UHGV virus genome: UHGV-0247313
Source: a virus
Strand: one strand, 5' to 3'
Length of the DNA stretch: 10,162 nucleotides
In this document: piece after piece, positions 1 through 10,162 of the stretch
How positions within the stretch are numbered: position 1 is the first letter of the stretch
Layout of the letters: each line of letters starts with the position of its first letter
The notes under the pieces: generated by a model
What the model saw: only the letters and a program-made list of their open reading frames with translations
Databases searched by the model: none
What the model was told of the DNA's origin: nothing
Position numbers and translations under genes: made by a program

Positions 1-241
1 TGATGGCATCGGGCTGGTTATCCCGCAGCCACAGCAAAACCGGGGCCATCAGCAGATTCTGGTCGCCGCTGAAATCCTCAATCACCGCGTTCAGGGTGTA
101 ACGGTACTCCCACGACATGGAGCTGGCCCCCGTGGCAACCAGCGAACCGTTATCCACAAACAGATGCAGTTTGTCCGGGTTATTGCGGACATAAGGCACC
201 GCTTTATTGAGGGCGTGGCGCAGGGATTGTGGTTTGTTCAC
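1..241 (-). CDS. R: Tail completion protein gpR-like, 5' part only (runs off the left edge)
   Basis: Minus-strand frame open from a GTG at 241..239, preceded by AGGAG 7 nt upstream, to position 1. Translation VNKPQSLRHALNKAVPYVRNNPDKLHLFVDNGSLVATGASS...LLWLRDNQPDAI resembles P2 gpR as I recall it. It overlaps the lysC 3' end, as in P2. Not in the ORF track because it has no stop in the window. Confidence 0.6.
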   Translation of the reverse strand, partial: MNKPQSLRHALNKAVPYVRNNPDKLHLFVDNGSLVATGASSMSWEYRYTLNAVIEDFSGDQNLLMAPVLLWLRDNQPDAI

Positions 242-494
242 TGTTTCGCTCCTGACACGCAATAATCATGTCCACTTTGTCTGCACAGACCGCCCAGGCG
301 GCCTCCGTTTCATCCAGCAACGCGTTCAGATCACCGTTAGTGCGCGGCGTTGCCTGATCCAGCCGACACGGCGTCACTCGCGGACAACCACTGACGGTAA
401 GCTGTACCTCCGGTGAGTGCCGGACGTTCCCGCAGCCGGATAATGTCAGCAGGCAAAGGAGTATCAGCCCAGCGGCGTAAATCCTCGTTCTCAC
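204..494 (-). CDS. lysC: o-spanin (Rz1-like outer-membrane lipoprotein), LysC-like
   Basis: 96 aa with a lipoprotein signal and lipobox (LLTLSGC). Starts inside lysB in another frame, the typical spanin arrangement. Confidence 0.8.
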   Translation of the reverse strand: MRTRIYAAGLILLCLLTLSGCGNVRHSPEVQLTVSGCPRVTPCRLDQATPRTNGDLNALLDETEAAWAVCADKVDMIIACQERNSEQTTIPAPRPQ

Positions 495-765
495 GTTTCA
501 GTTCCTCGATCCGGTGTTGTCGTTGTCTCAGCAGTGCACTGGTCTGTTCTGCTTCGGCATAGAGCCGCGCCTGCTCCCGGTTATTGGTTTCAGTCAGAAT
601 GGACAGGCTGATAAGCTGGCTGTTTTTCTTCGTCAGTTCCTGCGCTTTACTTTTCAGCGCCGCGCGCTGCGTTTCGATGGTGTGGCTGGCGCTGTTAAGC
701 CGCCACGACTGCCAGCCCAGCGCAACGAGTGCCAGCGCCACCACTACTGCCAGCGCACGCGTCAT
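337..765 (-). CDS. lysB: i-spanin (Rz-like), LysB-like
   Basis: 142 aa with an N-terminal transmembrane helix (ALAVVVALALVALGW) and a charged coiled-coil-like remainder. AAGGAG lies 8 nt upstream of the ATG at 765. Contains the embedded lysC. Confidence 0.8.
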   Translation of the reverse strand: MTRALAVVVALALVALGWQSWRLNSASHTIETQRAALKSKAQELTKKNSQLISLSILTETNNREQARLYAEAEQTSALLRQRQHRIEELKRENEDLRRWADTPLPADIIRLRERPALTGGTAYRQWLSASDAVSAGSGNAAH

Positions 766-925
766 AGTCCAGCTCCTTTAAGGCACCAGGCCATCTCCCG
801 CGCACGGCGGTTATCCAGCCCCTGATTAAACACACCTTTTACATAAACCCAGCGCGGCAACTGTCGGCACGCATCTGCCCAGCGCCGCTGATTGAGCAAT
901 TTCACCAGTGTGGAACTACAGGCAT
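766..925 (-). pseudogene. 3' remnant of an upstream lysis-module gene (lysA position), left by a deletion
   Basis: A minus-strand frame stays open through ...RRWADACRQLPRWVYVKGVFNQGLDNRRAREMAWCLKELDY* and stops 1 nt past the lysB start. It has no plausible start and abuts the O 3' end. Confidence 0.3.
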
Positions 926-1654
926 TGCCCGTTGCTGCTTCTGCAGAGCAGACTCCAGTTCAGACAGGCGTTCTTCCTGCTCAGACAGAGATTTTTCGGT
1001 TCGCGCGCTCAGGTTTTGCTGCTCAGTGGCGACCAGCTCCACGGCCTTATGCACATCAGAGAACCGGGCGTCATCGGACTGCTCTTTTTTGGTGAACAGC
1101 GCCGTGACGCGGGAAAACAGGGACGGTTTGTCGTCCTGGACTTCCTCCAGTTCGATCACCGTTTCCTCTGCAGCGGTAAAGAGATTGGCAGGATTCTGCT
1201 TGCGGTTTGCCAGCGGGTTATGGGCTGCACTGGCGCTGAATGTCAGCATTTCAGTGCCCAGACTGGCAGGGTCATCAGTGGCAGCCAGGCCGACCAGGTA
1301 GGCTTTGCCCGTATCAGCGAACTTCGGGCTGACTTCCATAGAGGTGAATAATTTCTGGCCTTTTTTCACCAGTTCCACCAGGGACTCCGTTGGCTCAACG
1401 TCGGCATACAGCGCCATCTTGCCTGCCAGCGGACCTTCCGTGATTTCCTCAGCAAACAGCGCCGTCACCTTGCCGTAGCGGTTAAAGGTGCTGTCCGGCA
1501 GATAAGACTTGATGTGCTCAAGGTTAATCAGCGCGGTATACACCGCCGGGTTGTAGCTGGCTGCCATCTGTTCCAGCCATTCACGCTGGATTTCGCGTCC
1601 GTCGGTGGTGGCACCTTCCACCCCGATGCGAAAACGCTTTGCTTTCACTGTCAT
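902..1654 (-). CDS. O: Capsid scaffolding protein gpO-like, probably 3'-truncated with a junction-derived C-terminus
   Basis: 250 aa. FRIGVEGATTDGREI...INLEHI...YLVGLAATDDPASLGTE...SDDARFSDVHKAVE matches the P2 gpO family. GGAG lies 8 nt upstream of the ATG. Shorter than P2 gpO as I recall it (about 284 aa); the last residues (RAMPVVPHW) look junction-derived. Confidence 0.85.
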   Translation of the reverse strand: MTVKAKRFRIGVEGATTDGREIQREWLEQMAASYNPAVYTALINLEHIKSYLPDSTFNRYGKVTALFAEEITEGPLAGKMALYADVEPTESLVELVKKGQKLFTSMEVSPKFADTGKAYLVGLAATDDPASLGTEMLTFSASAAHNPLANRKQNPANLFTAAEETVIELEEVQDDKPSLFSRVTALFTKKEQSDDARFSDVHKAVELVATEQQNLSARTEKSLSEQEERLSELESALQKQQRAMPVVPHW

Positions 1655-1732
1655 GAGCCGTGCTCCGTTAAAAAAAACTTACTGGAGCCTTATGGTTGCG
1701 GTGATGGGGGTAGTGAAACAATGCGCGGTATT

Positions 1733-1750
1733 TGTACCGACAACCACACA
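1733..1750. promoter_or_regulatory. Candidate Ogr/Delta-type late-activator site (TGT-N12-ACA) in the divergent O/P late promoter region
   Basis: TGTaccgacaaccacACA in the 142-bp O-P intergenic region. P2 late promoters carry TGT-N12-ACA dyads centred near -55. Confidence 0.4.
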
Positions 1751-1796
1751 AACCGCAGGCGGGGAAAGCCTTCATTCAAGGCTGTAGGTTTGTGCC

Positions 1797-3563
1797 ATGA
1801 ACACCACACTGACACCCGCAGATCTCGATCCCCGTCGGCAGGCCATGCTGCTGTACTTTCAGGGATACCGCGTAGCCCGCATTGCTGAAATGCTGGGCGA
1901 GAAAGTTGCAACCGTTCACAGCTGGAAAAAACGCGACAAGTGGGGTGACTATGGGCCGCTGGATCAGATGCAGCTCACCACCGCCGCACGCTACTGCCAG
2001 CTCATTATGAAGGAGCACAAAGAAGGGAAAGATTTCAAAGAGATTGACCTGCTGGCGCGCCAGTCGGAGCGCCATGCGCGGATCGGCAAGTTTAACAATG
2101 GCGGCAACGAAGCCGACTTAAACCCTAACGTCGCCAACCGCAACAAAGGCCCGCGTCGTCAGCCGGAAAAGAACGTTTTCACCGATGAACAGATTGAGAA
2201 GCTGGAAGAAATCTTCCATTCCTCCATGTTCAACTACCAGCGCCACTGGTGGGAAGCCGGAAAAACCAACCGCATCCGCAACCTGCTGAAGTCACGCCAG
2301 ATCGGCGCGACCTTCTATTTTGCCCGTGAAGCCCTGATTGACGCCCTGCTAACCGGGCGTAACCAGATTTTCCTTTCCGCCAGCAAGGCACAGGCCCACG
2401 TCTTTAAGCAGTACATCATCGACTTCGCCAAAGAAGTGGAGGTGGAGCTGAAAGGCGATCCGATAGTGCTTCCTAACGGGGCCACGCTGTACTTCCTCGG
2501 CACCAATGCCCGCACGGCCCAGAGTTACCACGGCAACCTGTATCTGGATGAATATTTCTGGATACCGAAATTCCAAGAGCTGCGCAAAGTGGCTTCCGGT
2601 ATGGCTATTCACAAAAAATGGCGACAAACCTATTTTTCCACGCCATCCAGCCTGACACACAGTGCTTATCCGTTCTGGTCCGGTGCGCTGTTCAACCGTG
2701 GGCGCAACAAAGCCGACAAGGTGGACATCGACCTGTCCCACAGCAATCTGGCCCCCGGCCTGCTGTGCACAGACGGGCAATACCGCCAGATAGTCACCGT
2801 GGAAGATGCGGTGCGCGGCGGCTGTAACCTGTTCGACCTCGACCAGCTACGCATGGAGTACAGCCCGGACGAATACCAGAACCTGCTGATGTGCGAGTTC
2901 GTGGACGATCTCGCGTCCGTGTTCCCGCTCAGCGAGCTGCAAGCGTGCATGGTGGACAGTTGGGAAATCTGGACCGACTTTCATGCACTGGCCCTGCGCC
3001 CGTTTGGCTGGCGCGAAGTGTGGATCGGTTATGACCCGGCAAAAGGTACGCAGAACGGCGACAGTGCCGGATGCGTGGTGGTGGCACCGCCAGCCGTGCC
3101 GGGTGGTAAGTTCCGCATTCTTGAGCGTCACCAGTGGCGCGGGATGGACTTCCGCGCCCAGGCTGACGCCATCAAAAAACTGACCGAGCAGTACAACGTG
3201 ACCTACATCGGCATCGACTCGACAGGTGTCGGCCACGGGGTTTACGAGAACGTGAAAGCGTTTTTTCCAGCCGTCCGGGAGTTTGTCTACAACCCCAACG
3301 TTAAAAACGCCCTGGTACTCAAGGCCTACGACATTATCAGTCACCGTCGTCTGGAGTTTGACGCCGGACACACCGACATAGCGCAGTCATTTATGGCAAT
3401 CCGTCGCGCCACCACCGCCAGCGGCAACCGCCCAACCTATGAAGCCAGCCGCAGCGAAGAAGCCAGCCATGCCGATCTGGCCTGGGCAACAATGCACGCA
3501 CTGTTTAACGAACCGCTGCAGGGCGAGTCCGCCAATACCAGCAATATTGTGGAGATTTTTTGA
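1797..3563 (+). CDS. P: Terminase large (ATPase) subunit gpP-like
   Basis: 588 aa, the size and family of P2 gpP. Divergent from O. Its stop overlaps the portal start (TGATG). Confidence 0.9.
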   Translation: MNTTLTPADLDPRRQAMLLYFQGYRVARIAEMLGEKVATVHSWKKRDKWGDYGPLDQMQLTTAARYCQLIMKEHKEGKDFKEIDLLARQSERHARIGKFNNGGNEADLNPNVANRNKGPRRQPEKNVFTDEQIEKLEEIFHSSMFNYQRHWWEAGKTNRIRNLLKSRQIGATFYFAREALIDALLTGRNQIFLSASKAQAHVFKQYIIDFAKEVEVELKGDPIVLPNGATLYFLGTNARTAQSYHGNLYLDEYFWIPKFQELRKVASGMAIHKKWRQTYFSTPSSLTHSAYPFWSGALFNRGRNKADKVDIDLSHSNLAPGLLCTDGQYRQIVTVEDAVRGGCNLFDLDQLRMEYSPDEYQNLLMCEFVDDLASVFPLSELQACMVDSWEIWTDFHALALRPFGWREVWIGYDPAKGTQNGDSAGCVVVAPPAVPGGKFRILERHQWRGMDFRAQADAIKKLTEQYNVTYIGIDSTGVGHGVYENVKAFFPAVREFVYNPNVKNALVLKAYDIISHRRLEFDAGHTDIAQSFMAIRRATTASGNRPTYEASRSEEASHADLAWATMHALFNEPLQGESANTSNIVEIF

Positions 3564-3979
3564 TGGGAAAGAGTAAGAAAAACCGCGCTGCGGCGACGAA
3601 CCAGATCCAGCATAAAAACCAAACTTCAGCCGAAGCATTCAGCTTCGGTGATCCCGTTCCTGTTCTGGACCGCCGCGAATTACTGGACTATGTGGAATGC
3701 GTAAAGATGGACCGCTGGTATGAGCCACCCGTAAGTTTTGACGGACTGGCGCGAACATTCCGCGCCGCCGTACACCACAGTTCACCGATTGCAGTAAAGT
3801 GCAACATTCTGACCAGCACCTACATCCCTCACCCGCTGCTCAGCCAGCAGGCGTTTTCACGTTTTGTGCAGGACTATCTGGTTTTTGGTAACGCCTACCT
3901 GGAGAAACGCACGAACCGATTCGGTGAAGTTATCGCCCTTGAGCCTGCGCTGGCAAAATACACCCGACGCGGATTAGAC

Positions 3980-4030
3980 GAACAGCGTGGCGGACTCGTT
4001 GAGCAGGGCGGATGGGATGGCAGAAAGATA
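3980..4030. repeat. Inverted-repeat arm, exact reverse complement of 4161..4211 (51 bp)
   Basis: Base-by-base comparison. A further 9-bp pair is 3971..3979 ggattagac and 4151..4159 gtctaatcc. Confidence 0.95.
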
Positions 4031-4160
4031 GCCGGGCAGGCCGTAGATCTCCTGGTTGATGTCCGGTTCCATCAGATGAAAAATGCTGCCTTTCGTGAAC
4101 TGATACGGCTGCGTGGTCATGCCGTATTGCACAAACCAGTAGGTATCTAGGTCTAATCCC

Positions 4161-4211
4161 TATCTTTCTGCCATCCCATCCGCCCTGCTCAACGAGTCCG
4201 CCACGCTGTTC
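4161..4211. repeat. Inverted-repeat arm in native orientation, partner of 3980..4030
   Basis: Encodes in-frame native portal sequence YLSAIPSALLNESATLF. Confidence 0.95.
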
Positions 4212-4657
4212 CGCCGAAAGTATTACATTAACGGTAGTCATGCAGGCTTCATCATGTACATGACCGATGCCGCGCAGAACCAGGAAGATGTGAACAACCT
4301 CCGCAATGCGATGAAAAGTGCCAAAGGCCCTGGCAACTTCCGCAACCTGTTTATGTACTCGCCTAATGGTAAAAAAGACGGACTTCAGATTATCCCGTTG
4401 TCAGAAGTCACAGCGAAGGATGAGTTTCTGAATATCAAGAACGTGAGCCGTGATGACATGATGGCGGCACACCGCGTGCCGCCGCAAATGATGGGAATTA
4501 TGCCTAATAATGTCGGGGGGTTTGGGGATGTGGAGAAGGCTAGCAAGGTATTCGTAAGAAACGAATTGATGCCCCTGCAGAAACGATTGCAGGAACTAAA
4601 TAACTGGTTGGACGAAGAAGTGCTCAATTTTTCAACCTATGAGCTTTAGTTTTAAAA

Positions 4658-4685
4658 CGAAGACCATTAGGTCTTCGCTTTATTT
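4658..4685. terminator. Bidirectional intrinsic terminator between convergent Q and the retron RT gene
   Basis: 8-bp stem cgaagacc/ggtcttcg with loop atta. T-rich tracts on both sides (ctttattt on plus; ttttaaa on minus). The RT stop codon sits in the loop. Confidence 0.6.
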
Positions 4686-5629
4686 AAAGGGTTCTTTCCA
4701 TATTTTTTTTCTAATTTGCTAATATAAGTTATTAATCTCCTATGGCTTTTTGAATCCACACTTAAAATAAATGACAACCATCCCCTAACGTGTTCTATCT
4801 CAGAAGACTTACCGCAAAATATATGATGTATCTTTGCTCTAATTTCTTTATATTTTTCTCTACCTATCCCAACTTTCTCTTGTGAAATAACTAAACCTGT
4901 AACTTTCCTCTGACTACGAGGCCCACTAATACAAGTTTTTTTTGAGTTAATAACCAATCCTTCACTTGGGATTATAGAAAATAAAAAATCACGTGCTTTA
5001 ACAACCTTTTTCATAGACTGTGCAGATAAGGTGAGATCATCGGCATATCTCGTATATATCAAGCCCCGACTACCTGCATAACCCTGAATACGATAATCAA
5101 GTTTAGAACATATTAGATTAGCTAATTTAGGTGATGATGGAGCACCTTGTGGTAGCAGATTTTTATAACAACATATTTTTGTCAAAACTGAAGATATTAG
5201 TCGATTATAACCAAGAGAATGGAACACTCCAAAAACTTTGTTAGCAGTTAAACTTGGGAAAAAATCCTCCAAATCAATATTCAGTATAAAGTTTGCCCCA
5301 ATATGCGGGGTAGCATTATTCAAAATAGATTGGTGCTTTTCAAATCCAATAGAAAAAGGAGATGACGACAGTTTATCTAAAATGTTACGTAGAACCCATC
5401 CTTGTAAGGCTTTAAGTTCTCGAGAAGGTTGGTAAATGGTTCTCATTCTCTTCTCTGGGCCTTTCTTTTCTACAGTGTAGATCCTATAGCGAAAATCAGC
5501 TGTATAGATTAACAACCGAAGTGTTTCAACAGATATGCGAGTCGCCTTAGACATGTCATGCAAATTGTTCATGACAGGTAGGCCGAGATTTCTCAATCTA
5601 AAAGTGTTCAAATATTCAGCGGATTTCAT
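4667..5629 (-). CDS. ret: Retron reverse transcriptase, Retron-Eco1 (Ec86)-type
   Basis: 320 aa with RT motifs: NIDLEDFFPS (motif A), LPQGAPSSPKLANL (motif B), YADD (motif C). Directly downstream of the msr-msd element. AT-rich unlike the flanking phage genes. Confidence 0.95.
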   Translation of the reverse strand: MKSAEYLNTFRLRNLGLPVMNNLHDMSKATRISVETLRLLIYTADFRYRIYTVEKKGPEKRMRTIYQPSRELKALQGWVLRNILDKLSSSPFSIGFEKHQSILNNATPHIGANFILNIDLEDFFPSLTANKVFGVFHSLGYNRLISSVLTKICCYKNLLPQGAPSSPKLANLICSKLDYRIQGYAGSRGLIYTRYADDLTLSAQSMKKVVKARDFLFSIIPSEGLVINSKKTCISGPRSQRKVTGLVISQEKVGIGREKYKEIRAKIHHIFCGKSSEIEHVRGWLSFILSVDSKSHRRLITYISKLEKKYGKNPLNKAKT

Positions 5630-5635
5630 GAAAGT

Positions 5636-5804
5636 TGCGCACCCTTACGTCAGAAAAAACGGGTTTCCTGGTTGGCTCGGAGAGCATCAGGCGATGCTCT
5701 CCGTTCCAACAAGGAAAACAGACAGTAACTCAGATTCAATGCAGGATGCCGAAACAACATCCAGAGGTTGACCTTAATGATAAACCTCTCGCTAAGGGTG
5801 CGCA
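5636..5804 (-). ncRNA. msr-msd: Retron msr-msd non-coding RNA (msDNA template), Ec86-type
   Basis: Flanked by 12-bp inverted repeats: tgcgcaccctta at 5636..5647 and taagggtgcgca at 5793..5804. Internal 10-bp perfect msd stem ggagagcatc/gatgctctcc at 5679..5702. Lies immediately upstream of the RT start. Matches the Ec86 msr-msd as I recall it. Confidence 0.85.
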
Positions 5805-6715
5805 TACGGAATCTTATCATAGTTAAATGTTGATTTTCTACGGTTTTCAAAATTCATAATCTCAAGCCGCAATCGGTCAAGTGTCTTTCTATCAAAGACG
5901 CTCCTAACATAGCTAGCCCCCAAAGCAGTGACCTGATAACCATCAGTCATTTGAAGTATTTTTCGTTCATTTATTAGACGAGAAACAACGGATCTAACAA
6001 TAATTTTAGATAAAACATCATCTTGCTTTATCGCTTTAAAAGCTAGTTCACACAGTGTGCGGTAGTTGACACTATCCAGTAAATAGATACAAGGCAATAG
6101 AAACCGCTCTGCGTATAATATATTTCCAATATCTTTTGATACTTTATTTTCTTTCCTAACCTTCTTAATAGATGCCATTAATTTTTTATATAATCGTAAT
6201 TTTCTGGCAACATCAATAGATGAATCACACATTTCTTTTAGTTCATTTGAACTACAACGCAAAACAGATTTTGAATTAAACTTACGCAACAGGCGAACAG
6301 GACCATAGTTAATAAAGCTACGTTTTGATTTAAATTTTGCATCTTGAATGCAAATCAACTTTCTCCTTAAGTTTTCATTATTAGAGAACGCACCAAGCTC
6401 TGTGAAAGACCCCGGACTTTCAGGAAATAAAATTATTACATCGACAGCTTCAGCCAGAATATTTTCTAAACTTAAAAGGCTATGCTGCCCTTGACCAGCC
6501 AAAAGATCATCAAATAGATCTTCTGGATAAAATATATCAACATCACTGAACTTTGCTAAAAATTGTGATAATTGATGACGCCAAGATTGATGATTAGCAA
6601 CGTCACCACCACATAGAAAAATGGTTATTTTAATATTAGCTCCTCGATAGAAGCCTTTCTTTGTGAGATGTCCTATAAGCTGTTGTTGCTGCTCATCGGT
6701 AAATTTTTTATTCAT
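5792..6715 (-). CDS. Retron effector: nucleoside deoxyribosyltransferase-like (NDT-like) N-terminal domain with a C-terminal putative DNA-binding domain
   Basis: 307 aa. N-terminal Rossmann-like motifs (ITIFLCGGD; VIILFPESPGSFTELGA). Upstream of and overlapping the msr a1 repeat. Same AT-rich composition as the RT gene. Confidence 0.8.
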   Translation of the reverse strand: MNKKFTDEQQQQLIGHLTKKGFYRGANIKITIFLCGGDVANHQSWRHQLSQFLAKFSDVDIFYPEDLFDDLLAGQGQHSLLSLENILAEAVDVIILFPESPGSFTELGAFSNNENLRRKLICIQDAKFKSKRSFINYGPVRLLRKFNSKSVLRCSSNELKEMCDSSIDVARKLRLYKKLMASIKKVRKENKVSKDIGNILYAERFLLPCIYLLDSVNYRTLCELAFKAIKQDDVLSKIIVRSVVSRLINERKILQMTDGYQVTALGASYVRSVFDRKTLDRLRLEIMNFENRRKSTFNYDKIPYAHP

Positions 6716-7187
6716 AATCTCCCCGCTTTTTTTTCTACTTTATACATCAAGTTATGAATAGATCCAATCTCCATACCACATGGCGCGCGCTCGTATCCCC
6801 GCCACGCCTGCCCGCTTTATGCAGTGGTTTTCATGCACATGCATAACATGAGCAAAAGCCCGCCAGTTCTGGCGGATCTGAGCAAAGACGATCCTCAATC
6901 GATCATGCGATTTCATGCAGCATAGTCATGCACTGTCAAGGAAGTGAAAATCCGTATCTGAATGGCCACTTGAAAAACGGATCATACGGGTTTACAAAGA
7001 TGAATGTTCGCTGTGAACGGGAAGCGGAAGTTAACTTTCAGATAACATAATCCATATGCACGAGAACCTCTAAAATAGAATGGGACACCTAAGCGGGGTA
7101 CTTACAACGATTCTTTCCATATTCACAGTTAACACTCTGTTTGGCGTATTTTTATTCAAATAGCAAACACCAATAAAAGGAGTTTCC

Positions 7188-7523
7188 ATGAACAATATTC
7201 CCCCTATACCACAGTTAGGAATTTATGTCTCAAAAATCGATCCCACCCTACGTATCACTGTAACCGATGTTGATATTGTTGATGGTGAGGATGATTCTCC
7301 TGATGATGAATTGTTTTATTTAGTCCACTGGATCGAGGGGGAAGATGAAAGTGATATGACAGCAATGGGATTTGAGCTAGACCCAGTAGAGTGGCAGGCT
7401 TTCGTTGAATCTGAGCAATTAGTGTTTGAGCGTGATCCGTACATGGATTCAATCCCCGAAAATTCAAACTTGGCAAAGATTCGGGATTTTCTCATGAAGA
7501 CTAAACAGAATGATCATTCGTAA
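7188..7523 (+). CDS. Hypothetical small, strongly acidic protein (111 aa)
   Basis: AAGGAG lies 7 nt upstream of the ATG. About 26 Asp+Glu against about 8 Lys+Arg by manual count. No family recognised. Confidence 0.6.
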   Translation: MNNIPPIPQLGIYVSKIDPTLRITVTDVDIVDGEDDSPDDELFYLVHWIEGEDESDMTAMGFELDPVEWQAFVESEQLVFERDPYMDSIPENSNLAKIRDFLMKTKQNDHS

Positions 7524-7677
7524 GTGTAAGCATCCATCAGGAAAATGGTTTTGTAAGTGAATCATCAACTTTTAGAGAGTCTCAGACACTCCCACTTCTG
7601 CTTCTGACACAAAGCGGACGATCACTTATCAAAATAACCGCCCACCTTACGCCTTATTTCACTCATTGCCCAAACTA

Positions 7678-7707
7678 GCCCCCATCAGAATGAATCCTCC
7701 TGGGGGC
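7678..7707. terminator. Possible weak hairpin terminator downstream of the DinI-like gene
   Basis: 7-bp stem gccccca/tgggggc with a 16-nt loop. Weak T-tracts on both sides. Confidence 0.2.
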
Positions 7708-7715
7708 AACATTTC

Positions 7716-7949
7716 TTAATGCAGCCAGCTGTCGTCCTCCCACACCTTCTGCATAATTTTCATCACTTGTTTTCTTTCTTCATCCAGTTGCAGTCCGGTT
7801 AGTTCCACACCGTTAGAGCTACCTTTGCGAATGCGAATTACCGTTTTGGGATACAGGGGGCGCAGATTGCGGTAAAGCTCGGATTCAAGGGCGTCCAGGG
7901 TAGACTGGCTAATCTTCTGCTCTTTATCGATCATTATTTCAATGCGCAT
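7716..7949 (-). CDS. dinI: DinI-like protein (SOS-response family)
   Basis: Start chosen at the internal ATG 7949..7947, preceded by AGGTGA with a 5-nt spacer. MRIEIMIDKEQKISQSTLDALESELYRNL...QKVWEDDSWLH has DinI family length and pattern. The track ORF 7716..8021 is a spurious 5' extension. Confidence 0.8.
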   Translation of the reverse strand: MRIEIMIDKEQKISQSTLDALESELYRNLRPLYPKTVIRIRKGSSNGVELTGLQLDEERKQVMKIMQKVWEDDSWLH

Positions 7950-7959
7950 AAAAGTCACC

Positions 7960-8148
7960 TCAGCTGATGACATCCATTGAGCGGTTGTATTCGTGGCTTC
8001 TGATTTTTGCCATGAGTTCATCAGTCAATTCAGAAACCCACTGCAGAGCCAGCCCCTTCTCTTCATCACTACACTCACTAGCCGCTACAAGCTTAAGAAA
8101 AAAATCAATGCGCTGGAGCTTCAAAGACTCCAAAAAATAGTCCTGCAT
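7960..8148 (-). CDS. Hypothetical 62-aa protein, first gene of the LexA-box operon
   Basis: AGGAGG lies 4 nt upstream of the ATG. Its stop overlaps the dinI-like RBS, suggesting coupling. No family recognised. Confidence 0.5.
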   Translation of the reverse strand: MQDYFLESLKLQRIDFFLKLVAASECSDEEKGLALQWVSELTDELMAKIRSHEYNRSMDVIS

Positions 8149-8188
8149 CTTTCCTCCTATGACACCAAAACAATACTGTATACATAAC

Positions 8189-8208
8189 CACTGTTTATAT
8201 TTACAGTA
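8189..8208. promoter_or_regulatory. LexA box (SOS operator) upstream of orf62 and the DinI-like gene
   Basis: caCTGTttatatttACAGta fits the CTGT-N8-ACAG consensus with an AT-rich spacer, about 40 bp upstream of the orf62 start. A second half-site tactgtata lies at 8174..8182. Confidence 0.65.
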
Positions 8209-8300
8209 TATAATAATCTTACTGATGTAAAACGTTTTTTTACGTTCATCGGCCTGATATGCCTGGTATTATTAAGAGCACGAATTGTCAACCCGCGTAA

Positions 8301-9746
8301 TTAATACAGGTTCCGCCACTTATCATCTTCCTTCAGACGCTGGTTCCGATAGAAGATACGCAGGCCTGCTCCTGACGGAATACTGCCGCCGCGAAGGAGC
8401 AAATCGACTTCTTTCTCGCTGCCATCAAATCCCCTGGACTTCAGTTCATAGACGAGCTGCTGTCGCTGATGGTCTGTAATTCGCTGTTTGTAGTCTTTAC
8501 GCCGTTTCGGTTTCACCTGGCGTAACCTTGCAGCCAGTTCCCGGCGCTCTTTTTTGCTCATACTGTGCAGGTAATTGTGCAACTCCTTGTCATTCATACG
8601 GGTAATATCCGTTCTGGAGTCCCCATCAGCTGATTTGTCTTTCCCTTGTTGGTTCAAATTTTCAGCAAGGGGACAGTTATTGCCACGAGTCCAAGGGGCG
8701 CAAGCGCCCTGGTCGGCTGCCGCCTCCTGAACGTCAACGGCCTTACGAACCATTTTCCACTTCACCGCATGAGTGCAGATCTTGCCCTCTGCAATGGGTG
8801 ACCAGATGCCATAAATACGAATACCGTGATCGCCATATGCGGTCGGTTCTTCGTTGATTTCATAAGCAGTTCTGATGAGGTGATATTTGCGGGGAACCAG
8901 TACGCCGCCCTGCTTCATGATGTAGGTGGCAAAACAACCAGCATCAGCAGCAGCCAGGATTGCATCAAGACGCGGGTTATCCAGTACCGGCGCACCTGCT
9001 TTTTTGTCACCCTGTTGCCTTGCCGCCTGACCAGCCAGCAATCGCAGTTCACGGTAAGCCTGACGCCCCGGAATGCCAAAGAAGCGGAATTGCTGAACAC
9101 GATGCAGAGACGCCCAGGCATTAACGTATTCAGCGTTATCACGCAGGGATTTACCCGTTTCCTTGCTGATCTCCCCAGCCAGACCACGCCCGTCAATGTT
9201 CTTACTGATGTATTTCGCGATATAGCTTGTTGGCGTACCTTTGCGCGGGTTTATCAGCTCAGACTTAAAGCGTGGTCCCGTGTTATTGCCCAGCTCCTCG
9301 CGGTCTTCACGGATGGCAAACTTACGCAGTAATGCAGTGATGGCGCGGCGGTCTTTTTTACGCATGAAACACATGAGATGCCAGTGCACAGTACCGTCAT
9401 GATGCGGCTCAGCTACCGCACCTGCAGCAACACGCCCGATCTCTGCGGTTGCACTCATGACGTAATGTGGCAGTTTCTCTTTTGCCACCTCATTAATCGG
9501 TACGCATGGCAGGCAGTGAATCTGAGCCAGAAAACCATCTACCAGCGTTGAATCTTCAGTCAGATCGGTAAGCAGCCAGATTTCTGGTGCGGTTAATAAA
9601 TGAGGTTGCGCTGGGTTCAACTTGTTCCGCAGAATCTGCACATTCATGCCAGCACGTTCTGCCAGTTGCACCAGGTTGTGGCGCAATGCGAATGCACGAC
9701 AGGCTTCATCAAAATGTGGATGTTTGGAAACTTGGTAATCAAACAT
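8301..9746 (-). CDS. A: In-frame fusion: CII-like regulator N-terminus (about 110 aa) joined to a P2 gpA-like rolling-circle replication nickase C-terminal region
   Basis: N-terminus [25 protein letters not shown]...[29 protein letters not shown] matches the phage CII (186 CII/CP76-like) family. It then switches to [15 protein letters not shown] (HUH motif) and [12 protein letters not shown] (paired catalytic tyrosines). The HUH motif sits near residue 120 here; in P2 gpA as I recall it sits far further in. Start taken at ATG 9746, as in the plus-strand copy at 10087. Confidence 0.75.
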
Positions 9747-9805
9747 GGTCAATGCCTCTGATGTATTTCAGAATCGAACTAATTAAGGTTTAGATTGCAT
9801 TCTGA
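9671..9805. repeat. Left arm of a 135-bp perfect inverted repeat (partner 10028..10162)
   Basis: Exact reverse-complement match over the full length, limited by the window end. Holds the cII-like start, the intergenic region and the last 9 codons of the 73-aa ORF. Confidence 0.95.
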
Positions 9806-9832
9806 TCATCATTAAACGAGGAATGTTGCATC

Positions 9833-10054
9833 ATGAGACCTAACATTTCAATCACTCTTACCACCCCTCATGTGACTATTGAACGCTATAGCGAGCTGAC
9901 AGGGCTATCCATCGATACCATCAATGACATGTTGGCTGATGGACGCCTTATCCGTCACCGACTGCGCAAAGATAAAAAACGCGAAAAAGTGATGATCAAC
10001 ATAGCAGCAATGACCGTTGATGCGCTTTCAGAATGCAATCTAAACCTTAATTAG
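9833..10054 (+). CDS. Small helix-turn-helix DNA-binding regulator (Apl/Cox-like?)
   Basis: 73 aa with an HTH-like segment ([23 protein letters not shown]) and a basic tail. Sits directly upstream of the plus-strand cII-like start, as apl/cox precedes cII/B in 186/P2-type early operons. Confidence 0.45.
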
Positions 10055-10162
10055 TTCGATTCTGAAATACATCAGAGGCATTGACCATGTTTGATTACCA
10101 AGTTTCCAAACATCCACATTTTGATGAAGCCTGTCGTGCATTCGCATTGCGCCACAACCTGG
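10028..10162. repeat. Right arm of the 135-bp inverted repeat (partner 9671..9805)
   Basis: Reverse complement of 9671..9805. It may extend past the window end. Confidence 0.95.
10087..10162 (+). CDS. CII-like regulator, 5' end only (second, plus-strand copy; runs off the right edge)
   Basis: ATG at 10087 with AGAGG upstream. [25 protein letters not shown] is identical to the N-terminus of the minus-strand fusion gene. Confidence 0.65.

Follow-up and report, generated by a model that had tools for sequence, protein, structure and literature searches.

The window analysed here, a stretch of 10,162 nucleotides from the virus genome UHGV-0247313, is the central 10 kb of a known defective P2/186-family prophage of the Escherichia coli B lineage, in the form found in BL21. 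Positions 1-3979 and 4160-9805, together with two inverted blocks when read as their reverse complements, are 100% identical to BL21(DE3). The element, namely, the defective BL21 prophage carrying retron Ec86 (Eco1), is already known, with the E. coli B prophage that carries this retron having been named 'Rybb' (PMC3032704); Dodd and Egan (1996) is cited by title in PMC6868368. The earlier description of this DNA, made from its letters and hereafter referred to as the initial annotation, as a decaying prophage with an intact retron, terminase, spanin genes and LexA-controlled operon was, in the main, borne out by the ORFs (Table 1) and by the match to BL21. The overall reading offered here, comprising the identity of the element, its retron and SOS operon, young and random deletions, and inverted blocks that are most likely artefacts, is assigned a probability of about 0.85.

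Table 1. Features of the window, in order of position (L001, BL21; L004, the intact prophage of strain 20A24).
Feature	Position	Strand	Evidence and remarks
R, 5' (N-terminal) part; tail completion, P2 gpR homologue	1-241	-	BL21 'phage tail protein', L001 11810-12241; PF06891 P2_Phage_GpR
lysC (Rz1-like spanin), intact	204-494	-	Pfam LysC, E=6e-16; RefSeq lysC; identical to 20A24
lysB (Rz-like spanin), intact, 142 aa	337-765	-	NCBIfam TIGR03495 phage_LysB, E=1e-52; identical to 20A24
Endolysin K, C-terminal fragment, 171 nt	762-932	-	PHROG endolysin, E=1e-18; RefSeq pseudogene 'glycoside hydrolase, missing N-terminus'
O', truncated capsid scaffold/protease, 250 aa	902-1654	-	Pfam Phage_GPO, 2-236 of 268; PHROG 73, 5-253 of 287
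Joint of deletion 1	932-933		2 nt shared; blastn against L004
P, large terminase/ATPase, intact, 588 aa	1797-3563	+	Pfam Terminase_5/6N/6C; 2 nt different from 20A24
Portal gene Q	3563-4649	+	Split in the window into a 195-aa ORF (3563-4150) and a 131-aa 3' ORF (4254-4649)
Inverted block 1, window-specific, dup-INV-dup, blunt joints	3980-4159		Reverse complement of L001 15971-16150, in place of L001 15980-16098
Terminator-like hairpin after Q; left edge of retron insert	4658-4677	+	Positional counterpart of phage 186 tW (186 map)
Ec86/Eco1 reverse transcriptase, 320 aa	4667-5629	-	PDB 7v9u_A, 8qbk_A, 1-320 to 1-320, 712 bits; PADLOC RT_II-A, E=7e-128; NCBIfam retron_St85_RT
msr-msd ncRNA gene	5636-5805	-	a1 5793-5804; a2 5636-5647; msd hairpin arms 5664-5688 and 5693-5717
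Ec86 effector, NDT-like N-glycosidase, 307 aa	5792-6715	-	PDB 7v9x_C, 8qbk, 1-307 to 1-307; PADLOC NDT_II-A, E=3e-94; NCBIfam STM3845_fam
cos cohesive-end core, GGCGTGGCGGGGATACGAG on minus strand	6790-6808	-	Aligned to phage 186 end joint, 67 nt at 79% identity
Terminator-like hairpin beside cos	6859-6876	-	At phage 186 t95b position; a purely positional assignment, annotated t95b not aligned
orf111, acidic; second cargo slot of hotspot	7188-7523	+	PHROG 17127 (unknown function); PF26332 DUF8087
DinI-like gene, 77 aa	7716-7949	-	PHROG 189; 41% identical to residues 71-145 of phage 186 Tum
orf62, first gene of LexA-box operon	7960-8148	-	PHROG 698 (unknown function); strong Shine-Dalgarno motif
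LexA box TACTGTAAATATAAACAGTG	8189-8208	-	Single full box; placed as LexA site of phage 186 promoter p95
CII::A fusion ORF, in-frame, 481 aa	8301-9746	-	CII residues ~1-112 and C-terminal ~374 residues of A
Inverted block 2, window-specific	9806-10162		Reverse complement of L001 21610-21966; reaches window end
apl/cox-like gene inside block 2	9833-10054	+ (here)	
Second, inverted copy of cII 5' end, in block 2	10028-10162		

The 'Rybb' prophage of E. coli B (REL606 and BL21(DE3) genomes) is 100% identical to the window outside the two inverted blocks and occupies the same site, between ybjL and rcdA. The prophage measures ~20 kb in BL21, as opposed to ~35 kb in apparently intact wild relatives and, according to the annotation, the genes for baseplate and tail fibres, as well as R, S, ogr, cI and int, are still present beyond the window. 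The 3' end of R falls past the left edge of the window.

As judged from sequence, the retron is Ec86 (Retron-Eco1), of type II-A. Comparison with Retron-Eco1 (PDB 7v9u, 7v9x and 8qbk-8qbm) revealed end-to-end matches of reverse transcriptase and effector, as well as a like a1/a2 stem, 8-bp/UUU stem-loop and msd hairpin, with no difference being detected. The predicted fold of the msr-msd RNA (-80.6 kcal/mol; z=-8.7) contains a 12-bp a1/a2 stem and an 8-bp stem with a UUU loop, both among the msr-Eco1 features described in PMC6868368. The module is tightly packed, in that a1 of msr overlaps the stop codon of the effector gene, and is identical and intact in all 44 B-lineage genomes. As outlined in PMC12673091, in a summary of Wang 2022, Carabias 2024 and Wang 2024, the Ec86 reverse transcriptase makes msDNA with the msd portion of the msr-msd RNA as template, and the resulting complex binds the N-glycosidase effector, keeps it in filaments and serves as antitoxin. 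Modification of the msDNA by a phage unleashes NAD(P)+ hydrolysis, and the infection is aborted. The same summary lists Ec86 as a defence system with experimental support and describes retrons as acting as tripartite toxin-antitoxin systems.

A small number of deletions, formed by illegitimate recombination at short direct repeats, would have disabled the prophage. Relative to the intact prophage of strain 20A24, the first of these removed 3,146 bp (L004 13198-16343; blastn), from the terminal 111 nt of O, through the whole of N, M, L, X and the holin gene, to the 5' two thirds of the endolysin gene K. The first 241 residues of O' correspond to O (nt 1-723 align with wild-type O) and its tail runs into the K fragment. 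What the initial annotation took for a deletion from O to lysB is thus a genuine deletion, albeit one with end points in O and K, with a fragment of K still being present. The losses include the small/endonuclease terminase subunit M, the capsid protein, the holin and most of the endolysin. As such, the terminase previously called intact is so only with respect to gpP, while the spanins remain, as proposed, albeit without their holin and endolysin partners. Among 5,426 complete E. coli genomes, this joint was found in exactly 44, namely, all those of the B lineage and no others.

The second deletion (3,369 bp) lies at a short imperfect repeat found at the joint (9410-9421) and generated the CII::A fusion, which is real, as had been claimed, given the in-frame ORF and the presence of the joint in BL21-type genomes. 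This joint was detected only in 32 genomes of the BL21 sub-lineage, whereas the region is intact in REL606 and 11 other B genomes. Because REL606 retains the region, the deletion post-dates the split between the BL21 and REL606 laboratory lines. The window and the B lineage have the O'::K' deletion in common, and the cII::A deletion of the window is that of BL21; the former is shared by all B strains, with the latter having arisen later, in the BL21 sub-lineage. A third deletion, from tail gene D to the invertase gene and outside the window, is present in both of the B genomes that were compared, REL606 and BL21(DE3). The joints of these genuine deletions share 2, 4-12 and 8 nt, respectively.

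Sequence missed by the deletions remains perfect; per gene, the retained B genes show 0-2 nt of difference from 20A24, and none contains a frameshift or a stop. In the window, no internal stops were found in P, lysB, lysC, the reverse transcriptase and effector genes or the orf62 and DinI-like ORFs. Shine-Dalgarno motifs are strong upstream of lysB, O', the effector gene, orf111, orf62 and the DinI-like gene, but weak upstream of P and the reverse transcriptase gene, such that the uninterrupted ORFs reported earlier were confirmed, but not the good ribosome-binding sites attributed to all of them.

The two inverted duplications are a different matter. Block 1 yields perfect 52-nt inverted arms (3980-4031 and 4160-4211) and interrupts a portal gene that in BL21 is a single intact gene encoding 341 residues, while the arms of block 2 measure at least 135 nt and extend to the window end. 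Both structures are present in the window as initially described. Still, neither occurs in any of the 5,426 complete E. coli genomes, the 44 of the B lineage included, or in scans of viral, genome and metagenome contigs (three contig collections); for block 1, 0 of the 5,426 genomes cover at least 80% of positions 3880-4320. Likewise, block 1 is absent from a Logan contig (L012) that spans that part of the portal gene, and block 2 is found neither in BL21, REL606 or four wild prophages nor in a Logan contig of 50 kb (L008). There is also no record of the truncated portal product. Thus, when compared with 'Rybb' in BL21, REL606 and other records, the window alone contains the duplications. Because of this absence, and because the same odd architecture is common to both, the duplications most likely correspond to artefacts of sequence production, be it a chimeric template or misassembly. 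Accordingly, of the four independent lesions originally listed, the two deletions are real and the two inverted duplications, found in no other copy of this DNA, are probably not. The initial annotation had itself named assembly artefact as a finding that would speak against its reading, and the absence of the blocks elsewhere comes close to this.

Private and recent template-switch events are the less likely source. Small dup-INV-dup structures can form in vivo through replication template switching, and the duplications could accordingly be genuine mutations of a BL21-derived isolate undergoing further decay. Such an origin would be in line with the exactness of the structures (arms 100% identical along their length), with the layout of block 1, classic for replication-based rearrangements, and with the fact that no gene needed by a defective prophage is struck. 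It is nonetheless unlikely. In addition to the absence of the blocks from all the collections considered, this would call for two rare events of the same type inside 10 kb of otherwise mutation-free DNA, with joints sharing 0, 0 and 1 nt, i.e., blunt, as compared to the overlaps at the genuine deletions, and with block 2 extending into the window end. The geometry, in which the sequence runs forward, jumps ~170-220 nt ahead to the other strand and is then read back, is also typical of amplification or chimeric-read artefacts, as in MDA chimeras.

Retention in this prophage is not specific to the defence cargo. The same retron, differing by 0-1 nt, lies in what seem to be complete prophages of wild strains 20A24 (NZ_CP147044.1) and VG1046-3E9, both ~35 kb long, at the chromosomal site used in B, with all head, lysis, tail and replication genes and with no pseudogene flags; the prophages of JNE082640 and FDAARGOS_433 that carry it appear nearly complete. 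In 20A24, the LysB, LysC, R, S, V, J, I, Orf111 and DinI-like proteins are identical to those of B, while the immunity region differs (cI/apl ~73-80% identical). When three random deletions of the observed sizes were simulated, the retron was left intact in 41% of the trials (0.41). Because one deletion followed the separation of the BL21 and REL606 laboratory lines, the time available has been too short for genes to be sorted by selection. That the retron, P, lysB/lysC and the SOS operon survive is what very young, random deletions would lead one to expect, with no need to invoke selection for defence cargo.

The initial annotation had instead considered the pattern to fit selective retention of defence cargo, while cautioning that selection cannot be judged from a single sequence. 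The caution was well placed; the reading itself is not supported, given the young, random deletions and lack of point decay. It is improbable that protection against phage has led the host to hold on to the retron, and perhaps to the SOS module, as the rest decays, even if the retron is unchanged in 44/44 B-lineage genomes, Ec86 has a defence role backed by experiment (according to the summary in PMC12673091), and all three deletions hit lytic or killing functions (capsid, holin/endolysin, fil, replication and tail), with none touching the retron. The 44 genomes represent one laboratory clone, and thus a single observation, and many non-defence genes (P, Q, baseplate, fibres, R, S, spanins, int and cI) are equally intact. 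The dN/dS comparison of retron genes that had been proposed has no power, since no more than 0-5 nt separate the reverse transcriptase and effector genes of the five lineages.

As the retron resembles a toxin-antitoxin module, there may be counter-selection against deletions that spare the effector but remove the reverse transcriptase or msd, introducing some bias toward keeping the retron. Taken further, this becomes an addiction explanation, equally improbable, in which deletions clipping the reverse transcriptase or msd would be lethal and the survivors those that missed the module or removed the toxin too, no defence benefit being needed; the compactness of the module and the tripartite behaviour summarised for retrons (PMC12673091) favour this, whereas deletion of the whole module would still be viable and the present data do not tell addiction from chance.

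The retron lies between cos and the terminator that follows the portal gene, in what is known in P2-like phages as the cos-proximal cargo hotspot, and the insert is flanked by terminator-like hairpins. The hotspot between gpA and gpQ is known to hold retrons (Rousset et al. 2022, PMC9122126), and the window, with cargo between gpA and portal gpQ, represents an instance of this locus (the old/tin locus of P2), with no difference being seen. In other phages, the same place is occupied by Abi/AIPR genes. For orf111, no match was found in PADLOC, NCBIfam or PDB.

Among known phages, coliphage 186 (Eganvirus; NC_001317) resembles the window in gene order (W/Q-P / O...) and in the cos core with terminators next to it. 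Both also have an operon under LexA control that lies between A and cos, and an early operon (apl-cII-...-A) that faces cI. The LexA-box operon, comprising orf62 and the DinI-like gene, adjoins cos, at the place held in 186 by the SOS-controlled tum operon, and its retention, as noted initially, was upheld by the LexA box, the intact ORFs and their strong Shine-Dalgarno motifs. We infer that it may specify an SOS-induced antirepressor and an SOS modulator. In 186, however, Tum is a single protein of 146 residues, whereas the window contains a 62-aa ORF, for which BLASTP shows no similarity to Tum, and a separate DinI-like gene, the product of which is 41% identical to the C-terminal half of Tum. 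Phage 186 also uses ileY as attachment site rather than ybjL/rcdA, and orf97 of 186 is replaced in the window by orf111 on the opposite strand. Finally, where 186 has ~145 bp between cos and tW, the window has the 2.1-kb retron.

Among 5,426 complete E. coli genomes searched by megablast, BL21(DE3), BL21, C41/C43, BLR, NEB Express and other B-lineage strains matched the window at 100% identity, in two pieces that together cover positions 1-9805. According to the BL21(DE3) annotation, the window lies inside a P2/186-like prophage of about 20 kb in the ybjL-rcdA interval; the attachment site is outside the window, and no tRNA gene was found within it. Read from left to right, the genes are R, lysC, lysB, an endolysin fragment, a shortened GPO scaffold gene, the terminase ATPase gene P, the portal gene Q and the two retron genes, followed by a 111-aa ORF, a DinI-like gene, a 62-aa ORF, fragments of A and cII, a cox/apl-like gene and cI. 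This is the layout of the P2/186 family (Peduoviridae), with divergent Q-P and O-N-M-L head clusters, a lysis cassette, R/S, and cos beside Q, in partly deleted form. Those components that survive, namely, Q, P, O', K', lysB, lysC, R and cos, are syntenic with coliphage 186 and with intact relatives. Gone are N, M, L, X, the holin gene and most of K, along with the N-terminal half of A in BL21 and, beyond the window, the genes from FI to U and the N-terminal part of D. As the gene set for particles (N, M, L, X, Y, K, FI, FII, E, T, U, D and A) is incomplete in the B prophage, the prophage is defective. The initial annotation thus rightly called the prophage defective and its retron intact, and the ORFs it took to be uninterrupted are so. 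The element, its retron, the cos-adjacent position of the latter and the defective state had, however, all been documented before, such that their recovery here holds little discovery value.

Coordinates of features considered in the window (L001, BL21 prophage locus)
Feature	Position	Strand	Length	Details
Deletion 1 joint	932/933			2 nt shared
Portal inverted block	3980-4159			Reverse complement of L001 15971-16150; stands in place of L001 15980-16098
Terminator-like hairpin	4658-4677			Directly past portal stop; by position, 186 tW
Retron RT	4667-5629		320 aa	PDB Ec86 RT 7v9u/8qbk aligned 1-320, 712 bits; PADLOC RT_II-A, E=7e-128
msr-msd gene	5636-5805	-		Between RT and effector genes
Effector			307 aa	PDB 7v9x_C aligned 1-307, 678 bits; PADLOC NDT_II-A, E=3e-94
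cos core	6790-6808			By alignment with 186 ends
Terminator-like hairpin	6859-6876			Beside cos; by position, 186 t95b
orf111	7188-7523	+	111 aa	PHROG 17127; PF26332 DUF8087
LexA box	8191-8206			CTGT-N8-ACAG
Deletion 2 repeat	9410-9421			Short, imperfect; 4 nt exact
apl/cII inverted block	9806-10162			Reverse complement of L001 21610-21966; comes after L001 21744

The wild strain 20A24 has, at the same site, an apparently complete and unflagged prophage of about 35 kb that is nearly identical to the B copy, with 2 mismatches over positions 1-3979. Two of the four lesions initially described proved to be genuine deletions. In the first, 3,146 bp were lost relative to 20A24, removing the last 111 nt of O, the whole of N, M, L, X and the holin gene, and the 5' part of K. 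This lesion had been described as extending from O to lysB; although the deletion is real, it ends in K, a 171-nt fragment of which remains, adjoining an intact lysB. In the second, 3,369 bp were lost at a repeat, joining CII residues 1 to about 112, in frame, to the last 374 or so residues of A. A third deletion, of about 6.9 kb and with 8 nt shared at its joint, runs from D to the tail-fibre invertase, outside the window.

The distribution of these joints was next addressed using 200-mers spanning each. The joint of the first deletion was found in 44 genomes, all of the B lineage, and that of the second in only 32, all of the BL21 sub-lineage. In REL606, the corresponding region is intact, comprising full-length A, dam, traR, DUF2732, DUF5347, fil and cII. 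As such, the second deletion postdates the BL21/REL606 split and falls within laboratory history. The CII::A fusion reported earlier is hence real and of laboratory age and, with the early/replication region being whole in REL606-type B strains, shows how young the decay is. As a weaker possibility, SOS derepression could allow pR to drive expression of this in-frame, BL21-specific CII::A chimera, which might then possess its own activity.

The O'::K' joint and the retron are also present at 100% identity in NZ_CP029371.1 ("E. coli strain C, cow's milk"), which makes the locus B-type even though the record is labelled "strain C". The joint and retron of AS19-RrmA- (NZ_CP027430.1) are likewise B-type, AS19 presumably being a B derivative. 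At the int/rcdA side of the prophage, outside the window (L001 24035-24515), the B integrase comprises 338 rather than 350 residues, and 20A24 lacks any counterpart of the last 10 or so nt of int and of the next 480 bp or so, which include a 110-aa ORF matching no family. This difference may represent a further lesion or an insertion at the prophage end.

The remaining two lesions, namely, the inverted duplications in the portal gene and the cII region, are of another nature. Because of the two inverted blocks, the window contains perfect inverted arms of 52 and 135 nt, which cannot be due to chance, and the portal gene, intact and encoding 341 residues in BL21, is split into ORFs of 195 and 131 aa. 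Both arrangements are absent from BL21, from REL606, from the four wild prophages compared (20A24, VG1046-3E9, JNE082640 and FDAARGOS_433) and from all 5,426 complete E. coli genomes, and independent Logan contigs present the BL21 arrangement at both the portal (contig L012) and apl/cII (contig L008) blocks. Of the three novel joints, 3979/3980 and 9805/9806 were sought in viral, genome and metagenome contig collections and yielded no exact matches, while the window-specific 195-aa truncated portal product is absent from the called genes of the public collection. Unlike the genuine deletions, the joints of the inverted blocks share only 0, 0 and 1 nt, and no restriction site common to these joints was seen by eye. 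The two blocks have a common geometry, with the sequence running forward, jumping some 170-220 nt ahead to the other strand and reading back, and the second block reaches the window end. That two events of the same type fall within 10 kb that is otherwise free of mutations points to a sequence artefact. These inverted duplications are thus private to this sequence and probably reflect an artefact, a chimeric template or misassembly, rather than lesions of the prophage.

The two inverted duplications could also be real, private dup-INV-dup rearrangements arising from template switches during replication in a BL21 derivative, although this is unlikely. Were it true, a laboratory-strain prophage would have been caught gaining new lesions, and through a process of which few E. 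coli cases are on record in the absence of pre-existing quasi-palindromes. The probable artefact remains the preferred reading, and the portal and apl/cII inverted duplications should not be taken as biology unless confirmed by reads.

Logan contigs starting inside the portal gene, encountered upon look-up of the 131-aa 3' ORF, were considered as support for a break-point and rejected, all being collinear with BL21. Several independent assemblies (Logan contigs L008-L011) break within a 10-nt span of the portal gene corresponding to window positions 4244-4253, with these contigs also being BL21-collinear. The breaks possibly stem from k-mers common to other P2-like portals in the samples.

The pattern had also been said to fit selective retention of the defence cargo in the decaying prophage, with the reservation that one sequence cannot show selection. 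The retron region was detected in 48 complete genomes (44 laboratory strains of the B lineage and four wild isolates), at one chromosomal site throughout. Prophage genes for particle formation carry no pseudogene flags in 20A24 and VG1046-3E9; flagged genes are limited to a fil fragment in VG1046-3E9, one gene in JNE082640 and a few in FDAARGOS_433. The presence of the retron in largely unflagged wild prophages argues for its being ordinary cargo of live-looking phages. By Nei-Gojobori counts, those genes retained in B, defence and non-defence alike, differ from their 20A24 counterparts by 0-2 nt, with no stops. Across five lineages, the RT gene differs by 0-5 nt and the effector gene by 0-1 nt, as compared to up to 3-6% for P and Q, a disparity that points to recent spread of the retron cassette. 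The suggested dN/dS comparison of retron and structural genes was computed by the same method, yet lacks power and cannot be interpreted, given how few substitutions the RT and effector genes contain.

In a simulation that placed three deletions, matching the observed sizes, at random and without overlap in a 35-kb prophage, the retron was spared in 41% of trials, while all four kept features, a set chosen post hoc, were spared in 7%. The 44 B genomes, moreover, are one clone and hence count as a single observation, and the backbone genes that escaped deletion are no less intact than the retron. With equal backbone integrity, an expectation of 0.41 and one deletion of laboratory age, the data do not show the cargo to have been kept beyond chance or under purifying selection while the backbone decayed, and selective retention is not supported by current comparative data. 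Of the other features listed as intact, the terminase retains gpP but has lost its small subunit, M, while the spanin genes lysB and lysC are present but have lost their holin and endolysin partners. With their apparently complete versions of the retron-Ec86 phage, the wild strains 20A24 and VG1046-3E9 could allow for study of the retron in a native, possibly inducible, phage context.

The retron itself, of type II-A (Ec86/Eco1), was recognized through its three components. The RT belongs to a retron clade (NCBIfam retron_St85_RT; 287.6 bits, cut-off 235), and the effector encoded in the same cassette is of the NDT-like/N-glycosidase type (NCBIfam STM3845_fam; 176.6 bits, cut-off 100). The msr-msd RNA was confirmed by folding (-80.6 kcal/mol; z=-8.7), which revealed a 12-bp a1/a2 stem, two msr hairpins and a long msd hairpin. 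Folding stood in for Rfam, where no retron RNA family was matched at the gathering threshold across the whole window, nor at E values up to 10 across positions 5500-5950, with only chance miRNA or leader matches being obtained. One msr hairpin comprises an 8-bp stem with a UUU loop, as recognized by RT-Eco1 (PMC6868368). Both msDNA production and anti-phage activity have been described for identical proteins (PMC6868368; PMC12673091). In PMC12673091, which summarizes Wang 2022, Carabias 2024 and Wang 2024, RT-msDNA is presented as an antitoxin forming filaments with the N-glycosidase effector, and msDNA modification by a phage Dcm methylase as triggering NAD(P)+ hydrolysis. The drop in G+C content from about 55% to about 34% across positions 4650-6750 is expected of foreign cargo. 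Retron Ec86 is a standard genome-editing tool, and the start assigned to its RT is inconsistent. RefSeq lists a 295-aa protein (WP_226347323.1; L001 16606-17493) in BL21, REL606 and 20A24, whereas the Ec86 RT used experimentally and solved structurally comprises 320 residues and starts at position 5629, as annotated in JNE082640.

A presumed 186 cos 19-mer found no match in the window with three or fewer mismatches, and cos was located by alignment to the 186 ends. Together, the two hairpins and the placement of cos show the retron to fill the interval separating the portal terminator from cos, in agreement with the title of Dodd & Egan 1996, as cited in PMC6868368, and with the gpA-gpQ hotspot for defence genes that P2-like phages have next to cos (PMC9122126). 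Where the B prophage has the retron, related phages have Abi/AIPR genes; no INPHARED phage record carries the Ec86 retron.

The stretch from cos to the DinI-like gene is a second variable slot and is occupied by orf111, encoding a very acidic protein with no match in PADLOC, NCBIfam or PDB, and found as well at positions 22539-22874 of the 20A24 locus (L004) and 22538-22873 of prophage locus L005. In JNE082640, the slot contains one 176-aa ORF and in FDAARGOS_433 three ORFs (333, 359 and 227 aa), all unannotated. The ORFs of this slot could be further defence or anti-defence cargo. Outside the window, an oppositely oriented DUF6216 gene splits the tail cluster between V and S in B (L001 10623-11429), 20A24 and JNE082640 (also L005 10343-11143), with VG1046-3E9 instead encoding a TIR-domain protein at this site, which looks like another cargo hotspot. 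The cI-int interval is a third variable locus. Here, the wild prophages contain differing extra genes, encoding a P-loop NTPase, an AAA ATPase or two hypothetical proteins (locus L002 32068-33399; L005 29677-31665; L004 29741-31446), and B contains a 63-aa ORF only.

Finally, the LexA box, the sole such site in the window (0.10 expected by chance), sits in the interval from gene A to cos and, on the (-) strand, directly precedes orf62 and the DinI-like gene, overlapping their putative promoter. From this arrangement, it can reasonably be inferred that the two genes form a LexA-controlled operon, with a putative antirepressor role of the 186 p95-tum type. While no similarity between orf62 and the N-terminal part of 186 Tum was detectable, the DinI-like protein shares 41% identity with Tum residues 71-145, corresponding to the C-terminal half of that protein, and the LexA box is a positional match to the LexA site of the 186 promoter p95.

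What the first reader, a model, noticed from the sequence alone, without database searches (positions are those of the whole stretch)
766..935. Deletion junction: scaffold gene O abuts lysB, capsid/lysis block missing
In P2 the order is O, N, M, L, X, Y, K, lysA, lysB, lysC, R. Here O homology ends around ...ESALQKQQ, the frame continues into unrelated residues (RAMPVVPHW*), and about 140 bp later lysB starts. Roughly 4 kb expected to hold major capsid, small terminase, head completion, holin and endolysin is absent, unless those genes lie elsewhere. The element probably cannot form capsids or lyse unaided.
Basis: partly seen in the sequence, partly recalled or inferred. Interest (0 to 1): 0.5.

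Follow-up and report, generated by a model that had tools for sequence, protein, structure and literature searches.

The report
Deletion scar in E. coli B prophage
This is a real but ordinary deletion scar in the well-known defective P2-like prophage of laboratory E. coli B/BL21, where 3,148 bp holding the capsid, small-terminase, head-completion, holin and most of the endolysin genes were lost.

Summary
The window is the retron-Ec86-bearing P2-family prophage of E. coli B (BL21 sublineage). It matches 44 complete B-lineage genomes at 100% over window 1-9805 apart from an inverted 180-bp stretch, and all 44 carry this junction. Near-isogenic intact relatives (E. coli 20A24 prophage, phage Cartapus) show that 3,148 bp are missing. 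The loss covers O codons 242-277, N, M, L, X, holin Y and endolysin K codons 1-115.

- O does not abut lysB. The ~170 nt between them is the 3' remnant of the endolysin gene (codons 116-171). The "unrelated" tail RAMPVVPHW* is that remnant read out of frame.
- The loss is 3.15 kb, not ~4 kb. The closest intact relatives have no lysA.

The breakpoints share only 2 bp (AA) and there is no IS element, so this was illegitimate recombination. The lost genes are nowhere else in any B-lineage chromosome, and the second P2-type element of B has lost the same block. The prophage has further deletions, so it cannot make heads or lyse. RefSeq already flags the endolysin fragment as a pseudogene.

The parts
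932..1654 (-). O' : truncated capsid scaffold/protease gene, codons 1-241 of 277. The protease N-terminal domain is kept. The last 36 codons, which lie in the C-terminal scaffolding domain, are lost.
   Evidence: Pfam PF05929 E=2e-105, profile positions 2-236 of 268. tblastn with the intact O of 20A24 aligns residues 1-244 at 99.2% identity; the match past codon 241 is chance extension. Domain limits of P2 gpO are from PMC7552001.
902..931 (-). Frameshifted tail of the O' ORF: 9 codons (RAMPVVPHW) plus a TGA stop, read from endolysin DNA in the wrong frame.
   Evidence: ORF translation; three-way alignment at the junction.
932..933 (.). Deletion junction: a 2-bp 'AA' shared by both parental sequences. 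3,148 bp are missing here relative to Cartapus 4535-7682 and to E. coli 20A24 NZ_CP147044.1 ~2,832,365-2,835,512.
   Evidence: There is no IS element and no longer repeat at the breakpoints.
762..933 (-). 'K : 3' remnant of a SAR-type GH24 endolysin gene (codons 116-171 plus stop). It lacks the N-terminal membrane anchor and the catalytic Glu/Cys/Thr region. The stop overlaps the lysB start (ATGA).
   Evidence: tblastn: 100% identity over residues 116-171. Pfam PF00959 positions 90-125 of 125. The intact protein matches P1 Lyz 1XJT/1XJU and P21 R 3HDE. RefSeq marks it a pseudogene 'missing N-terminus'.
337..765 (-). lysB (Rz-like i-spanin), intact.
   Evidence: 100% identical to lysB of the intact 20A24 prophage; RefSeq annotation.
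204..452 (-). lysC (Rz1-like o-spanin), intact, overlapping lysB.
   Evidence: Pfam PF23793 E=6e-16; tblastn 100%.
2..241 (-). 5' part of tail completion gene R, cut by the window edge.
   Evidence: tblastn residues 1-80 at 100%.
1655..1796 (.). Divergent O/P intergenic region, the expected location of the late promoters. It contains a TGT-N12-ACA motif at 1733-1750.
   Evidence: The motif is present, but its count in the window is not above chance, so only its position is suggestive.
1797..3563 (+). P, large terminase subunit, intact.
   Evidence: Pfam Terminase_6N, Terminase_6C and Terminase_5.

Best explanation
The window comes from the defective P2-family prophage integrated between rcdA and ybjL (the rybB site, called 'Rybb*B') in E. 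coli B, specifically the BL21 sublineage. This is the prophage that carries retron Ec86/Eco1.

At window 932|933 a single illegitimate-recombination event joined codon 241 of the scaffold/protease gene O to codon 116 of the endolysin gene K, using only a 2-bp AA overlap. It removed 3,148 bp: the end of O's scaffolding domain, the major capsid gene N, the small terminase M, head completion L, gene X, holin Y, and the membrane-anchor and catalytic part of K. O' now runs out of frame into the K remnant for 9 codons and stops. The remnant is followed directly by intact lysB and lysC.

The event predates the split between the REL606 and BL21 lineages.

Shown here: the junction, its size, its gene content, its distribution, and the absence of the lost genes elsewhere in the genome.

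Inferred: the element can no longer build heads, cut cos DNA or lyse the cell. The scar itself has no function. It is one step in prophage decay, along with a sheath-to-D tail deletion and, in BL21, a CII'-'A deletion.
For: - Identity of the window: 100% over window 1-3979 and 4160-9805 to 44 complete B-lineage genomes (BL21, BL21(DE3), C41/C43, REL606, B, ATCC 11303 and others). Windows 3980-4159 and 9805-10162 also match, but in inverted orientation.
- Distribution: 44 of 5,426 genomes carry the junction. In about 1,000 others the two halves match separately, breaking at window 927-941.
- Intact references: the 20A24 prophage sits at the same chromosomal site, carries the same retron, and is 100% / 99.9% identical on the two flanks. 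It has O-N-M-L-X-Y-K-lysB with no pseudogenes. Cartapus gives the same 3,148-bp gap.
- Retained and lost parts: K residues 116-171 and O residues 1-241 are retained; N, M, L, X and Y give no hit.
- Timing: REL606 has the same junction but an intact early region.
- Absence elsewhere: all 44 B-lineage chromosomes give only the marker hit with both halves of the deleted segment, while intact relatives give extra hits.
- Second element: the other P2-type element of B (P2*B at cyaR; Table 2 of PMC3032704) has Q' abutting S' and none of these genes.
- Literature: the P2-like prophage of B/BL21 is reported to carry retron Ec86.
Against: - Nothing contradicts the deletion reading.
- Loss of capsid formation and lysis is inferred from gene content, not measured.
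- The blastn screen reaches only about 65-70% nucleotide identity, so very distant analogues would be missed. Distant GH24 endolysins and holins of lambdoid cryptic prophages do exist in B: RrrD of DLP12 is a detectable protein homologue of K, and B has DLP12 (Table 2). These belong to other elements.
- The window differs from every reference genome by two small inverted duplications, at 3980-4159 and 9805-10162. Its exact source is therefore not among the 5,426 complete genomes. The junction region itself (window 1-3979) is 100% identical to them.
Confidence: 0.97

Rival explanations
1. This is the natural gene order of some P2-related lineage or satellite-like element that never had capsid and lysis genes between O and lysB.
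For: None found. The only point in its favour is that P2-family lysis cassettes do vary: lysA is present in 500465-1 and absent in Cartapus and 20A24.
Against: Both genes at the junction are truncated fragments: O lacks 36 codons and K lacks 115 codons. Relatives that are 99-100% identical on both flanks carry the 3,148-bp block. The junction is confined to one clonal lab lineage, 44 of 5,426 genomes.
Confidence: 0.01
2. The junction is an assembly or sequencing artefact of this particular window.
For: The window does contain two inverted duplications found in no complete E. coli genome, so its source sequence is not fully trustworthy.
Against: The junction and 3.9 kb around it are 100% identical in 44 independently assembled complete genomes, including REL606 and several BL21(DE3) assemblies.
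Confidence: 0.01
3. The deletion was made by a mobile element or by homologous or site-specific recombination between repeats, not by illegitimate end joining or replication slippage.
For: E. coli B is rich in IS1 (28 copies; Table 3 of PMC3032704), and IS-adjacent deletions are common in this strain.
Against: There is no IS sequence or remnant at the junction. The window sequence switches from O to K with only a 2-bp overlap, and no direct repeat of 25 nt or more exists in the window. An IS that caused the deletion and then excised precisely cannot be excluded, but it would leave no trace.
Confidence: 0.03

Closest known systems
Rybb*B, the P2-like defective prophage of E. coli B (REL606/BL21) that carries retron Ec86/Eco1
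   Same: It is the same element. Sequence is 100% identical across the junction and across 9.6 kb of the window, and it sits at the same chromosomal site (rcdA/rybB-ybjL).
   Different: The window has two small inverted duplications (3980-4159 and 9805-10162) that are absent from all reference copies. REL606-type copies lack the BL21-type CII'-'A deletion.
Intact prophage of E. coli 20A24 (NZ_CP147044.1), and phages Cartapus (Elveevirus) and 500465-1 (Wadgaonvirus), family Peduoviridae
   Same: Same gene order and 97-100% nucleotide identity on both sides of the junction. 20A24 has the same integration site and the same retron.
   Different: They keep the 3,148-bp O(3')-N-M-L-X-Y-K(5') block, the tail sheath/tube/tape-measure genes and a full early region.
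P2*B at cyaR in E. coli B, and the ogr-D' remnant at the same site in K-12
   Same: These are other decayed P2-family prophages. P2*B has also lost its head and lysis block.
   Different: P2*B is a true-P2-type element with different breakpoints (Q' fused to S') and a larger loss, P through R.
SAR endolysins P1 Lyz (1XJT/1XJU) and P21 R (3HDE)
   Same: The intact K of this phage lineage aligns with them over the whole length, including the EGC...C...T catalytic stretch and the N-terminal hydrophobic anchor.
   Different: In the window only the C-terminal third survives, so no enzyme can be made.

Membership tests
P2-family (Peduoviridae) prophage | GPO scaffold/protease gene divergent from the terminase P and portal Q genes | tested here: met
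   Pfam hits for O, P and Q; synteny with Cartapus and 20A24.
P2-family (Peduoviridae) prophage | Late operon O-N-M-L-X-Y-K-lysB-lysC-R complete, i.e. a functional phage | tested here: not met
   tblastn finds no N, M, L, X or Y, and O and K are truncated. The element is a defective member, not a viable phage.
P2-family (Peduoviridae) prophage | LysB/LysC overlapping spanin pair followed by R | tested here: met
E. coli B prophage Rybb*B (retron Ec86 carrier) | Retron Ec86 RT and effector between portal and cos; integration between rcdA and ybjL | tested here: met
   RT at 4667-5629(-) and effector at 5792-6715(-) are 100% identical to BL21/REL606. Literature.
GH24 SAR endolysin | N-terminal signal-anchor-release segment and catalytic Glu-8aa-Cys/Asp-5aa-Thr stretch | tested here: not met
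   Only residues 116-171 remain. In the intact relative the catalytic stretch lies at about residues 41-56, by alignment to P1 Lyz. The residue roles are from my own knowledge of P1 Lyz.
Phage satellite (P4-like or PICI-like) that lacks capsid genes by design | Clean module boundaries with whole genes at the edges, and no large set of helper-type structural genes | tested here: not met
   Both edge genes are fragments. The element keeps terminase, portal, baseplate and fibre genes. Sid/Psu-type capsid-redirecting genes were not searched for.
IS-mediated or repeat-mediated deletion | An IS element, or a direct repeat of several bases or more, at the breakpoints | tested here: not met
   Only a 2-bp AA overlap; no repeats of 25 nt or more.

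The most novel reading that the evidence does not exclude
The evidence does not exclude that the scar leaves a working unit. If a superinfecting P2-family phage (or the resident ogr) switched on the late promoter upstream of O, a short transcript O'-'K-lysB-lysC-R-S would be made. O' would keep its protease domain but lack the end of its scaffolding domain, so it might act as a dominant-negative poison of the incoming phage's head assembly. That would be a domesticated anti-phage function sitting next to retron Ec86. The loss of the head and lysis block from both P2-type elements of E. coli B would then reflect selection, not chance decay.
Probability: 0.05. Interest if true: 0.45.

Novelty: already known. 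Interest (0 to 1): 0.1.

Why it matters
It matters little beyond housekeeping.

- It pins the exact breakpoint, size (3,148 bp) and gene content of one of the deletions that make the BL21/REL606 retron-bearing prophage defective.
- It shows that RefSeq's 250-aa 'GPO family capsid scaffolding protein' (WP_000216259.1) is a truncated, frameshift-tailed product that is not flagged as a pseudogene.
- It identifies a near-isogenic intact prophage (E. coli 20A24) that could serve as the ancestral reference for work on retron Ec86 in its native phage context.
- For users of BL21, it supports the view that this element cannot produce particles or lyse cultures.

Tried and rejected
- An Rfam scan of the whole window at gathering thresholds found nothing. 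The retron msr/msd region was not recovered this way.
- A PDB sequence search with intact O found no solved relative. The O domain limits were taken from PMC7552001 instead.
- The P2 late-promoter motif TGT-N12-ACA occurs at 1733-1750 between O and P, but two matches in the window is no more than chance. It is used only as a positional hint.
- The E. coli B genome papers (Jeong et al. 2009; Studier et al. 2009, J Mol Biol) are not held. Searches for 'P2 Hy dis' and for a defective P2 prophage in BL21 gave nothing directly on this deletion. I recall the classical report that E. coli B carries a defective P2-related prophage that recombines with P2 to give P2 Hy dis, but I could not verify it. 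By gene content it more probably concerns the other element, P2*B.
- I first took the BL21 CII'-'A junction to have 12 bp of overlap, from the BLAST coordinates. Inspection showed a BLAST gap artefact, and the real overlap is 4 bp, TACC.
- Considered and rejected: natural gene order, assembly artefact and IS-mediated deletion (see the rival explanations).

Full report
**What is in the window.** The ORF map and Pfam scans show a P2-family late region read leftwards on the minus strand:
- R' at 2-241
- lysC at 204-452 (PF23793)
- lysB at 337-765
- a 47-codon ORF at 762-905 that matches only the last 36 positions of the Phage_lysozyme profile (positions 90-125 of 125)
- a 250-codon GPO scaffold/protease ORF at 902-1654 (PF05929, E=2e-105, covering profile positions 2-236 of 268)

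The large terminase P (1797-3563) and a portal gene run rightwards. Further right lie a retron reverse transcriptase (4667-5629, minus strand) with its effector (5792-6715, minus strand), and a replication-gene fragment.

**Checking the observation.**
- Megablast of window 1-2000 against 50,697 phage records finds no record that covers it in one piece. The O/P side matches down to window 927-941, and the lysis side matches separately.
- Against phage Cartapus (NC_070909.1), window 932-3979 equals Cartapus 4534-1487 at 96.5% identity, and window 1-933 equals Cartapus 8613-7681 at 97.1%.
- A three-way alignment shows the window switching from the O sequence to the K sequence at a shared AA (window 932-933), with no other similarity between the two parental sites.
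- The coordinate offsets give a gap of 3,148 bp.

**A near-isogenic intact reference.** A whole-window search of 5,426 complete E. coli genomes turned up E. coli 20A24 (NZ_CP147044.1). Its prophage sits at the same chromosomal site (next to rcdA), carries the same retron and has no pseudogene flags.
- Window 1-933 is 100% identical and window 932-3979 is 99.93% identical to it. The same 3,148 bp are missing (locus L004 14934-18081, about NZ_CP147044.1 2,832,365-2,835,512).
- In 20A24 that interval holds the last 36 codons and stop of O, N (P2-family major capsid protein), M (terminase endonuclease subunit), L (head completion), X, an HP1-family holin, and the first 115 codons of a 171-codon lysozyme.
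- tblastn with the 20A24 proteins confirms what the window retains: O residues 1-241 (the alignment runs to 244 by chance), K residues 116-171 at 100% identity (window 932-765), and all of lysB and lysC. It finds nothing for N, M, L, X or Y.

- O does not abut lysB. A 172-nt endolysin remnant lies between them.
- O codon 241 (CAA) occupies 934-932, while K codon 116 (ACG) starts at 932. The O frame therefore reads the K remnant out of frame for nine codons (RAMPVVPHW) and stops at 904-902.
- The K remnant ends in the usual ATGA overlap with lysB.
- The loss is 3.15 kb, not about 4 kb. lysA is not expected, because Cartapus and 20A24 go from K directly to lysB. Phage 500465-1 does have an extra gene there.

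**What the lost and kept pieces mean.**
- Intact K matches the SAR endolysins P1 Lyz (1XJT/1XJU, E=2e-26) and P21 R (3HDE). The match includes the N-terminal hydrophobic segment and the EGC...C...WT stretch at about residues 41-56. That these are the anchor and catalytic residues is my own knowledge of P1 Lyz. All of this lies in the deleted part.
- For P2 gpO, residues 1-141 are the protease, and residues 195-284 are the internal scaffold that is absolutely required for procapsid assembly (PMC7552001). O' keeps the protease part and loses the last 36 residues of the scaffold part.
- Without N, M, L, the holin and an active endolysin, the element cannot build or fill heads or start lysis. This is an inference from gene content.

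**Whose prophage this is, and how old the scar is.**
- The window is 100% identical over 1-3979 and 4160-9805 to 44 complete genomes. All of them are E. coli B derivatives: BL21, BL21(DE3), C41/C43, BLR, NEB Express/T7 Express, REL606, B, ATCC 11303, NCTC10537, AS19, and one record labelled 'strain C, cow's milk'.
- Exactly 44 genomes carry the junction as one piece. About 1,000 others match the two halves separately.
- In BL21-type genomes the prophage runs from the integrase to ogr between rcdA and ybjL. RefSeq annotates the K fragment as a 'glycoside hydrolase family protein, incomplete, missing N-terminus', but lists O' as an ordinary 250-aa protein.
- REL606-type genomes have the same O'-'K junction but an intact early region from CII to A. 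The scar therefore predates the REL606/BL21 split.
- The 3,370-bp CII'-'A deletion present in the window (junction at about 9414-9417, TACC overlap) marks the BL21 branch.
- Both branches also have an invertase'-'D deletion that removes the sheath, tube, tape-measure and related tail genes.
- The literature names this element Rybb*B, a P2-type prophage at rybB that carries retron Ec86 (PMC3032704). It also describes retron-Eco1 as encoded in a P2-like prophage of BL21 (bioRxiv 10.1101/2020.06.22.160242).

**Are the missing genes elsewhere?**
- Table 2 of PMC3032704 lists a second P2-type element in B, P2*B at cyaR. I fetched it from REL606. It is a true-P2-type remnant in which a portal fragment abuts a fragment of gene S, so genes P through R are gone there too. 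tblastn finds none of the query proteins in it.
- For a genome-wide test I joined a 2.1-kb retron marker, which makes the B-lineage genomes rank first, to each half of the deleted segment. I ran sensitive blastn against all complete genomes.
- All 44 B-lineage chromosomes gave a single place, the marker. The four intact retron-bearing relatives gave two or three places.
- The second search also detected 1,341 genomes at 60-80% identity, so true-P2-type N genes were within reach.
- Caveat: distant protein-level analogues in other cryptic prophages, such as the DLP12 lysozyme RrrD (a detectable homologue of K), would not be seen by blastn. They belong to other elements.

**Mechanism of the event.** There is no IS element, no repeat of 25 nt or more and only 2 bp of overlap. 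This points to illegitimate recombination, either end joining or replication slippage. The TGT-N12-ACA motif at 1733-1750 in the O/P intergenic region sits where a P2-type late promoter site would be expected, but it is not statistically distinctive. If that promoter still fires, the transcript would now read O'-'K-lysB-lysC-R-S. This is inference only.

**Comparison with what is known, and verdict.** This is the known defective P2-like prophage of E. coli B, and the endolysin pseudogene is already annotated. The finding is ordinary prophage decay: novelty 'already known', interest about 0.1. The only less ordinary reading left open is that O', possibly together with the retained spanins, has been co-opted against incoming P2-family phages. 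I give that about 5%.

**Side observations.** Two stretches of the window, 3980-4159 and 9805-10162, are inverted duplications found in none of the 5,426 complete genomes. The first breaks the portal gene. They do not touch the junction.

Noticed in passing
window 3971-4211: Window 3980-4159 is the reverse complement of the reference B sequence and replaces only 119 bp of it. The structure is a + rc(a+u+b) + b, with a = 9 bp, u = 119 bp and b = 52 bp. This adds 61 bp, creates a perfect 52-nt inverted repeat (3980-4031 / 4160-4211) and splits the portal gene Q into ORFs 3560-4150 and 4254-4649. No complete E. coli genome (0 of 5,426) has it. It may be a fold-back rearrangement, an assembly artefact or an altered sequence; I cannot tell which.
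   Followed up: partly
window 9671-10162: The same kind of anomaly occurs at the window's right end. Window 9805-10162 runs in the opposite orientation to all reference genomes, giving a perfect 135-nt inverted repeat (9671-9805 / 10028-10162). It is absent from all references.
   Followed up: partly
window 8301-9752 (junction ~9414-9417): A BL21-branch-specific 3,370-bp deletion fuses the 5' part of the CII-family regulator gene to the 3' part of the replication endonuclease gene A. The overlap is 4 bp (TACC), and the result is a 483-codon chimeric ORF. REL606-type B genomes have this region intact: CII, Fil, DUF5347, DUF2732, TraR/DksA, Dam and full-length A.
   Followed up: yes
window 4667-6715: Retron Ec86/Eco1: RT at 4667-5629(-) and NDT-like effector at 5792-6715(-), with the msr/msd region presumably in the 162-nt gap between them. 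It occupies the variable slot between portal gene Q and cos (a cos-like match lies at 6779-6836). The Rfam gathering scan returned no family for the window.
   Followed up: partly
L004 (E. coli 20A24, NZ_CP147044.1 ~2,816,000-2,851,000): An apparently intact, retron-Ec86-bearing prophage sits at the same chromosomal site and is 99-100% identical to the B element. Three further genomes (VG1046-3E9, JNE082640, FDAARGOS_433) also carry the retron in undeleted P2-family prophages. These could be useful ancestral references for Ec86 biology.
   Followed up: partly
L006 (REL606 NC_012967.1 2,100,400-2,122,350): The second P2-type element of E. coli B (P2*B at cyaR) has also lost its head and lysis block, with portal' abutting S'. 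It has truncated tube and D genes too. It keeps an ABC-three-component-system defence cluster in the variable slot.
   Followed up: partly
L003 28361-29001 / L005 4250-4890 (outside the window): A third deletion in the same prophage fuses a DNA-invertase fragment to a gpD fragment. It removes the tail sheath, tube, E/E', tape-measure and U genes. It is present in both the BL21 and REL606 branches.
   Followed up: no
RefSeq NZ_CP029371.1 ('Escherichia coli strain C', cow's milk): This record carries the REL606-type B prophage with the identical junction and retron at 100% identity. Either the strain label does not mean the classical E. coli C, or the genome is a B-lineage strain.
   Followed up: no
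window 902-1654 (-): RefSeq lists the truncated, frameshift-tailed O' as a normal protein (WP_000216259.1, 'GPO family capsid scaffolding protein', 250 aa), while the adjacent K fragment is flagged as a pseudogene.
   Followed up: yes

What the first reader, a model, noticed from the sequence alone, without database searches (positions are those of the whole stretch)
3971..4211. Portal gene broken by an inverted duplication with a template-switch signature
Writing the native order as x-Y-Z (x = 3971..3979, Z = 4161..4211), the window reads x, rc(Z), rc(Y), rc(x), one base c, Z. So 3980..4159 is an inverted copy of the 180-bp native stretch x-Y-Z, and x and Z are each also present once in direct orientation. 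Simple inversion between repeats cannot produce this; two replication template switches (fold-back) can. An assembly artifact from chimeric reads is the alternative. Either way Q is split into two fragments.
Basis: seen in the sequence. Interest (0 to 1): 0.6.

Follow-up and report, generated by a model that had tools for sequence, protein, structure and literature searches.

The report
Copy-back rearrangement breaking BL21 prophage portal
A 180-base piece of a phage portal gene in ordinary E. coli BL21 prophage DNA is flipped and its two ends are duplicated, but the flip occurs in no other searched sequence and a second flip of the same kind lies 5.6 kb away, so it is most likely a chimeric or edited sequence and not a biological feature.

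Summary
The pattern is real. Window 3980-4159 is the exact reverse complement of 180 native bases (x 9 nt, Y 119 nt, Z 52 nt). x (3971-3979) and Z (4160-4211) are also kept in direct orientation, for a net gain of 61 bp.

Undoing the flip restores, base for base, the 341-aa portal gene of the defective P2-like prophage of E. coli BL21(DE3), the prophage that carries retron Ec86. In the window the gene is split into a 195-aa fragment (139 native residues) and a 131-aa fragment.

The mechanism is not shown:
- The junctions share 0 and 0 nt of microhomology.
- The native sequence has no inverted repeat there.
- No complete E. coli genome or any other collection searched carries the junctions or their chimeric ORFs.
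- A second copy-back junction of the same kind sits at 9805/9806 and runs to the window end.
- Everything else is 100.000% BL21(DE3).

Two such events with no substitutions in 10 kb point to a chimeric, misjoined or edited sequence (about 0.6) over an inherited mutation (about 0.3). Either way the prophage was already dead. Interest is low.

The parts
1797..3563 (+). Terminase ATPase (large) subunit gene, intact, immediately upstream of the portal gene (1-nt overlap)
   Evidence: ORF of 588 aa. Equals REL606 WP_001098413.1 'terminase ATPase subunit family protein'.
3563..3979 (+). Native 5' part of the portal gene, codons 1-139. It ends with x.
   Evidence: 100% identical to BL21(DE3). 139 native residues precede the divergence.
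3971..3979 (+). x, direct copy (GGATTAGAC), portal codons 137-139
3980..4159 (-). Inverted block: exact reverse complement of native x-Y-Z (180 nt, portal codons 137-196)
   Evidence: rc starts with x and ends with Z. (maps inverted to L002 12394-12573, 100%).
3980..4031 (-). rc(Z), left arm of the 52-nt perfect inverted repeat
   Evidence: pair I1
4151..4159 (-). rc(x), right arm of the 9-nt inverted repeat
   Evidence: pair I7
4160..4211 (+). Z, direct copy (52 nt). Native reading resumes here at the third base of codon 179.
4212..4649 (+). Native 3' part of the portal gene (codons 197-341 plus stop). The first start codon in frame is ATG 4254, giving a 131-aa fragment (residues 211-341).
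   Evidence: Pfam Phage_portal PF04860, 38.4 bits against a cut-off of 39.1.
3563..4150 (+). Truncated portal ORF as it now reads: 139 native residues, 56 residues read from the inverted block, then a stop
   Evidence: This product is absent from the 153-billion gene index and the 15-billion protein set.
9671..9805 (+). Direct arm of a second copy-back event (135 nt). The junction lies at 9805|9806.
   Evidence: pair I1
9806..10162 (-). Second inverted block. After native position 9744 the sequence jumps 222 nt ahead and reads backwards to the window end. Its last 135 nt (10028-10162) are the inverted arm.
   Evidence: window 9805-10162 = L002 6577-6934 in the opposite orientation, 100%. (1 nt of microhomology). 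The native continuation is seen in Logan contig L003.

Best explanation
The window is DNA of the E. coli BL21(DE3) lineage: the defective P2-like prophage that carries retron Ec86. At 3971-4211 the sequence follows the portal gene to codon 139. It then continues with the reverse complement of codons 137-196 and resumes forward at codon 179. This is a switch-and-return ('copy-back') join, type 3-1-4-2 of the four-point model.

I think these joins most likely do not exist in a living chromosome. They were probably introduced into the sequenced or assembled molecule or into the record: a chimeric amplified or library molecule, pieces joined in the wrong orientation, or an edited or simulated sequence. 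Because the junctions share no homology, cut-and-paste joining fits better than polymerase mispriming.

Shown: the structure, the ancestral state, its uniqueness, and the second junction. Inferred: that it is an artefact.
For: (1) Apart from two inverted blocks, the whole window is 100.000% identical to BL21(DE3) NC_012971.2, with 0 mismatches in about 10 kb.
(2) There are two events of the same geometry. One has junctions 3979|3980 and 4159|4160. The other is at 9805|9806, 5.6 kb away, and runs into the window end. Two rare complex events and no substitutions in 10 kb is not what spontaneous mutation gives. A density of about 1 per 5 kb is within the range reported for chimeric amplified DNA (1 per 22 kb of reads in PMC1855051).
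(3) The jump distances of 171, 128 and 222 nt match the 80-300 nt range reported for inverted MDA chimeras (PMC9984789).
(4) None of 5,426 complete E. coli genomes, including 46 records at 99% identity or more (the listed ones are B/BL21-lineage strains plus one 'strain C' record), has either junction. Best coverage is 84% in two pieces, and no record covers 80% or more of 9300-10162.
(5) The 30-mers spanning junctions J1 and J3 are absent from GTDB species genomes, IMG/VR and JGI metagenomes.
(6) The chimeric ORF products are absent from the 153-billion gene index and the 15-billion protein set.
(7) Logan contigs that carry the 131-aa fragment have the native upstream sequence.
(8) Microhomology is 0, 0 and 1 nt. 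Random blunt joins give fewer than 2 nt in 84% of cases.
Against: No reads are available, so nothing shows directly that the joins are absent from real DNA. The junctions are clean and the geometry is one that replication can produce. The most familiar in-vitro source, phi29/MDA mispriming, leaves 2 nt or more of complementarity in 93.5% of inverted chimeras less than 10 kb apart (PMC1855051). Three junctions with 0, 0 and 1 nt fit it badly (about 3e-4), which leaves the less specific options of misjoining or editing. The source could not be found in any collection searched, so I cannot check its library type or assembler. The disrupted gene lies in a dead prophage, so a real mutation there would be neutral and could persist.
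Confidence: 0.6

Rival explanations
1. It is a genuine heritable mutation in a BL21-derived strain. During replication the nascent 3' end left its template after portal codon 139. It copied 180 nt of the opposite strand from 171 nt ahead back to 8 nt behind the exit point, then returned 128 nt ahead (type 3-1-4-2). The junction at 9805 is either a second such event or part of one multi-switch (MMBIR/FoSTeS-like) episode.
For: The geometry fits exactly. This event type is documented, though it is the rarest at 1% of events and is usually tens of bp long (PMC5453318). The prophage already lacks head genes and part of gpA, so loss of the portal costs nothing. A 52-bp inverted repeat with a 128-bp spacer is tolerated in E. 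coli (my own knowledge). Clustered breakpoints are typical of serial template switching (background in PMC5453318).
Against: There is 0, 0 and 1 nt of microhomology at three junctions and no native quasi-palindrome to prime a switch. Two complex events occur with zero substitutions in 10 kb. The junctions are absent from the complete genomes carrying this prophage at 99% identity or more and from all other collections. A 180-nt copied tract is far longer than the classic E. coli quasipalindrome events.
Confidence: 0.3
2. It is a real inversion made by two staggered double-strand breaks, with overhangs of 9 nt and 52 nt. The overhangs were filled in and the 180-bp middle piece was re-joined blunt in the opposite orientation. 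This automatically duplicates both flanks in inverted orientation.
For: This model predicts exactly x + rc(xYZ) + Z with blunt junctions that share no homology, as observed. The model is established for Drosophila inversions flanked by inverted duplications (my own knowledge, Ranz et al. 2007, not checked here).
Against: E. coli has no Ku/LigD end-joining, and its alternative end-joining is rare and resection-prone (my own knowledge). A 52-nt stagger is unusual. The model has to be invoked twice in 10 kb. No transposase or IS end lies at the breakpoints.
Confidence: 0.05
3. It is a programmed or recombinase-mediated inversion (invertase switch, shufflon, or recombination between inverted repeats) within the portal gene.
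For: None beyond the presence of an inverted segment.
Against: The native sequence has no inverted repeat of 8 nt or more at the breakpoints. The product gains 61 bp, which conservative recombination cannot do. Relatives at 90-100% identity all show the native order. The flip destroys the ORF.
Confidence: 0.01

Closest known systems
Four-point-model template-switch mutation, type '3-1-4-2' (Löytynoja & Goldman 2017, PMC5453318)
   Same: The product is F1 + reverse-complement fragment (2->3) + F3. The switch points are ordered 3 (3971) < 1 (3979) < 4 (4099) < 2 (4150). This creates two new inverted repeats around an inverted spacer.
   Different: The copied tract is 180 nt, against tens of nt in the described cases. 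The setting is a bacterial lab strain. There is no evidence that the event happened in vivo, and a second event lies 5.6 kb away.
Inverted chimeras of multiple displacement amplification (Lasken & Stockwell 2007, PMC1855051; review PMC9984789)
   Same: Local strand inversion with a jump of 128-222 nt (the reported preference is 80-300 nt). Several junctions occur per about 10 kb in otherwise perfect template sequence. E. coli lab-strain DNA is a classic template or contaminant (the last point is my own knowledge).
   Different: 93.5% of such chimeras show 2 nt or more of priming complementarity, with a peak at 5-8 nt. Here the values are 0, 0 and 1 nt. The inverted tract is very short (180 nt) before the return.
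Quasipalindrome-associated template-switch mutagenesis in E. coli (Ripley; Dutra & Lovett; PMC7202029)
   Same: A strand switch that copies the complementary strand and creates a perfect inverted repeat.
   Different: That process needs a pre-existing imperfect inverted repeat and changes a few bases. No such repeat exists here and 180 nt were copied.
Inversions flanked by inverted duplications from staggered breaks (Drosophila; my own knowledge)
   Same: Identical end product: an inverted segment with each flank duplicated in inverted orientation and blunt junctions.
   Different: A eukaryotic NHEJ context and kb-to-Mb scale. E. coli lacks canonical NHEJ.
P2 gpQ portal gene of the E. coli B P2-like defective prophage (WP_000520360.1)
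   Same: The restored sequence is 100% identical over 1026 bp / 341 aa.
   Different: In the window the gene is interrupted after codon 139.

Membership tests
Four-point template-switch event, type 3-1-4-2 | The derived sequence equals the ancestral prefix, plus the reverse complement of a nearby ancestral fragment, plus the ancestral suffix, with no other changes | tested here: met
   all three pieces are 100% identical to BL21(DE3).
Four-point template-switch event, type 3-1-4-2 | Switch-point order 3 < 1 < 4 < 2, giving two new inverted repeats that flank an inverted spacer | tested here: met
   The points are 3971, 3979, 4099 and 4150. The repeats are 9 and 52 nt. Definition from PMC5453318.
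Four-point template-switch event, type 3-1-4-2 | The event arose by replication in a living lineage (present in genomic DNA, heritable) | not testable with these tools
   No reads and no source record. No other genome shares it.
MDA / strand-displacement inverted chimera | Two segments joined in opposite orientation from less than 10 kb apart, with a typical distance of 80-300 nt | tested here: met
   The jumps are 171, 128 and 222 nt. Reference values.
MDA / strand-displacement inverted chimera | Priming complementarity of 2 nt or more at the junction (93.5% of proximal inverted chimeras) | tested here: not met
   0, 0 and 1 nt.
MDA / strand-displacement inverted chimera | The source DNA was amplified with a strand-displacing polymerase | not testable with these tools
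   The provenance of the window could not be found.
Quasipalindrome template-switch mutation | A pre-existing imperfect inverted repeat at the site | tested here: not met
   The native sequence 3900-4250 has no inverted repeat of 8 nt or more except a palindrome at 4191-4202, away from the breakpoints.
Inversion by recombination between inverted repeats or a site-specific invertase | Ancestral inverted repeats or recombination sites at both ends, and a conservative product with no length change | tested here: not met
   No ancestral repeats. The product is 61 bp longer.
P2-type phage portal protein (gpQ, Pfam PF04860) | An intact ORF homologous to portal proteins, next to the terminase large subunit gene | tested here: not met
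   Synteny with the terminase gene and 100% identity of the restored gene are met. The ORF in the window is broken. Only the 131-aa C-terminal fragment hits PF04860, at 38.4 bits against a cut-off of 39.1.

The most novel reading that the evidence does not exclude
The joins are real and arose in vivo. A BL21-derived cell underwent clustered strand switch-and-return events of 180 nt or more that used no homology, either as two events or as one multi-switch episode, within 6 kb of its retron-bearing prophage. That would be a bacterial example of long '3-1-4-2' template-switch mutation without priming microhomology. A far less likely cause is copy-back synthesis by the neighbouring retron reverse transcriptase.
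Probability: 0.2. Interest if true: 0.4.

Novelty: not a real feature. Interest (0 to 1): 0.1.

Why it matters
It matters little biologically. The prophage in E. coli B/BL21 already lacks its capsid, small-terminase and holin genes, and in BL21 part of gpA as well. Breaking the portal gene therefore changes nothing for the cell or the phage.

The practical value is quality control. Local inverted joins in otherwise perfect BL21 sequence flag a chimeric, misassembled or edited record, and the portal 'pseudogene' should not be interpreted as prophage decay.

If reads proved the joins real, they would be a neat but minor bacterial example of a long template-switch mutation that uses no homology.

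Tried and rejected
1. Provenance hunt. Exact look-ups of the three chimeric ORF products found nothing. Scans with the junction 30-mers of GTDB genomes, IMG/VR and JGI metagenomes found nothing.

2. The 131-aa C-terminal fragment is on record in 40 blocks of Logan contigs. On alignment, all ten contigs retrieved are truncations at a contig start or carry the native upstream sequence. They give no independent support.

3. Codon-phase idea. Three of the four portal breakpoints fall on codon boundaries, and the inverted block is exactly 60 codons. I first noted this as suspicious, but P(3 or more of 4) = 0.11, so I do not use it.

4. No motif common to the breakpoints was apparent by eye in the sequence contexts (IS ends, recombinase sites or palindromes). 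No motif search was run.

5. ODIRA / inverted-triplication model. Rejected because Y is present once only, inverted, and is not triplicated.

6. An Rfam scan for a retron msr RNA or any other RNA near the site found nothing at gathering score and only chance-level hits at E < 1.

7. Phage and plasmid collections hold only relatives at 90-95% identity, all in the native order.

Full report
**What the window is.**
BLAST against complete E. coli genomes puts the window in the P2-like prophage of the E. coli B lineage, with 100% hits to BL21(DE3), REL606, C41/C43 and the NEB B strains. The annotated regions of REL606 and BL21(DE3) give this gene order in window coordinates:
- lysC/lysB (204-765, minus strand);
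- a lysozyme remnant fused to a shortened gpO scaffold gene (762-1654, minus);
- terminase ATPase subunit (1797-3563, plus);
- portal (from 3563, plus);
- retron reverse transcriptase (4667-5629, minus) and its effector (5792-6715, minus);
- a hypothetical gene, a DinI-like gene, and a truncated replication endonuclease fused to a truncated CII-family gene (8301-9746, minus).

The window shares the BL21-specific gpA-CII deletion that REL606 lacks, so it is BL21-lineage DNA. Against NC_012971.2 it has no mismatch anywhere. The only differences are two inverted blocks.

**The observation.**
The repeat finder reports perfect inverted arms 3980-4031 / 4160-4211 (52 nt) and 3971-3979 / 4151-4159 (9 nt). 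The reverse complement of 3980-4159 begins with x and ends with Z. The three pieces map to BL21(DE3) as follows:

| Window | BL21(DE3) locus L002 | Orientation | Identity |
|---|---|---|---|
| 1-3979 | 16543-12565 | forward | 100% |
| 3980-4159 | 12394-12573 | inverted | 100% |
| 4160-9805 | 12445-6800 | forward | 100% |

The window is therefore A-x-rc(xYZ)-Z-B where the ancestor is A-x-Y-Z-B. Y is inverted but not duplicated. x and Z are each duplicated in inverted orientation, for a net gain of 61 bp.

Replacing 3971-4211 by the native 180 bp reproduces the annotated 341-aa portal exactly. As it stands, the gene gives a 195-aa product (139 native residues plus 56 read from the inverted block) and a possible 131-aa C-terminal fragment starting at residue 211. 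Only the C-terminal fragment still resembles Pfam Phage_portal, at 38.4 bits, just under the 39.1 cut-off.

**Geometry and mechanism.**
In native coordinates the path runs forward to 3979, then on the reverse strand from 4150 back to 3971, then forward from 4099. The switch-point order is 3 < 1 < 4 < 2. [quoted passage not shown]

Recombination between repeats cannot yield this structure, because there are no ancestral inverted repeats of 8 nt or more at the breakpoints and the product is longer. Two strand switches can yield it.

The nucleotide-level signature of a primed switch is missing, however. Donor and acceptor share 0 nt at 3979|3980 and 0 nt at 4159|4160. A blunt, staggered-break inversion would give the same product, but E. 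coli lacks canonical end-joining (my own knowledge).

**A second event the finding did not mention.**
At 9805|9806 the sequence again leaves the native path. After native position 9744 it jumps 222 nt ahead and reads backwards for 357 nt to the last base of the window. This creates inverted arms 9671-9805 / 10028-10162 (135 nt, cut by the window end). Microhomology there is 1 nt. A native Logan contig (L003) shows the uninterrupted sequence at this point. The window thus carries two copy-back events 5.6 kb apart and not one base substitution.

**Is it anywhere else?**
No.
- Among 5,426 complete E. coli genomes the best match to 3560-4660 covers 84% in two pieces, which is the native order. This holds for all 46 records at 99% identity or more.
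- No record covers 80% or more of 9300-10162.
- Phage and plasmid relatives at 90-95% identity have the native order.
- Junction 30-mers are absent from GTDB species genomes, IMG/VR and JGI metagenomes.
- The chimeric ORF products are absent from the 153-billion gene index and the 15-billion protein collection.
- Contigs that carry the 131-aa fragment as a called gene are contig-start truncations with native upstream sequence.

**Weighing the explanations.**
Two rare complex rearrangements with zero substitutions in 10 kb of the most-sequenced lab strain is not the pattern of spontaneous mutation. It is the pattern of a process that makes local inverted joins at a rate of about one per several kb.

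The best-known such process is chimera formation by strand-displacing polymerases:
- 85% of MDA chimeras are inverted, are mostly intramolecular, and occur about once per 22 kb of reads (PMC1855051).
- Their jump distances peak at 80-300 nt (PMC9984789). The jumps here are 171, 128 and 222 nt.
- Against it, 93.5% of proximal inverted MDA chimeras show 2 nt or more of complementarity. Values of 0, 0 and 1 nt would then have a probability near 3e-4, whereas random blunt joins give fewer than 2 nt in 84% of cases.

The junction data therefore favour homology-independent joining over any polymerase mispriming, in vitro or in vivo. Candidates are pieces abutted in the wrong orientation during assembly or finishing, or an edited or simulated record.

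I cannot tell these sub-options apart without reads or provenance. I give about 0.6 to "not an inherited allele", about 0.3 to a real replication-based event (possibly one multi-switch episode), about 0.05 to a staggered-break inversion, and essentially nothing to programmed inversion.

An apparent coincidence of breakpoints with codon boundaries (3 of 4; the block is exactly 60 codons) has P about 0.11 and carries no weight.

**Consequence and novelty.**
The prophage was already non-functional in the ancestor. The region between gpO and the lysozyme remnant, which in P2 holds the capsid, small-terminase, head-completion and holin genes (P2 gene order from my own knowledge), is missing, and in BL21 gpA and CII are truncated. 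Splitting the portal gene is therefore neutral.

If real, the event is a known kind of mutation, unusual only in tract length and in its lack of microhomology. If an artefact, it is a quality flag on the record. Interest is low either way.

Noticed in passing
window 9671-10162 (junction 9805|9806): A second copy-back junction of the same geometry as the finding. The sequence jumps 222 nt ahead and reads backwards to the window end, giving perfect 135-nt inverted arms 9671-9805 / 10028-10162 that are cut by the window end. Microhomology is 1 nt. It truncates one copy of a 73-aa ORF, and a complete inverted copy of that ORF sits at 9833-10054 (+). It is absent from all complete E. coli genomes and all contig collections searched.
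   Followed up: yes
window 4667-6715 (-): A complete type II-A retron lies immediately downstream of the portal gene. The RT is 4667-5629 (PADLOC RT_II-A, 424 bits) and the NDT-like effector is 5792-6715 (NDT_II-A, 314 bits). The intergenic region 5630-5791 folds into a long stem-loop, with its hairpin core at about 5664-5717. From memory this sequence matches the msd of retron Ec86 (Eco1) of E. coli B. Rfam has no model that hits it.
   Followed up: partly
window 762-1654 (-): The prophage is already defective in the ancestor. A 250-aa gpO scaffold ORF overlaps a lysozyme remnant annotated as 'missing N-terminus'. The P2 head, small-terminase and holin genes that normally lie between them are deleted. 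The same is true of REL606 and BL21(DE3).
   Followed up: partly
window ~9416-9470: A deletion not present in REL606 fuses a truncated replication endonuclease (gpA) gene to a truncated CII-family gene. The BL21-lineage records listed run contiguously across this point, whereas REL606 keeps intact gpA and diverges from the window at about 9418-9421. This assigns the window to the BL21 branch.
   Followed up: partly
window ~4244-4254; loci L003-L006, L008, L009: Six independent Logan (SRA) contigs start within 10 nt of window 4252, just upstream of ATG 4254 inside the portal gene. This suggests a repeat boundary shared with another P2-like prophage in those samples, which breaks de Bruijn assemblies at that point.
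   Followed up: no
window 3971-4159: The inverted block is exactly 60 portal codons (137-196) and x is exactly codons 137-139, so three of the four breakpoints fall on codon boundaries. P(3 or more of 4) = 0.11, so this is probably chance.
   Followed up: yes

What the first reader, a model, noticed from the sequence alone, without database searches (positions are those of the whole stretch)
4650..8300. Accessory island between the portal gene and the replication gene
Between the end of Q and the A-like gene, the window holds the retron, a small acidic ORF, and a LexA-regulated orf62/dinI-like pair. This is where P2-family phages carry variable cargo (P2 old/tin, 186 tum) and a known anti-phage hotspot. 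The retron RT and Q converge on one shared bidirectional terminator (4658..4685), suggesting insertion precisely at the Q 3' end.
Basis: partly seen in the sequence, partly recalled or inferred. Interest (0 to 1): 0.6.

Follow-up and report, generated by a model that had tools for sequence, protein, structure and literature searches.

The report
Known retron in P2-phage cargo hotspot
The interval is the well-known cargo region next to the DNA-packaging site of a crippled P2/186-type prophage of E. coli B, and it carries the already solved anti-phage retron Ec86 (Retron-Eco1), so it is real but ordinary.

Summary
Window 4400-8500 is 100% identical to E. coli B/BL21(DE3). The reverse transcriptase (RT) and the 307-aa effector match the chains of the solved Retron Ec86 (Retron-Eco1) structures over their full lengths. 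The ncRNA, the shared hairpin, the acidic ORF and the LexA box are all present.

The reading as one inserted island is only partly right. Sixteen related phage or prophage loci show two separate cargo slots pivoting on an invariant 35-bp cos core.
- Slot L runs from the portal tail to cos and holds the retron here. Relatives carry an Ec67-type retron, another II-A retron, bSEFIR, OLD-like, TIR and PDC-S06 genes there.
- Slot R runs from the cos block to dinI and holds a DUF8087 gene here. Relatives carry PifA-like or PDC-S49 genes, other genes, or nothing.
- The two slots assort independently.
- P2 old/tin and 186 orf97 lie on the slot R side, not where the retron sits.

The orf62/DinI pair is a conserved, LexA-controlled split version of 186 Tum. 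It is core phage regulation, not cargo.

The gpA-gpQ hotspot (Rousset 2022) and the retron mechanism are published. Only DUF8087 and the cos-pivot detail remain open.

The parts
4581..4649 (+). Last 23 codons of portal gene Q, which travel with the slot L cargo
   Evidence: The tail is 100% identical in all four Eco1-retron carriers, even where upstream Q is only 92.4% identical. It has no DNA homology in relatives with other cargo. The C-terminal peptides differ with each cargo.
4653..4682 (.). Hairpin shared by the convergent Q and RT genes (bidirectional terminator-like)
   Evidence: (I5). The stem is 8 bp, flanked by an A-tract and a U-tract. Free energy is -13.8 kcal/mol on the + strand and -19.7 on the - strand. 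The RT stop codon lies in the loop. Each of 11 different cargoes has its own hairpin at this junction.
4667..5629 (-). Retron-Eco1 (Ec86) reverse transcriptase, 320 aa
   Evidence: PADLOC RT_II-A 7e-128. NCBIfam retron_St85_RT. Full-length match to PDB 7v9u/7v9x/8qbk chains, E 4.5e-214.
5636..5804 (-). Retron ncRNA (msr-msd) bounded by the a1/a2 repeats. The msd template hairpin is at 5664-5717. The msDNA should correspond to about 5650-5735 on the + strand.
   Evidence: 12-nt perfect inverted repeat at 5636-5647 and 5793-5804, and a 25-nt hairpin (I6, I1). Fold -81.5 kcal/mol, z -8.2. The msDNA extent is approximate and rests on my memory of the Ec86 sequence.
5792..6715 (-). Retron-Eco1 effector: NDT-like N-glycosidase with a C-terminal DNA-binding domain, 307 aa. 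Its last codons contain the a1 repeat.
   Evidence: PADLOC NDT_II-A 2.7e-94. NCBIfam STM3845_fam. Full-length match to PDB 7v9x_C/8qbk/8qbm, E 1.2e-203.
6739..6767 (-). Candidate cassette-borne promoter for the retron operon (TTGGAT-17-TATAAA). Inferred only.
   Evidence: Read from the sequence. It falls below the threshold of the consensus scan. It lies in cargo-specific DNA between cos and the effector start codon.
6784..6818 (.). Invariant 35-bp cos core. The 19-nt cohesive-end sequence is at 6790-6808 (reverse complement GGCGTGGCGGGGATACGAG).
   Evidence: 15 of 19 bases match 186 cos, GGCGTGGCGGGGAAAGCAT. The core is invariant in all 9 aligned loci. Sequence to its left is unrelated between different cargoes. 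It was found in 9 of 10 relatives by pattern search.
6783..7035 (.). Conserved cos block on the A side of cos, including a conserved hairpin at 6859-6876
   Evidence: Homology to relatives resumes at 6775-6784 and runs to 6931-7035. The hairpin is flagged as terminator-like on the - strand. Its stem is kept while its loop varies. The cos-block allele is linked to the slot R cargo.
7188..7523 (+). Slot R cargo: DUF8087 (PF26332) small acidic protein, 111 aa, function unknown
7716..7949 (-). DinI-like protein, 77 aa, homologue of the C-terminal domain of 186 Tum
   Evidence: Pfam DinI 1.2e-22. 41% identity to Tum residues 71-145, E 1e-24. phrog_189.
7960..8148 (-). orf62, homologue of the N-terminal (antirepressor) part of 186 Tum
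   Evidence: orf62 and Tum residues 1-70 hit the same three PHROG families: 698 (5.9e-38 / 6.7e-06), 8554 (1.1e-08 / 3.3e-12) and 1993 (0.002 / 2e-23). Pairwise BLASTP was negative.
8191..8231 (-). LexA box (8191-8206) overlapping the -10 of a TTTACA-17-TACTGT promoter (-10 at 8208..8203, -35 at 8231..8226)
   Evidence: It is the only perfect CTGT-N8-ACAG in the window, against 0.10 expected. The 16-mer is identical in 11 of 12 relatives and replaced by a different perfect box in the twelfth, while the neighbouring bases vary. The layout matches the annotated 186 p95/LexA site.
8301..9416 (-). 3' remnant of replication gene A, fused in frame to a CII N-terminus (ORF 8301-9752). This is the right border of the interval.
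   Evidence: RefSeq marks it as a pseudogene missing its N-terminus. Pfam finds Phage_CP76 at residues 12-115 and Phage_GPA at 113-189, matching profile positions 243-321 of 321.

Best explanation
Window 4650-8300 is the cos-proximal region of the defective P2/186-family prophage of E. coli B, the element called Rybb*B in the literature. It has four parts, described below.

1. Cargo slot L runs from the tail of portal gene Q to about 6 nt before cos. It holds the complete type II-A3 Retron-Eco1 (Ec86) operon on the minus strand: effector, msr-msd ncRNA, RT. The operon probably has its own promoter. It ends at a hairpin shared with Q.

The mechanism comes from published work and was not tested here. 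The RT copies msd into msDNA. RT-msDNA binds the N-glycosidase effector and the complex forms filaments. A phage Dcm methylase modifies the msDNA. The effector then hydrolyses NAD(P)+ and the infection aborts.

2. The cos site comes next, with an invariant 35-bp core and a conserved block of 125-250 bp.

3. Cargo slot R holds one small acidic gene of unknown function (DUF8087). It sits where P2 has old/tin and has the same orientation.

4. The last part is a conserved LexA-repressed operon, orf62 plus a DinI-like gene. It is a split version of 186 tum, the SOS antirepressor module. It belongs to the phage core.

Cargo in the two slots is exchanged independently by recombination in the conserved flanks (Q, the cos core, dinI). 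This last point is an inference from the mosaic identity patterns.
For: Identity of the locus:
- The interval is 100% identical to BL21(DE3) and REL606.
- The literature states that 'Rybb*B carries retron Ec86' (PMC3032704).

Retron parts.

Mechanism: PMC12673091 and PMC13376987, which summarise Wang 2022, Carabias 2024 and Wang 2024. Classification as II-A3 comes from PMC7736814.

cos.

Two slots:
- BLAST boundaries in 10 relatives are.
- The Eco1 cassette occurs in 48 of 5,426 genomes. It is paired with three different slot R contents.
- The DUF8087 cassette occurs in 132 genomes. It is paired with the Eco1 retron, an Ec67-type retron or a DprA system.
- Identity steps in FDAARGOS_433 run 92.4%, 100%, 99.6%, 85.9% across Q 3', Q tail, retron and cos block.
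- The allele switch falls inside the invariant core.

Defence content in relatives.

Split Tum and the LexA box.

The hotspot is published: PMC9122126 and PMC13586616.
Against: - Nothing contradicts the identification.
- The retron promoter is only a weak consensus match and was not found by the scan.
- On the RT strand the hairpin is followed by only four U residues, so termination in that direction is unproven.
- The homology of orf62 to Tum rests on shared PHROG families, not on a direct pairwise hit.
- The function of DUF8087 is unknown.
- The prophage is defective: A is truncated and the capsid genes are deleted. In E. coli B, therefore, cos and the SOS module are probably relics with no current role.
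- The comparative sample is small: 16 phage or prophage loci, chosen from BLAST hit lists.
Confidence: 0.93

Rival explanations
1. One contiguous accessory island (retron, acidic ORF and orf62/dinI) was inserted as a unit at the 3' end of Q.
For: All the genes lie between Q and A. G+C is lower than in the structural genes across the whole interval. The hairpin abuts the Q stop codon.
Against: - A conserved cos block sits in the middle of the interval.
- The retron and the acidic ORF occur without each other in other genomes.
- orf62/dinI is present at 96-99% identity in 14 of the 15 same-lineage relatives inspected, whatever the cargo.
- No target-site duplication is present at the borders.
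Confidence: 0.05
2. The retron moved here by its own activity, through retrotransposition or a dedicated site-specific insertion, and cos/Q is its preferred target.
For: Three kinds of retron occupy exactly this slot: Eco1, an Ec67-type retron and another II-A retron.
Against: - Unrelated non-retron cargoes use the same borders: bSEFIR, OLD-like, TIR, PDC-S06, RES and DprA genes.
- The left border lies at variable positions inside Q homology.
- No integrase, transposase or direct repeats are present in the cassette.
Confidence: 0.03
3. The DUF8087 protein is functionally tied to the retron, for example as an extra antitoxin, an anti-retron factor or a sensor adaptor.
For: It lies within 500 bp of the retron in E. 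coli B and in strain 20A24. It is small and very acidic, as many phage inhibitor proteins are.
Against: - cos separates it from the retron, and it is transcribed on the opposite strand.
- The retron occurs with other slot R genes.
- DUF8087 occurs with an Ec67-type retron, with a DprA system, in a Klebsiella prophage lysogeny operon, and in non-phage islands.
- The solved Retron-Eco1 complexes listed show only RT and effector protein chains.
Confidence: 0.05

Closest known systems
Retron-Eco1 (Ec86), type II-A3 retron of E. coli B/BL21
   Same: It is the same element. The DNA is 100% identical to BL21(DE3). The RT and effector match the PDB chains 7v9u, 7v9x, 8qbk and 8qbm over their full lengths. 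The gene order is effector, msr-msd, RT.
   Different: Nothing differs within the retron. RefSeq annotates a shorter RT (295 aa) than the 320-aa protein used for the structures.
gpA-gpQ cos-proximal defence hotspot of P2-like phages (Rousset et al. 2022, PMC9122126; 2026 follow-up PMC13586616)
   Same: The position is the same, between portal and replication genes next to cos. The hypervariability is the same. Retrons and other defence genes are present.
   Different: Those papers treat the locus as a single hotspot defined by its flanking genes. Here it resolves into two independently assorting slots separated by the conserved cos block, plus a conserved SOS operon that is not cargo.
P2 old/tin region and 186 tum-orf97 SOS operon
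   Same: The DUF8087 gene sits where P2 old/tin sit, between cos and A, and is transcribed away from cos in the same way. orf62 plus DinI correspond to 186 tum and have the same LexA-over-(-10) promoter layout.
   Different: The retron is on the other side of cos, in a slot that in P2 and 186 is only 160-190 bp of non-coding DNA with the tQ/tW terminator. Tum is one 146-aa protein in 186 but two separate ORFs here.
Ec67-type (RT-Toprim, type I-C) retron carried by related P2/186-like prophages
   Same: A retron occupies exactly the same slot L in a near-identical backbone with the same DUF8087 and DinI genes (L002).
   Different: It is a different retron type, an RT-Toprim fusion with no separate NDT effector. 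The cassette has no DNA homology to this one.
P4 satellite cos-adjacent hotspot (psu-int)
   Same: Variable defence cargo directly abuts the shared P2/P4 core cos signal (PMC9122126).
   Different: It is a different element with different flanking genes. According to PMC13586616, cargo is almost never exchanged between P2 and P4.

Membership tests
Retron, type II-A3 (Retron-Eco1/Ec86) | Retron-clade reverse transcriptase | tested here: met
   PADLOC RT_II-A 7e-128. NCBIfam retron_St85_RT scores 287.6 bits against a cutoff of 235. Full-length match to PDB Retron Ec86 RT chains.
Retron, type II-A3 (Retron-Eco1/Ec86) | Adjacent ncRNA with terminal a1/a2 inverted repeats, msr stem-loops and a long msd hairpin | tested here: met
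   12-nt perfect a1/a2 repeats, a 25-nt msd hairpin and a fold z-score of -8.2. Rfam has no matching family.
Retron, type II-A3 (Retron-Eco1/Ec86) | NDT-like effector with a C-terminal DNA-binding domain encoded next to the ncRNA-RT module | tested here: met
   PADLOC NDT_II-A 2.7e-94. NCBIfam STM3845_fam scores 176.6 bits against a cutoff of 100. Full-length match to the PDB effector chains. Type definition from PMC7736814.
Retron, type II-A3 (Retron-Eco1/Ec86) | Production of branched msDNA, and abortive-infection defence by NAD(P)+ hydrolysis | not testable with these tools
   Taken from the literature for this same locus (PMC12673091 and PMC13376987).
P2-family gpA-gpQ cos-proximal hotspot | Located between portal gpQ and replication gpA, next to cos | tested here: met
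   Gene order. cos at 6790-6808.
P2-family gpA-gpQ cos-proximal hotspot | Different gene content at the same position in otherwise near-identical phages, enriched in defence genes | tested here: met
   12 different slot L contents, counting P2/186 where it is empty, in backbones 83-99% identical. PADLOC hits in most slot L genes tested and two slot R genes.
186 Tum / p95 SOS-induction operon | LexA box overlapping the -10 of the promoter | tested here: met
   A perfect box at 8191-8206 overlaps the TACTGT -10, as at the annotated 186 p95. It is conserved in 12 of 12 relatives. LexA binding itself was not testable.
186 Tum / p95 SOS-induction operon | Tum N-terminal (antirepressor) region and DinI-like C-terminal region | tested here: met
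   The DinI part is 41% identical to Tum residues 71-145. orf62 shares PHROGs 698, 8554 and 1993 with Tum residues 1-70.
186 Tum / p95 SOS-induction operon | Both regions in a single polypeptide, as in 186 Tum | tested here: not met
   They are two ORFs separated by a stop codon and a 10-nt gap (7960-8148 and 7716-7949), here and in all relatives. The operon probably works like tum but is a split variant.
Bidirectional intrinsic terminator | G+C-rich hairpin followed by a U-tract on both strands | tested here: inconclusive
   The hairpin is stable on both strands. The scan accepts it on the + strand only. On the - strand only UUUU follows it.
P2/186 cos site | 19-nt cohesive-end sequence with conserved flanks, cut by terminase | tested here: met
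   15 of 19 bases match 186 cos, with the first 13 identical. The 35-bp core is invariant in 9 loci. Cleavage was not testable.

The most novel reading that the evidence does not exclude
Two modest readings are not excluded.

(a) The gpA-gpQ 'hotspot' may really be two hotspots that pivot on the cos cleavage site itself. New left-end/right-end cargo combinations would then arise when cohesive ends of different co-resident P2-like genomes join, or from recombination stimulated by the terminase cut, rather than from ordinary crossovers alone. This would explain why the allele switch falls inside the invariant 35-bp core, and why both P2 and P4 hotspots abut cos.

(b) DUF8087, the only uncharacterised gene here, may be a new lysogen-expressed exclusion or counter-defence protein. 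It occupies the old/tin slot, and in Klebsiella prophages it sits in the repressor-integrase operon.
Probability: 0.25. Interest if true: 0.4.

Novelty: already known. Interest (0 to 1): 0.15.

Why it matters
The result mainly clears the finding. The retron is the most studied retron there is: Ec86/Eco1, with solved structures and wide use in genome editing. The locus is a published defence hotspot, so no discovery is at stake.

Three smaller points are useful for people who mine these hotspots.
- Defining the locus by its flanking genes (gpQ to gpA) lumps together two independently exchanged cargo slots, the cos site and a conserved SOS operon. That inflates counts of 'gene arrangements' and can mislabel core regulators as cargo.
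- The portal's last ~23 codons and a private terminator hairpin travel with the left cargo.
- DUF8087 is a compact, widespread, wholly uncharacterised occupant of the old/tin position and is cheap to test.

Tried and rejected
- Rfam scan of the whole window at E<=1: no hit, so the retron ncRNA is not covered by any Rfam family.
- Pfam on the effector, orf62, ORF111 and the small ORFs: nothing. PADLOC, NCBIfam and PHROGs were needed instead.
- BLASTP of orf62 against 186 Tum: no hit. The relation appeared only through shared PHROG profiles.
- Target-site duplication at the cassette borders: only an 11-nt T-run, which is not at the borders.
- ORF54 (6752-6916, phrog_28685) and ORF40 (6928-7050) were considered as genes and rejected. 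They overlie the conserved cos block, and the equivalents are annotated as pseudogenes with internal stops in relatives.
- Full-text search for the Ec86 ncRNA sequence: no hit.
- Odegrip 2006 and the 2026 H-NS preprint could not be opened.
- Sigma-70 scan: 7 hits against 11.4 expected, so it was uninformative in this AT-rich DNA.

Full report
WHAT THE WINDOW IS

The window is a piece of the defective P2/186-family prophage that sits next to rcdA/ybjJ in E. coli B. Positions 4160-9805 and 1-3979 are 100% identical to BL21(DE3) NC_012971.2. RefSeq annotates the stretch in this order: capsid scaffold gpO, terminase ATPase, portal, 'retron St85 family' RT, 'retron St85 family' effector, a hypothetical protein, a DinI-like protein, a 62-aa hypothetical protein, a truncated replication endonuclease, a truncated CII, then the CI repressor and integrase. 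The E. coli W genome paper states that this element, 'Rybb*B', carries retron Ec86 (PMC3032704). The interval is therefore inside a prophage. That prophage is crippled. The ORF at 8301-9752 fuses the N-terminus of CII (Pfam Phage_CP76) to the last third of gpA (Phage_GPA profile positions 243-321 of 321). The capsid genes between the lysozyme gene and gpO are also gone.

CHECKING THE OBSERVATION

All listed items exist.

The RT (4667-5629, minus strand, 320 aa) scores 7e-128 on PADLOC RT_II-A. It matches the PDB chains 'Retron Ec86 reverse transcriptase' over residues 1-320 at E 4.5e-214 (7v9u, 7v9x, 8qbk).

It is the retron effector: PADLOC NDT_II-A 2.7e-94 and a full-length match to PDB 7v9x_C/8qbk/8qbm, 'Retron Ec86 putative ribosyltransferase/DNA-binding protein'.

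Between the two genes lies the ncRNA. It has a perfect 12-nt a1/a2 inverted repeat (5636-5647 and 5793-5804) and a 25-nt msd hairpin (5664-5717). The fold has a free energy of -81.5 kcal/mol, z = -8.2. The a1 repeat lies within the last codons of the effector, and a2 ends 8 nt before the RT start codon. Rfam has no family for it.

The hairpin claimed at 4658-4685 is real. The stem is at 4658-4677 and the extended arms are at 4653-4665 and 4670-4682. It is stable on both strands, z = -3.8 and -6.4. The two stop codons are only 17 nt apart, and the RT stop sits in the loop.

The acidic ORF (7188-7523, plus strand) has pI 4.05 and a strong Shine-Dalgarno sequence.

The DinI-like gene (7716-7949) and orf62 (7960-8148) lie downstream of the only perfect CTGT-N8-ACAG in the window (8191-8206; 0.10 expected by chance).

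In P2 and 186 the portal gene ends about 190 bp from the left cohesive end. The window contains the reverse complement of GGCGTGGCGGGGATACGAG at 6790-6808. That matches 15 of 19 bases of 186 cos, with the first 13 identical, and the surrounding sequence also resembles the joined 186 ends.

The cos site therefore lies inside the 'island', between the retron and the acidic ORF. In virion DNA the retron effector would start about 75 nt from the left end. The acidic ORF and the DinI operon would lie at the right end.

COMPARISON WITH RELATIVES

I fetched 16 related phage or prophage loci. BLAST of 4400-8500 against ten of them gives the following pattern.
- Homology stops inside the portal 3' end, at 4568-4646.
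- It resumes at 6775-6784.
- It runs through a conserved cos block to 6931-7035.
- It is lost again, then returns at 7594-7718.
- It continues at 95-99% through dinI, orf62 and A.

A nine-sequence alignment shows a 35-bp core (6784-6818) that is invariant in all nine. DNA immediately to its left is unrelated between different cargoes.

The left stretch (slot L) holds the following:
- the Eco1 retron here;
- an Ec67-type RT-Toprim retron;
- a different II-A retron, in an E. coli strain and in Klebsiella phage 4LV2017;
- a PDC-S06 ATPase;
- a RES-domain protein;
- bSEFIR;
- a HEPN/PD-Lambda-3_B-like protein;
- an OLD-like nuclease;
- a TIR protein;
- DprA;
- three unknown genes.

The right stretch (slot R) holds DUF8087 here and in two relatives. 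Elsewhere it holds a PifA-like NTPase, PDC-S49, assorted unknown genes, or nothing. P2 old/tin and 186 orf97 are in slot R. In P2 and 186, slot L is empty apart from the tQ/tW terminator.

THE TWO SLOTS ASSORT INDEPENDENTLY

The Eco1 cassette (4650-6782) occurs in 48 of 5,426 complete genomes: 44 are B-lineage laboratory strains and 4 are wild isolates. In those wild isolates it is paired with DUF8087 (strain 20A24), with three other genes (FDAARGOS_433), or with a 531-bp gene (JNE082640).

The DUF8087 stretch occurs in 132 genomes. It is paired with the Eco1 retron, an Ec67-type retron, or the DprA system of E2348/69.

Segment identities show the mosaic. In FDAARGOS_433 the portal 3' part is 92.4% identical, the last 69 nt of the portal 100%, the retron 99.6% and the cos block 85.9%. 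The cos-block allele follows the slot R cargo: it is 99.3% identical in the two other DUF8087 carriers but 86-89% in the other two Eco1 carriers. The switch therefore happens inside the invariant core that contains the cleavage site.

Each of the 11 cargoes examined brings its own G+C-rich hairpin into the 17-52 nt between the convergent stop codons. Each also brings its own version of the portal's last ~20 residues. There is no target-site duplication.

I conclude that cargo is replaced by recombination in the flanks and not inserted by a mobile-element mechanism. Whether the cos ends themselves drive the exchange is an untested inference. From memory, terminase-cut cos is a known recombination entry point in lambda.

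THE ORF62/DINI PAIR IS NOT CARGO

The pair is present in 14 of the 15 same-lineage relatives inspected at 96-99% identity, regardless of cargo.

The DinI-like protein is 41% identical to residues 71-145 of 186 Tum. orf62 and Tum residues 1-70 hit the same three PHROG families (698, 8554, 1993). The pair is therefore a split Tum.

The promoter reads TTTACA-17-TACTGT with the LexA box starting in the -10. This is the layout annotated for 186 p95. The 16-bp box is identical in 11 of 12 relatives and is replaced by another perfect box in the twelfth, while the bases beside it vary.

The prophage also has a 186-type CI repressor. This operon is therefore most likely the SOS antirepressor module of the phage core. 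The function is inferred from 186. In E. coli B it can no longer lead to phage production.

HOW THE RETRON WORKS

This comes from the literature and was not tested here. Retron-Eco1 is a type II-A3 retron (PMC7736814). The RT makes an msDNA of about 85 nt. RT-msDNA binds the N-glycosidase effector and the complex polymerises into filaments. A phage-encoded Dcm methylase methylates the msDNA and triggers the system. The effector then hydrolyses NAD(P)+, causing abortive infection (PMC12673091 and PMC13376987, citing Wang 2022, Carabias 2024 and Wang 2024).

From the sequence I add only three points:
- the operon order is effector, ncRNA, RT;
- a weak candidate promoter (TTGGAT-17-TATAAA, 6767-6739) lies in the cargo-specific 70 bp between cos and the effector start codon;
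- a conserved hairpin in the cos block (6859-6876, terminator-like on the minus strand) could insulate the retron from read-through of the SOS operon.

THE ONE UNKNOWN: DUF8087

The 111-aa protein belongs to PF26332/DUF8087. There are 61 homologue clusters, and every named one is from Enterobacterales. Conservation is strong, with a mean column identity of 79%.

Elsewhere the gene sits in a Klebsiella P2-like prophage between the repressor operon and the integrase. It also occurs in non-phage islands, next to a helicase-nuclease in Morganella and next to a transposase and a DEAD-box helicase in E. coli. This pattern fits a lysogen-expressed accessory gene. It argues against a dedicated partnership with the retron. 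Its function remains unknown.

VERDICT

The finding is real and mostly correctly read, but it is already known. It is Retron-Eco1 in the published gpA-gpQ hotspot (PMC9122126; PMC13586616). The refinements are a bipartite hotspot pivoting on cos, a portal tail and terminator that travel with the cargo, and a split Tum that belongs to the core. They are useful for annotation but not surprising.

Outside the finding, the window differs from every complete genome by two small inversions with duplicated flanks. These look like an assembly or editing artefact.

Noticed in passing
window 3980-4159: This 180-bp stretch is the reverse complement of BL21(DE3) sequence (L001 5633-5812). It replaces the native 119 bp, with 52-bp and 9-bp inverted duplications of the flanks. 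It breaks the portal gene into two ORFs (3560-4150 and 4254-4649). None of the 48 complete genomes carrying this locus has it. It looks like an assembly or editing artefact.
   Followed up: partly
window 9806-10162: The end of the window is an inverted copy of BL21 L001 11272-11629, so 135 bp (9671-9805) appear again inverted at 10028-10162. This flips the apl/cox-like gene (9833-10054) relative to all complete genomes.
   Followed up: partly
window 8301-9752: The 'A-like gene' is an in-frame fusion of the CII N-terminus (Pfam Phage_CP76, residues 12-115) to the last third of replication protein A. A deletion created it by removing fil, the Dam methylase gene and most of A. In intact relatives A is 2,415 bp.
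   Followed up: yes
window ~762-932: A second deletion joins a lysozyme remnant directly to the capsid-scaffold gene gpO. It removes the major capsid, small terminase, head-completion and holin genes that are present in relatives.
   Followed up: partly
window 4581-4649, and the portal C-termini of L002-L011: The last ~20-23 residues of the portal differ with each slot L cargo but keep a loose motif (N-x-W ... F-x-x-Y). They are 100% identical among all Eco1-retron carriers, so the portal tail is effectively part of the cassette.
   Followed up: partly
window 6859-6876: This hairpin in the cos block keeps its stem in all relatives while its loop varies (GTTC, GAAC, TTCC). It is terminator-like on the minus strand. 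It may correspond to 186 t95b, or it may be part of the packaging signal.
   Followed up: no
window 6752-6916 (-): A 54-aa ORF matches phrog_28685 (2.6e-26) but spans the cos site. Relatives annotate the equivalent as a pseudogene with internal stops. The PHROG family is probably built on non-coding cos DNA.
   Followed up: partly
L019-L022 (Klebsiella and gut metagenome) 6001-6327; L015-L018 (Morganella) 6001-6336: DUF8087 homologues sit in other contexts. In a Klebsiella P2-like prophage the order is repressor, Flk_N protein, DUF8087, integrase. In a Morganella island the gene lies beside a 1,169-aa UvrD/PLD helicase-nuclease, near an antirestriction gene.
   Followed up: partly
window 4667-5629 versus the RefSeq CDS (window 4667-5554): RefSeq annotates the Ec86 RT as 295 aa in most B-lineage genomes. 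The solved structures use the 320-aa protein that starts at 5629. One wild strain (JNE082640) has the long form annotated.
   Followed up: no
window 8173-8190: A second, imperfect LexA-like half-site (CTGTATACATAACCAC) lies directly next to the perfect box, on the gene side. Unlike the perfect box, it varies among relatives (I3, 73).
   Followed up: no

What the first reader, a model, noticed from the sequence alone, without database searches (positions are those of the whole stretch)
4667..6715. Complete retron (effector, msr-msd, RT) of Retron-Eco1/Ec86 type carried as AT-rich cargo
Three adjacent minus-strand elements form a retron: an NDT-like effector (5792..6715), a structured non-coding region bounded by 12-bp inverted repeats (5636..5804), and a 320-aa reverse transcriptase with YADD and QGxxxSP motifs (4667..5629). 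The whole block is visibly AT-rich against the GC-rich phage genes. Retrons of this architecture are anti-phage systems; I recognise the RT and ncRNA as matching Ec86 from memory, so this is a known system, not a new one.
Basis: partly seen in the sequence, partly recalled or inferred. Interest (0 to 1): 0.75.

Follow-up and report, generated by a model that had tools for sequence, protein, structure and literature searches.

The report
Known retron Ec86 in defective prophage

Summary
On the minus strand lie a 307-aa effector (5792..6715), a 169-nt structured non-coding region closed by a perfect 12-nt inverted repeat (5636..5804), and a 320-aa reverse transcriptase (4667..5629).

Both proteins are 100% identical over full length to the solved Ec86 chains (7v9u/7v9x/8qbk). 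The DNA of 4600-6800 is 100% identical to BL21(DE3), REL606 and other B-lineage genomes.

The ncRNA shows the published Retron-Eco1 landmarks: the a1/a2 stem, a UAGC with the priming G directly after a1, a UUU-loop hairpin, and a long msd hairpin carrying the CCTGG Dcm site.

The block is 35% GC against 55% in the phage genes. It fills the variable slot between the portal gene and cos of a defective P2/186/Fels-2-like prophage, a published defence hotspot.

The mechanism comes from the literature. RT-msDNA and an N-glycosidase effector form filaments. Phage Dcm methylation of the msDNA activates NAD(P)+/adenine-nucleotide depletion and abortive infection.

Verdict: already known, low interest.

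Side observation: the window differs from every reference by two short reverse-oriented fragments (3980..4159 and 9806..10162). These are probably assembly artefacts and lie outside the retron.

The parts
5792..6715 (-). Effector gene, 307 aa: N-terminal NDT-like N-glycosidase domain plus C-terminal DNA-binding domain. The stop codon TAG lies at 5794..5792.
   Evidence: ORF. 100% identical to PDB 7v9x_C/8qbk. PADLOC NDT_II-A 2.7e-94. NCBIfam 'retron St85 family effector protein' 176.6 bits against a cut-off of 100. No Pfam hit.
5636..5804 (-). Retron ncRNA (msr-msd), 169 nt from a1 to a2. It overlaps the last 13 nt of the effector ORF and ends 6 nt before the RT start codon.
   Evidence: Perfect 12-nt inverted repeat. 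Fold -80.3 kcal/mol, z = -9.0. 100% identical in BL21(DE3) and in six IMG/VR contigs. Landmarks match the published Retron-Eco1 ncRNA description.
5793..5804 (-). a1 arm (UGCGCACCCUUA), inside the last codons of the effector gene.
5636..5647 (-). a2 arm (UAAGGGUGCGCA), 6 nt upstream of the RT start codon.
5792..5792 (-). Inferred priming (branching) guanosine: the G of UAGC directly after a1. It is also the last base of the effector's TAG stop codon.
   Evidence: Sequence. PMC11754653 places the priming guanosine immediately after a1, within UAGC. The position is inferred from that description and was not measured here.
5763..5789 (-). First msr hairpin (P2 of the published ncRNA).
   Evidence: MFE and centroid structure.
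5744..5762 (-). Second msr hairpin (P3), with UUU loop at 5752-5754. This is the published RT recognition loop.
   Evidence: Fold. PMC11754653.
5649..5734 (+). Approximate msd: the plus strand here reads in the sense of the 85-86-nt msDNA (GTCAGAAAAAACGGG...CTCAGA). The 5' end is set next to a2 and the 3' end by the published length.
   Evidence: Sequence. DNA fold -23.6 kcal/mol, z = -7.3. Length of 85-86 nt from PMC12673091. The exact ends are inferred from my recollection of the msDNA sequence.
5664..5717 (.). msd stem-loop (DSL / P4): 25-nt arms, 88% complementary, 4-nt loop.
5667..5671 (+). CCTGG, the only Dcm (CCWGG) site in the ncRNA region. It lies in the msDNA stem and is the published trigger site.
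   Evidence: Preprint 10.1101/2023.08.16.553469: mutating this motif abolishes defence.
4667..5629 (-). Retron reverse transcriptase, 320 aa, with YADD 195 and QGAPSSP 161.
   Evidence: 100% identical to PDB 7v9u_A. Pfam RVT_1 2.9e-25. PADLOC RT_II-A 7e-128. NCBIfam retron_St85_RT 287.6 bits against a cut-off of 235. RefSeq annotates a shorter 295-aa start, but the solved chains use the 320-aa form.
4658..4677 (.). 8-bp GC-rich hairpin (CGAAGACC-ATTA-GGTCTTCG) spanning the RT stop codon, between the convergent portal and RT genes. Likely a two-way terminator.
   Evidence: The terminator scan lists it on the plus strand. The minus-strand reading with a TTTT tail is visible. Function is inferred.
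4650..6782 (.). Extent of the low-GC cargo block (35.4% GC).
   Evidence: Fels-2 backbone homology ends at about 4607 inside the portal gene and resumes at 6783. In relatives the cargo differs at 0.3% of positions or fewer, while the flanks differ by 2-18%.
6790..6808 (-). cos-like 19-mer (GGCGTGGCGGGGATACGAG) inside the conserved backbone segment 6783-6931. This places the retron between cos and the 3' end of the portal gene.
   Evidence: One match with 3 mismatches to a degenerate P2/186 cos pattern that I wrote from memory, where 0.01 matches are expected by chance. The segment is conserved with Fels-2. Tentative.

Best explanation
The region is Retron-Eco1 (Ec86) itself, the type II-A3 retron of E. 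coli B/BL21. It is intact and sits as a low-GC cassette between the portal gene and cos of a defective P2/186/Fels-2-like prophage.

What is read from this sequence: the operon is read on the minus strand as effector, then ncRNA, then RT.

What is taken from published work on the identical sequence:
1. The ncRNA folds with a1 and a2 paired.
2. The RT recognises the UUU-loop hairpin and primes from the 2'-OH of the G just after a1.
3. It copies the msd part into an 85-86-nt msDNA that stays bound to the RT.
4. RT-msDNA binds the effector, which has an NDT-like N-glycosidase domain and a DNA-binding domain. The complex assembles into filaments that hold the effector in check.
5. A phage-encoded Dcm methylase methylates the CCTGG in the msDNA stem.
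6. This activates the effector, which hydrolyses NAD(P)+ and depletes adenine nucleotides. Phage replication stops by abortive infection.
For: - Identity: RT 320/320 and effector 307/307 identical to the solved Ec86 chains. DNA 4600-6800 is 100% identical in 48 of 5426 complete E. coli genomes; the 25 rows shown are almost all B/BL21 derivatives.
- Family models: PADLOC RT_II-A and NDT_II-A are the best hits. The NCBIfam retron St85-family RT and effector models both score above their cut-offs.
- ncRNA anatomy: perfect 12-nt a1/a2 repeat, two msr hairpins including the UUU loop, a long msd hairpin, fold z = -9.0. UAGC follows a1 directly. A single CCTGG lies in the msd stem.
- Gene order: 'effector-ncRNA-rrt', cloned from BL21(DE3) with its native promoter.
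- Classification: type II-A3.
- Mechanism: filament formation, NAD(P)+ hydrolysis and the Dcm trigger; adenine-derivative depletion.
- Context: the P2 hotspot between gpA and gpQ next to cos. Other genomes with the same flanks carry different cargo there. The cassette is at least 99.7% conserved while the flanks diverge by 2-18%.
Against: - No evidence contradicts the identification.
- Rfam gave no retron match even at E <= 10, so no curated RNA model supports the ncRNA. That support rests on sequence identity and structural landmarks.
- No promoter passing the scan's threshold lies upstream of the effector on the minus strand, so the transcription start is not located.
- Neither msDNA production nor phage defence can be tested here. 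Both are taken from the literature on the identical sequence.
- The downstream chemistry is not settled in the literature. NAD(P)+ hydrolysis, DNA ADP-ribosylation and adenine-derivative depletion have all been proposed.
Confidence: 0.97

Rival explanations
1. The RT belongs to a non-retron lineage (group II intron maturase, DRT/UG or Abi reverse transcriptase), and the neighbouring hairpins are incidental.
For: Weak cross-hits exist to group II intron RTs (PDB 6ar1 3.7e-05; TIGR04416 46 bits) and to Drt2/Drt3a (35-36 bits). This is expected for any RT.
Against: Those scores lie far below their cut-offs of 300, 390 and 200 bits. The retron model passes its own cut-off, at 287.6 against 235. 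The top 14 PDB sequences are all retron RTs, and identity to Ec86 is 100%. No intron RNA family was found by Rfam.
Confidence: 0.005
2. The retron is a decayed passenger. The prophage around it is defective, so the cassette may be silent or non-functional in this genome.
For: The prophage has lost the major capsid, small terminase, holin and lysozyme genes and has a cII-gpA fusion (compared with the intact relative). In this window the portal gene is also broken. No strong promoter was detected upstream of the effector.
Against: All three retron parts are identical to the locus that was cloned from BL21(DE3) with its native promoter and defends against phage. BL21(DE3) carrying the native operon is killed by Dcm expression, unlike the deletion strain. 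Relatives keep both ORFs open, with at most one amino-acid change each.
Confidence: 0.02
3. The system is the same, but the effector acts differently. Instead of killing by NAD(P)+ depletion, the activated effector mainly depletes adenine nucleosides/nucleotides or ADP-ribosylates DNA.
For: The Wang et al. preprint reports depletion of adenine and its derivatives after Dcm induction. PMC12673091 notes possible DNA ADP-ribosylation and says the detailed mechanism remains unclear.
Against: Structures show ADP-ribose bound in the effector, and NAD(P)+ hydrolysis by filaments is reported. The accounts may describe the same N-glycosidase chemistry acting on several adenine-containing substrates.
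Confidence: 0.3

Closest known systems
Retron-Eco1 (Ec86) of E. coli B / BL21(DE3), type II-A3
   Same: Everything tested is the same. The RT and effector are 100% identical. The DNA, including the ncRNA, is 100% identical. Gene order is effector-ncRNA-RT. The CCTGG Dcm site, UAGC priming motif and UUU loop are present. The prophage context is the same as in BL21(DE3), between ybjL and rcdA.
   Different: Nothing differs within 4160..9805. Outside the retron, the window carries two reverse-oriented fragments that are absent from all references.
Retron-Sen2 (St85) and other type II-A1 retrons, including the St85-family retron in E. coli PRO_A-1496-6W-A_ESBL (L004)
   Same: Both have an NDT-like effector with a DNA-binding tail paired with a retron RT, and the same NCBIfam families. 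The L004 retron occupies the same portal-proximal slot of a P2-like prophage.
   Different: The RT is only 31% identical. The effector is 42% identical over the NDT core alone. The RT clade differs, clade 1 against clade 9. In L004 the effector gene abuts the RT gene with a 1-bp gap, so the ncRNA cannot lie between them as it does in Ec86.
Retron-Eco2 (Ec67) and other defence cargo of the P2-like cos-proximal hotspot (P2 old/tin, PARIS and others)
   Same: The genomic niche is the same: variable defence genes between gpQ and gpA next to cos. Genomes sharing the window's flanks carry, among others, an Ec67-family retron, AAA ATPases, RES, SEFIR, TIR and AIPR genes there.
   Different: The proteins and mechanisms are unrelated or distant. 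The Ec67 RT matches at 4.5e-34 and is fused to a Toprim nuclease.

Membership tests
Retron (RT + msr-msd ncRNA + effector) | The reverse transcriptase belongs to the retron clade (YADD active site, retron-specific models). | tested here: met
   PADLOC RT_II-A 7e-128. NCBIfam retron_St85_RT 287.6 bits against a cut-off of 235. The top PDB hits are all retron RTs. YADD, QGAPSSP, NATPH and VTG are present.
Retron (RT + msr-msd ncRNA + effector) | A structured ncRNA lies directly upstream of the RT and is closed by a1/a2 inverted repeats. | tested here: met
   Perfect 12-nt inverted repeat ending 6 nt before the RT start codon. 15 of 5000 shuffles give such a repeat. Fold z = -9.0.
Retron (RT + msr-msd ncRNA + effector) | A priming guanosine lies immediately 3' of a1, and there is an msd stem-loop. 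| tested here: met
   UAGC directly follows a1, with the G at 5792. The msd hairpin spans 5664-5717.
Retron (RT + msr-msd ncRNA + effector) | The system produces 2'-5' branched msDNA. | not testable with these tools
   Shown in the literature and in cryo-EM structures for the identical sequence. Not measured here.
Retron (RT + msr-msd ncRNA + effector) | The ncRNA matches a curated RNA family model. | tested here: inconclusive
   Rfam 15 gave no retron family at the gathering score or at E <= 10. Only chance-level miRNA and leader hits appeared. Absence of a hit neither supports nor contradicts membership.
Type II-A3 retron / Retron-Eco1 (Ec86) | The effector has an N-terminal NDT-like domain and a C-terminal DNA-binding domain. 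| tested here: met
   PADLOC NDT_II-A covers residues 8-293. The protein is 100% identical to the PDB 'ribosyltransferase/DNA-binding protein'. Definition from Mestre et al..
Type II-A3 retron / Retron-Eco1 (Ec86) | Gene order is effector, ncRNA, RT on one strand. | tested here: met
   Coordinates. The published order is 'effector-ncRNA-rrt'.
Type II-A3 retron / Retron-Eco1 (Ec86) | Sequence identity to the reference Ec86 components. | tested here: met
   320/320 and 307/307 residues identical. 100% DNA identity to BL21(DE3) across 4160..9805.
Type II-A3 retron / Retron-Eco1 (Ec86) | A Dcm motif (CCTGG) lies in the msDNA stem-loop and acts as the trigger site. | tested here: met
   A single CCWGG in the ncRNA region, at 5667-5671 within the msd stem. 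The trigger function itself was not tested here.
Type II-A3 retron / Retron-Eco1 (Ec86) | The system gives anti-phage defence by abortive infection. | not testable with these tools
   Literature only.
Group II intron reverse transcriptase/maturase | The protein scores above the family cut-off and has an associated intron RNA. | tested here: not met
   TIGR04416 scores 46.4 bits against a cut-off of 300. No group II intron RNA was found by Rfam.
P2-like phage cos-proximal defence hotspot cargo | The cargo lies between gpQ (portal) and gpA, next to cos, and the content varies among related phages. | tested here: met
   The portal gene ends at 4649 and the gpA remnant starts at about 8301. A cos-like site lies at 6790-6808 (memory-based pattern). 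Other genomes and Fels-2 carry different cargo there. Definition.

The most novel reading that the evidence does not exclude
The layout could couple translation to ncRNA folding. a1 lies inside the last four codons of the effector gene, and the priming G is the last base of its TAG stop. a2 ends 6 nt before the RT start codon and contains the only purine-rich, Shine-Dalgarno-like stretch there (AAGGG).

On a single operon transcript, a ribosome finishing the effector would melt the a1:a2 stem and expose the RT ribosome-binding region. A folded a1:a2 stem, which is needed for priming, would hide it. Each transcript would then serve either as mRNA for the RT or as msDNA template, which could set the effector:RT:msDNA ratio.

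This is speculation from the sequence. I did not find it stated in the papers I read, but I did not search for it specifically.
Probability: 0.1. Interest if true: 0.3.

Novelty: already known. Interest (0 to 1): 0.08.

Why it matters
It matters little as a discovery. Ec86/Retron-Eco1 was the first E. coli retron described, has several cryo-EM structures, has an identified phage trigger, and is the standard retron for genome editing.

The check has three practical uses:
- It fixes exact coordinates for every functional landmark in this window.
- It places the cassette precisely in the portal-to-cos slot of the known P2-like defence hotspot.

It also shows that the cassette moves as a discrete module. 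It is at least 99.7% conserved while its flanks diverge by 2-18%.

Tried and rejected
- **Rfam.** Searches at the gathering score and at E <= 10 found no retron RNA family, so the ncRNA could not be confirmed with a curated covariance model.
- **Pfam.** It gives no domain for the effector. The NDT-like assignment rests on PADLOC, NCBIfam, PDB identity and the literature.
- **Genome-contig search with the RT.** This returned only a 534-bp contig of coverage 1.2 in an Alkalicoccobacillus assembly, 99% identical. It yielded no distant relatives and therefore no covariation test of the ncRNA.
- **IMG/VR contigs.** The six contigs carrying the retron all have an identical ncRNA. The cassette is so conserved that this says nothing for or against the structure.
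- **Published sequence search.** A full-text search for the ncRNA sequence found no paper. The primary papers (Mol Cell 2024, Cell Rep 2024) are not held. I used the bioRxiv version and later papers that summarise them.
- **Promoter.** The scan found no minus-strand site upstream of the effector at its threshold. By eye there is a weak TTGGAT-17-TATAAA upstream of the start, and I do not claim it.
- **Source of the rearranged window.** The exact product of the broken portal ORF is not on record. The junction 30-mer is absent from JGI metagenomes.
- **Group II intron or DRT identity.** Considered and rejected on scores.
Full report
**Observation**

The minus strand of the window carries, in transcription order:
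- a 307-aa ORF at 5792..6715;
- a non-coding stretch at 5636..5804;
- a 320-aa ORF at 4667..5629.

The RT ORF has YADD at residue 195 and QGAPSSP at 161. It also has NATPH (105) and VTG (243), which I recall as retron-typical motifs.

The non-coding stretch is closed by a perfect 12-nt inverted repeat, 5636-5647 / 5793-5804. Inside it lies a hairpin with 25-nt arms, 5664-5688 / 5693-5717.

A perfect 12-nt repeat at such spacing appeared in 15 of 5000 dinucleotide shuffles of the 341-nt region. It is the only natural one in the whole window.

As RNA, the 169 nt fold at -80.3 kcal/mol. Shuffles average -46.0, giving z = -9.0.

GC content is 35.4% over 4650-6782 and 55.5% over the phage late genes 1-4649.

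**Identity**

- The RT is identical at 320 of 320 residues to PDB 7v9u_A, 'RNA-directed DNA polymerase from retron EC86'. The following hits are other retron RTs (Ec67, Kva2, Ec83, Ec78, Eco8). Group II intron RTs appear only near 1e-5.
- The effector is identical at 307 of 307 residues to 7v9x_C/8qbk, 'Retron Ec86 putative ribosyltransferase/DNA-binding protein'.
- PADLOC's best models are RT_II-A (7e-128) and NDT_II-A (2.7e-94).
- The NCBIfam retron St85-family RT and effector models both pass their cut-offs. The group II intron, Drt2 and Drt3a models fall far short.
- Pfam sees only RVT_1 in the RT and nothing in the effector.
- The DNA of 4600-6800 is 100% identical in 48 of 5426 complete E. 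coli genomes. The rows shown are almost all B-lineage laboratory strains such as BL21(DE3), REL606, C41, C43 and T7 Express.
- Window 4160..9805 aligns to BL21(DE3) without a single difference.

This is therefore not merely an 'Ec86-type' retron. It is Ec86.

**Anatomy of the ncRNA**

The predicted fold gives four elements:
- the a1:a2 stem;
- a first msr hairpin at 5763-5789;
- a second msr hairpin at 5744-5762 with a UUU loop at 5752-5754;
- the long msd hairpin at 5664-5717.

A mutational scan of the Retron-Eco1 ncRNA (PMC11754653) reports two positions that tolerate little change. One is the priming guanosine immediately after a1, within UAGC. The other is the UUU recognition loop of stem-loop P3.

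Both landmarks are present here. a1 (UGCGCACCCUUA) is followed by G-C, so the inferred priming G is base 5792. That base is also the last base of the effector's TAG stop codon.

a2 ends 6 nt before the RT start codon.

The plus strand 5649-5734 reads GTCAGAAAAAACGGG...CTCAGA. This matches my recollection of the 86-nt msDNA and folds as DNA at z = -7.3. A later paper gives 85 nt from the structures, so the ends I give are approximate.

The stem contains the only CCWGG in the region, CCTGG at 5667-5671.

Rfam offered no retron model match even at E <= 10. The ncRNA assignment therefore rests on sequence identity to the published locus and on these landmarks, not on a curated covariance model.

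**Mechanism**

These steps are taken from the literature on the identical sequence and were not tested here.
- The unit cloned from BL21(DE3) with its native promoter is described as 'effector-ncRNA-rrt'.
- The RT-msDNA complex binds the N-glycosidase effector and forms filaments able to hydrolyse NAD(P)+.
- A phage-encoded Dcm methylase is the trigger. It methylates the CCTGG of the msDNA stem-loop, and mutating that motif abolishes defence.
- BL21(DE3) with the native operon does not tolerate Dcm expression, unlike the deletion strain.
- The preprint reports depletion of adenine and its derivatives after activation.

Steps read from this sequence are the presence, order and integrity of all parts and of the Dcm site. 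Steps that are inferred are transcription from upstream of the effector, the priming position, and everything biochemical.

**Context**

The surrounding genes are those of a P2/186/Fels-2-like prophage:
- LysC/LysB;
- capsid scaffold gpO (902..1654, minus strand);
- terminase ATPase gpP (1797..3563);
- portal gpQ (from 3563);
- a DinI-like gene (7716..8021);
- a remnant that fuses the N-terminus of a 186-type CII protein to the C-terminus of gpA (8301..9752).

In BL21(DE3) the prophage lies between ybjL and rcdA. It lacks the major capsid, small terminase, holin and lysozyme genes that an intact relative has, so it is defective.

Rousset et al. defined a defence hotspot in P2-like phages between gpA and gpQ, next to cos. 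The retron sits in that hotspot.

Backbone homology to Fels-2 stops inside the portal gene at about 4607 and resumes at 6783. A cos-like 19-mer lies at 6790-6808 (the pattern was written from memory). The retron therefore fills the slot between cos and the 3' end of the portal gene.

In that slot Fels-2 has an unrelated 565-aa gene. Another E. coli has a different St85-family retron there, with 31% RT identity. Other genomes with the same flanks carry Ec67-type retrons and AAA ATPase, RES, SEFIR, TIR, AIPR and other genes somewhere between the portal gene and gpA.

No phage record in the phage collection carries this retron at the DNA level. The nearest phage RTs are about 32% identical.

**Cassette behaviour**

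Six IMG/VR contigs contain the retron. Four of them (L005, L006, L009, L010) diverge from the window; L007 and L008 are identical to it across this span.
- In L006, L009 and L010 the 490 bp at the portal 3' end differ at 9-32 positions (2-6.5%).
- In all four the 152-bp cos segment differs at 15-28 positions (10-18%).
- In L006, L009 and L010 the 2066-bp stretch 4650-6715 that holds the retron differs at only 2-6 positions (0.3% or less). L005 covers this stretch only from 5216 and has no difference there.
- The ncRNA does not differ at all.
- Both ORFs stay open, with at most one amino-acid change each.

The cassette thus looks like a recently shared module in diverged phage backbones. This fits the hotspot literature and adds nothing new in kind. 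With so little divergence, no covariation test of the ncRNA was possible.

**Things outside the finding**

The window is not co-linear with any reference. Two fragments are reverse-complemented relative to BL21(DE3):
- 3980..4159, corresponding to L001 19433..19612;
- 9806..10162, corresponding to L001 25072..25428 (the reverse alignment starts one base earlier, at 9805 = 25429).

Each fragment overlaps its neighbours in reference coordinates, by 9 and 52 bp for the first and by 135 bp for the second.

The first fragment splits the portal gene into two ORFs. That gene is intact in RefSeq.

Fels-2 and all six IMG/VR contigs have the reference orientation. No complete E. coli genome covers more than 95% of the window. 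The broken portal product is not on record, and the junction is absent from JGI metagenomes.

The junctions are blunt and the overlaps were left untrimmed. This looks to me like short contigs concatenated in the wrong orientation rather than biology, but I cannot prove it.

**Verdict**

The system is already known in full, including solved structures and an identified trigger. Interest is low.

Noticed in passing
window 3980..4159 (junctions 3979/3980 and 4159/4160): A 180-bp fragment inside the portal gene is reverse-complemented relative to BL21(DE3), Fels-2 and all IMG/VR relatives. It overlaps its neighbours by 9 and 52 bp in reference coordinates, a net gain of 61 bp. This splits the portal gene into ORFs 3560..4150 and 4254..4649 and creates a 52-bp inverted repeat (3980-4031 / 4160-4211). 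The junctions are blunt. Probably an assembly or scaffolding artefact.
   Followed up: partly
window 9806..10162: The window ends in a fold-back. After reference position L001 25206 it continues with the reverse complement of 25429..25072. The Apl/Cox-like 73-aa gene (9833..10054) is therefore inverted, and 9671-9805 is repeated in inverted form at 10028-10162. This is absent from all references examined.
   Followed up: partly
window 8301..9752 (minus strand): A single 483-aa ORF fuses the N-terminus of a 186-type CII regulator (Pfam Phage_CP76, residues 12-115) to the C-terminal part of replication protein gpA (Phage_GPA, residues 113-189). By comparison with the intact prophage L004, this deletion removed fil, DUF5347, DUF2732, TraR/DksA, the Dam methylase and most of gpA. 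RefSeq marks both halves as pseudogenes.
   Followed up: partly
window ~762..932: The lysis genes LysC/LysB abut a lysozyme fragment, which abuts the 3' end of scaffold gene gpO. The major capsid, small terminase, head completion, tail X, holin and most of the lysozyme genes of an intact relative (L004 1262-4828) are missing. The prophage cannot make particles.
   Followed up: partly
window 7188..7523 (plus strand), within the variable segment 6932..7717: A 111-aa, very acidic ORF sits in a second variable slot, on the other side of cos from the retron. RefSeq calls it hypothetical in BL21, and a homologue elsewhere is annotated DUF8087. It has no Pfam, NCBIfam or PADLOC hit. Fels-2 and L004 carry unrelated genes in this slot. 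Function unknown. Acidic small proteins in such slots are sometimes DNA mimics, but that is only a thought.
   Followed up: partly
window 7716..8021 and 7960..8148 (minus strand): A DinI-like (Tum-like) gene and a conserved 62-aa hypothetical gene lie next to the gpA remnant. Both are conserved at about 91-97% in Fels-2, Klebsiella and E. coli P2-like phages. RefSeq uses a shorter 77-aa start for the DinI-like gene.
   Followed up: no
L004 8648..10631 (E. coli PRO_A-1496-6W-A_ESBL): An intact P2-like prophage carries a different St85-family retron in the same slot after the portal gene (RT 31% identical, effector 42% identical over the NDT core). Its effector and RT genes are only 1 bp apart, so its ncRNA must lie elsewhere, presumably upstream of the effector. 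I did not locate it convincingly.
   Followed up: partly
L003 (NZ_VLXZ01000042.1, Alkalicoccobacillus porphyridii assembly): A 534-bp contig of coverage 1.2 encodes residues 120-296 of the Ec86 RT at 99% identity. This is most likely E. coli BL21 contamination of that genome assembly.
   Followed up: no
L007 (IMGVR_UViG_3300019790_000026) 1..2888: This metagenome-derived contig is 100% identical to the window where it aligns. It has its own deletions and one reverse-oriented 302-bp piece (window 1361..1662) in the gpO/gpP region. Rearranged pieces in assemblies of this prophage are therefore not unique to the window.
   Followed up: no
window 5792..5804 and 5630..5647: The a1 arm lies within the last codons of the effector gene, and the inferred priming G is the G of its TAG stop. 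The a2 arm contains the only Shine-Dalgarno-like purines upstream of the RT start. Folding of the ncRNA and translation of the two genes might therefore interfere with each other on one transcript.
   Followed up: partly

What the first reader, a model, noticed from the sequence alone, without database searches (positions are those of the whole stretch)
5636..5804. Effector stop codon lies inside the msr a1 repeat; effector is upstream of the ncRNA
The effector stop (5792..5794) falls within the 12-bp a1 repeat (5793..5804) that begins msr. The effector therefore sits upstream of the ncRNA, and its 3' coding end doubles as the retron RNA 5' boundary. This constrains where the ncRNA promoter can be: either the effector promoter reads through, or a promoter is embedded in the effector 3' coding sequence.
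Basis: seen in the sequence. Interest (0 to 1): 0.5.

Follow-up and report, generated by a model that had tools for sequence, protein, structure and literature searches.

The report
Retron Ec86: effector stop overlaps msr
This is the well-studied E. coli B retron Ec86 (Retron-Eco1): the toxin gene does end inside the start of the retron RNA, with the last base of its stop codon being the guanosine that primes reverse transcription, which is a tidy detail of a known system and not a new one.

Summary
Observation confirmed, with one refinement. On the minus strand, the 307-aa NDT effector (5792..6715) is followed directly by the ncRNA (5805..5636) and then the 320-aa RT (4667..5629). The a1/a2 repeat is a perfect 12-bp inverted repeat (5804..5793 with 5647..5636). 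The effector stop UAG is 5794..5792. U and A are the last two a1 bases. G5792 lies just outside a1 and is the priming guanosine of the UAGC motif.

The locus is 100% identical to BL21/E. coli B, and both proteins are identical to PDB Ec86 chains. The effector-ncRNA-RT order is published. The same effector/ncRNA overlap is published for Retron-Eco11.

a1/a2 pairing covaries strongly across 35 related loci. The exact Ec86 geometry recurs in 10 of 37 related loci; in most others the stop lies 1-38 nt before a1.

On the promoter question, an extended -10-like motif TGaTAAGAT (5819..5811) lies inside effector codons 299-302, with 5 bases separating it from A5805. TGnTAnnnT is invariant in all 15 clade members although the amino acids vary. 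Synonymous resampling gives a joint P of about 1e-11 (post hoc). This favours an embedded ncRNA promoter, but no transcript 5' end was mapped here.

Novelty: already known. Interest: low.

The parts
5792..6715 (-). Effector gene: NDT-like N-glycosidase plus C-terminal winged-helix domain, 307 aa
   Evidence: ORF. PADLOC NDT_II-A 2.7e-94. Identical over 1-307 to PDB 7V9X_C 'Retron Ec86 putative ribosyltransferase/DNA-binding protein'.
5792..5794 (-). Effector stop codon UAG. U5794 and A5793 are the last two a1 bases. G5792 is the priming (branching) guanosine, G14 if the msr starts at A5805
   Evidence: Direct reading. G is unpaired immediately after a1 in the MFE fold. A18/G19 are invariant in 35 loci. 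Literature: priming G immediately after a1, UAGC motif required (PMC11754653).
5793..5804 (-). a1 repeat UGCGCACCCUUA. It also encodes the last base of Tyr304, then Ala305-His306-Pro307 and the first two stop bases
   Evidence: I2. Covariation.
5636..5647 (-). a2 repeat UAAGGGUGCGCA. Six bases (5635..5630) separate it from the RT ATG
   Evidence: (I2).
5724..5805 (-). msr (82-nt RNA part): a1, priming G and two msr stem-loops
   Evidence: The extent is recalled from the Ec86 literature (Lim & Maas 1989) and was not verified with a tool. The stem-loops are predicted and are conserved with covariation.
5649..5734 (-). msd template. The + strand of 5649..5734 is the 86-nt msDNA. It contains the long imperfect hairpin 5664-5688/5693-5717
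   Evidence: Hairpin: (I1, 25 nt, 88% complementary). The exact 86-nt extent is recalled from the literature and was not tool-verified.
4667..5629 (-). Retron reverse transcriptase, 320 aa, with YADD motif
   Evidence: Pfam RVT_1 2.9e-25. PADLOC RT_II-A 7.1e-128. Identical to PDB 7V9U_A.
5811..5819 (-). Predicted extended -10 element TGaTAAGAT (hexamer TAAGAT 5816..5811) inside effector codons Y299-D300-K301-I302. Five bases (5810..5806) separate it from A5805
   Evidence: Direct reading. TGnTAnnnT is invariant in 15/15 clade members although the amino acids vary. Synonymous resampling gives a joint P of about 1e-11. A TAnnnT lies 0-12 nt upstream of a1 in 22/26 loci. This is a prediction only.
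5835..5840 (-). Weak -35-like hexamer TAGAAA, 18 nt upstream of the -10 hexamer (codons R292-R293-K294)
   Evidence: Direct reading. It matches the consensus at 4 of 6 positions. It is conserved, but the amino acids are conserved too, so the support is weak.

Best explanation
The window carries Retron-Eco1 (Ec86), a type II-A3 retron sitting in the cos-proximal hotspot of a defective P2-like prophage of E. coli B.

How the system works comes from the literature and was not tested here. The RT primes from the 2'-OH of the guanosine just after a1, copies msd into an 86-nt msDNA, and RT plus msDNA hold the NDT/N-glycosidase effector inactive in filaments until phage Dcm methylation of the msDNA releases NAD+ hydrolysis.

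The operon is maximally compacted. The ncRNA fills the whole effector-RT gap and overlaps the effector 3' end by 14 nt. Bases 5805..5795 form the last 11 coding bases (...(t)AT GCG CAC CCT). UAG is the end of a1 plus the priming G.

The overlap arises because the conserved a1 end plus priming G (UUAG/UAAG, part of the required UAGC motif) is itself a stop codon in one frame. The effector reading frame simply runs on until the RNA motif terminates it. Homologues that stop a few codons earlier lack the ...AHP tail but keep the same a1, so the tail is a1 read in frame.

Inferred: the ncRNA-RT transcript has its own sigma-70 extended -10 promoter embedded in effector codons 299-302 (TGaTAAGAT, 5819..5811), starting at about A5805. 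On this reading the mature msr 5' end is a primary 5' end. Read-through from the effector promoter probably adds to it, since there is no room for a terminator.
For: Identity of the locus:
- 100% DNA identity to 48 E. coli B-lineage genomes.
- Effector and RT identical to PDB Ec86 chains.
- PADLOC RT_II-A and NDT_II-A hits.
- Effector-ncRNA-rrt order stated in 10.1101/2023.08.16.553469. Type II-A3 assignment in PMC7736814.

ncRNA:
- 12-bp perfect a1/a2.
- MFE -80.6 kcal/mol, z = -8.67, with a1/a2 closing the fold and G unpaired.
- 95% of cells paired, 11 of 12 pairs with compensatory changes, covariation score 0.896 against 0.243 in shuffles (0/500) and at most 0.26 when partners are slid.
- RNAalifold independently recovers the a1/a2 helix and two msr stems.

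Priming G and UAGC: PMC11754653.

Geometry across relatives:
- 10 of 37 loci share the exact arrangement. They come from Pectobacterium, Serratia, Vibrio, Bowmanella, Aeromonas and Advenella genomes and from gammaproteobacterial, Bacteroidales and Elusimicrobia MAGs.
- In 3 the stop overlaps the a1 5' end, in 1 a1 is fully coding, and in the rest the stop lies 1-38 nt upstream.
- L004, L007, L008, L012 and L014 stop before a1 and lack the AHP tail but keep the a1 sequence.

Promoter:
- TGnTAnnnT is invariant in 15/15 clade members. Its two T's are the only invariant positions among the 23 third-codon positions in that stretch.
- Joint probability given the amino acids and gene-specific codon usage is about 1e-11.4, or 1e-8.4 for 12 non-redundant sequences.
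- TAnnnT lies 0-12 nt upstream of a1 in 22/26 non-Bacteroidota loci, against 0-5 of 26 in most 6-nt windows 18-65 nt upstream of a1 (9 of 26 at 66-71). This includes non-coding gaps: L040 TAGAAT, L041 TATAAT, L043 TGcTAATGT, L054 TGtTAGATT.
Against: - No transcript 5' end was mapped here.
- The consensus promoter scan did not report the site. It scores 8 of 12 plus TG, below the tool's 9 of 12 threshold, and promoter-like sites are not enriched in the region (7 found against 9.4 expected).
- TGNTANNNT is not rare in a single sequence (13 in the window, 17.9 expected), so the case rests on cross-species conservation.
- The motif was noticed first and tested afterwards, so the test is post hoc.
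- Y299 and D300 lie in a C-terminal peptide reported to be needed for defence (PMC12746101). Part of the conservation is therefore at the protein level.
- The genes are AT-rich, with TAT, GAT and AGR codons favoured. The resampling accounts for this bias, but it assumes that synonymous sites are independent between loci.
- The a1/a2 alignment was anchored on the best inverted repeat in each locus, which inflates the percentage paired. It does not inflate the diversity of pair types.
Confidence: 0.9

Rival explanations
1. Single operon transcript only. The ncRNA and RT are made solely by read-through from the effector promoter upstream of 6715, and the msr 5' end at about 5805 is produced by RNA processing. 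On this reading the conserved TGnTAnnnT reflects protein or RNA constraints and is not a promoter.
For: There is no terminator and no space between the effector and the ncRNA. The literature calls it an operon cloned with 'its native promoter' as the unit effector-ncRNA-rrt. The promoter scan found nothing above threshold near a1. Y299 and D300 belong to a C-terminal peptide reported as functionally required.
Against: The two third-codon T's and the AGR arginine codons are invariant although residues change (Y/S/R, D/G/A/V, K/R/N), with a joint P of about 1e-8 to 1e-11 under codon-usage resampling. The same -10-like hexamer sits 5-9 nt before a1 in relatives where that position is non-coding (L039-L043, L054). 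The position would place +1 on the recalled msr 5' end.
Confidence: 0.25
2. The overlap is a regulatory device. A ribosome terminating at UAG must melt a1/a2 and occlude the priming G. On read-through mRNAs, effector (toxin) translation and ncRNA folding or priming (antitoxin production) would then be mutually exclusive, which would tune toxin:antitoxin stoichiometry.
For: The geometry is exact and recurs in 10 of 37 loci from distant phyla. a2 likewise abuts or overlaps the RT start (its end lies from about 45 nt upstream to 9 nt inside the RT start). A similar double overlap is reported for Retron-Eco11.
Against: Most relatives (22-23 of 37) place the stop 1-38 nt upstream of a1, and some drop the overlap by a single upstream stop with no other change (L004, L008, L014). 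The overlap is therefore dispensable for the family. If the ncRNA has its own promoter, most ncRNA molecules are never translated. There are no experimental data.
Confidence: 0.12
3. The a1/stop overlap is a chance juxtaposition in a compact element with no selective meaning. a1 happens to end in UA followed by G, and the frame happens to be open.
For: UUAG or UAAG at the a1 end is conserved for RNA reasons. About one frame in three would be terminated there, and 10 of 37 loci is close to one in three.
Against: This differs little from the best explanation, which also treats the overlap as a by-product of compaction. It does not account for the conserved nucleotide motif upstream of a1.
Confidence: 0.3

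Closest known systems
Retron-Eco1 (Ec86), type II-A3 retron of E. coli B/BL21
   Same: It is the same element. DNA is 100% identical. The effector and RT are identical to PDB 7V9X, 7XJG, 8QBK-M and 9JM0 chains. The order is effector-ncRNA-RT. The priming G follows a1 immediately within UAGC.
   Different: Nothing in the retron itself differs. The window's flanks carry two fold-back junctions that are absent from all complete E. coli genomes.
Retron-Eco11 (type III-A3, PRTase effector; PMC12746101)
   Same: The effector is upstream, and the ncRNA gene overlaps the effector 3' end and the RT 5' end on the same strand. The effector stop codon lies inside the IRa1/IRa2 pairing. It has a conserved C-terminal peptide. 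Type III-A3 RTs fall in clade 9, like type II-A3.
   Different: The effector family differs (PRTase, not NDT). The inverted repeat is 25 bp, with the stop's two A's bulged in mid-stem. The branching G is at rG28, not the last base of the stop codon.
Retron-Sen2 (St85), Eco3 (Ec73) and Vch2 (type II-A1)
   Same: They have a homologous NDT plus DNA-binding effector and a retron RT. RefSeq names the Ec86 genes 'retron St85 family'.
   Different: In this study's distant effector homologues L061-L080 the effector abuts or overlaps the RT, with no gap for an ncRNA. That fits the published msr-msd/effector/RT order of the St85 type, but the ncRNA position in those loci was not examined here.

Membership tests
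Retron (general) | Retron-clade reverse transcriptase with a YADD catalytic motif | tested here: met
   PADLOC RT_II-A 7.1e-128. Pfam RVT_1. RYADDL is read in the translation. The protein is identical to the PDB Ec86 RT.
Retron (general) | Adjacent ncRNA bounded by a1/a2 inverted repeats, with an unpaired conserved G immediately 3' of a1 | tested here: met
   12-bp perfect inverted repeat. Fold with z = -8.67. Covariation in 11 of 12 pairs across 35 loci, with A18/G19 invariant.
Retron (general) | Production of branched msDNA with a 2'-5' linkage at the priming G | not testable with these tools
   Established experimentally for this exact sequence in the literature (Lim & Maas 1989, cited; PMC11754653).
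Type II-A3 retron (Mestre et al. 2020) | [quoted passage not shown] | tested here: met
   PADLOC NDT_II-A 2.7e-94 covering residues 8-293. Identical to 7V9X_C. Pfam-A gave no hit in the local scan, although homologues carry a precomputed PF28093.
Type II-A3 retron (Mestre et al. 2020) | Gene order effector, then ncRNA, then RT ('Nuc_deoxy+Retron') | tested here: met
   Coordinates. The same order, with a 100-340 nt gap, is found in L002-L059. Literature support.
Rfam RNA families | Match to a curated covariance model for a retron ncRNA | tested here: not met
   No family reached its gathering score. Only chance-level miRNA and leader hits appeared at E up to 10. This reflects the content of the library and does not count against a retron ncRNA.
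Sigma-70 extended -10 promoter (for the predicted internal promoter) | TGnTAnnnT with a purine +1 about 6-8 nt downstream, and a mapped primary 5' end | tested here: inconclusive
   The motif is present and conserved at synonymous sites. It was not reported by the consensus scan, and no 5'-end data are available.

The most novel reading that the evidence does not exclude
In the II-A3 retron clade, the last codons of the effector gene would carry three overlapping codes: the C-terminal peptide, a conserved extended -10 promoter that starts the ncRNA-RT transcript exactly at a1, and the a1 stem plus priming G (UAG serving as the stop). Two transcript classes would follow: effector-containing read-through mRNA, on which terminating ribosomes block a1/G14, and promoter-internal ncRNA-RT transcripts. 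The toxin:antitoxin ratio would then be set by promoter choice and translation-folding competition. Published C-terminal-peptide deletion phenotypes, if made in the native operon, would be confounded by loss of this promoter and of a1.
Probability: 0.2. Interest if true: 0.45.

Novelty: already known. Interest (0 to 1): 0.2.

Why it matters

Three practical points follow.

1. Anyone mutating or tagging the Ec86 effector C-terminus in its native context also edits a1, the UAGC priming motif and a probable ncRNA promoter. Phenotypes attributed to the C-terminal peptide therefore need recoded controls.

2. Annotation pipelines can locate II-A3 ncRNAs from the effector stop, because a1 lies within about 0-40 nt of it.

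3. If the embedded promoter is real, the antitoxin module (ncRNA plus RT) is transcribed independently of the toxin gene. That bears on how retron toxin-antitoxin balance is maintained.

Tried and rejected
- Rfam at gathering thresholds and at E up to 10 gave no retron family, only chance miRNA and leader hits.
- The consensus promoter/terminator scan found no site near a1 and no enrichment, so the promoter case had to be made comparatively.
- A single-sequence count of TGNTANNNT was uninformative (13 found against 17.9 expected).
- My first stop-codon calls, made by extending tblastn HSPs, were wrong for five loci because the HSPs ran through in-frame stops (L004, L014, L040, L041, L054). They were recomputed. 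This removed L040 and L041 (a1 ending on the UAA stop) and L014 (a1 inside the CDS) from the overlap classes noted.
- Bacteroidota-type loci were not assessed for promoters because their consensus differs. A TAAATTTG-like element about 37 nt upstream of a1 was seen but not pursued.
- Literature searches for the msr sequence string, for 'internal promoter' in retrons, and for BL21 TSS maps gave nothing usable. Carabias 2024 and Wang 2022 are not held.
- I considered that a1 conservation might be driven by the protein tail (AHP). I rejected this because homologues that stop before a1 keep the a1 sequence untranslated.

Full report
WHAT IS THERE

On the minus strand the window encodes three elements in order:
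- a 307-aa ORF at 5792..6715;
- a 162-nt gap;
- a 320-aa ORF at 4667..5629.

The 320-aa protein is a retron reverse transcriptase. It hits Pfam RVT_1 at 2.9e-25 and PADLOC RT_II-A at 7.1e-128, and the RYADDL motif is visible in the translation. The 307-aa protein hits the PADLOC NDT_II-A effector model at 2.7e-94.

Both proteins are identical, end to end, to the chains of the solved Retron Ec86 structures 7V9U/7V9X/7XJG/8QBK-M/9JM0. The DNA of 4600-6800 is 100% identical to 48 complete genomes of the E. coli B lineage, including BL21, REL606 and C41/C43. RefSeq annotates the two genes there as 'retron St85 family' effector and RT, and annotates no ncRNA.

The flanks are a defective P2-like prophage:
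- capsid scaffold GPO, terminase and portal on one side;
- a DinI-like gene and a truncated CII/GPA fusion on the other.

[quoted passage not shown] The object is therefore Retron-Eco1 (Ec86), type II-A3 in the Mestre classification (PMC7736814).

CHECKING THE OBSERVATION

The only long perfect inverted repeat in 5560-5900 is 5636-5647 with 5793-5804, 12 nt and 100% complementary. In 2000 shuffles of that region, 3 reached 12 nt.

Read on the minus strand, the effector ends ...ccg tat gcg cac cct TAG. The features then fall as follows:
- a1 = UGCGCACCCUUA = 5804..5793;
- stop = U5794, A5793, G5792.

Two stop bases are therefore the last two a1 bases. The third, G5792, is the first unpaired base after a1 in the minimum-free-energy fold (-80.6 kcal/mol, z = -8.67, 0 of 200 shuffles as stable). 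That fold also gives the two msr stem-loops and the long msd hairpin, closed by a1/a2.

[quoted passage not shown] The effector's UAG is thus the first three bases of that UAGC motif. Its G is the 2'-OH priming nucleotide, G14 if the msr starts at A5805. The A5805 start and the 82-nt msr and 86-nt msd extents are my recollection of the Ec86 literature and were not verified with a tool.

The one correction is that the stop is two-thirds inside a1 and one-third the branching G.

COVARIATION

I collected 80 genomic loci encoding effector homologues, one genome per species. They fall into two layouts:
- effector, a 100-340 nt gap, then RT (L002-L059), as in Ec86;
- effector abutting or overlapping the RT (L061-L080), as expected for the St85/Sen2 order, where the ncRNA precedes the effector.

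In the first group, the best inverted repeat with one arm near the effector stop and the other near the RT start almost always ends ...UUA|G or ...UAA|G on the 5' side and begins |UAA or |UUA on the 3' side.

On an ungapped alignment of 35 distinct loci anchored on that G, the 12 a1/a2 pairs gave these results:
- 95% of cells are standard pairs;
- 11 of 12 pairs show double compensatory changes;
- the covariation score is 0.896, against 0.243 +/- 0.022 in shuffles (0 of 500) and at most 0.26 when partners are slid by 1-3 columns.

The stems range from UGCGCACCCUUA to AGAGAGCCGUGCCAAUUUA and GGUGCCGACCUUA.

One caveat applies: the loci were anchored on their best inverted repeat. That inflates the percentage paired but not the variety of pair types. 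An independent MAFFT/RNAalifold run on 14 full-length ncRNAs recovers the same closing helix and both msr stems with compensatory changes.

HOW GENERAL IS THE OVERLAP

After correcting five stop calls that tblastn had run through, and adding L005 and L008 by eye, the 37 loci divide as follows:
- 10 have exactly the Ec86 geometry, with UA closing a1 and the G of UAG following. These are the window; genomes of Pectobacterium, Serratia, Vibrio, Bowmanella, Aeromonas and Advenella; and gammaproteobacterial, Bacteroidales and Elusimicrobia MAGs.
- 3 have a stop overlapping the 5' end of a1.
- 1 has a1 and the G inside the coding sequence.
- 23 stop 1-38 nt before a1.

The effector always ends at or just before the ncRNA, but the exact overlap is optional.

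Close relatives that acquired a stop a few codons earlier (L004, L007, L008, L012, L014) keep the same a1 sequence untranslated and lose the ...AHP tail. The 'AHP' in the protein consensus is therefore best read as a1 (GCG CAC CCU) translated in frame. The overlap is best explained as compaction: the conserved UUAG of the RNA acts as the first available in-frame stop. About one frame in three would do this, which is close to the observed 10 of 37.

THE PROMOTER QUESTION

There is no room for a terminator or a free-standing promoter between effector and msr. The consensus scan reports nothing near a1, and promoter-like sites are not enriched.

Reading the sequence gives the following:
- Effector codons Y299-D300-K301-I302 are taT Gat AAG ATt. 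This is TGaTAAGAT, an extended -10 motif (TGnTAnnnT) at 5819..5811.
- Its last T is separated from A5805 by 5 bases.
- A weak -35-like TAGAAA lies 18 nt upstream, at 5840..5835.

In one sequence this means little. TGNTANNNT occurs 13 times in the window against 17.9 expected.

Across the 15 members of the Ec86-like clade, however, TGnTAnnnT is invariant in the same register, while the residues vary (YDKI, YGRI, YAKL, YDRV, SVRI, RDRM, SANF). Its two T's are the only invariant positions among the 23 third-codon positions in that stretch.

I resampled synonymous codons with each gene's own usage. These genes are about 34% GC and favour TAT, GAT and AGR codons. Per-locus retention probabilities came out at 0.07-0.63. 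The joint probability is about 10^-11.4, or 10^-8.4 for 12 non-redundant loci.

In more distant relatives whose stop precedes a1, a -10-like hexamer sits 5-9 nt before a1 in non-coding DNA: TAGAAT in L040, TATAAT in L041, TGcTAATGT in L043, TGtTAGATT in L054. Overall, 22 of 26 non-Bacteroidota loci have a TAnnnT 0-12 nt upstream of a1, against 0-5 of 26 in most 6-nt windows 18-65 nt upstream of a1 (9 of 26 at 66-71).

I conclude that a dedicated ncRNA promoter immediately upstream of a1 is probably a family feature, and that in Ec86 it is embedded in the effector's last codons. This is an inference. The test was post hoc, and Y299 and D300 are also part of a C-terminal peptide reported to be needed for defence (PMC12746101). 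Read-through from the effector promoter is not excluded and probably also occurs.

COMPARISON WITH WHAT IS KNOWN

The following are published:
- the system, its gene order ('effector-ncRNA-rrt') and its type (II-A3);
- its structures;
- its mechanism: msDNA-caged N-glycosidase filaments, NAD+ hydrolysis, and activation by phage Dcm methylation.

I found no paper in the searchable library that states explicitly that the Ec86 effector stop overlaps a1 and the priming G. [quoted passage not shown] The finding is thus a correct reading of a known element, and of a known kind of overlap.

What this analysis adds is modest:
- the stop's G is the priming G;
- the AHP tail is a1 read in frame;
- an extended -10 motif is conserved at synonymous sites.

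One caution follows. C-terminal truncations or tags made in the native operon would also remove the putative promoter and a1. I could not check how the published deletion was built, because Wang 2022 and Carabias 2024 are not held.

VERDICT

- Observation: confirmed.
- Interpretation: supported.
- Novelty: already known.
- Interest: low (0.2).

The most useful follow-up is cheap. Re-map the existing E. coli B dRNA-seq data (GSE255091) to a B-strain genome and look for a primary 5' end at NC_012971.2:878799 (+).

Noticed in passing
window 3980..4159 (junctions 3979/3980 and 4159/4160): This 180-bp segment is the reverse complement of the BL21 portal-gene sequence, with 52 bp and 9 bp duplicated in inverted orientation. 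It splits the portal gene into ORFs 3560..4150 and 4254..4649 and puts the same peptide (QRGGLVEQGGWDGRKI) on both strands. None of 5,426 complete E. coli genomes covers the junction, so it is probably an assembly fold-back artefact in the source contig.
   Followed up: yes
window 9805..10162: After position 9805 the window folds back: 9805..10162 is the reverse complement of BL21 sequence lying 223 bp further on (L001 9429..9072). No complete E. coli genome has this junction, so it is a second probable chimeric or fold-back assembly artefact.
   Followed up: yes
window 5555..5629 (RT 5' end): RefSeq/PGAP annotates the RT in BL21(DE3) as 295 aa, starting 25 codons downstream (M26). The 320-aa form starting at ATG 5629 is the one in the PDB entries. 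No clear Shine-Dalgarno sequence precedes either start. The nearest purine-rich run (AAGGG) lies inside a2 and would be sequestered by a1/a2 pairing.
   Followed up: partly
window 5795..5821 (effector residues 299-307): The C-terminal peptide Y299-P307, cited as required for defence and as contacting msrRNA/msdDNA, is encoded by the predicted -10 element plus a1. Deletions or tags made in the native operon would also damage the ncRNA and its putative promoter. Homologues that stop before a1 lack the last 3-6 residues.
   Followed up: partly
window ~6785..6803 and 6859..6876: A P2/186-type cos-like sequence (ggcgtggcggggatacgag on the minus strand) and a terminator-like hairpin lie upstream of the effector gene. 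This fits the published insertion of Ec86 next to the prophage cos site. No convincing sigma-70 promoter for the effector was found by the scan in 6716..6780.
   Followed up: partly
window 8301..9752 (-): A 483-aa ORF fuses an N-terminal phage CII (CP76) domain to the C-terminal part of replication protein GPA. RefSeq marks both parts as incomplete pseudogenes in BL21, which points to an internal deletion and a defective P2-like prophage.
   Followed up: partly
window 7188..7523 (+): A 111-aa acidic ORF next to the retron has no Pfam or PADLOC hit and is annotated as a hypothetical protein in BL21. It lies in the same prophage hotspot, between the retron and a DinI-like gene (7716..8021).
   Followed up: no
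loci L061-L080: More distant effector homologues, matching only the N-terminal NDT domain, abut or overlap their RT gene with no gap for an ncRNA. This presumably reflects the St85/Sen2 order, with the ncRNA upstream of the effector. The ncRNA was not searched for in these loci.
   Followed up: no
loci L025, L030-L035, L037, L038 (a1 type AGTTCTTTTTA, mostly Bacteroidota): These loci share a different, AU-rich a1 (AAGUUCUUUUUA|G) that starts 1-5 nt after the effector stop. They also carry a TAAATTTG-like element (Bacteroidetes -7 consensus TAnnTTTG) inside the conserved LEILNLK codons, about 37 nt upstream of a1. Its relation to ncRNA transcription is unknown.
   Followed up: no

What the first reader, a model, noticed from the sequence alone, without database searches (positions are those of the whole stretch)
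7188..7523. Strongly acidic 111-aa ORF: candidate DNA mimic or anti-defence protein
The ORF has a near-perfect Shine-Dalgarno sequence and extreme acidity, with Asp/Glu runs such as DGEDDSPDDE and EGEDESD. Small highly acidic proteins in mobile-element accessory regions are often DNA mimics (Ocr and ArdA-type anti-restriction) or other anti-defence factors. I do not recognise this sequence, so it is a candidate for an uncharacterised function.
Basis: inference. Interest (0 to 1): 0.5.

Follow-up and report, generated by a model that had tools for sequence, protein, structure and literature searches.

The report
Acidic orphan gene beside prophage cos
The 111-codon acidic ORF is a real, conserved, horizontally mobile gene (ybl33, family DUF8087) of the defective P2-like prophage of E. 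coli B/BL21; it resembles no characterised protein, so the idea that it is a DNA-mimic or anti-defence factor stays an untested guess.

Summary
Window 7188-7523(+) encodes a 111-aa protein (pI 4.05, 26 D/E against 7 K/R) behind an AAGGAG Shine-Dalgarno. It is under purifying selection (dN/dS 0.12-0.22) and is identical to BL21(DE3) WP_001059831.1, "Ybl33", Pfam DUF8087, PHROG 17127.

It is not related to Ocr, ArdA or KlcA. There is no HMM hit. The predicted fold is a small SH3-like beta-barrel with acidic loops and a C-terminal helix, and it has no significant structural match.

It does not belong to the neighbouring retron Eco1. The same cos-ORF-DinI block occurs with at least 17 other cargos.

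It is a roughly 535-bp single-gene cassette. It sits where phage P2 carries its lysogenic-conversion genes old and tin, in the same orientation. It ends in a fossil integrase 5' end, and in Klebsiella P2-like prophages the gene lies inside the cI-int lysogeny operon. Elsewhere it sits in islands beside varied defence systems. It is essentially absent from plasmids and sequenced phages.

Best guess (about 0.4): a non-enzymatic acidic decoy, made by the integrated element, that sequesters a nucleic-acid-binding protein of a rival phage or a host immune system. Function is untested. Interest is moderate.

The parts
6783..6934 (.). cos (packaging) region of the P2-like prophage. The equivalent of the 19-nt cohesive end is at 6790-6808. 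It separates the retron cargo (portal side) from the acidic-ORF cassette (gpA side).
   Evidence: 87-90% identical to Fels-2, SopEphi and other P2-like phages. It aligns to the P2 cosL/cosR junction. About 1300 E. coli genomes carry it.
7025..7187 (+). Non-coding leader that travels with the gene. It has stops in all three frames.
   Evidence: Nucleotide homology with the Morganella island and the Providencia P2-like prophage starts at exactly 7025. No coding remnant was found.
7122..7152 (+). Weak sigma-70-like promoter candidate: TTCACA, 19 nt, TATTTT. This is inferred only.
   Evidence: A loose scan gives 9 of 12 matches with a non-optimal spacer. It is conserved in close homologues. The strict scan found no promoter.
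7177..7182 (+). Shine-Dalgarno sequence AAGGAG, 5 nt upstream of the ATG.
   Evidence: Read directly from the sequence. It is conserved in all six aligned contexts.
7188..7523 (+). ybl33 / DUF8087 coding sequence: 111 aa, pI 4.05, net charge -19.
   Evidence: and dN/dS 0.12-0.22. AF2 topology: b11-15, b22-31, b43-50, b61-64, a66-76, b78-82, a94-108.
7510..7560 (+). Fossil 5' end of a P2-family integrase gene (MIIRKCKHPSGKWFCK*), overlapping the 3' end of the ORF. It marks the right edge of the cassette.
   Evidence: tblastn against integrase N-termini. Remnants of 47-71 codons follow DUF8087 in 8 other contexts. An intact int overlaps the stop codon in Klebsiella prophages.
7678..7707 (.). GC-rich hairpin (GCCCCC...GGGGGC) between the convergent acidic ORF and the DinI-like gene. 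It is a possible shared terminator.
   Evidence: The strict terminator scan did not call it.

Best explanation
ybl33 is a self-contained single-gene 'moron' of integrative elements. It began as a gene between the repressor and the integrase in the lysogeny operon of P2-like prophages. It was later copied, together with a stub of int, into other accessory slots. In E. coli B it sits in the slot next to cos where phage P2 carries its lysogenic-conversion operon old-tin, in the same orientation.

It encodes a non-enzymatic 12.8-kDa protein. The predicted structure is a small SH3-like beta-barrel whose loops and faces are densely acidic, followed by a basic amphipathic C-terminal helix.

The most likely mode of action is stoichiometric sequestration. 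The integrated element makes the protein, and it binds the basic nucleic-acid-binding surface of another protein. This is nucleic-acid mimicry in the broad sense, as the SH3-like antirepressor CarS does with operator DNA. The effect would be to disable a factor of a competing phage or satellite, or a host nucleic-acid-targeting immune protein.

Shown: the gene is real, conserved and mobile; its acidity is conserved; it is independent of the retron; it derives from a lysogeny operon. Inferred: expression in the lysogen, the decoy mechanism, and the class of target. My split within this explanation is exclusion of rivals about 0.2, anti-defence about 0.2.
For: Real and selected.

Acidity conserved across a family that is 30-100% identical, with no conserved catalytic-type residues. 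Invariant positions are P8, G11, Y13, V25, L78 and W69, plus D56, E63 and E68.

Stand-alone cassette with sharp shared borders, 7025-7559.

No fixed partner. The retron is adjacent in only 46 of about 132 E. coli genomes and 2 of 27 IMG/VR contigs, and there are at least 17 different cargos on the portal side.

Neighbours elsewhere are varied defence systems: Septu PtuAB, PD-T7-1, a TmtA-like helicase, a helicase-PLD, Gabija plus RM, and TIR-STAND.

In Klebsiella the operon is cI, Flk_N-like, DUF8087, int, with overlapping stop and start codons. int remnants follow the gene everywhere else.

P2 old-tin has the same slot and orientation and is annotated as lysogenic conversion.

Precedent for an acidic (pI 4.1) SH3-like DNA mimic: CarS, PMC2926617.
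Against: No binding partner, expression data or phenotype exists, and no paper mentions the gene or family.

The model confidence is only moderate, and the two acidic runs fall in low-confidence loops. The first run is absent in some distant members, so part of the acidity may be disordered filler.

No consensus promoter or terminator was found.

I could not analyse the 3D charge pattern.

Association with defence islands may only reflect shared integration hotspots.
Confidence: 0.4

Rival explanations
1. Classical entry-phase anti-restriction DNA mimic of the Ocr/ArdA type. It would be made as soon as the element enters a new cell and would block type I R-M or BREX by imitating dsDNA.
For: Extreme acidity similar to known mimics. 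Carried by several kinds of mobile element, including islands that also carry KlcA/Antirestrict and DUF932. No contrary homology.
Against: No HMM match to the Ocr, ArdA or Antirestrict families, even at E<=5 across 34 members. The beta-rich fold is unlike theirs, and no structural hit was found. One hit in 72,556 plasmids (a prophage-like record) and none in 50,697 phage records, whereas entry-phase anti-restriction genes are common there (general knowledge). It is embedded in the cI-int lysogeny operon in Klebsiella.
Confidence: 0.12
2. Regulator of the element's own lysogeny module. It could be a CarS-like antirepressor, or a decoy for the arm-binding domain of the integrase or for Cox/Apl, tuning integration, excision or immunity.
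For: Persistent adjacency to integrase genes in both near and distant members. Divergent from the AlpA-GPA replication operon in two small elements. SH3-like acidic antirepressor precedent.
Against: The cassette stays under purifying selection after separation from a functional int, and next to unrelated backbones: CP4-like islands, T4SS islands, beside a filamentous prophage. It is present in only about 10% of E. coli P2-like prophages that share this cos, so it is accessory, not core.
Confidence: 0.12
3. Orphan immunity protein or antitoxin that neutralises a nuclease toxin (bacteriocin, CDI or T6SS effector) by substrate mimicry, giving the lysogen protection from competitors.
For: Small acidic immunity proteins are a known class (general knowledge). 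An Imm42 gene, a PAAR-Tle1-like effector or Hcp lie near some copies. There are weak fold hits to CdiI/CdiA-CT entries.
Confidence: 0.07
4. Component or accessory of the adjacent retron Eco1 (Ec86) system.
For: It lies 472 nt from the retron effector gene in E. coli B.
Against: It is on the opposite strand, and the cos site lies between them. The identical ORF block occurs with at least 17 other cargos, and the retron is present in only 2 of 27 IMG/VR contigs and 46 of about 132 E. coli genomes. Homologues occur in contexts with no retron.
Confidence: 0.01
5. Decaying or functionless ORF in a defective prophage.
For: The E. coli B prophage is defective: a CII::gpA fusion and a truncated lysozyme gene. 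No expression data exist.
Against: dN/dS is 0.12-0.22 across genera. The ORF is intact in every context, and the strong SD is conserved. It is 100% identical in apparently intact P2-like prophages.
Confidence: 0.03

Closest known systems
Pfam DUF8087 (PF26332) / PHROG 17127
   Same: This protein is a full-length member. The PHROG match is E=2e-70 over 1-111 of 111. PF26332 is precomputed for every homologue. The RefSeq product name is 'DUF8087 domain-containing protein'.
   Different: Nothing differs; this is the family. It has no assigned function and no literature.
Phage P2 old-tin lysogenic-conversion operon (TO region)
   Same: Same slot (between cos and the end of the gpA early operon) and same orientation (starting near cos and converging on gpA). 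It is non-essential and variably present.
   Different: No sequence relationship. Old is an ATPase-nuclease and Tin a 253-aa protein. Ybl33 is a 111-aa non-enzymatic acidic protein. Expression in the lysogen is not shown.
Ocr (T7 gp0.3) and ArdA DNA-mimic anti-restriction proteins
   Same: Small, very acidic, non-enzymatic, and carried by mobile elements.
   Different: No HMM or structural similarity. The predicted fold is a beta-barrel rather than the Ocr or ArdA folds. It is almost absent from plasmids and sequenced phages. It has a lysogeny-operon origin.
CarS antirepressor of Myxococcus xanthus (PDB 2KSS)
   Same: Acidic (pI 4.1) five-stranded SH3-like protein of about 86-111 aa that mimics operator DNA and sequesters a repressor's recognition helix (PMC2926617). 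It is the best precedent for how an acidic SH3-like barrel can act as a DNA mimic.
Small SH3-like barrels FeoA and DUF1653 (PDB 6e55, 3be3)
   Same: Best structural matches of the model, with 53-64 residues aligned. A DUF1653 phage protein also appears in the BFVD search.

Membership tests
DUF8087 (PF26332) / PHROG 17127 | Full-length profile match | tested here: met
   PHROG 17127 matches at E=2e-70 over 1-111/111. PF26332 is precomputed on the 98%-identical cluster representative and on all 61 homologues. The RefSeq name confirms it. The local Pfam copy lacks this model.
Ocr (PF08684) | Sequence/HMM similarity to T7 gp0.3 | tested here: not met
   No Pfam hit at E<=0.01, nor at E<=5 for any of 34 family members.
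Ocr (PF08684) | All-helical elongated fold that mimics bent B-DNA | tested here: not met
ArdA (PF07275) | HMM match and the roughly 165-aa three-domain elongated architecture | tested here: not met
   No HMM hit. The protein is 111 aa with a single small domain. No structural match.
ArdB/KlcA (PF03230 Antirestrict) | HMM match | tested here: not met
   No hit. True Antirestrict genes are separate ORFs about 4 kb away in the Morganella and Proteus islands.
DNA-mimic proteins (functional class) | Strong, conserved net negative charge | tested here: met
   Net charge -19, pI 4.05. The family median is about -0.15 charge per residue, with D56, E63 and E68 conserved.
DNA-mimic proteins (functional class) | Surface carboxylates arranged like a DNA phosphate backbone | not testable with these tools
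The two acidic runs fall in loops of lower confidence.
DNA-mimic proteins (functional class) | Binds a DNA-binding protein in competition with DNA | not testable with these tools
   This needs biochemistry.
Retron Eco1 (type II-A) system | Obligatory co-occurrence with the RT, msr-msd and NDT effector | tested here: not met
   Adjacent to the retron in 46 of about 132 E. coli genomes and 2 of 27 IMG/VR contigs. cos lies between them.
Known anti-phage defence proteins (PADLOC-DB v2) | HMM match to a known or candidate defence protein | tested here: not met
   No hit at E<=0.1.
Prophage moron / lysogenic-conversion cassette | Variable presence among related prophages, a discrete cassette with atypical composition, and an orientation independent of the lytic operons | tested here: met
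   About 132 of about 1300 E. coli genomes with this cos region carry it. Borders are 7025-7559. GC is 40% against 51-57% in the backbone. It is convergent with the early operon, like P2 old-tin.
Prophage moron / lysogenic-conversion cassette | Own promoter and terminator; expressed in the lysogen | tested here: inconclusive
   Only a weak promoter candidate and a hairpin without a clear T-run. The strict scan was negative. No expression data were available.

The most novel reading that the evidence does not exclude
DUF8087 is a new structural class of nucleic-acid-mimicking decoy: an acidic SH3-like barrel that prophages and islands express from the integrated state, originally from the cI-int operon. 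It would neutralise a DNA-binding protein of rival phages or satellites, or of a host immune system. If so, the standard expression strain BL21(DE3) constitutively carries an uncharacterised inhibitor that could bias phage and defence-system experiments done in B strains.
Probability: 0.25. Interest if true: 0.65.

Novelty: new variant of a known kind. Interest (0 to 1): 0.4.

Why it matters
If the decoy reading is right, this would add a new fold to the short list of protein mimics of nucleic acid. It would also show that P2-like prophages keep such a gene in their lysogeny module and in the old/tin slot, among the defence hotspots described by Rousset et al. 2022 (PMC9122126).

Practically, the gene is present in every E. 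coli B, BL21 and REL606 derivative. Any activity against phages, satellites or defence systems would be a hidden variable in work done in these strains.

If it has no such activity, it is one more conserved prophage gene of unknown function. As a sequence family it is already catalogued (DUF8087, PHROG 17127). What is missing is any function.

Tried and rejected
- Profile searches of the ORF and its family against Pfam, NCBIfam and PADLOC gave nothing except PHROG 17127, of unknown function.
- PDB sequence searches with two profiles gave only chance hits, E about 1.
- tblastn found no match in 50,697 phage records. It found one plasmid record, which is really a P2-like prophage with the same retron.
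- Literature searches for DUF8087, WP_001059831, ybl33, PF26332 and phrog_17127 found nothing relevant. Rousset et al. list the protein only as 'hypothetical' in their hotspot table.
- The retron-partner hypothesis is rejected by distribution.
- The 163-nt leader was checked for a remnant of an upstream gene (Flk_N-like or CI). None was found.
- Flanking repeats (direct 7022/7612; inverted 7062/7570) were considered as transposition or cassette signatures. They are short, imperfect and not conserved in other contexts, so they are probably chance.
- Rfam found no RNA family in or around the ORF.
- No LexA-box-like CTGT-N8-ACAG was seen upstream by eye.
- The search for related loci with the divergent alignment failed for lack of a conserved stretch. 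With the close alignment only 4 species-representative genomes were found. That search depends on peptide patterns, so 4 is a lower bound.

Full report
**1. What the window is**

The window is the defective P2/186-like prophage of E. coli B. It is 100% identical to BL21(DE3), REL606 and other B-lineage genomes over the region of interest.

In window coordinates the layout is:
- lysB/lysC, 204-765(-)
- scaffold gene gpO, 902-1654(-)
- terminase gpP, 1797-3563(+)
- portal gpQ, 3560-4649(+)
- retron Eco1/Ec86 reverse transcriptase, 4667-5629(-)
- retron NDT effector, 5792-6715(-), matching PADLOC RT_II-A and NDT_II-A
- the cos packaging region, 6783-6934, with the cohesive-end equivalent at 6790-6808
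- the acidic ORF, 7188-7523(+)
- a DinI-like gene, 7716-7949(-)
- a 62-aa PHROG 698 gene, 7960-8148(-)
- a CII::gpA fusion, 8301-9752(-)
- an apl/cox-like gene

**2.

The ORF has an ATG start and a TAA stop, with AAGGAG 5 nt upstream. It encodes 111 aa with 26 D/E against 7 K/R, net charge -19 and pI 4.05, and it contains the two quoted acidic runs at residues 32-41 and 50-56.

It is a real gene:
- It equals RefSeq WP_001059831.1, named "Ybl33" in UniProt and "DUF8087 domain-containing protein" in recent RefSeq annotation.
- It matches PHROG 17127 end to end.
- It has 61 homologue clusters in Escherichia, Klebsiella, Raoultella, Citrobacter, Enterobacter, Serratia, Morganella, Providencia, Proteus, Edwardsiella, Pectobacterium and Xenorhabdus.
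- dN/dS against nine orthologues is 0.12-0.22.

An exhaustive HMM search of 1.84 billion cluster representatives found only 35 at E<0.001. The distant ones are 68-130 aa and match only residues ~5-80 of the profile. They include Pantoea and Nitrosospira proteins, and all are assigned to PF26332. Acidity is a family property: median net charge per residue is about -0.15. D56, E63 and E68 are conserved family-wide, alongside P8, G11, Y13, V25, L78 and W69. The first acidic run is a loop of variable length and is missing in some members.

**3. What the protein looks like**

Two AlphaFold2 runs on different alignments gave the same topology: b11-15, b22-31, b43-50, b61-64, helix 66-76, b78-82, and a C-terminal helix at 94-108. 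Mean pLDDT was 76 and 70. Both acidic runs fall in the b2-b3 and b3-b4 loops, where confidence is lower.

There is no hit to the Ocr, ArdA or Antirestrict families, or to any Pfam, NCBIfam or PADLOC model. No conserved residue pattern suggests catalysis. The protein is most simply read as a binding module.

**4. It is not part of the retron**

The ORF is on the opposite strand, and the cos site lies between it and the retron.

Among complete E. coli genomes:
- 214 of 5426 carry the ORF.
- About 132 carry it at >=99% identity, in the cos-ORF-DinI arrangement.
- Only 46 have the retron next to it, mostly laboratory B strains.

In IMG/VR, 27 P2-like contigs have the same cos-leader-ORF-DinI-gpA block. 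Their portal side carries at least 17 different cargos, and only 2 have the retron. One example is E. coli MS6193, where the identical protein sits beside a PDC-S59-like gene.

About 1300 E. coli genomes have this cos region, so roughly one in ten of these prophages carries the ORF.

**5. Anatomy and origin of the cassette**

Nucleotide homology with copies in quite different settings starts at exactly 7025 and ends at 7559. These copies include a Morganella CP4-like island and a Providencia P2-like prophage, where the gene lies downstream of ogr. The unit is therefore 163 nt of non-coding leader, the ORF, and 36 nt downstream. The leader has stops in all frames and no remnant of an upstream gene.

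Those 36 nt, together with the last 14 nt of the ORF, encode MIIRKCKHPSGKWFCK*. This is a fossil of the N-terminus of a P2-family integrase. Longer fossils of 47-71 codons follow the gene in:
- ECONIH1-type E. coli islands
- Morganella
- Providencia
- Proteus
- Lonsdalea
- Symbiopectobacterium
- Serratia bockelmannii
- three IMG/VR prophages

In Klebsiella aerogenes and K. pneumoniae P2-like prophages the gene lies inside the lysogeny operon. The order is cI, a Flk_N-like membrane protein, DUF8087, then int. There are 10 nt before its start, and the int start overlaps its stop. Distant members in small integrative elements also lie within about 1.5 kb of the integrase. In two of these elements the gene is divergent from an AlpA-GPA replication operon.

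The simplest history is that the gene originated between repressor and integrase and was later copied with a stub of int into other accessory slots.

In E. coli B it sits where phage P2 has old-tin. That operon starts near cos and is transcribed towards the end of the gpA operon. P2 annotates it as non-essential lysogenic-conversion genes, with the transcript start about 150 nt from cosR.

Only a weak promoter candidate is present (TTCACA, 19 nt, TATTTT at 7122-7152), along with a GC-rich hairpin at 7678-7707. The strict scans were negative.

**6. Neighbourhoods elsewhere**

The gene has no constant partner, but it is repeatedly embedded among defence genes:
- Septu PtuA/B directly downstream in Providencia
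- PD-T7-1 in Proteus
- a TmtA/Mokosh-like 1589-aa helicase in ECONIH1
- a helicase-PLD protein in Morganella
- a DUF4365-TPR protein and T4SS genes in Lonsdalea
- conflict-system domains and SIR2 in Serratia fonticola
- Gabija plus R-M, or TIR-STAND, in the small GPA elements

It is essentially absent from plasmids. The single hit among 72,556 records is a prophage-like record with the same retron. It is absent from 50,697 deposited phage genomes.

**7. Interpretation**

The shown facts describe a mobile, single-gene, purifying-selected accessory gene of integrative elements. It encodes a non-enzymatic, strongly acidic small barrel.

The facts exclude membership in the Ocr, ArdA or KlcA families, and they exclude a role in the retron.

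They argue against a classical entry-phase anti-restriction protein, because such genes are frequent on plasmids and lytic phages (general knowledge) and this one is not. Its ancestral and present positions are those of genes expressed from the integrated element.

My best explanation, at confidence about 0.4, is a stoichiometric acidic decoy made by the resident element. It would sequester the basic nucleic-acid-binding surface of a protein from a rival phage or satellite (exclusion, about 0.2) or from a host immune nuclease (anti-defence, about 0.2). CarS of Myxococcus shows that an acidic (pI 4.1) SH3-like protein can mimic operator DNA and capture a repressor's recognition helix (PMC2926617). 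That is an analogy only, not homology.

Rival explanations:
- an Ocr/ArdA-like entry-phase mimic (0.12)
- a regulator of the element's own immunity or integration module (0.12)
- an orphan immunity protein or antitoxin (0.07)
- a functionless ORF (0.03)
- a retron component (0.01)

The remaining probability goes to functions I have not considered.

**8. Novelty and interest**

As a sequence family it is already catalogued (DUF8087, PHROG 17127), and Rousset et al. list it as "hypothetical" among P2 hotspot arrangements. No function or publication exists. If the decoy reading is right, it is a new structural variant of a known kind of protein.

Interest is moderate (0.4). It is an easy, well-defined experimental target present in every BL21 culture, but nothing computed here shows what it does.

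**9. Caveat about the window itself**

The window differs from every complete E. coli genome at two places unrelated to the finding:
- A 180-nt inverted segment at 3980-4159 splits the portal gene and creates a perfect 52-nt inverted repeat.
- The right end, 9805-10162, is inverted, creating a perfect 135-nt inverted repeat.

These look like artefacts or deliberate perturbations, not biology.

Noticed in passing
window 3980-4159 (with 4160-4211): A 180-nt segment of the portal gene is inverted relative to BL21(DE3). This creates a perfect 52-nt inverted repeat (3980-4031 / 4160-4211) and splits gpQ into two ORFs (3560-4150 and 4254-4649). None of 5426 complete E. coli genomes spans this junction. 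It is probably an assembly artefact or a perturbation of the window.
   Followed up: yes
window 9805-10162 (with 9671-9805): The right end of the window is the reverse complement of the BL21(DE3) sequence. The apl/cox-like gene (9833-10054) therefore points the wrong way, and a perfect 135-nt inverted repeat arises.
   Followed up: partly
window 4667-6715 versus 6783-6934: Retron Eco1 (Ec86) lies between the portal gene and cos, whereas in phage P2 only 187 nt with the tQ terminator lie there. This prophage lineage therefore has two cargo slots, one on each side of cos. At least 17 alternative cargos occupy the portal-side slot in IMG/VR relatives.
   Followed up: partly
window 7510-7560: A 16-codon fossil of a P2-family integrase N-terminus overlaps the end of the acidic ORF. 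Longer fossils follow the gene in eight other genera or contexts.
   Followed up: yes
window 8301-9752: One 483-aa ORF fuses the N-terminal part of a CII-like regulator to the C-terminal part of replication protein gpA. This deletion removes most of the early region and explains why the prophage is defective.
   Followed up: no
window 5630-5791: The msr-msd region of retron Ec86 gets no Rfam match at gathering threshold.
   Followed up: no
window 6752-6916 (-): A 54-aa ORF overlaps the conserved cos region. It is annotated as a hypothetical protein in some genomes (WP_072199413.1 in MS6193). It is probably not a gene, because the conservation there is explained by cos.
   Followed up: no
L002 7626-8009; L055 6538-6921: A 127-aa predicted membrane protein (PHROG 26730, unknown function) follows DUF8087 and the int fossil both in the ECONIH1-type island and in three IMG/VR P2-like prophages. 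It may travel with the cassette.
   Followed up: no
L009-L013, L067-L069 (Klebsiella P2-like prophages): A 215-aa Flk_N-like protein with a C-terminal membrane anchor is conserved between cI and DUF8087 in the lysogeny operon (PHROG 5825, with weak similarity to Ant-type anti-repressor families). It is another uncharacterised candidate for a lysogen-expressed gene.
   Followed up: no

What the first reader, a model, noticed from the sequence alone, without database searches (positions are those of the whole stretch)
7716..8210. LexA-box-controlled two-gene operon (orf62 then DinI-like) next to the cargo island
A near-consensus LexA box (CTGT-N8-ACAG, 8189..8208) sits about 40 bp upstream of a 62-aa ORF that is coupled to a DinI-like gene. 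The position and SOS control resemble the LexA-regulated tum antirepressor operon at the right end of phage 186. orf62 could be a short antirepressor or another SOS-timed accessory factor; I do not recognise it.
Basis: partly seen in the sequence, partly recalled or inferred. Interest (0 to 1): 0.5.

Follow-up and report, generated by a model that had tools for sequence, protein, structure and literature searches.

The report
SOS-controlled prophage antirepressor operon (tum-dinI)
This is the DNA-damage switch of a P2-family prophage, in which a LexA-repressed promoter drives a 62-residue antirepressor (Tum) and a DinI-like protein; deleting the gene for an identical protein in E. coli HS abolished prophage induction, so the finding is correct but already known.

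Summary
A strong LexA box lies at 8208..8189 on the - strand and matches the consensus at 17 of 20 positions. It sits 40 nt upstream of a 62-codon gene (8148..7960). Ten nt further on comes a DinI-family gene (7949..7716).

The window is the defective P2-like prophage of E. coli B/BL21(DE3). orf62 is not an unknown gene. Its product (WP_001154431.1) is identical to ECHS_RS04495 of the E. coli HS prophage DuoHS. That gene is called tum in a 2025 paper, where deleting it, or making LexA non-cleavable, abolished mitomycin-C induction.

It is also the orthologue of the upstream half of the "split tum" of Fels-2, an arrangement also described for PsP3. Profile comparisons link it to the N-terminal antirepressor half of phage 186 Tum.

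A LexA box precedes the gene in 58 of 62 related loci, and dN/dS is 0.03-0.14.

- The operator is a dual, overlapping SOS box (8208..8174), nearly identical to those of colicin Y, colicin R and pesticin promoters.
- The tum type tracks the N-terminal domain of the CI repressor.

Verdict: real, correctly interpreted and already known. Interest is low.

The parts
8226..8231 (-). Putative -35 hexamer TTTACA of the SOS promoter
   Evidence: Read. It lies 17 nt upstream of TACTGT (8208..8203). The annotated 186 p95 promoter has the same layout, TTCACA-N18-TACTGT. This is inferred: the consensus scan found no canonical sigma-70 site.
8203..8210 (-). Putative -10 region: TACTGT (8208..8203, as in 186 p95) or TATACT (8210..8205, 15-nt spacer)
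   Evidence: It overlaps LexA box 1, so bound LexA would occlude RNA polymerase. This is inferred.
8189..8208 (-). LexA box 1 (distal), TACTGTAAATATAAACAGTG
   Evidence: It matches the consensus at 17/20, with 0 of 200 shuffles doing so. It is the only CTGT-N8-ACAG in the window. It is the best site in the window, 21.2 bits, with a matrix trained on 24 independent tum-upstream boxes. It is identical in Fels-2 and in E. coli HS DuoHS.
8174..8193 (-). LexA box 2 (proximal), CAGTGGTTATGTATACAGTA, overlapping box 1 by 5 nt
   Evidence: It is the second-best site in the window at 15.8 bits, and the next best is 3.6. None of 100 shuffles reaches 15.8. It is identical to the proximal box upstream of the colicin Y gene, and near-identical in the colicin R and pesticin promoters. 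An equivalent box is present in 21 of 31 evaluable species loci from the genome scan (71-98% aa identity); the 21 are all at 82% or more.
8153..8158 (-). Shine-Dalgarno AGGAGG of tum (orf62)
   Evidence: It lies 4 nt before ATG 8148 and is conserved in Fels-2 and DuoHS.
7960..8148 (-). tum / tumA-type antirepressor gene (orf62, 62 aa; WP_001154431.1)
   Evidence: - Sequence links: PHROG 698 at 5.9e-38, with cross-hits to the TumA/Tum families 8554 and 1993. hhalign against 186 Tum gives probability 94.6%, E 7e-8, residues 3-44 against 3-44.
- Selection: dN/dS 0.03-0.14 in 29 loci.
- Structure: AlphaFold2 predicts a helical hairpin, pLDDT 86.
- Function: it is 100% identical to ECHS_RS04495, the tum gene deleted in PMC12055606.
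7716..7949 (-). DinI-like gene (tumB-type, 77 aa; WP_001217575.1)
   Evidence: Pfam DinI at 6.6e-23. It is 41% identical to 186 Tum residues 71-145. PHROG 189 at 1.5e-29. It has the same size and place as PsP3 tumB. Its GAGGTG Shine-Dalgarno (7961..7956) overlaps the tum stop codon.
7678..7707 (-). G+C-rich hairpin (GCCCCCA...TGGGGGC) followed by UAGUUU; a possible weak terminator at the edge of the cargo region
   Evidence: Seen in the fold; the 86-nt stretch as a whole is not unusual (z -0.81). It is placed like 186 t95a. It lies in the variable segment: similarity to most other genomes stops at 7706-7718. This part is tentative.

Best explanation
This is the SOS operon of a Fels-2/DuoHS-type P2-family prophage, here the defective copy carried by E. 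coli B/BL21(DE3).

**Resting state.** LexA sits on a 35-bp operator (8208..8174) that overlaps the -10 and start region, and keeps the promoter shut. This operator probably binds two LexA dimers.

**After DNA damage.** RecA-stimulated LexA cleavage frees the promoter. One transcript then gives two products.
- Tum (orf62) is a 62-residue helical-hairpin antirepressor. It is homologous to the N-terminal half of phage 186 Tum. By analogy with 186 Tum it binds the CI immunity repressor and stops it from binding its operators, which derepresses the early lytic promoter.
- The DinI-like protein corresponds to the C-terminal half of 186 Tum and to PsP3 TumB. By analogy with DinI it modulates RecA filaments, and thereby the course of the SOS response.

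**Shown here or in the literature.** The sequence features; their conservation; the homology; the requirement for the identical gene and for cleavable LexA in E. coli HS; and DNA-damage induction of a gene of the Fels-2 STM2726-STM2728 operon.

**Inferred.** Direct LexA binding to these two boxes. Direct Tum-CI contact for this family. The role of the DinI-like protein.

**In this host.** The BL21(DE3) reference copy of the prophage lacks most of A, part of cII and the capsid genes, so the switch can fire but cannot yield phage.
For: - **LexA operator.** Searches give the statistics. ranks box 1 first and box 2 second in the window. The box is conserved in 8/8 reference phages and 50/54 further loci, across homologues reaching down to about 37-50% identity to orf62.
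- **Promoter layout.** It matches the annotated 186 p95 promoter.
- **Real gene.** dN/dS is 0.03-0.14, and mismatches by codon position are 236/105/649.
- **Homology to Tum.** orf62 hits PHROG 698, 8554 and 1993. 186 Tum hits 1993, 8554 and 698 (2.4e-5). PsP3 TumA hits 1993. hhalign gives 94.6%, E 7e-8, in register.
- **Same architecture.** A 60-62-aa gene followed by a 77-aa DinI-like gene is also found in PsP3 (tumA/tumB) and Fels-2.
- **Literature on split tum.** Fels-2 and PSP3 have tum split in two. In PSP3 the upstream gene carries the antirepressor activity. 186 Tum binds CI and prevents operator binding (PMC3121763).
- **Genetics.** ECHS_RS04495 is the same RefSeq protein as the BL21 gene, and the translations are identical. 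Its in-frame deletion, or lexA(Ind-), abolishes mitomycin-C-induced lysis and virion foci (PMC12055606).
- **Transcript level.** STM2727, listed in the Fels-2 operon STM2726-STM2727-STM2728, is induced 5.5- to 14.8-fold by the mutagen MX (PMC2225428).
- **The target is present.** CI is encoded about 1.7 kb beyond the window end in BL21(DE3) and differs at 3 of 189 residues from HS CI.
- **Core versus accessory.** tum plus a LexA box occurs without a DinI-like gene in ESSI-2, ev015 and the distant clades.
Against: - There is no pairwise BLAST similarity between orf62 and the 186 Tum N-half or PsP3 TumA. The profile match to PsP3 TumA alone is weak (probability 7%).
- No canonical sigma-70 promoter was found by the consensus scan.
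- LexA binding and Tum-CI binding have not been measured for this family.
- The HS deletion could in principle be polar on the downstream DinI-like gene.
- Near-identical Tum proteins (97-98%) occur with CI proteins only 39-54% identical overall. A CI-specific binder must therefore contact a conserved surface.
- In the BL21(DE3) reference copy of this prophage the lytic programme is broken.
Confidence: 0.9

Rival explanations
1. Only box 1 is a working LexA site. Box 2, and the likeness to colicin promoters, reflect shared constraint or chance, so control is by a single LexA dimer as in phage 186 and PsP3.
For: - Box 2 has GTG where the consensus has the conserved CTG in its left half.
- 186, PsP3, ESSI-2, ev015 and all the distant clades manage with one box.
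- Any two LexA operators must resemble each other to some degree.
Against: - Box 2 scores 15.8 bits with an independently trained matrix. It is the second-best site in 10 kb, with the next at 3.6, and 0 of 100 shuffles reach it.
- It is identical to the proximal box upstream of the colicin Y gene, including the non-consensus GTGG.
- Across 21 loci its CAG half-site is kept while the spacer varies.
Confidence: 0.35
2. orf62 is not itself the antirepressor. The induction defect of the HS deletion comes from loss of coupled translation of the DinI-like gene, and orf62 is a leader or adaptor.
For: - The two genes are 10 nt apart, and the second Shine-Dalgarno overlaps the first stop codon.
Against: - orf62 homologues with a LexA box stand alone, with no DinI-like gene, in ESSI-2, ev015 and all distant clades.
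- In PSP3 the upstream gene carries the antirepressor activity (PMC3121763).
- orf62 is under strong purifying selection and is homologous to the non-DinI half of 186 Tum.
- Non-polar dinI deletions in Gifsy prophages had no significant effect on induction.
Confidence: 0.04
3. In this defective prophage the operon is an inert relic. It is neither expressed nor of any consequence.
For: - In the BL21(DE3) reference the prophage has lost most of A, part of cII, the capsid genes and part of the lysozyme gene.
- The window additionally has a disrupted portal gene.
Against: - Both proteins are 100% identical to those of the functional DuoHS phage, and box 1 and the Shine-Dalgarno are unchanged.
- CI, the Apl-like gene and integrase are still present in BL21(DE3).
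- Nothing in 7716..8240 is degraded.
Confidence: 0.05

Closest known systems
tum (ECHS_RS04495) and the DinI-like gene of the P2-like prophage DuoHS of E. coli HS (Phollow paper, PMC12055606)
   Same: - The Tum and DinI-like proteins are identical (WP_001154431.1, WP_001217575.1).
- Box 1 is identical, and the gene order A-tum-dinI-like is the same.
- In both genomes rcdA lies next to the integrase end of the prophage.
- CI differs at 3 of 189 residues.
   Different: - DuoHS is a complete, inducible phage. The BL21 copy is defective.
- The cargo downstream differs: two hypothetical genes in HS, the retron plus a 111-aa ORF here.
- Box 2 differs at two spacer positions.
Fels-2 (Salmonella LT2) STM2728 and the adjacent DinI-family gene; lexA-null lethality due to Fels-2 (Bunny et al. 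2002, as cited in PMC3121763 and PMC8072944)
   Same: - 97% amino-acid identity for orf62, and about 91% DNA identity over tum-dinI-like plus the end of A.
- Box 1 is identical and a dual box is present.
- A gene of the STM2726-STM2728 operon, STM2727, is induced by DNA damage.
   Different: - The host and the downstream gene differ. Fels-2 has a 243-aa gene where 186 has orf97.
- CI is only 40% identical overall, but 65-68% in the N-terminal domain.
Phage 186 Tum (146 aa) and the p95 SOS operon
   Same: - The position after gene A, and the LexA box overlapping the -10.
- Homologous N-terminal half (hhalign 94.6%), and a DinI-like C-terminal half at 41% identity.
- 186 also makes the DinI-like part separately from an internal GTG start.
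   Different: - 186 has one fused polypeptide, whereas this operon has two genes.
- 186 has a single LexA box, whereas this operon has two.
- There is no pairwise similarity in the N-half.
- 186 has orf97 downstream, and its CI N-terminal domain is only 40% identical.
PsP3 tumA (60 aa) / tumB (77 aa)
   Same: The same split two-gene layout and sizes, with a LexA box 20 nt upstream. The upstream gene is reported to be the antirepressor.
   Different: - TumA belongs to another PHROG (1993), and orf62 matches that family only at E 0.002.
- It has a single LexA box, matching at 19/20.
Dual overlapping SOS boxes of colicin and pesticin promoters
   Same: - Two 20-bp boxes offset by 15 nt, joined by CAGTGG.
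- The 35-bp operator matches the sites upstream of the colicin Y, colicin R and pesticin genes at 85-91% over about 42-47 nt, and a small Col-like plasmid site at 92.9%. Database-wide E values go down to 4e-8.
   Different: - The -35 and spacer upstream are unrelated. In the colicins the boxes lie just after the -10 rather than on it.
- The regulated genes are unrelated.
Gifsy prophage LexA-controlled antirepressors GfoA/GftA with dinI and irsA homologues
   Same: The same logic: LexA controls a small antirepressor co-transcribed with a DinI homologue, and the repressor is not cleaved.
   Different: - The gene order is reversed, with dinI first.
- The phages are lambdoid and the repressor family differs.
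- I did not test sequence relatedness.

Membership tests
186 Tum / PsP3 TumA-type LexA-controlled antirepressor of P2-family phages | [quoted passage not shown] | tested here: met
   The remnant of A ends at 8301, tum is at 8148..7960, and the cargo and portal follow. The order is the same in 186, PsP3, Fels-2 and DuoHS. A is found upstream in most of the 54 further loci.
186 Tum / PsP3 TumA-type LexA-controlled antirepressor of P2-family phages | A LexA box overlaps the promoter just upstream of the gene | tested here: met
   LexA binding itself was not measured.
186 Tum / PsP3 TumA-type LexA-controlled antirepressor of P2-family phages | Sequence homology to the N-terminal (non-DinI) half of Tum | tested here: met
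   It is met at profile level only. hhalign gives 94.6%, E 7e-8, and there are reciprocal PHROG cross-hits. Pairwise BLAST finds nothing.
186 Tum / PsP3 TumA-type LexA-controlled antirepressor of P2-family phages | Required for SOS (UV or mitomycin C) induction of the prophage | not testable with these tools
   The literature supplies this. An in-frame deletion of the identical gene ECHS_RS04495 abolishes induction, as does lexA(Ind-) (PMC12055606).
186 Tum / PsP3 TumA-type LexA-controlled antirepressor of P2-family phages | Binds the CI repressor and reversibly prevents operator binding | not testable with these tools
   This has been shown only for 186 Tum (as described in PMC3121763). The indirect evidence here is that the Tum type tracks the identity of the CI N-terminal domain.
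DinI family (Pfam PF06183) | Match to the family model above its curated cut-off | tested here: met
   81.3 bits against a cut-off of 24.2, E 6.6e-23, covering the whole model 1-63.
Chromosomal DinI proper (NCBIfam NF007893 equivalog) | Score above the equivalog cut-off | tested here: not met
   42.7 bits against a cut-off of 111. It is a phage DinI-like paralogue, not DinI itself.
Colicin-type dual overlapping SOS operator | Two LexA-box-like 20-mers overlapping by a few bases, each recognisable as a LexA site | tested here: met
   Box 1 scores 21.2 bits and box 2 scores 15.8 bits, ranks 1 and 2 in the window.
Colicin-type dual overlapping SOS operator | Binding of two LexA dimers, giving tight repression and late induction | not testable with these tools
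   This is reported for colicin genes (PMC2994835). It has not been measured for any tum promoter that I could find.

The most novel reading that the evidence does not exclude
In the Fels-2/DuoHS clade the tum promoter carries a colicin-type dual overlapping SOS operator. This 35-bp module shares even its non-consensus bases with colicin Y, colicin R and pesticin promoters. If both boxes bind LexA, this clade would delay and sharpen prophage induction in the way colicin producers restrict lethal toxin synthesis to a few heavily damaged cells. The module may have moved between Col-type plasmids and P2-family phages. A second reading that the evidence does not exclude: this Tum type recognises the conserved N-terminal DNA-binding domain of CI. 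That would let one Tum act across several immunity types and so cross-induce co-resident P2-family prophages.
Probability: 0.45. Interest if true: 0.4.

Novelty: already known. Interest (0 to 1): 0.2.

Why it matters
- **Prevalence.** Sequence matching this stretch is common: 1125 of 5426 complete E. coli genomes match 7500..8320. It decides when these P2-family prophages leave the chromosome.
- **Annotation gap.** The antirepressor is still labelled "hypothetical protein" in RefSeq and has no Pfam or NCBIfam model. A plain link from WP_001154431.1 to tum would therefore be useful.
- **BL21(DE3).** The laboratory workhorse keeps an intact, presumably SOS-inducible tum-dinI-like pair and its CI target inside a dead prophage. 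This could affect SOS dynamics and expression of the neighbouring prophage genes after DNA damage.
- **The dual operator.** If it works, it would give a concrete sequence handle for why some P2-family prophages induce late or in few cells.

Tried and rejected
- **Pairwise BLAST** of orf62 against 186 Tum and PsP3 TumA gave nothing. Only profiles show the link.
- **Pfam and NCBIfam** have no family for orf62. PDB sequence searches gave no hit for the orf62 family, and only DinI for 186 Tum.
- **Foldseek** of the AlphaFold2 hairpin against the PDB and viral models returned only generic two-helix matches with E > 0.4. This was uninformative.
- **The terminator-like hairpin** at 7971..7954 spans the tum stop and the next Shine-Dalgarno. 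I considered it a translational-coupling device. It is kept only in the nearest relatives and is not conserved across 33 loci, so I rejected it as a general feature.
- **Rfam** found no RNA family anywhere in the window.
- **The search for related loci** with the diverse alignment failed for lack of a conserved stretch. Single proteins were used instead.
- **Bunny et al. 2002** could not be read because it is not held. Its content is taken from papers that cite it.
- **Heterology index.** I did not have the original Lewis matrix, so I used an independently trained matrix instead.

Full report
**What is in the sequence.**
- On the - strand, the stop codon of the replication gene A remnant is at 8303..8301.
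- The intergenic region then reads TTTACA (8231..8226), 17 nt, and then TACTGTAAATATAAACAGTG (8208..8189).
- After 40 nt that include AGGAGG (8158..8153) comes an ATG at 8148. It opens a 62-codon ORF ending in TGA at 7962..7960.
- A GAGGTG overlapping that stop, followed by 6 nt, leads to an ATG at 7949. This opens a 77-codon ORF ending at 7716.
- CTGT-N8-ACAG occurs once in the window, with 0.10 expected. The 20-mer matches the LexA consensus at 17/20, which no shuffle reached.
- The second ORF is a clear DinI-family member: Pfam PF06183, 6.6e-23.

**Where the window comes from.**
- It is the defective P2-like prophage of the E. coli B lineage. It is 100% identical to BL21(DE3), apart from two segments that are reverse-complemented in the window.
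- That prophage carries the retron at 4667..6715, a natural deletion fusing cII to the C-terminal part of A (ORF 8301..9752), and losses in the capsid and lysis region.
- Its CI repressor, Apl-like gene and integrase are intact. CI starts about 1.7 kb beyond where the window leaves the reference.
- 7500..8320 finds matches in 1125 of 5426 complete E. coli genomes.
- Similarity to most of them, and to Fels-2, stops at 7706-7718, right after the DinI-like stop codon. The variable cargo region starts there.

**What orf62 is.**
- Pfam and NCBIfam have no model for it, and RefSeq calls it hypothetical.
- It belongs to PHROG 698 (5.9e-38). It also hits PHROG 8554 (1e-8) and PHROG 1993 (0.002).
- PsP3 TumA is PHROG 1993 (2.7e-32). 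The N-terminal 60 residues of 186 Tum hit 1993 (1e-22), 8554 (1.4e-11) and 698 (2.4e-5).
- I built a 31-member alignment of the orf62 family from an exhaustive HMMER search. It aligns to 186 Tum with hhalign probability 94.6% and E 7e-8, residues 3-44 against 3-44.
- The gene is real. Against 29 species-level homologues dN/dS is 0.03-0.14, and differences fall 236/105/649 on codon positions 1/2/3.
- AlphaFold2 predicts a two-helix hairpin, helices 2-23 and 28-61, with pLDDT 86. Fold searches gave only generic hairpins.

**The same arrangement elsewhere.**
- PsP3 has tumA (60 aa) and tumB (77 aa, DinI-like) in the same place.
- Fels-2 has STM2728 (97% identical to orf62) followed by a DinI-family gene.
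- 186 has the two parts fused as Tum (146 aa), and also starts the DinI-like part separately at an internal GTG.
- The window's DinI-like protein is 41% identical to 186 Tum residues 71-145.
- Lemire et al. state that Fels-2 and PSP3 have tum split in two by a stop codon. They also state that in PSP3 the upstream gene is the antirepressor and the downstream gene the DinI homologue, and that 186 Tum binds CI and prevents operator binding (PMC3121763).
[quoted passage not shown] 2002, as cited).
- In a Fels-2-carrying Salmonella strain, STM2727 was listed in the LexA regulon and rose 5.5-, 11.1- and 14.8-fold with the mutagen MX. STM2726-STM2727-STM2728 was scored as one responding operon (PMC2225428). 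That STM2727 is the DinI-like gene is my inference from its number.

**Direct genetics on the identical protein.**
- The Phollow paper (PMC12055606) studied DuoHS, the P2-like prophage of E. coli HS.
- In the HS genome, ECHS_RS04495 is the 189-bp gene between the replication endonuclease and the DinI-like gene. Its product is WP_001154431.1, the same accession as the BL21(DE3) gene under the window's orf62. The DinI-like proteins also share one accession.
- I checked the translations. Both are 100% identical, box 1 is identical, and CI differs at 3 of 189 residues.

**Conservation of LexA control.**
- One strong LexA box (16-19/20) lies 18-47 nt upstream of the start codon in all eight reference phages examined. 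These are the window, Fels-2, 186, PsP3, ESSI-2, ESSI2_ev015, MLG42 and vB_YenM_06.16-2. The surrounding sequence is otherwise unalignable between clades.
- In 54 further loci, 50 have such a box. Of these loci, 33 came from a one-genome-per-species scan and 21 from viral contigs found with family members about 37% and 50% identical to orf62.
- Two of the four exceptions are contig ends, and one is a frameshifted pseudogene.
- A DinI-like gene follows in only part of the close clade, and never in the distant clades, ESSI-2 or ev015.
- The conserved core is therefore LexA box plus tum. The DinI-like gene is an accessory.

- Box 1 is followed by a second box, CAGTGGTTATGTATACAGTA (8193..8174), sharing 5 nt with it.
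- I trained a symmetrised matrix on 24 tum-upstream boxes from loci that lack this feature. Box 1 is then the best site in the window (21.2 bits) and box 2 the second best (15.8 bits). The third is 3.6 bits, and no shuffled window reaches 15.8.
- Searching the 71-nt promoter against plasmids returned small Col-type plasmids and Yersinia pPCP1, with database-wide E values down to 4e-8. In three of the four records I opened, the matched sites lie immediately upstream of the colicin Y, colicin R and pesticin genes; the best-matching plasmid, CP057427, has no annotated gene there.
- Aligned by eye, window TACTGTAAATATAAACAGTGGTTATGTATACAGTA compares with colicin Y TACTGTACATAAAACCAGTGGTTATGTATACAGTA. 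Box 2 is identical, including the non-consensus GTGG.
- The dual form is present in Fels-2, DuoHS and MLG42, and in 21 of 31 evaluable species loci from the genome scan. It is absent from 186, PsP3, ESSI-2, ev015 and all distant clades.
- I found no mention of it for tum promoters. That both boxes bind LexA here is inferred.

**How Tum may find its target.**
- Phages whose Tum is 90-98% identical to orf62 have CI repressors only 39-54% identical overall.
- I split 12 CI proteins into an N-terminal domain (residues 8-72) and a C-terminal domain (residues 85-189) and compared each with the BL21 prophage CI.

| Tum type of the phage | CI N-terminal identity | CI C-terminal identity |
|---|---|---|
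| orf62 90% or more | 66-77% | 25-40% |
| orf62 41-49% | 60-63% | 25-31% |
| PsP3, 186 and vB_YenM_06.16-2 Tum types | 40-46% | 29-39% |

- N-terminal identity therefore follows the Tum type, while C-terminal identity shows no trend.
- This fits a Tum that contacts the DNA-binding domain, in line with 186 Tum blocking operator binding. The sample is small and shared ancestry is not excluded.

**Mechanism and standing.**
- LexA, probably as two dimers, covers the -10 and start region.
- After DNA damage the promoter opens, and Tum and the DinI-like protein are made from one transcript.
- Tum inactivates CI. The DinI-like protein, by analogy with DinI, acts on RecA filaments.
- In BL21 the output is abortive because the prophage is broken.
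- The promoter hexamers are inferred from the 186 p95 annotation, and the consensus scan found none.
- A G+C-rich hairpin at 7707..7678 may end part of the transcript. It lies in the variable segment and is tentative.

**Verdict.** The system is already known: the exact protein has been studied under the name tum. What remains of interest is an annotation gap, the colicin-type dual operator, and the CI N-terminal covariation.

Noticed in passing
window 3980-4159: This 180-bp segment is the reverse complement of BL21(DE3) sequence and overlaps both flanks. That creates a 52-bp perfect inverted repeat (3980-4031 against 4160-4211) and splits the portal gene Q into two ORFs (3560-4150 and 4254-4649). 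The BL21(DE3) reference and E. coli strain C both have an intact 1026-bp portal gene. This may be an assembly artefact or an introduced change.
   Followed up: partly
window 9805-10162: The last 358 bases are the reverse complement of BL21(DE3) sequence that partly repeats window 9671-9805, so the window ends in a foldback. As a result the 73-aa Apl/Cox-like gene appears on the + strand (9833-10054). In BL21(DE3) and HS it lies on the same strand as cII. No complete E. coli genome covers 9300-10162 in one piece.
   Followed up: partly
window 8301-9752 (- strand): This 483-aa ORF is a fusion of the N-terminal part of the 186-type CII regulator (Pfam CP76, residues 12-115) with the C-terminal part of replication protein A (from about residue 113). 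It results from a deletion of about 3.4 kb that is natural in E. coli B strains. RefSeq annotates both halves as pseudogenes in BL21(DE3).
   Followed up: yes
window 4667-6715 (- strand): Retron cargo. It comprises a 320-aa reverse transcriptase and a 307-aa effector with a weak nucleoside deoxyribosyltransferase-like match, which RefSeq calls the retron St85 family. Rfam at gathering threshold reports no RNA family anywhere in the window, including the 160-nt gap at 5630-5791.
   Followed up: partly
window 7188-7523 (+ strand): A very acidic 111-aa ORF lies between the retron and the tum operon, convergent with the DinI-like gene. It matches PHROG 17127 (2e-70, unknown function) and has no Pfam or NCBIfam match. 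It is present in only some of the genomes that carry the tum operon: 325 genomes cover at least 80% of 7500-8320, against 1125 with any match.
   Followed up: partly
window 204-1654: The capsid scaffold gene O (902-1654) is directly followed by a lysozyme remnant and then lysB/lysC. The major capsid, small terminase, head completion, tail X and holin genes seen in E. coli HS are missing. This is another deletion that makes the prophage defective.
   Followed up: partly
L009 701-742, L010 143-188, L011 701-743, L012 580-627: Small Col-type plasmids and Yersinia pPCP1 carry, just upstream of the colicin Y, colicin R and pesticin genes, a dual SOS operator 85-93% identical to the window's 8208-8166 region. 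This includes 7-8 nt beyond box 2 (ACAGTATTGTTTTG in L009).
   Followed up: partly
L005 1501-1668 (ESSI-2), L006 1501-1713 (ESSI2_ev015): In these Peduoviridae the tum homologue (41-49% identical) has a single LexA box and stands alone between gene A and the portal end. No DinI-like gene is present.
   Followed up: yes
L043 3001-3179 (Siccibacter turicensis): The orf62 homologue is frameshifted into a pseudogene, and no LexA box was found within 160 nt upstream. It appears to be a decayed copy of the switch.
   Followed up: no
window 7954-7971 (- strand): The hairpin GTCATCAGCTGAGGTGAC spans the tum stop codon and the DinI-like Shine-Dalgarno and is followed by TTTTAT. The scan flagged it as terminator-like. 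It is kept in Fels-2 and the nearest relatives but not across 33 species loci.
   Followed up: yes

Follow-up and report, generated by a model that had tools for sequence, protein, structure and literature searches.

The 135-nt perfect inverted repeat at the right-hand end of the analysed DNA (the window, 10,162 nt in length) is probably a fold-back chimera that formed outside the organism's genome and has no regulatory role. We assign this reading a probability of about 0.6, and we infer the artefactual origin and the underlying process from the anatomy of the structure and its uniqueness among sequenced genomes. The two arms (Table 1) are 100% complementary over 135 nt and are separated by a spacer of 222 nt, as found with a repeat search and by direct reading of the letters. 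The exact reverse-complement arms and the spacer described in an earlier note on this DNA were thus confirmed. A perfect inverted repeat of 135 nt in 10 kb cannot have arisen by chance. As single-stranded DNA, positions 9671–10162 have a folding energy of −196.8 kcal/mol, compared with −56.7 ± 4.3 kcal/mol for shuffled sequences (z = −32.8), and form one long stem.

The arms carry the beginning of a truncated cII gene and the end of a small cox-like gene. The last eight codons and the stop codon of the latter (10028–10054, right arm) are mirrored at 9779–9805 in the left arm, where the earlier note had indeed seen the end of a 73-aa ORF in reverse. Start codons of cII are located at 9746 on the minus strand (left arm) and at 10087 on the plus strand (right arm), i.e., two cII 5′ ends face outwards, as had been proposed. 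It also holds that the right arm is cut by the window end, since the second copy halts exactly where the window halts. Because the right arm stops only for this reason, its length of 135 nt is a lower bound and is biologically meaningless.

To name positions in the native arrangement, we use the coordinates of the annotated BL21(DE3) prophage region from NC_012971.2 (L001). With blastn and exact string reconstruction, the complete window could be written as four consecutive pieces of L001, namely native 2763–6741, the reverse complement of 6733–6912, native 6861–12506 and the reverse complement of 12372–12728. There were no substitutions relative to these pieces in all 10,162 nt. Hence, the window is laboratory-strain E. 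coli B DNA that differs from the reference by three strand-switch junctions only. The strand jumps at these junctions span 171, 128 and 222 nt, respectively, so that opposite-strand joins over short distances are found in DNA that is otherwise identical to its template. The best matches among complete genomes in a BLAST search were 100% identical and came from the B lineage, BL21(DE3), REL606, C41, C43 and NEB Express strains among them.

The prophage in L001 is defective and P2/186-like. In the native BL21 order, gpA′, cII′ and the 73-aa gene lie on the minus strand and are followed by cI, a small ORF and a tyrosine integrase on the plus strand; this is an ordinary P2/186-type early region without an inverted repeat. 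Across the position of the last junction, the BL21(DE3) path runs from GCATTCTGA directly into AAGCGCATCAACGG, whereas the window runs from GCATTCTGA into TCATCATTAAACGA. The comparison with BL21(DE3) therefore bears out the view that the junction at 9805/9806 is non-native. At this point, the path jumps 222 nt ahead to the other strand and then runs in reverse over the cox-like gene and the cII 5′ end. The left arm extends without a break into 5.6 kb of sequence collinear with the reference and the right arm repeats this left flank, in agreement with the inverted duplication that the earlier note had described. We also considered a simple inversion in place and rejected it: in that case L001 12729 onward, towards cI, would adjoin the spacer, whereas a copy of the left flank was found instead.

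Table 1. Coordinates of the rearranged sites in the window and of the genes that they affect. Reference positions refer to the BL21(DE3) prophage region L001; rc, reverse complement.
Feature	Position	Strand	Description
Portal event, complete	3971..4211	.	forward to L001 6741, rc of L001 6733–6912, forward from L001 6861
cII′-′gpA fusion ORF, 483 aa	8301..9752	-	5′ end forms left arm; 100% identical to BL21
Left arm	9671..9805	-	native context, identical to BL21(DE3) L001 12372–12506
Left-arm content	9671..9805	-	first 25 codons of truncated cII, cox–cII intergenic region of 32 nt, cox-like 3′ end
Fold-back junction	9805..9806	.	L001 12506 directly followed by rc of L001 12728
Spacer	9806..10027	+	rc of L001 12507–12728
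Spacer content	9806..10027	+	cox-like leader of 27 nt (9806–9832) and first 65 codons
73-aa Cox/Apl-like excisionase-repressor gene	9833..10054	+	intact ORF; PHROG 575, E = 6e-31
Right arm	10028..10162	+	inverted second copy of L001 12372–12506; arm cut by window end
Right-arm content		+	cox-like end 10028–10054, intergenic region 10055–10086, cII codons 1–25 with ATG at 10087

Taken as a whole, the window encodes, in this order, LysC, LysB, a lysozyme remnant, the gpO scaffold protein, the large terminase and the portal protein, followed by a reverse transcriptase (RT) of 320 aa, an effector of 307 aa, a DUF8087 protein, a DinI-like protein, the cII′-′gpA fusion and the 73-aa ORF. The lysozyme (glycoside hydrolase) remnant at 762–932 on the minus strand overlaps the gpO scaffold gene at 902–1654 on the same strand. 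As the remnant adjoins gpO, the genes for capsid, small terminase and holin that would be expected in between from P2 are absent, and this deletion is a further sign of a defective prophage. The retron locus occupies 4667–6715 on the minus strand, with the RT at 4667–5629 and the effector at 5792–6715. RefSeq annotates the native retron as 'retron St85 family'; we take it to be Ec86/Eco1 of E. coli B. The BL21 RefSeq annotation places the RT start later (888 nt) compared with the ORF of 963 nt. In the gap between both genes, we found an imperfect hairpin of 25 nt (5664–5688 / 5693–5717), which is probably the msd stem. An Rfam scan of the whole window gave no family at the gathering threshold, and the retron non-coding RNA was thus not recognised by this library.

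The 73-aa ORF belongs to PHROG 575, described as 'Cox-like excisionase and repressor', and gave no Pfam match above threshold. Its BL21 counterpart, WP_001247707.1, is encoded on the same strand as cII. The same layout is annotated in the peduovirus Klebsiella phage ST512-KPC3phi13.2, where cox-like gene, cII and the genes up to gpA all lie on one strand. Both by family and by its native position as first early gene, facing cI, the 73-aa ORF corresponds to a P2/186-type Cox/Apl regulator. In the window, this gene is inverted with respect to the rest of the prophage and severed from its native promoter. In the neighbouring fusion ORF, the N-terminal ~115 residues match the Pfam family Phage_CP76 (cII), and the portion from the replication protein gpA sets in with the C-terminal end of the Phage_GPA profile (residues 113–189). 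The E. coli B prophage carries this cII′-′gpA fusion natively, as the scar of a deletion by which the rest of the early operon was removed; in B strains, cII and gpA are annotated as two pseudogenes.

A sister event is found in the portal gene, where the earlier note had seen the same pattern. This observation was correct: the portal arms were confirmed, and the switch and the return are both contained in the window. The reversed piece comprises 180 nt (3980–4159). Two inverted repeats result, one of 9 nt (3971–3979 / 4151–4159) and one of 52 nt (3980–4031 / 4160–4211), the latter with its arms 128 nt apart. The repeats enclose an inverted core of 119 nt, and 119 nt are replaced by 180 nt, i.e., a net gain of 61 nt. 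The portal ORF is broken by this inverted duplication.

The portal event can be described with the four-point scheme for template switches, in which a forward stretch is followed by a reverse-complement fragment and again by a forward stretch. All three parts were found, with points 1, 2, 3 and 4 at L001 6741, 6912, 6733 and 6861, respectively, which is the type '3-1-4-2'. For the event at 9805/9806, points 1–3 of this scheme lie in the window, and point 4 lies beyond its end. We rejected a one-step insertion or overwrite of a reverse-complemented block in silico, as it would not reproduce the portal event.

Downstream of the portal event lies a C-terminal portal fragment of 131 aa (4254–4649), which is a called gene in 40 collection blocks. 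In the ten Logan contigs inspected over the equivalent of ~4046–4254, the contig always starts at most ~210 nt upstream of the fragment's ATG and has the native arrangement. The 131-aa fragment is probably a selection effect, produced by short contigs that break in the portal gene, which is common to P2-like prophages, and does not represent a genuine shorter gene.

We searched for the junctions in other sequences. Of 5,426 complete E. coli genomes, 530 contained the native 100-mer across L001 12506/12507 as one uninterrupted stretch. A native 30-mer, used as a positive control for the exact junction scans, was found in 96 IMG/VR contigs. The fold-back junction was spanned in none of the 5,426 complete E. 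coli genomes and in no PLSDB plasmid (BLAST), and its 30-mer had no exact match in viral, metagenome and species-representative genome collections. BLAST of window positions 9300–10162 against phage records likewise gave no record spanning the junction. For the portal junctions, no complete E. coli genome was found with BLAST, and no 30-mer match in the viral, metagenome and species-genome collections. The E. coli genomes searched include more than 100 records with a best match of at least 99% identity, B-lineage strains among them. A comparison of 108 related loci showed exactly one copy of the arm sequence in each of 99 carriers. Moreover, ten out of ten independent Logan assemblies of the region were collinear with BL21. 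The possible chimeric products, i.e., two portal ORFs and a 103-aa antisense ORF over 4159/4160, gave no match in the gene-position index. The junctions are thus missing from independent sequences of the same genome, as expected for a chimera.

We then analysed the breakpoints. Both portal junctions have no microhomology (0 nt), and at the fold-back junction a single nucleotide, the A at 9805, may be shared, so that values of 0, 0 and 1 nt are close to random joining. Within ±10 nt of the junctions, there was no useful complementarity at the landing sites. Nor was a motif shared by the six breakpoints found that would point to a nuclease, transposase or recombinase site. The nearest candidate for complementarity, CTGA/TCAG at the last junction, had to be discarded because it predicts three extra bases that are absent from the sequence. 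The three junctions hence do not show priming at short complementary sequences. They look like blunt or random joins and not like annealing-primed switches, and this counts equally against multiple displacement amplification (MDA) and against template switching in vivo.

We nevertheless rejected blunt ligation of random fragments in view of the pieces that were joined: these overlap in the reference and stem from the same neighbourhood of 180–360 nt. The topology is that of a polymerase template change; ligation of random fragments and site-specific recombination have different signatures. We therefore propose a polymerase-type strand switch, in which the polymerase would jump to the nearby opposite strand, copy back and return. 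At 9805/9806, copying would have proceeded from gpA′ through cII′ and the last eight codons of the cox-like gene before the 222-nt jump. In the portal gene, the switch would have been followed by 180 nt of copying back and by the return. Such events may have taken place during in vitro copying or amplification of low-abundance BL21 DNA, in the assembly or in another manipulation of the sequence, be it deliberate or accidental.

Chimeras of strand-displacement synthesis are among the closest known parallels. As described for MDA with phi29 polymerase (Lasken & Stockwell 2007, PMC1855051) and for strand-displacement amplification with the T7 replisome (PMC9484634), they join nearby opposite strands and give overlapping inverted repeats. 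In MDA, 85% of the chimeras joined sequences in inverted orientation, mostly from sites separated by less than 10 kb, with about one junction per 10–22 kb (PMC1855051). The window is similar in that the template is E. coli DNA and that it contains three junctions in 10.2 kb with jumps of 128–222 nt. It differs at the breakpoints, since strand-displacement chimeras nearly always start at 2–21 nt of complementarity or at short inverted repeats that were already present, and 93.5% of the MDA inverted chimeras with less than 10 kb between the joined sites start at 2 bp of complementarity or more (PMC1855051); the corresponding values in the window are 0, 0 and 1 nt.

The alternative origin is a private structural mutation in a derivative of E. 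coli B, produced by switch-and-return template switching or by one accident with multiple switches. We consider it a possible but less likely origin, with an artefact as the most likely one. The portal event fits the '3-1-4-2' form described for four-point template switches (Ripley 1982; Loytynoja & Goldman 2017, PMC5453318) exactly, and what is seen at 9805/9806 agrees with the first half of this form. Moreover, the affected genes are already dead in B strains, with cII and gpA being pseudogenes and late genes deleted, and in a defective prophage both mutations would be neutral. An error-free consensus is also what is expected of a true clonal variant. A spacer of 222 nt renders an inverted repeat of this kind tolerable in E. 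coli.

However, a mutation of this kind has to account for junctions that are missing from all complete E. coli genomes searched, including the B-lineage strains. Natural template-switch events usually employ existing near-repeats or microhomology. Those described in PMC5453318 are short, typically tens of nucleotides, and type '3-1-4-2' is rare, making up 1% of events. In the window, by contrast, there are two events within 6 kb, with copied stretches of 180 nt and at least 357 nt, blunt or nearly blunt junctions and no accompanying point change. Two such large events in 6 kb without a point mutation would be hard to obtain in vivo.

Recombinant enzymes are commonly contaminated with BL21 DNA, which makes low-coverage chimeric BL21 contigs plausible. 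We favour an artefact because three junctions occur in 10.2 kb of DNA otherwise identical to BL21(DE3), because both events are private and because BL21 is a frequent reagent contaminant that would be assembled at low depth. If the sequence came from the assembly of a clonal isolate at good coverage, this would speak against our preference, as chimeric reads are normally outvoted there and a surviving junction would be real. That the junctions are real, with retron Ec86 flanked by two large blunt template switches or by the traces of one multi-switch accident, nevertheless seems less likely to us. If true, they would provide an unusually large, microhomology-free bacterial example of the '3-1-4-2' type, and the duplication could be flipped by RecA and attacked by SbcCD.

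Short regulatory segments between inverted repeats are typical of inversion switches, e.g., those of the serine invertases Hin, Gin and Cin, of FimB/FimE and of other invertons. The earlier note had allowed for an invertible regulatory switch because the arms carry the early promoter-proximal region. In such a switch, a recombinase would flip the 222-nt segment containing the cox-like gene and thereby control early or lysogenic expression. The window resembles these systems in that an inverted repeat encloses the gene of a small lysis–lysogeny regulator, and RecA would be expected to flip the spacer between perfect arms of at least 135 nt if the structure exists in vivo. Three further hallmarks, i.e., a recombinase, an orientation-dependent promoter and conservation with two orientations, were not found.

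A consensus scan gave no promoter-like site in 9500–10162. The sole candidate for the native early promoter, TTGACG-17-TATGTT, has the same strand as the cox-like gene and is located at L001 12802–12774, outside the copied piece, which ends at L001 12728, 27 nt upstream of the ATG. In the window, both copies of the cII 5′ end and both ends of the cox-like gene are disconnected from the native promoter. The adjacent recombinase that the earlier note had suggested looking for is not encoded in the window; ORFs, annotation and profile searches all showed no recombinase gene, and the nearest one in the native arrangement is that of the prophage integrase, on the far side of cI. The repeat is missing from the 530 E. 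coli genomes and the 96 viral contigs that carry the locus, and no second orientation was seen in relatives. Furthermore, inversion switches use short recombinase sites, whereas the arms of the window are long, consist of ordinary duplicated coding sequence that does not differ from the reference, and owe their length to the window end. Flipping the spacer would mend one junction and break the other, so that neither orientation equals a functional native state. With no promoter or alternative coding end, no recombinase, no conservation and no native orientation, we regard an invertible switch as highly improbable. If the structure existed in a cell, flipping between the arms by RecA would be without regulatory consequence. 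A misassembly or a longer duplication, which the earlier note had named as findings that would speak against its reading, is more likely than a switch.

The arms might also be regarded as the terminal inverted repeats of a mobile element, a small one of the IS or MITE kind with the 73-aa gene as its cargo. The resemblance is one of formal shape only, i.e., an inverted repeat around a small ORF. Arms and spacer are native single-copy prophage sequence, there is neither a transposase nor a target-site duplication, and no further copies of the unit were found in genomes. Of all readings, we consider a mobile element the most improbable.

The repeat is therefore no new biological feature; in shape it corresponds to a fold-back chimera or a template-switch product. 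Its length, the 'outward-facing' genes and their 'promoter-proximal' position all follow from one fold-back together with the window end. What underlies the structure is the native lysis–lysogeny switch of the P2/186 type with a Cox-like gene, cII (Phage_CP76), cI and integrase. The native switch has no inverted duplication, whereas the window turns the cox-like gene round and never reaches cI and the integrase gene. If the junctions were real, they would modestly extend the list of structural mutations that template switching has produced in bacteria. Even then, they would be irrelevant to phage regulation, as the prophage is dead and the segment promoterless. More generally, caution is advisable, since a strand-switched prophage fragment of the commonest laboratory expression strain can mimic a new phage regulatory architecture, here a repeat around a Cox-like regulator beside cII.
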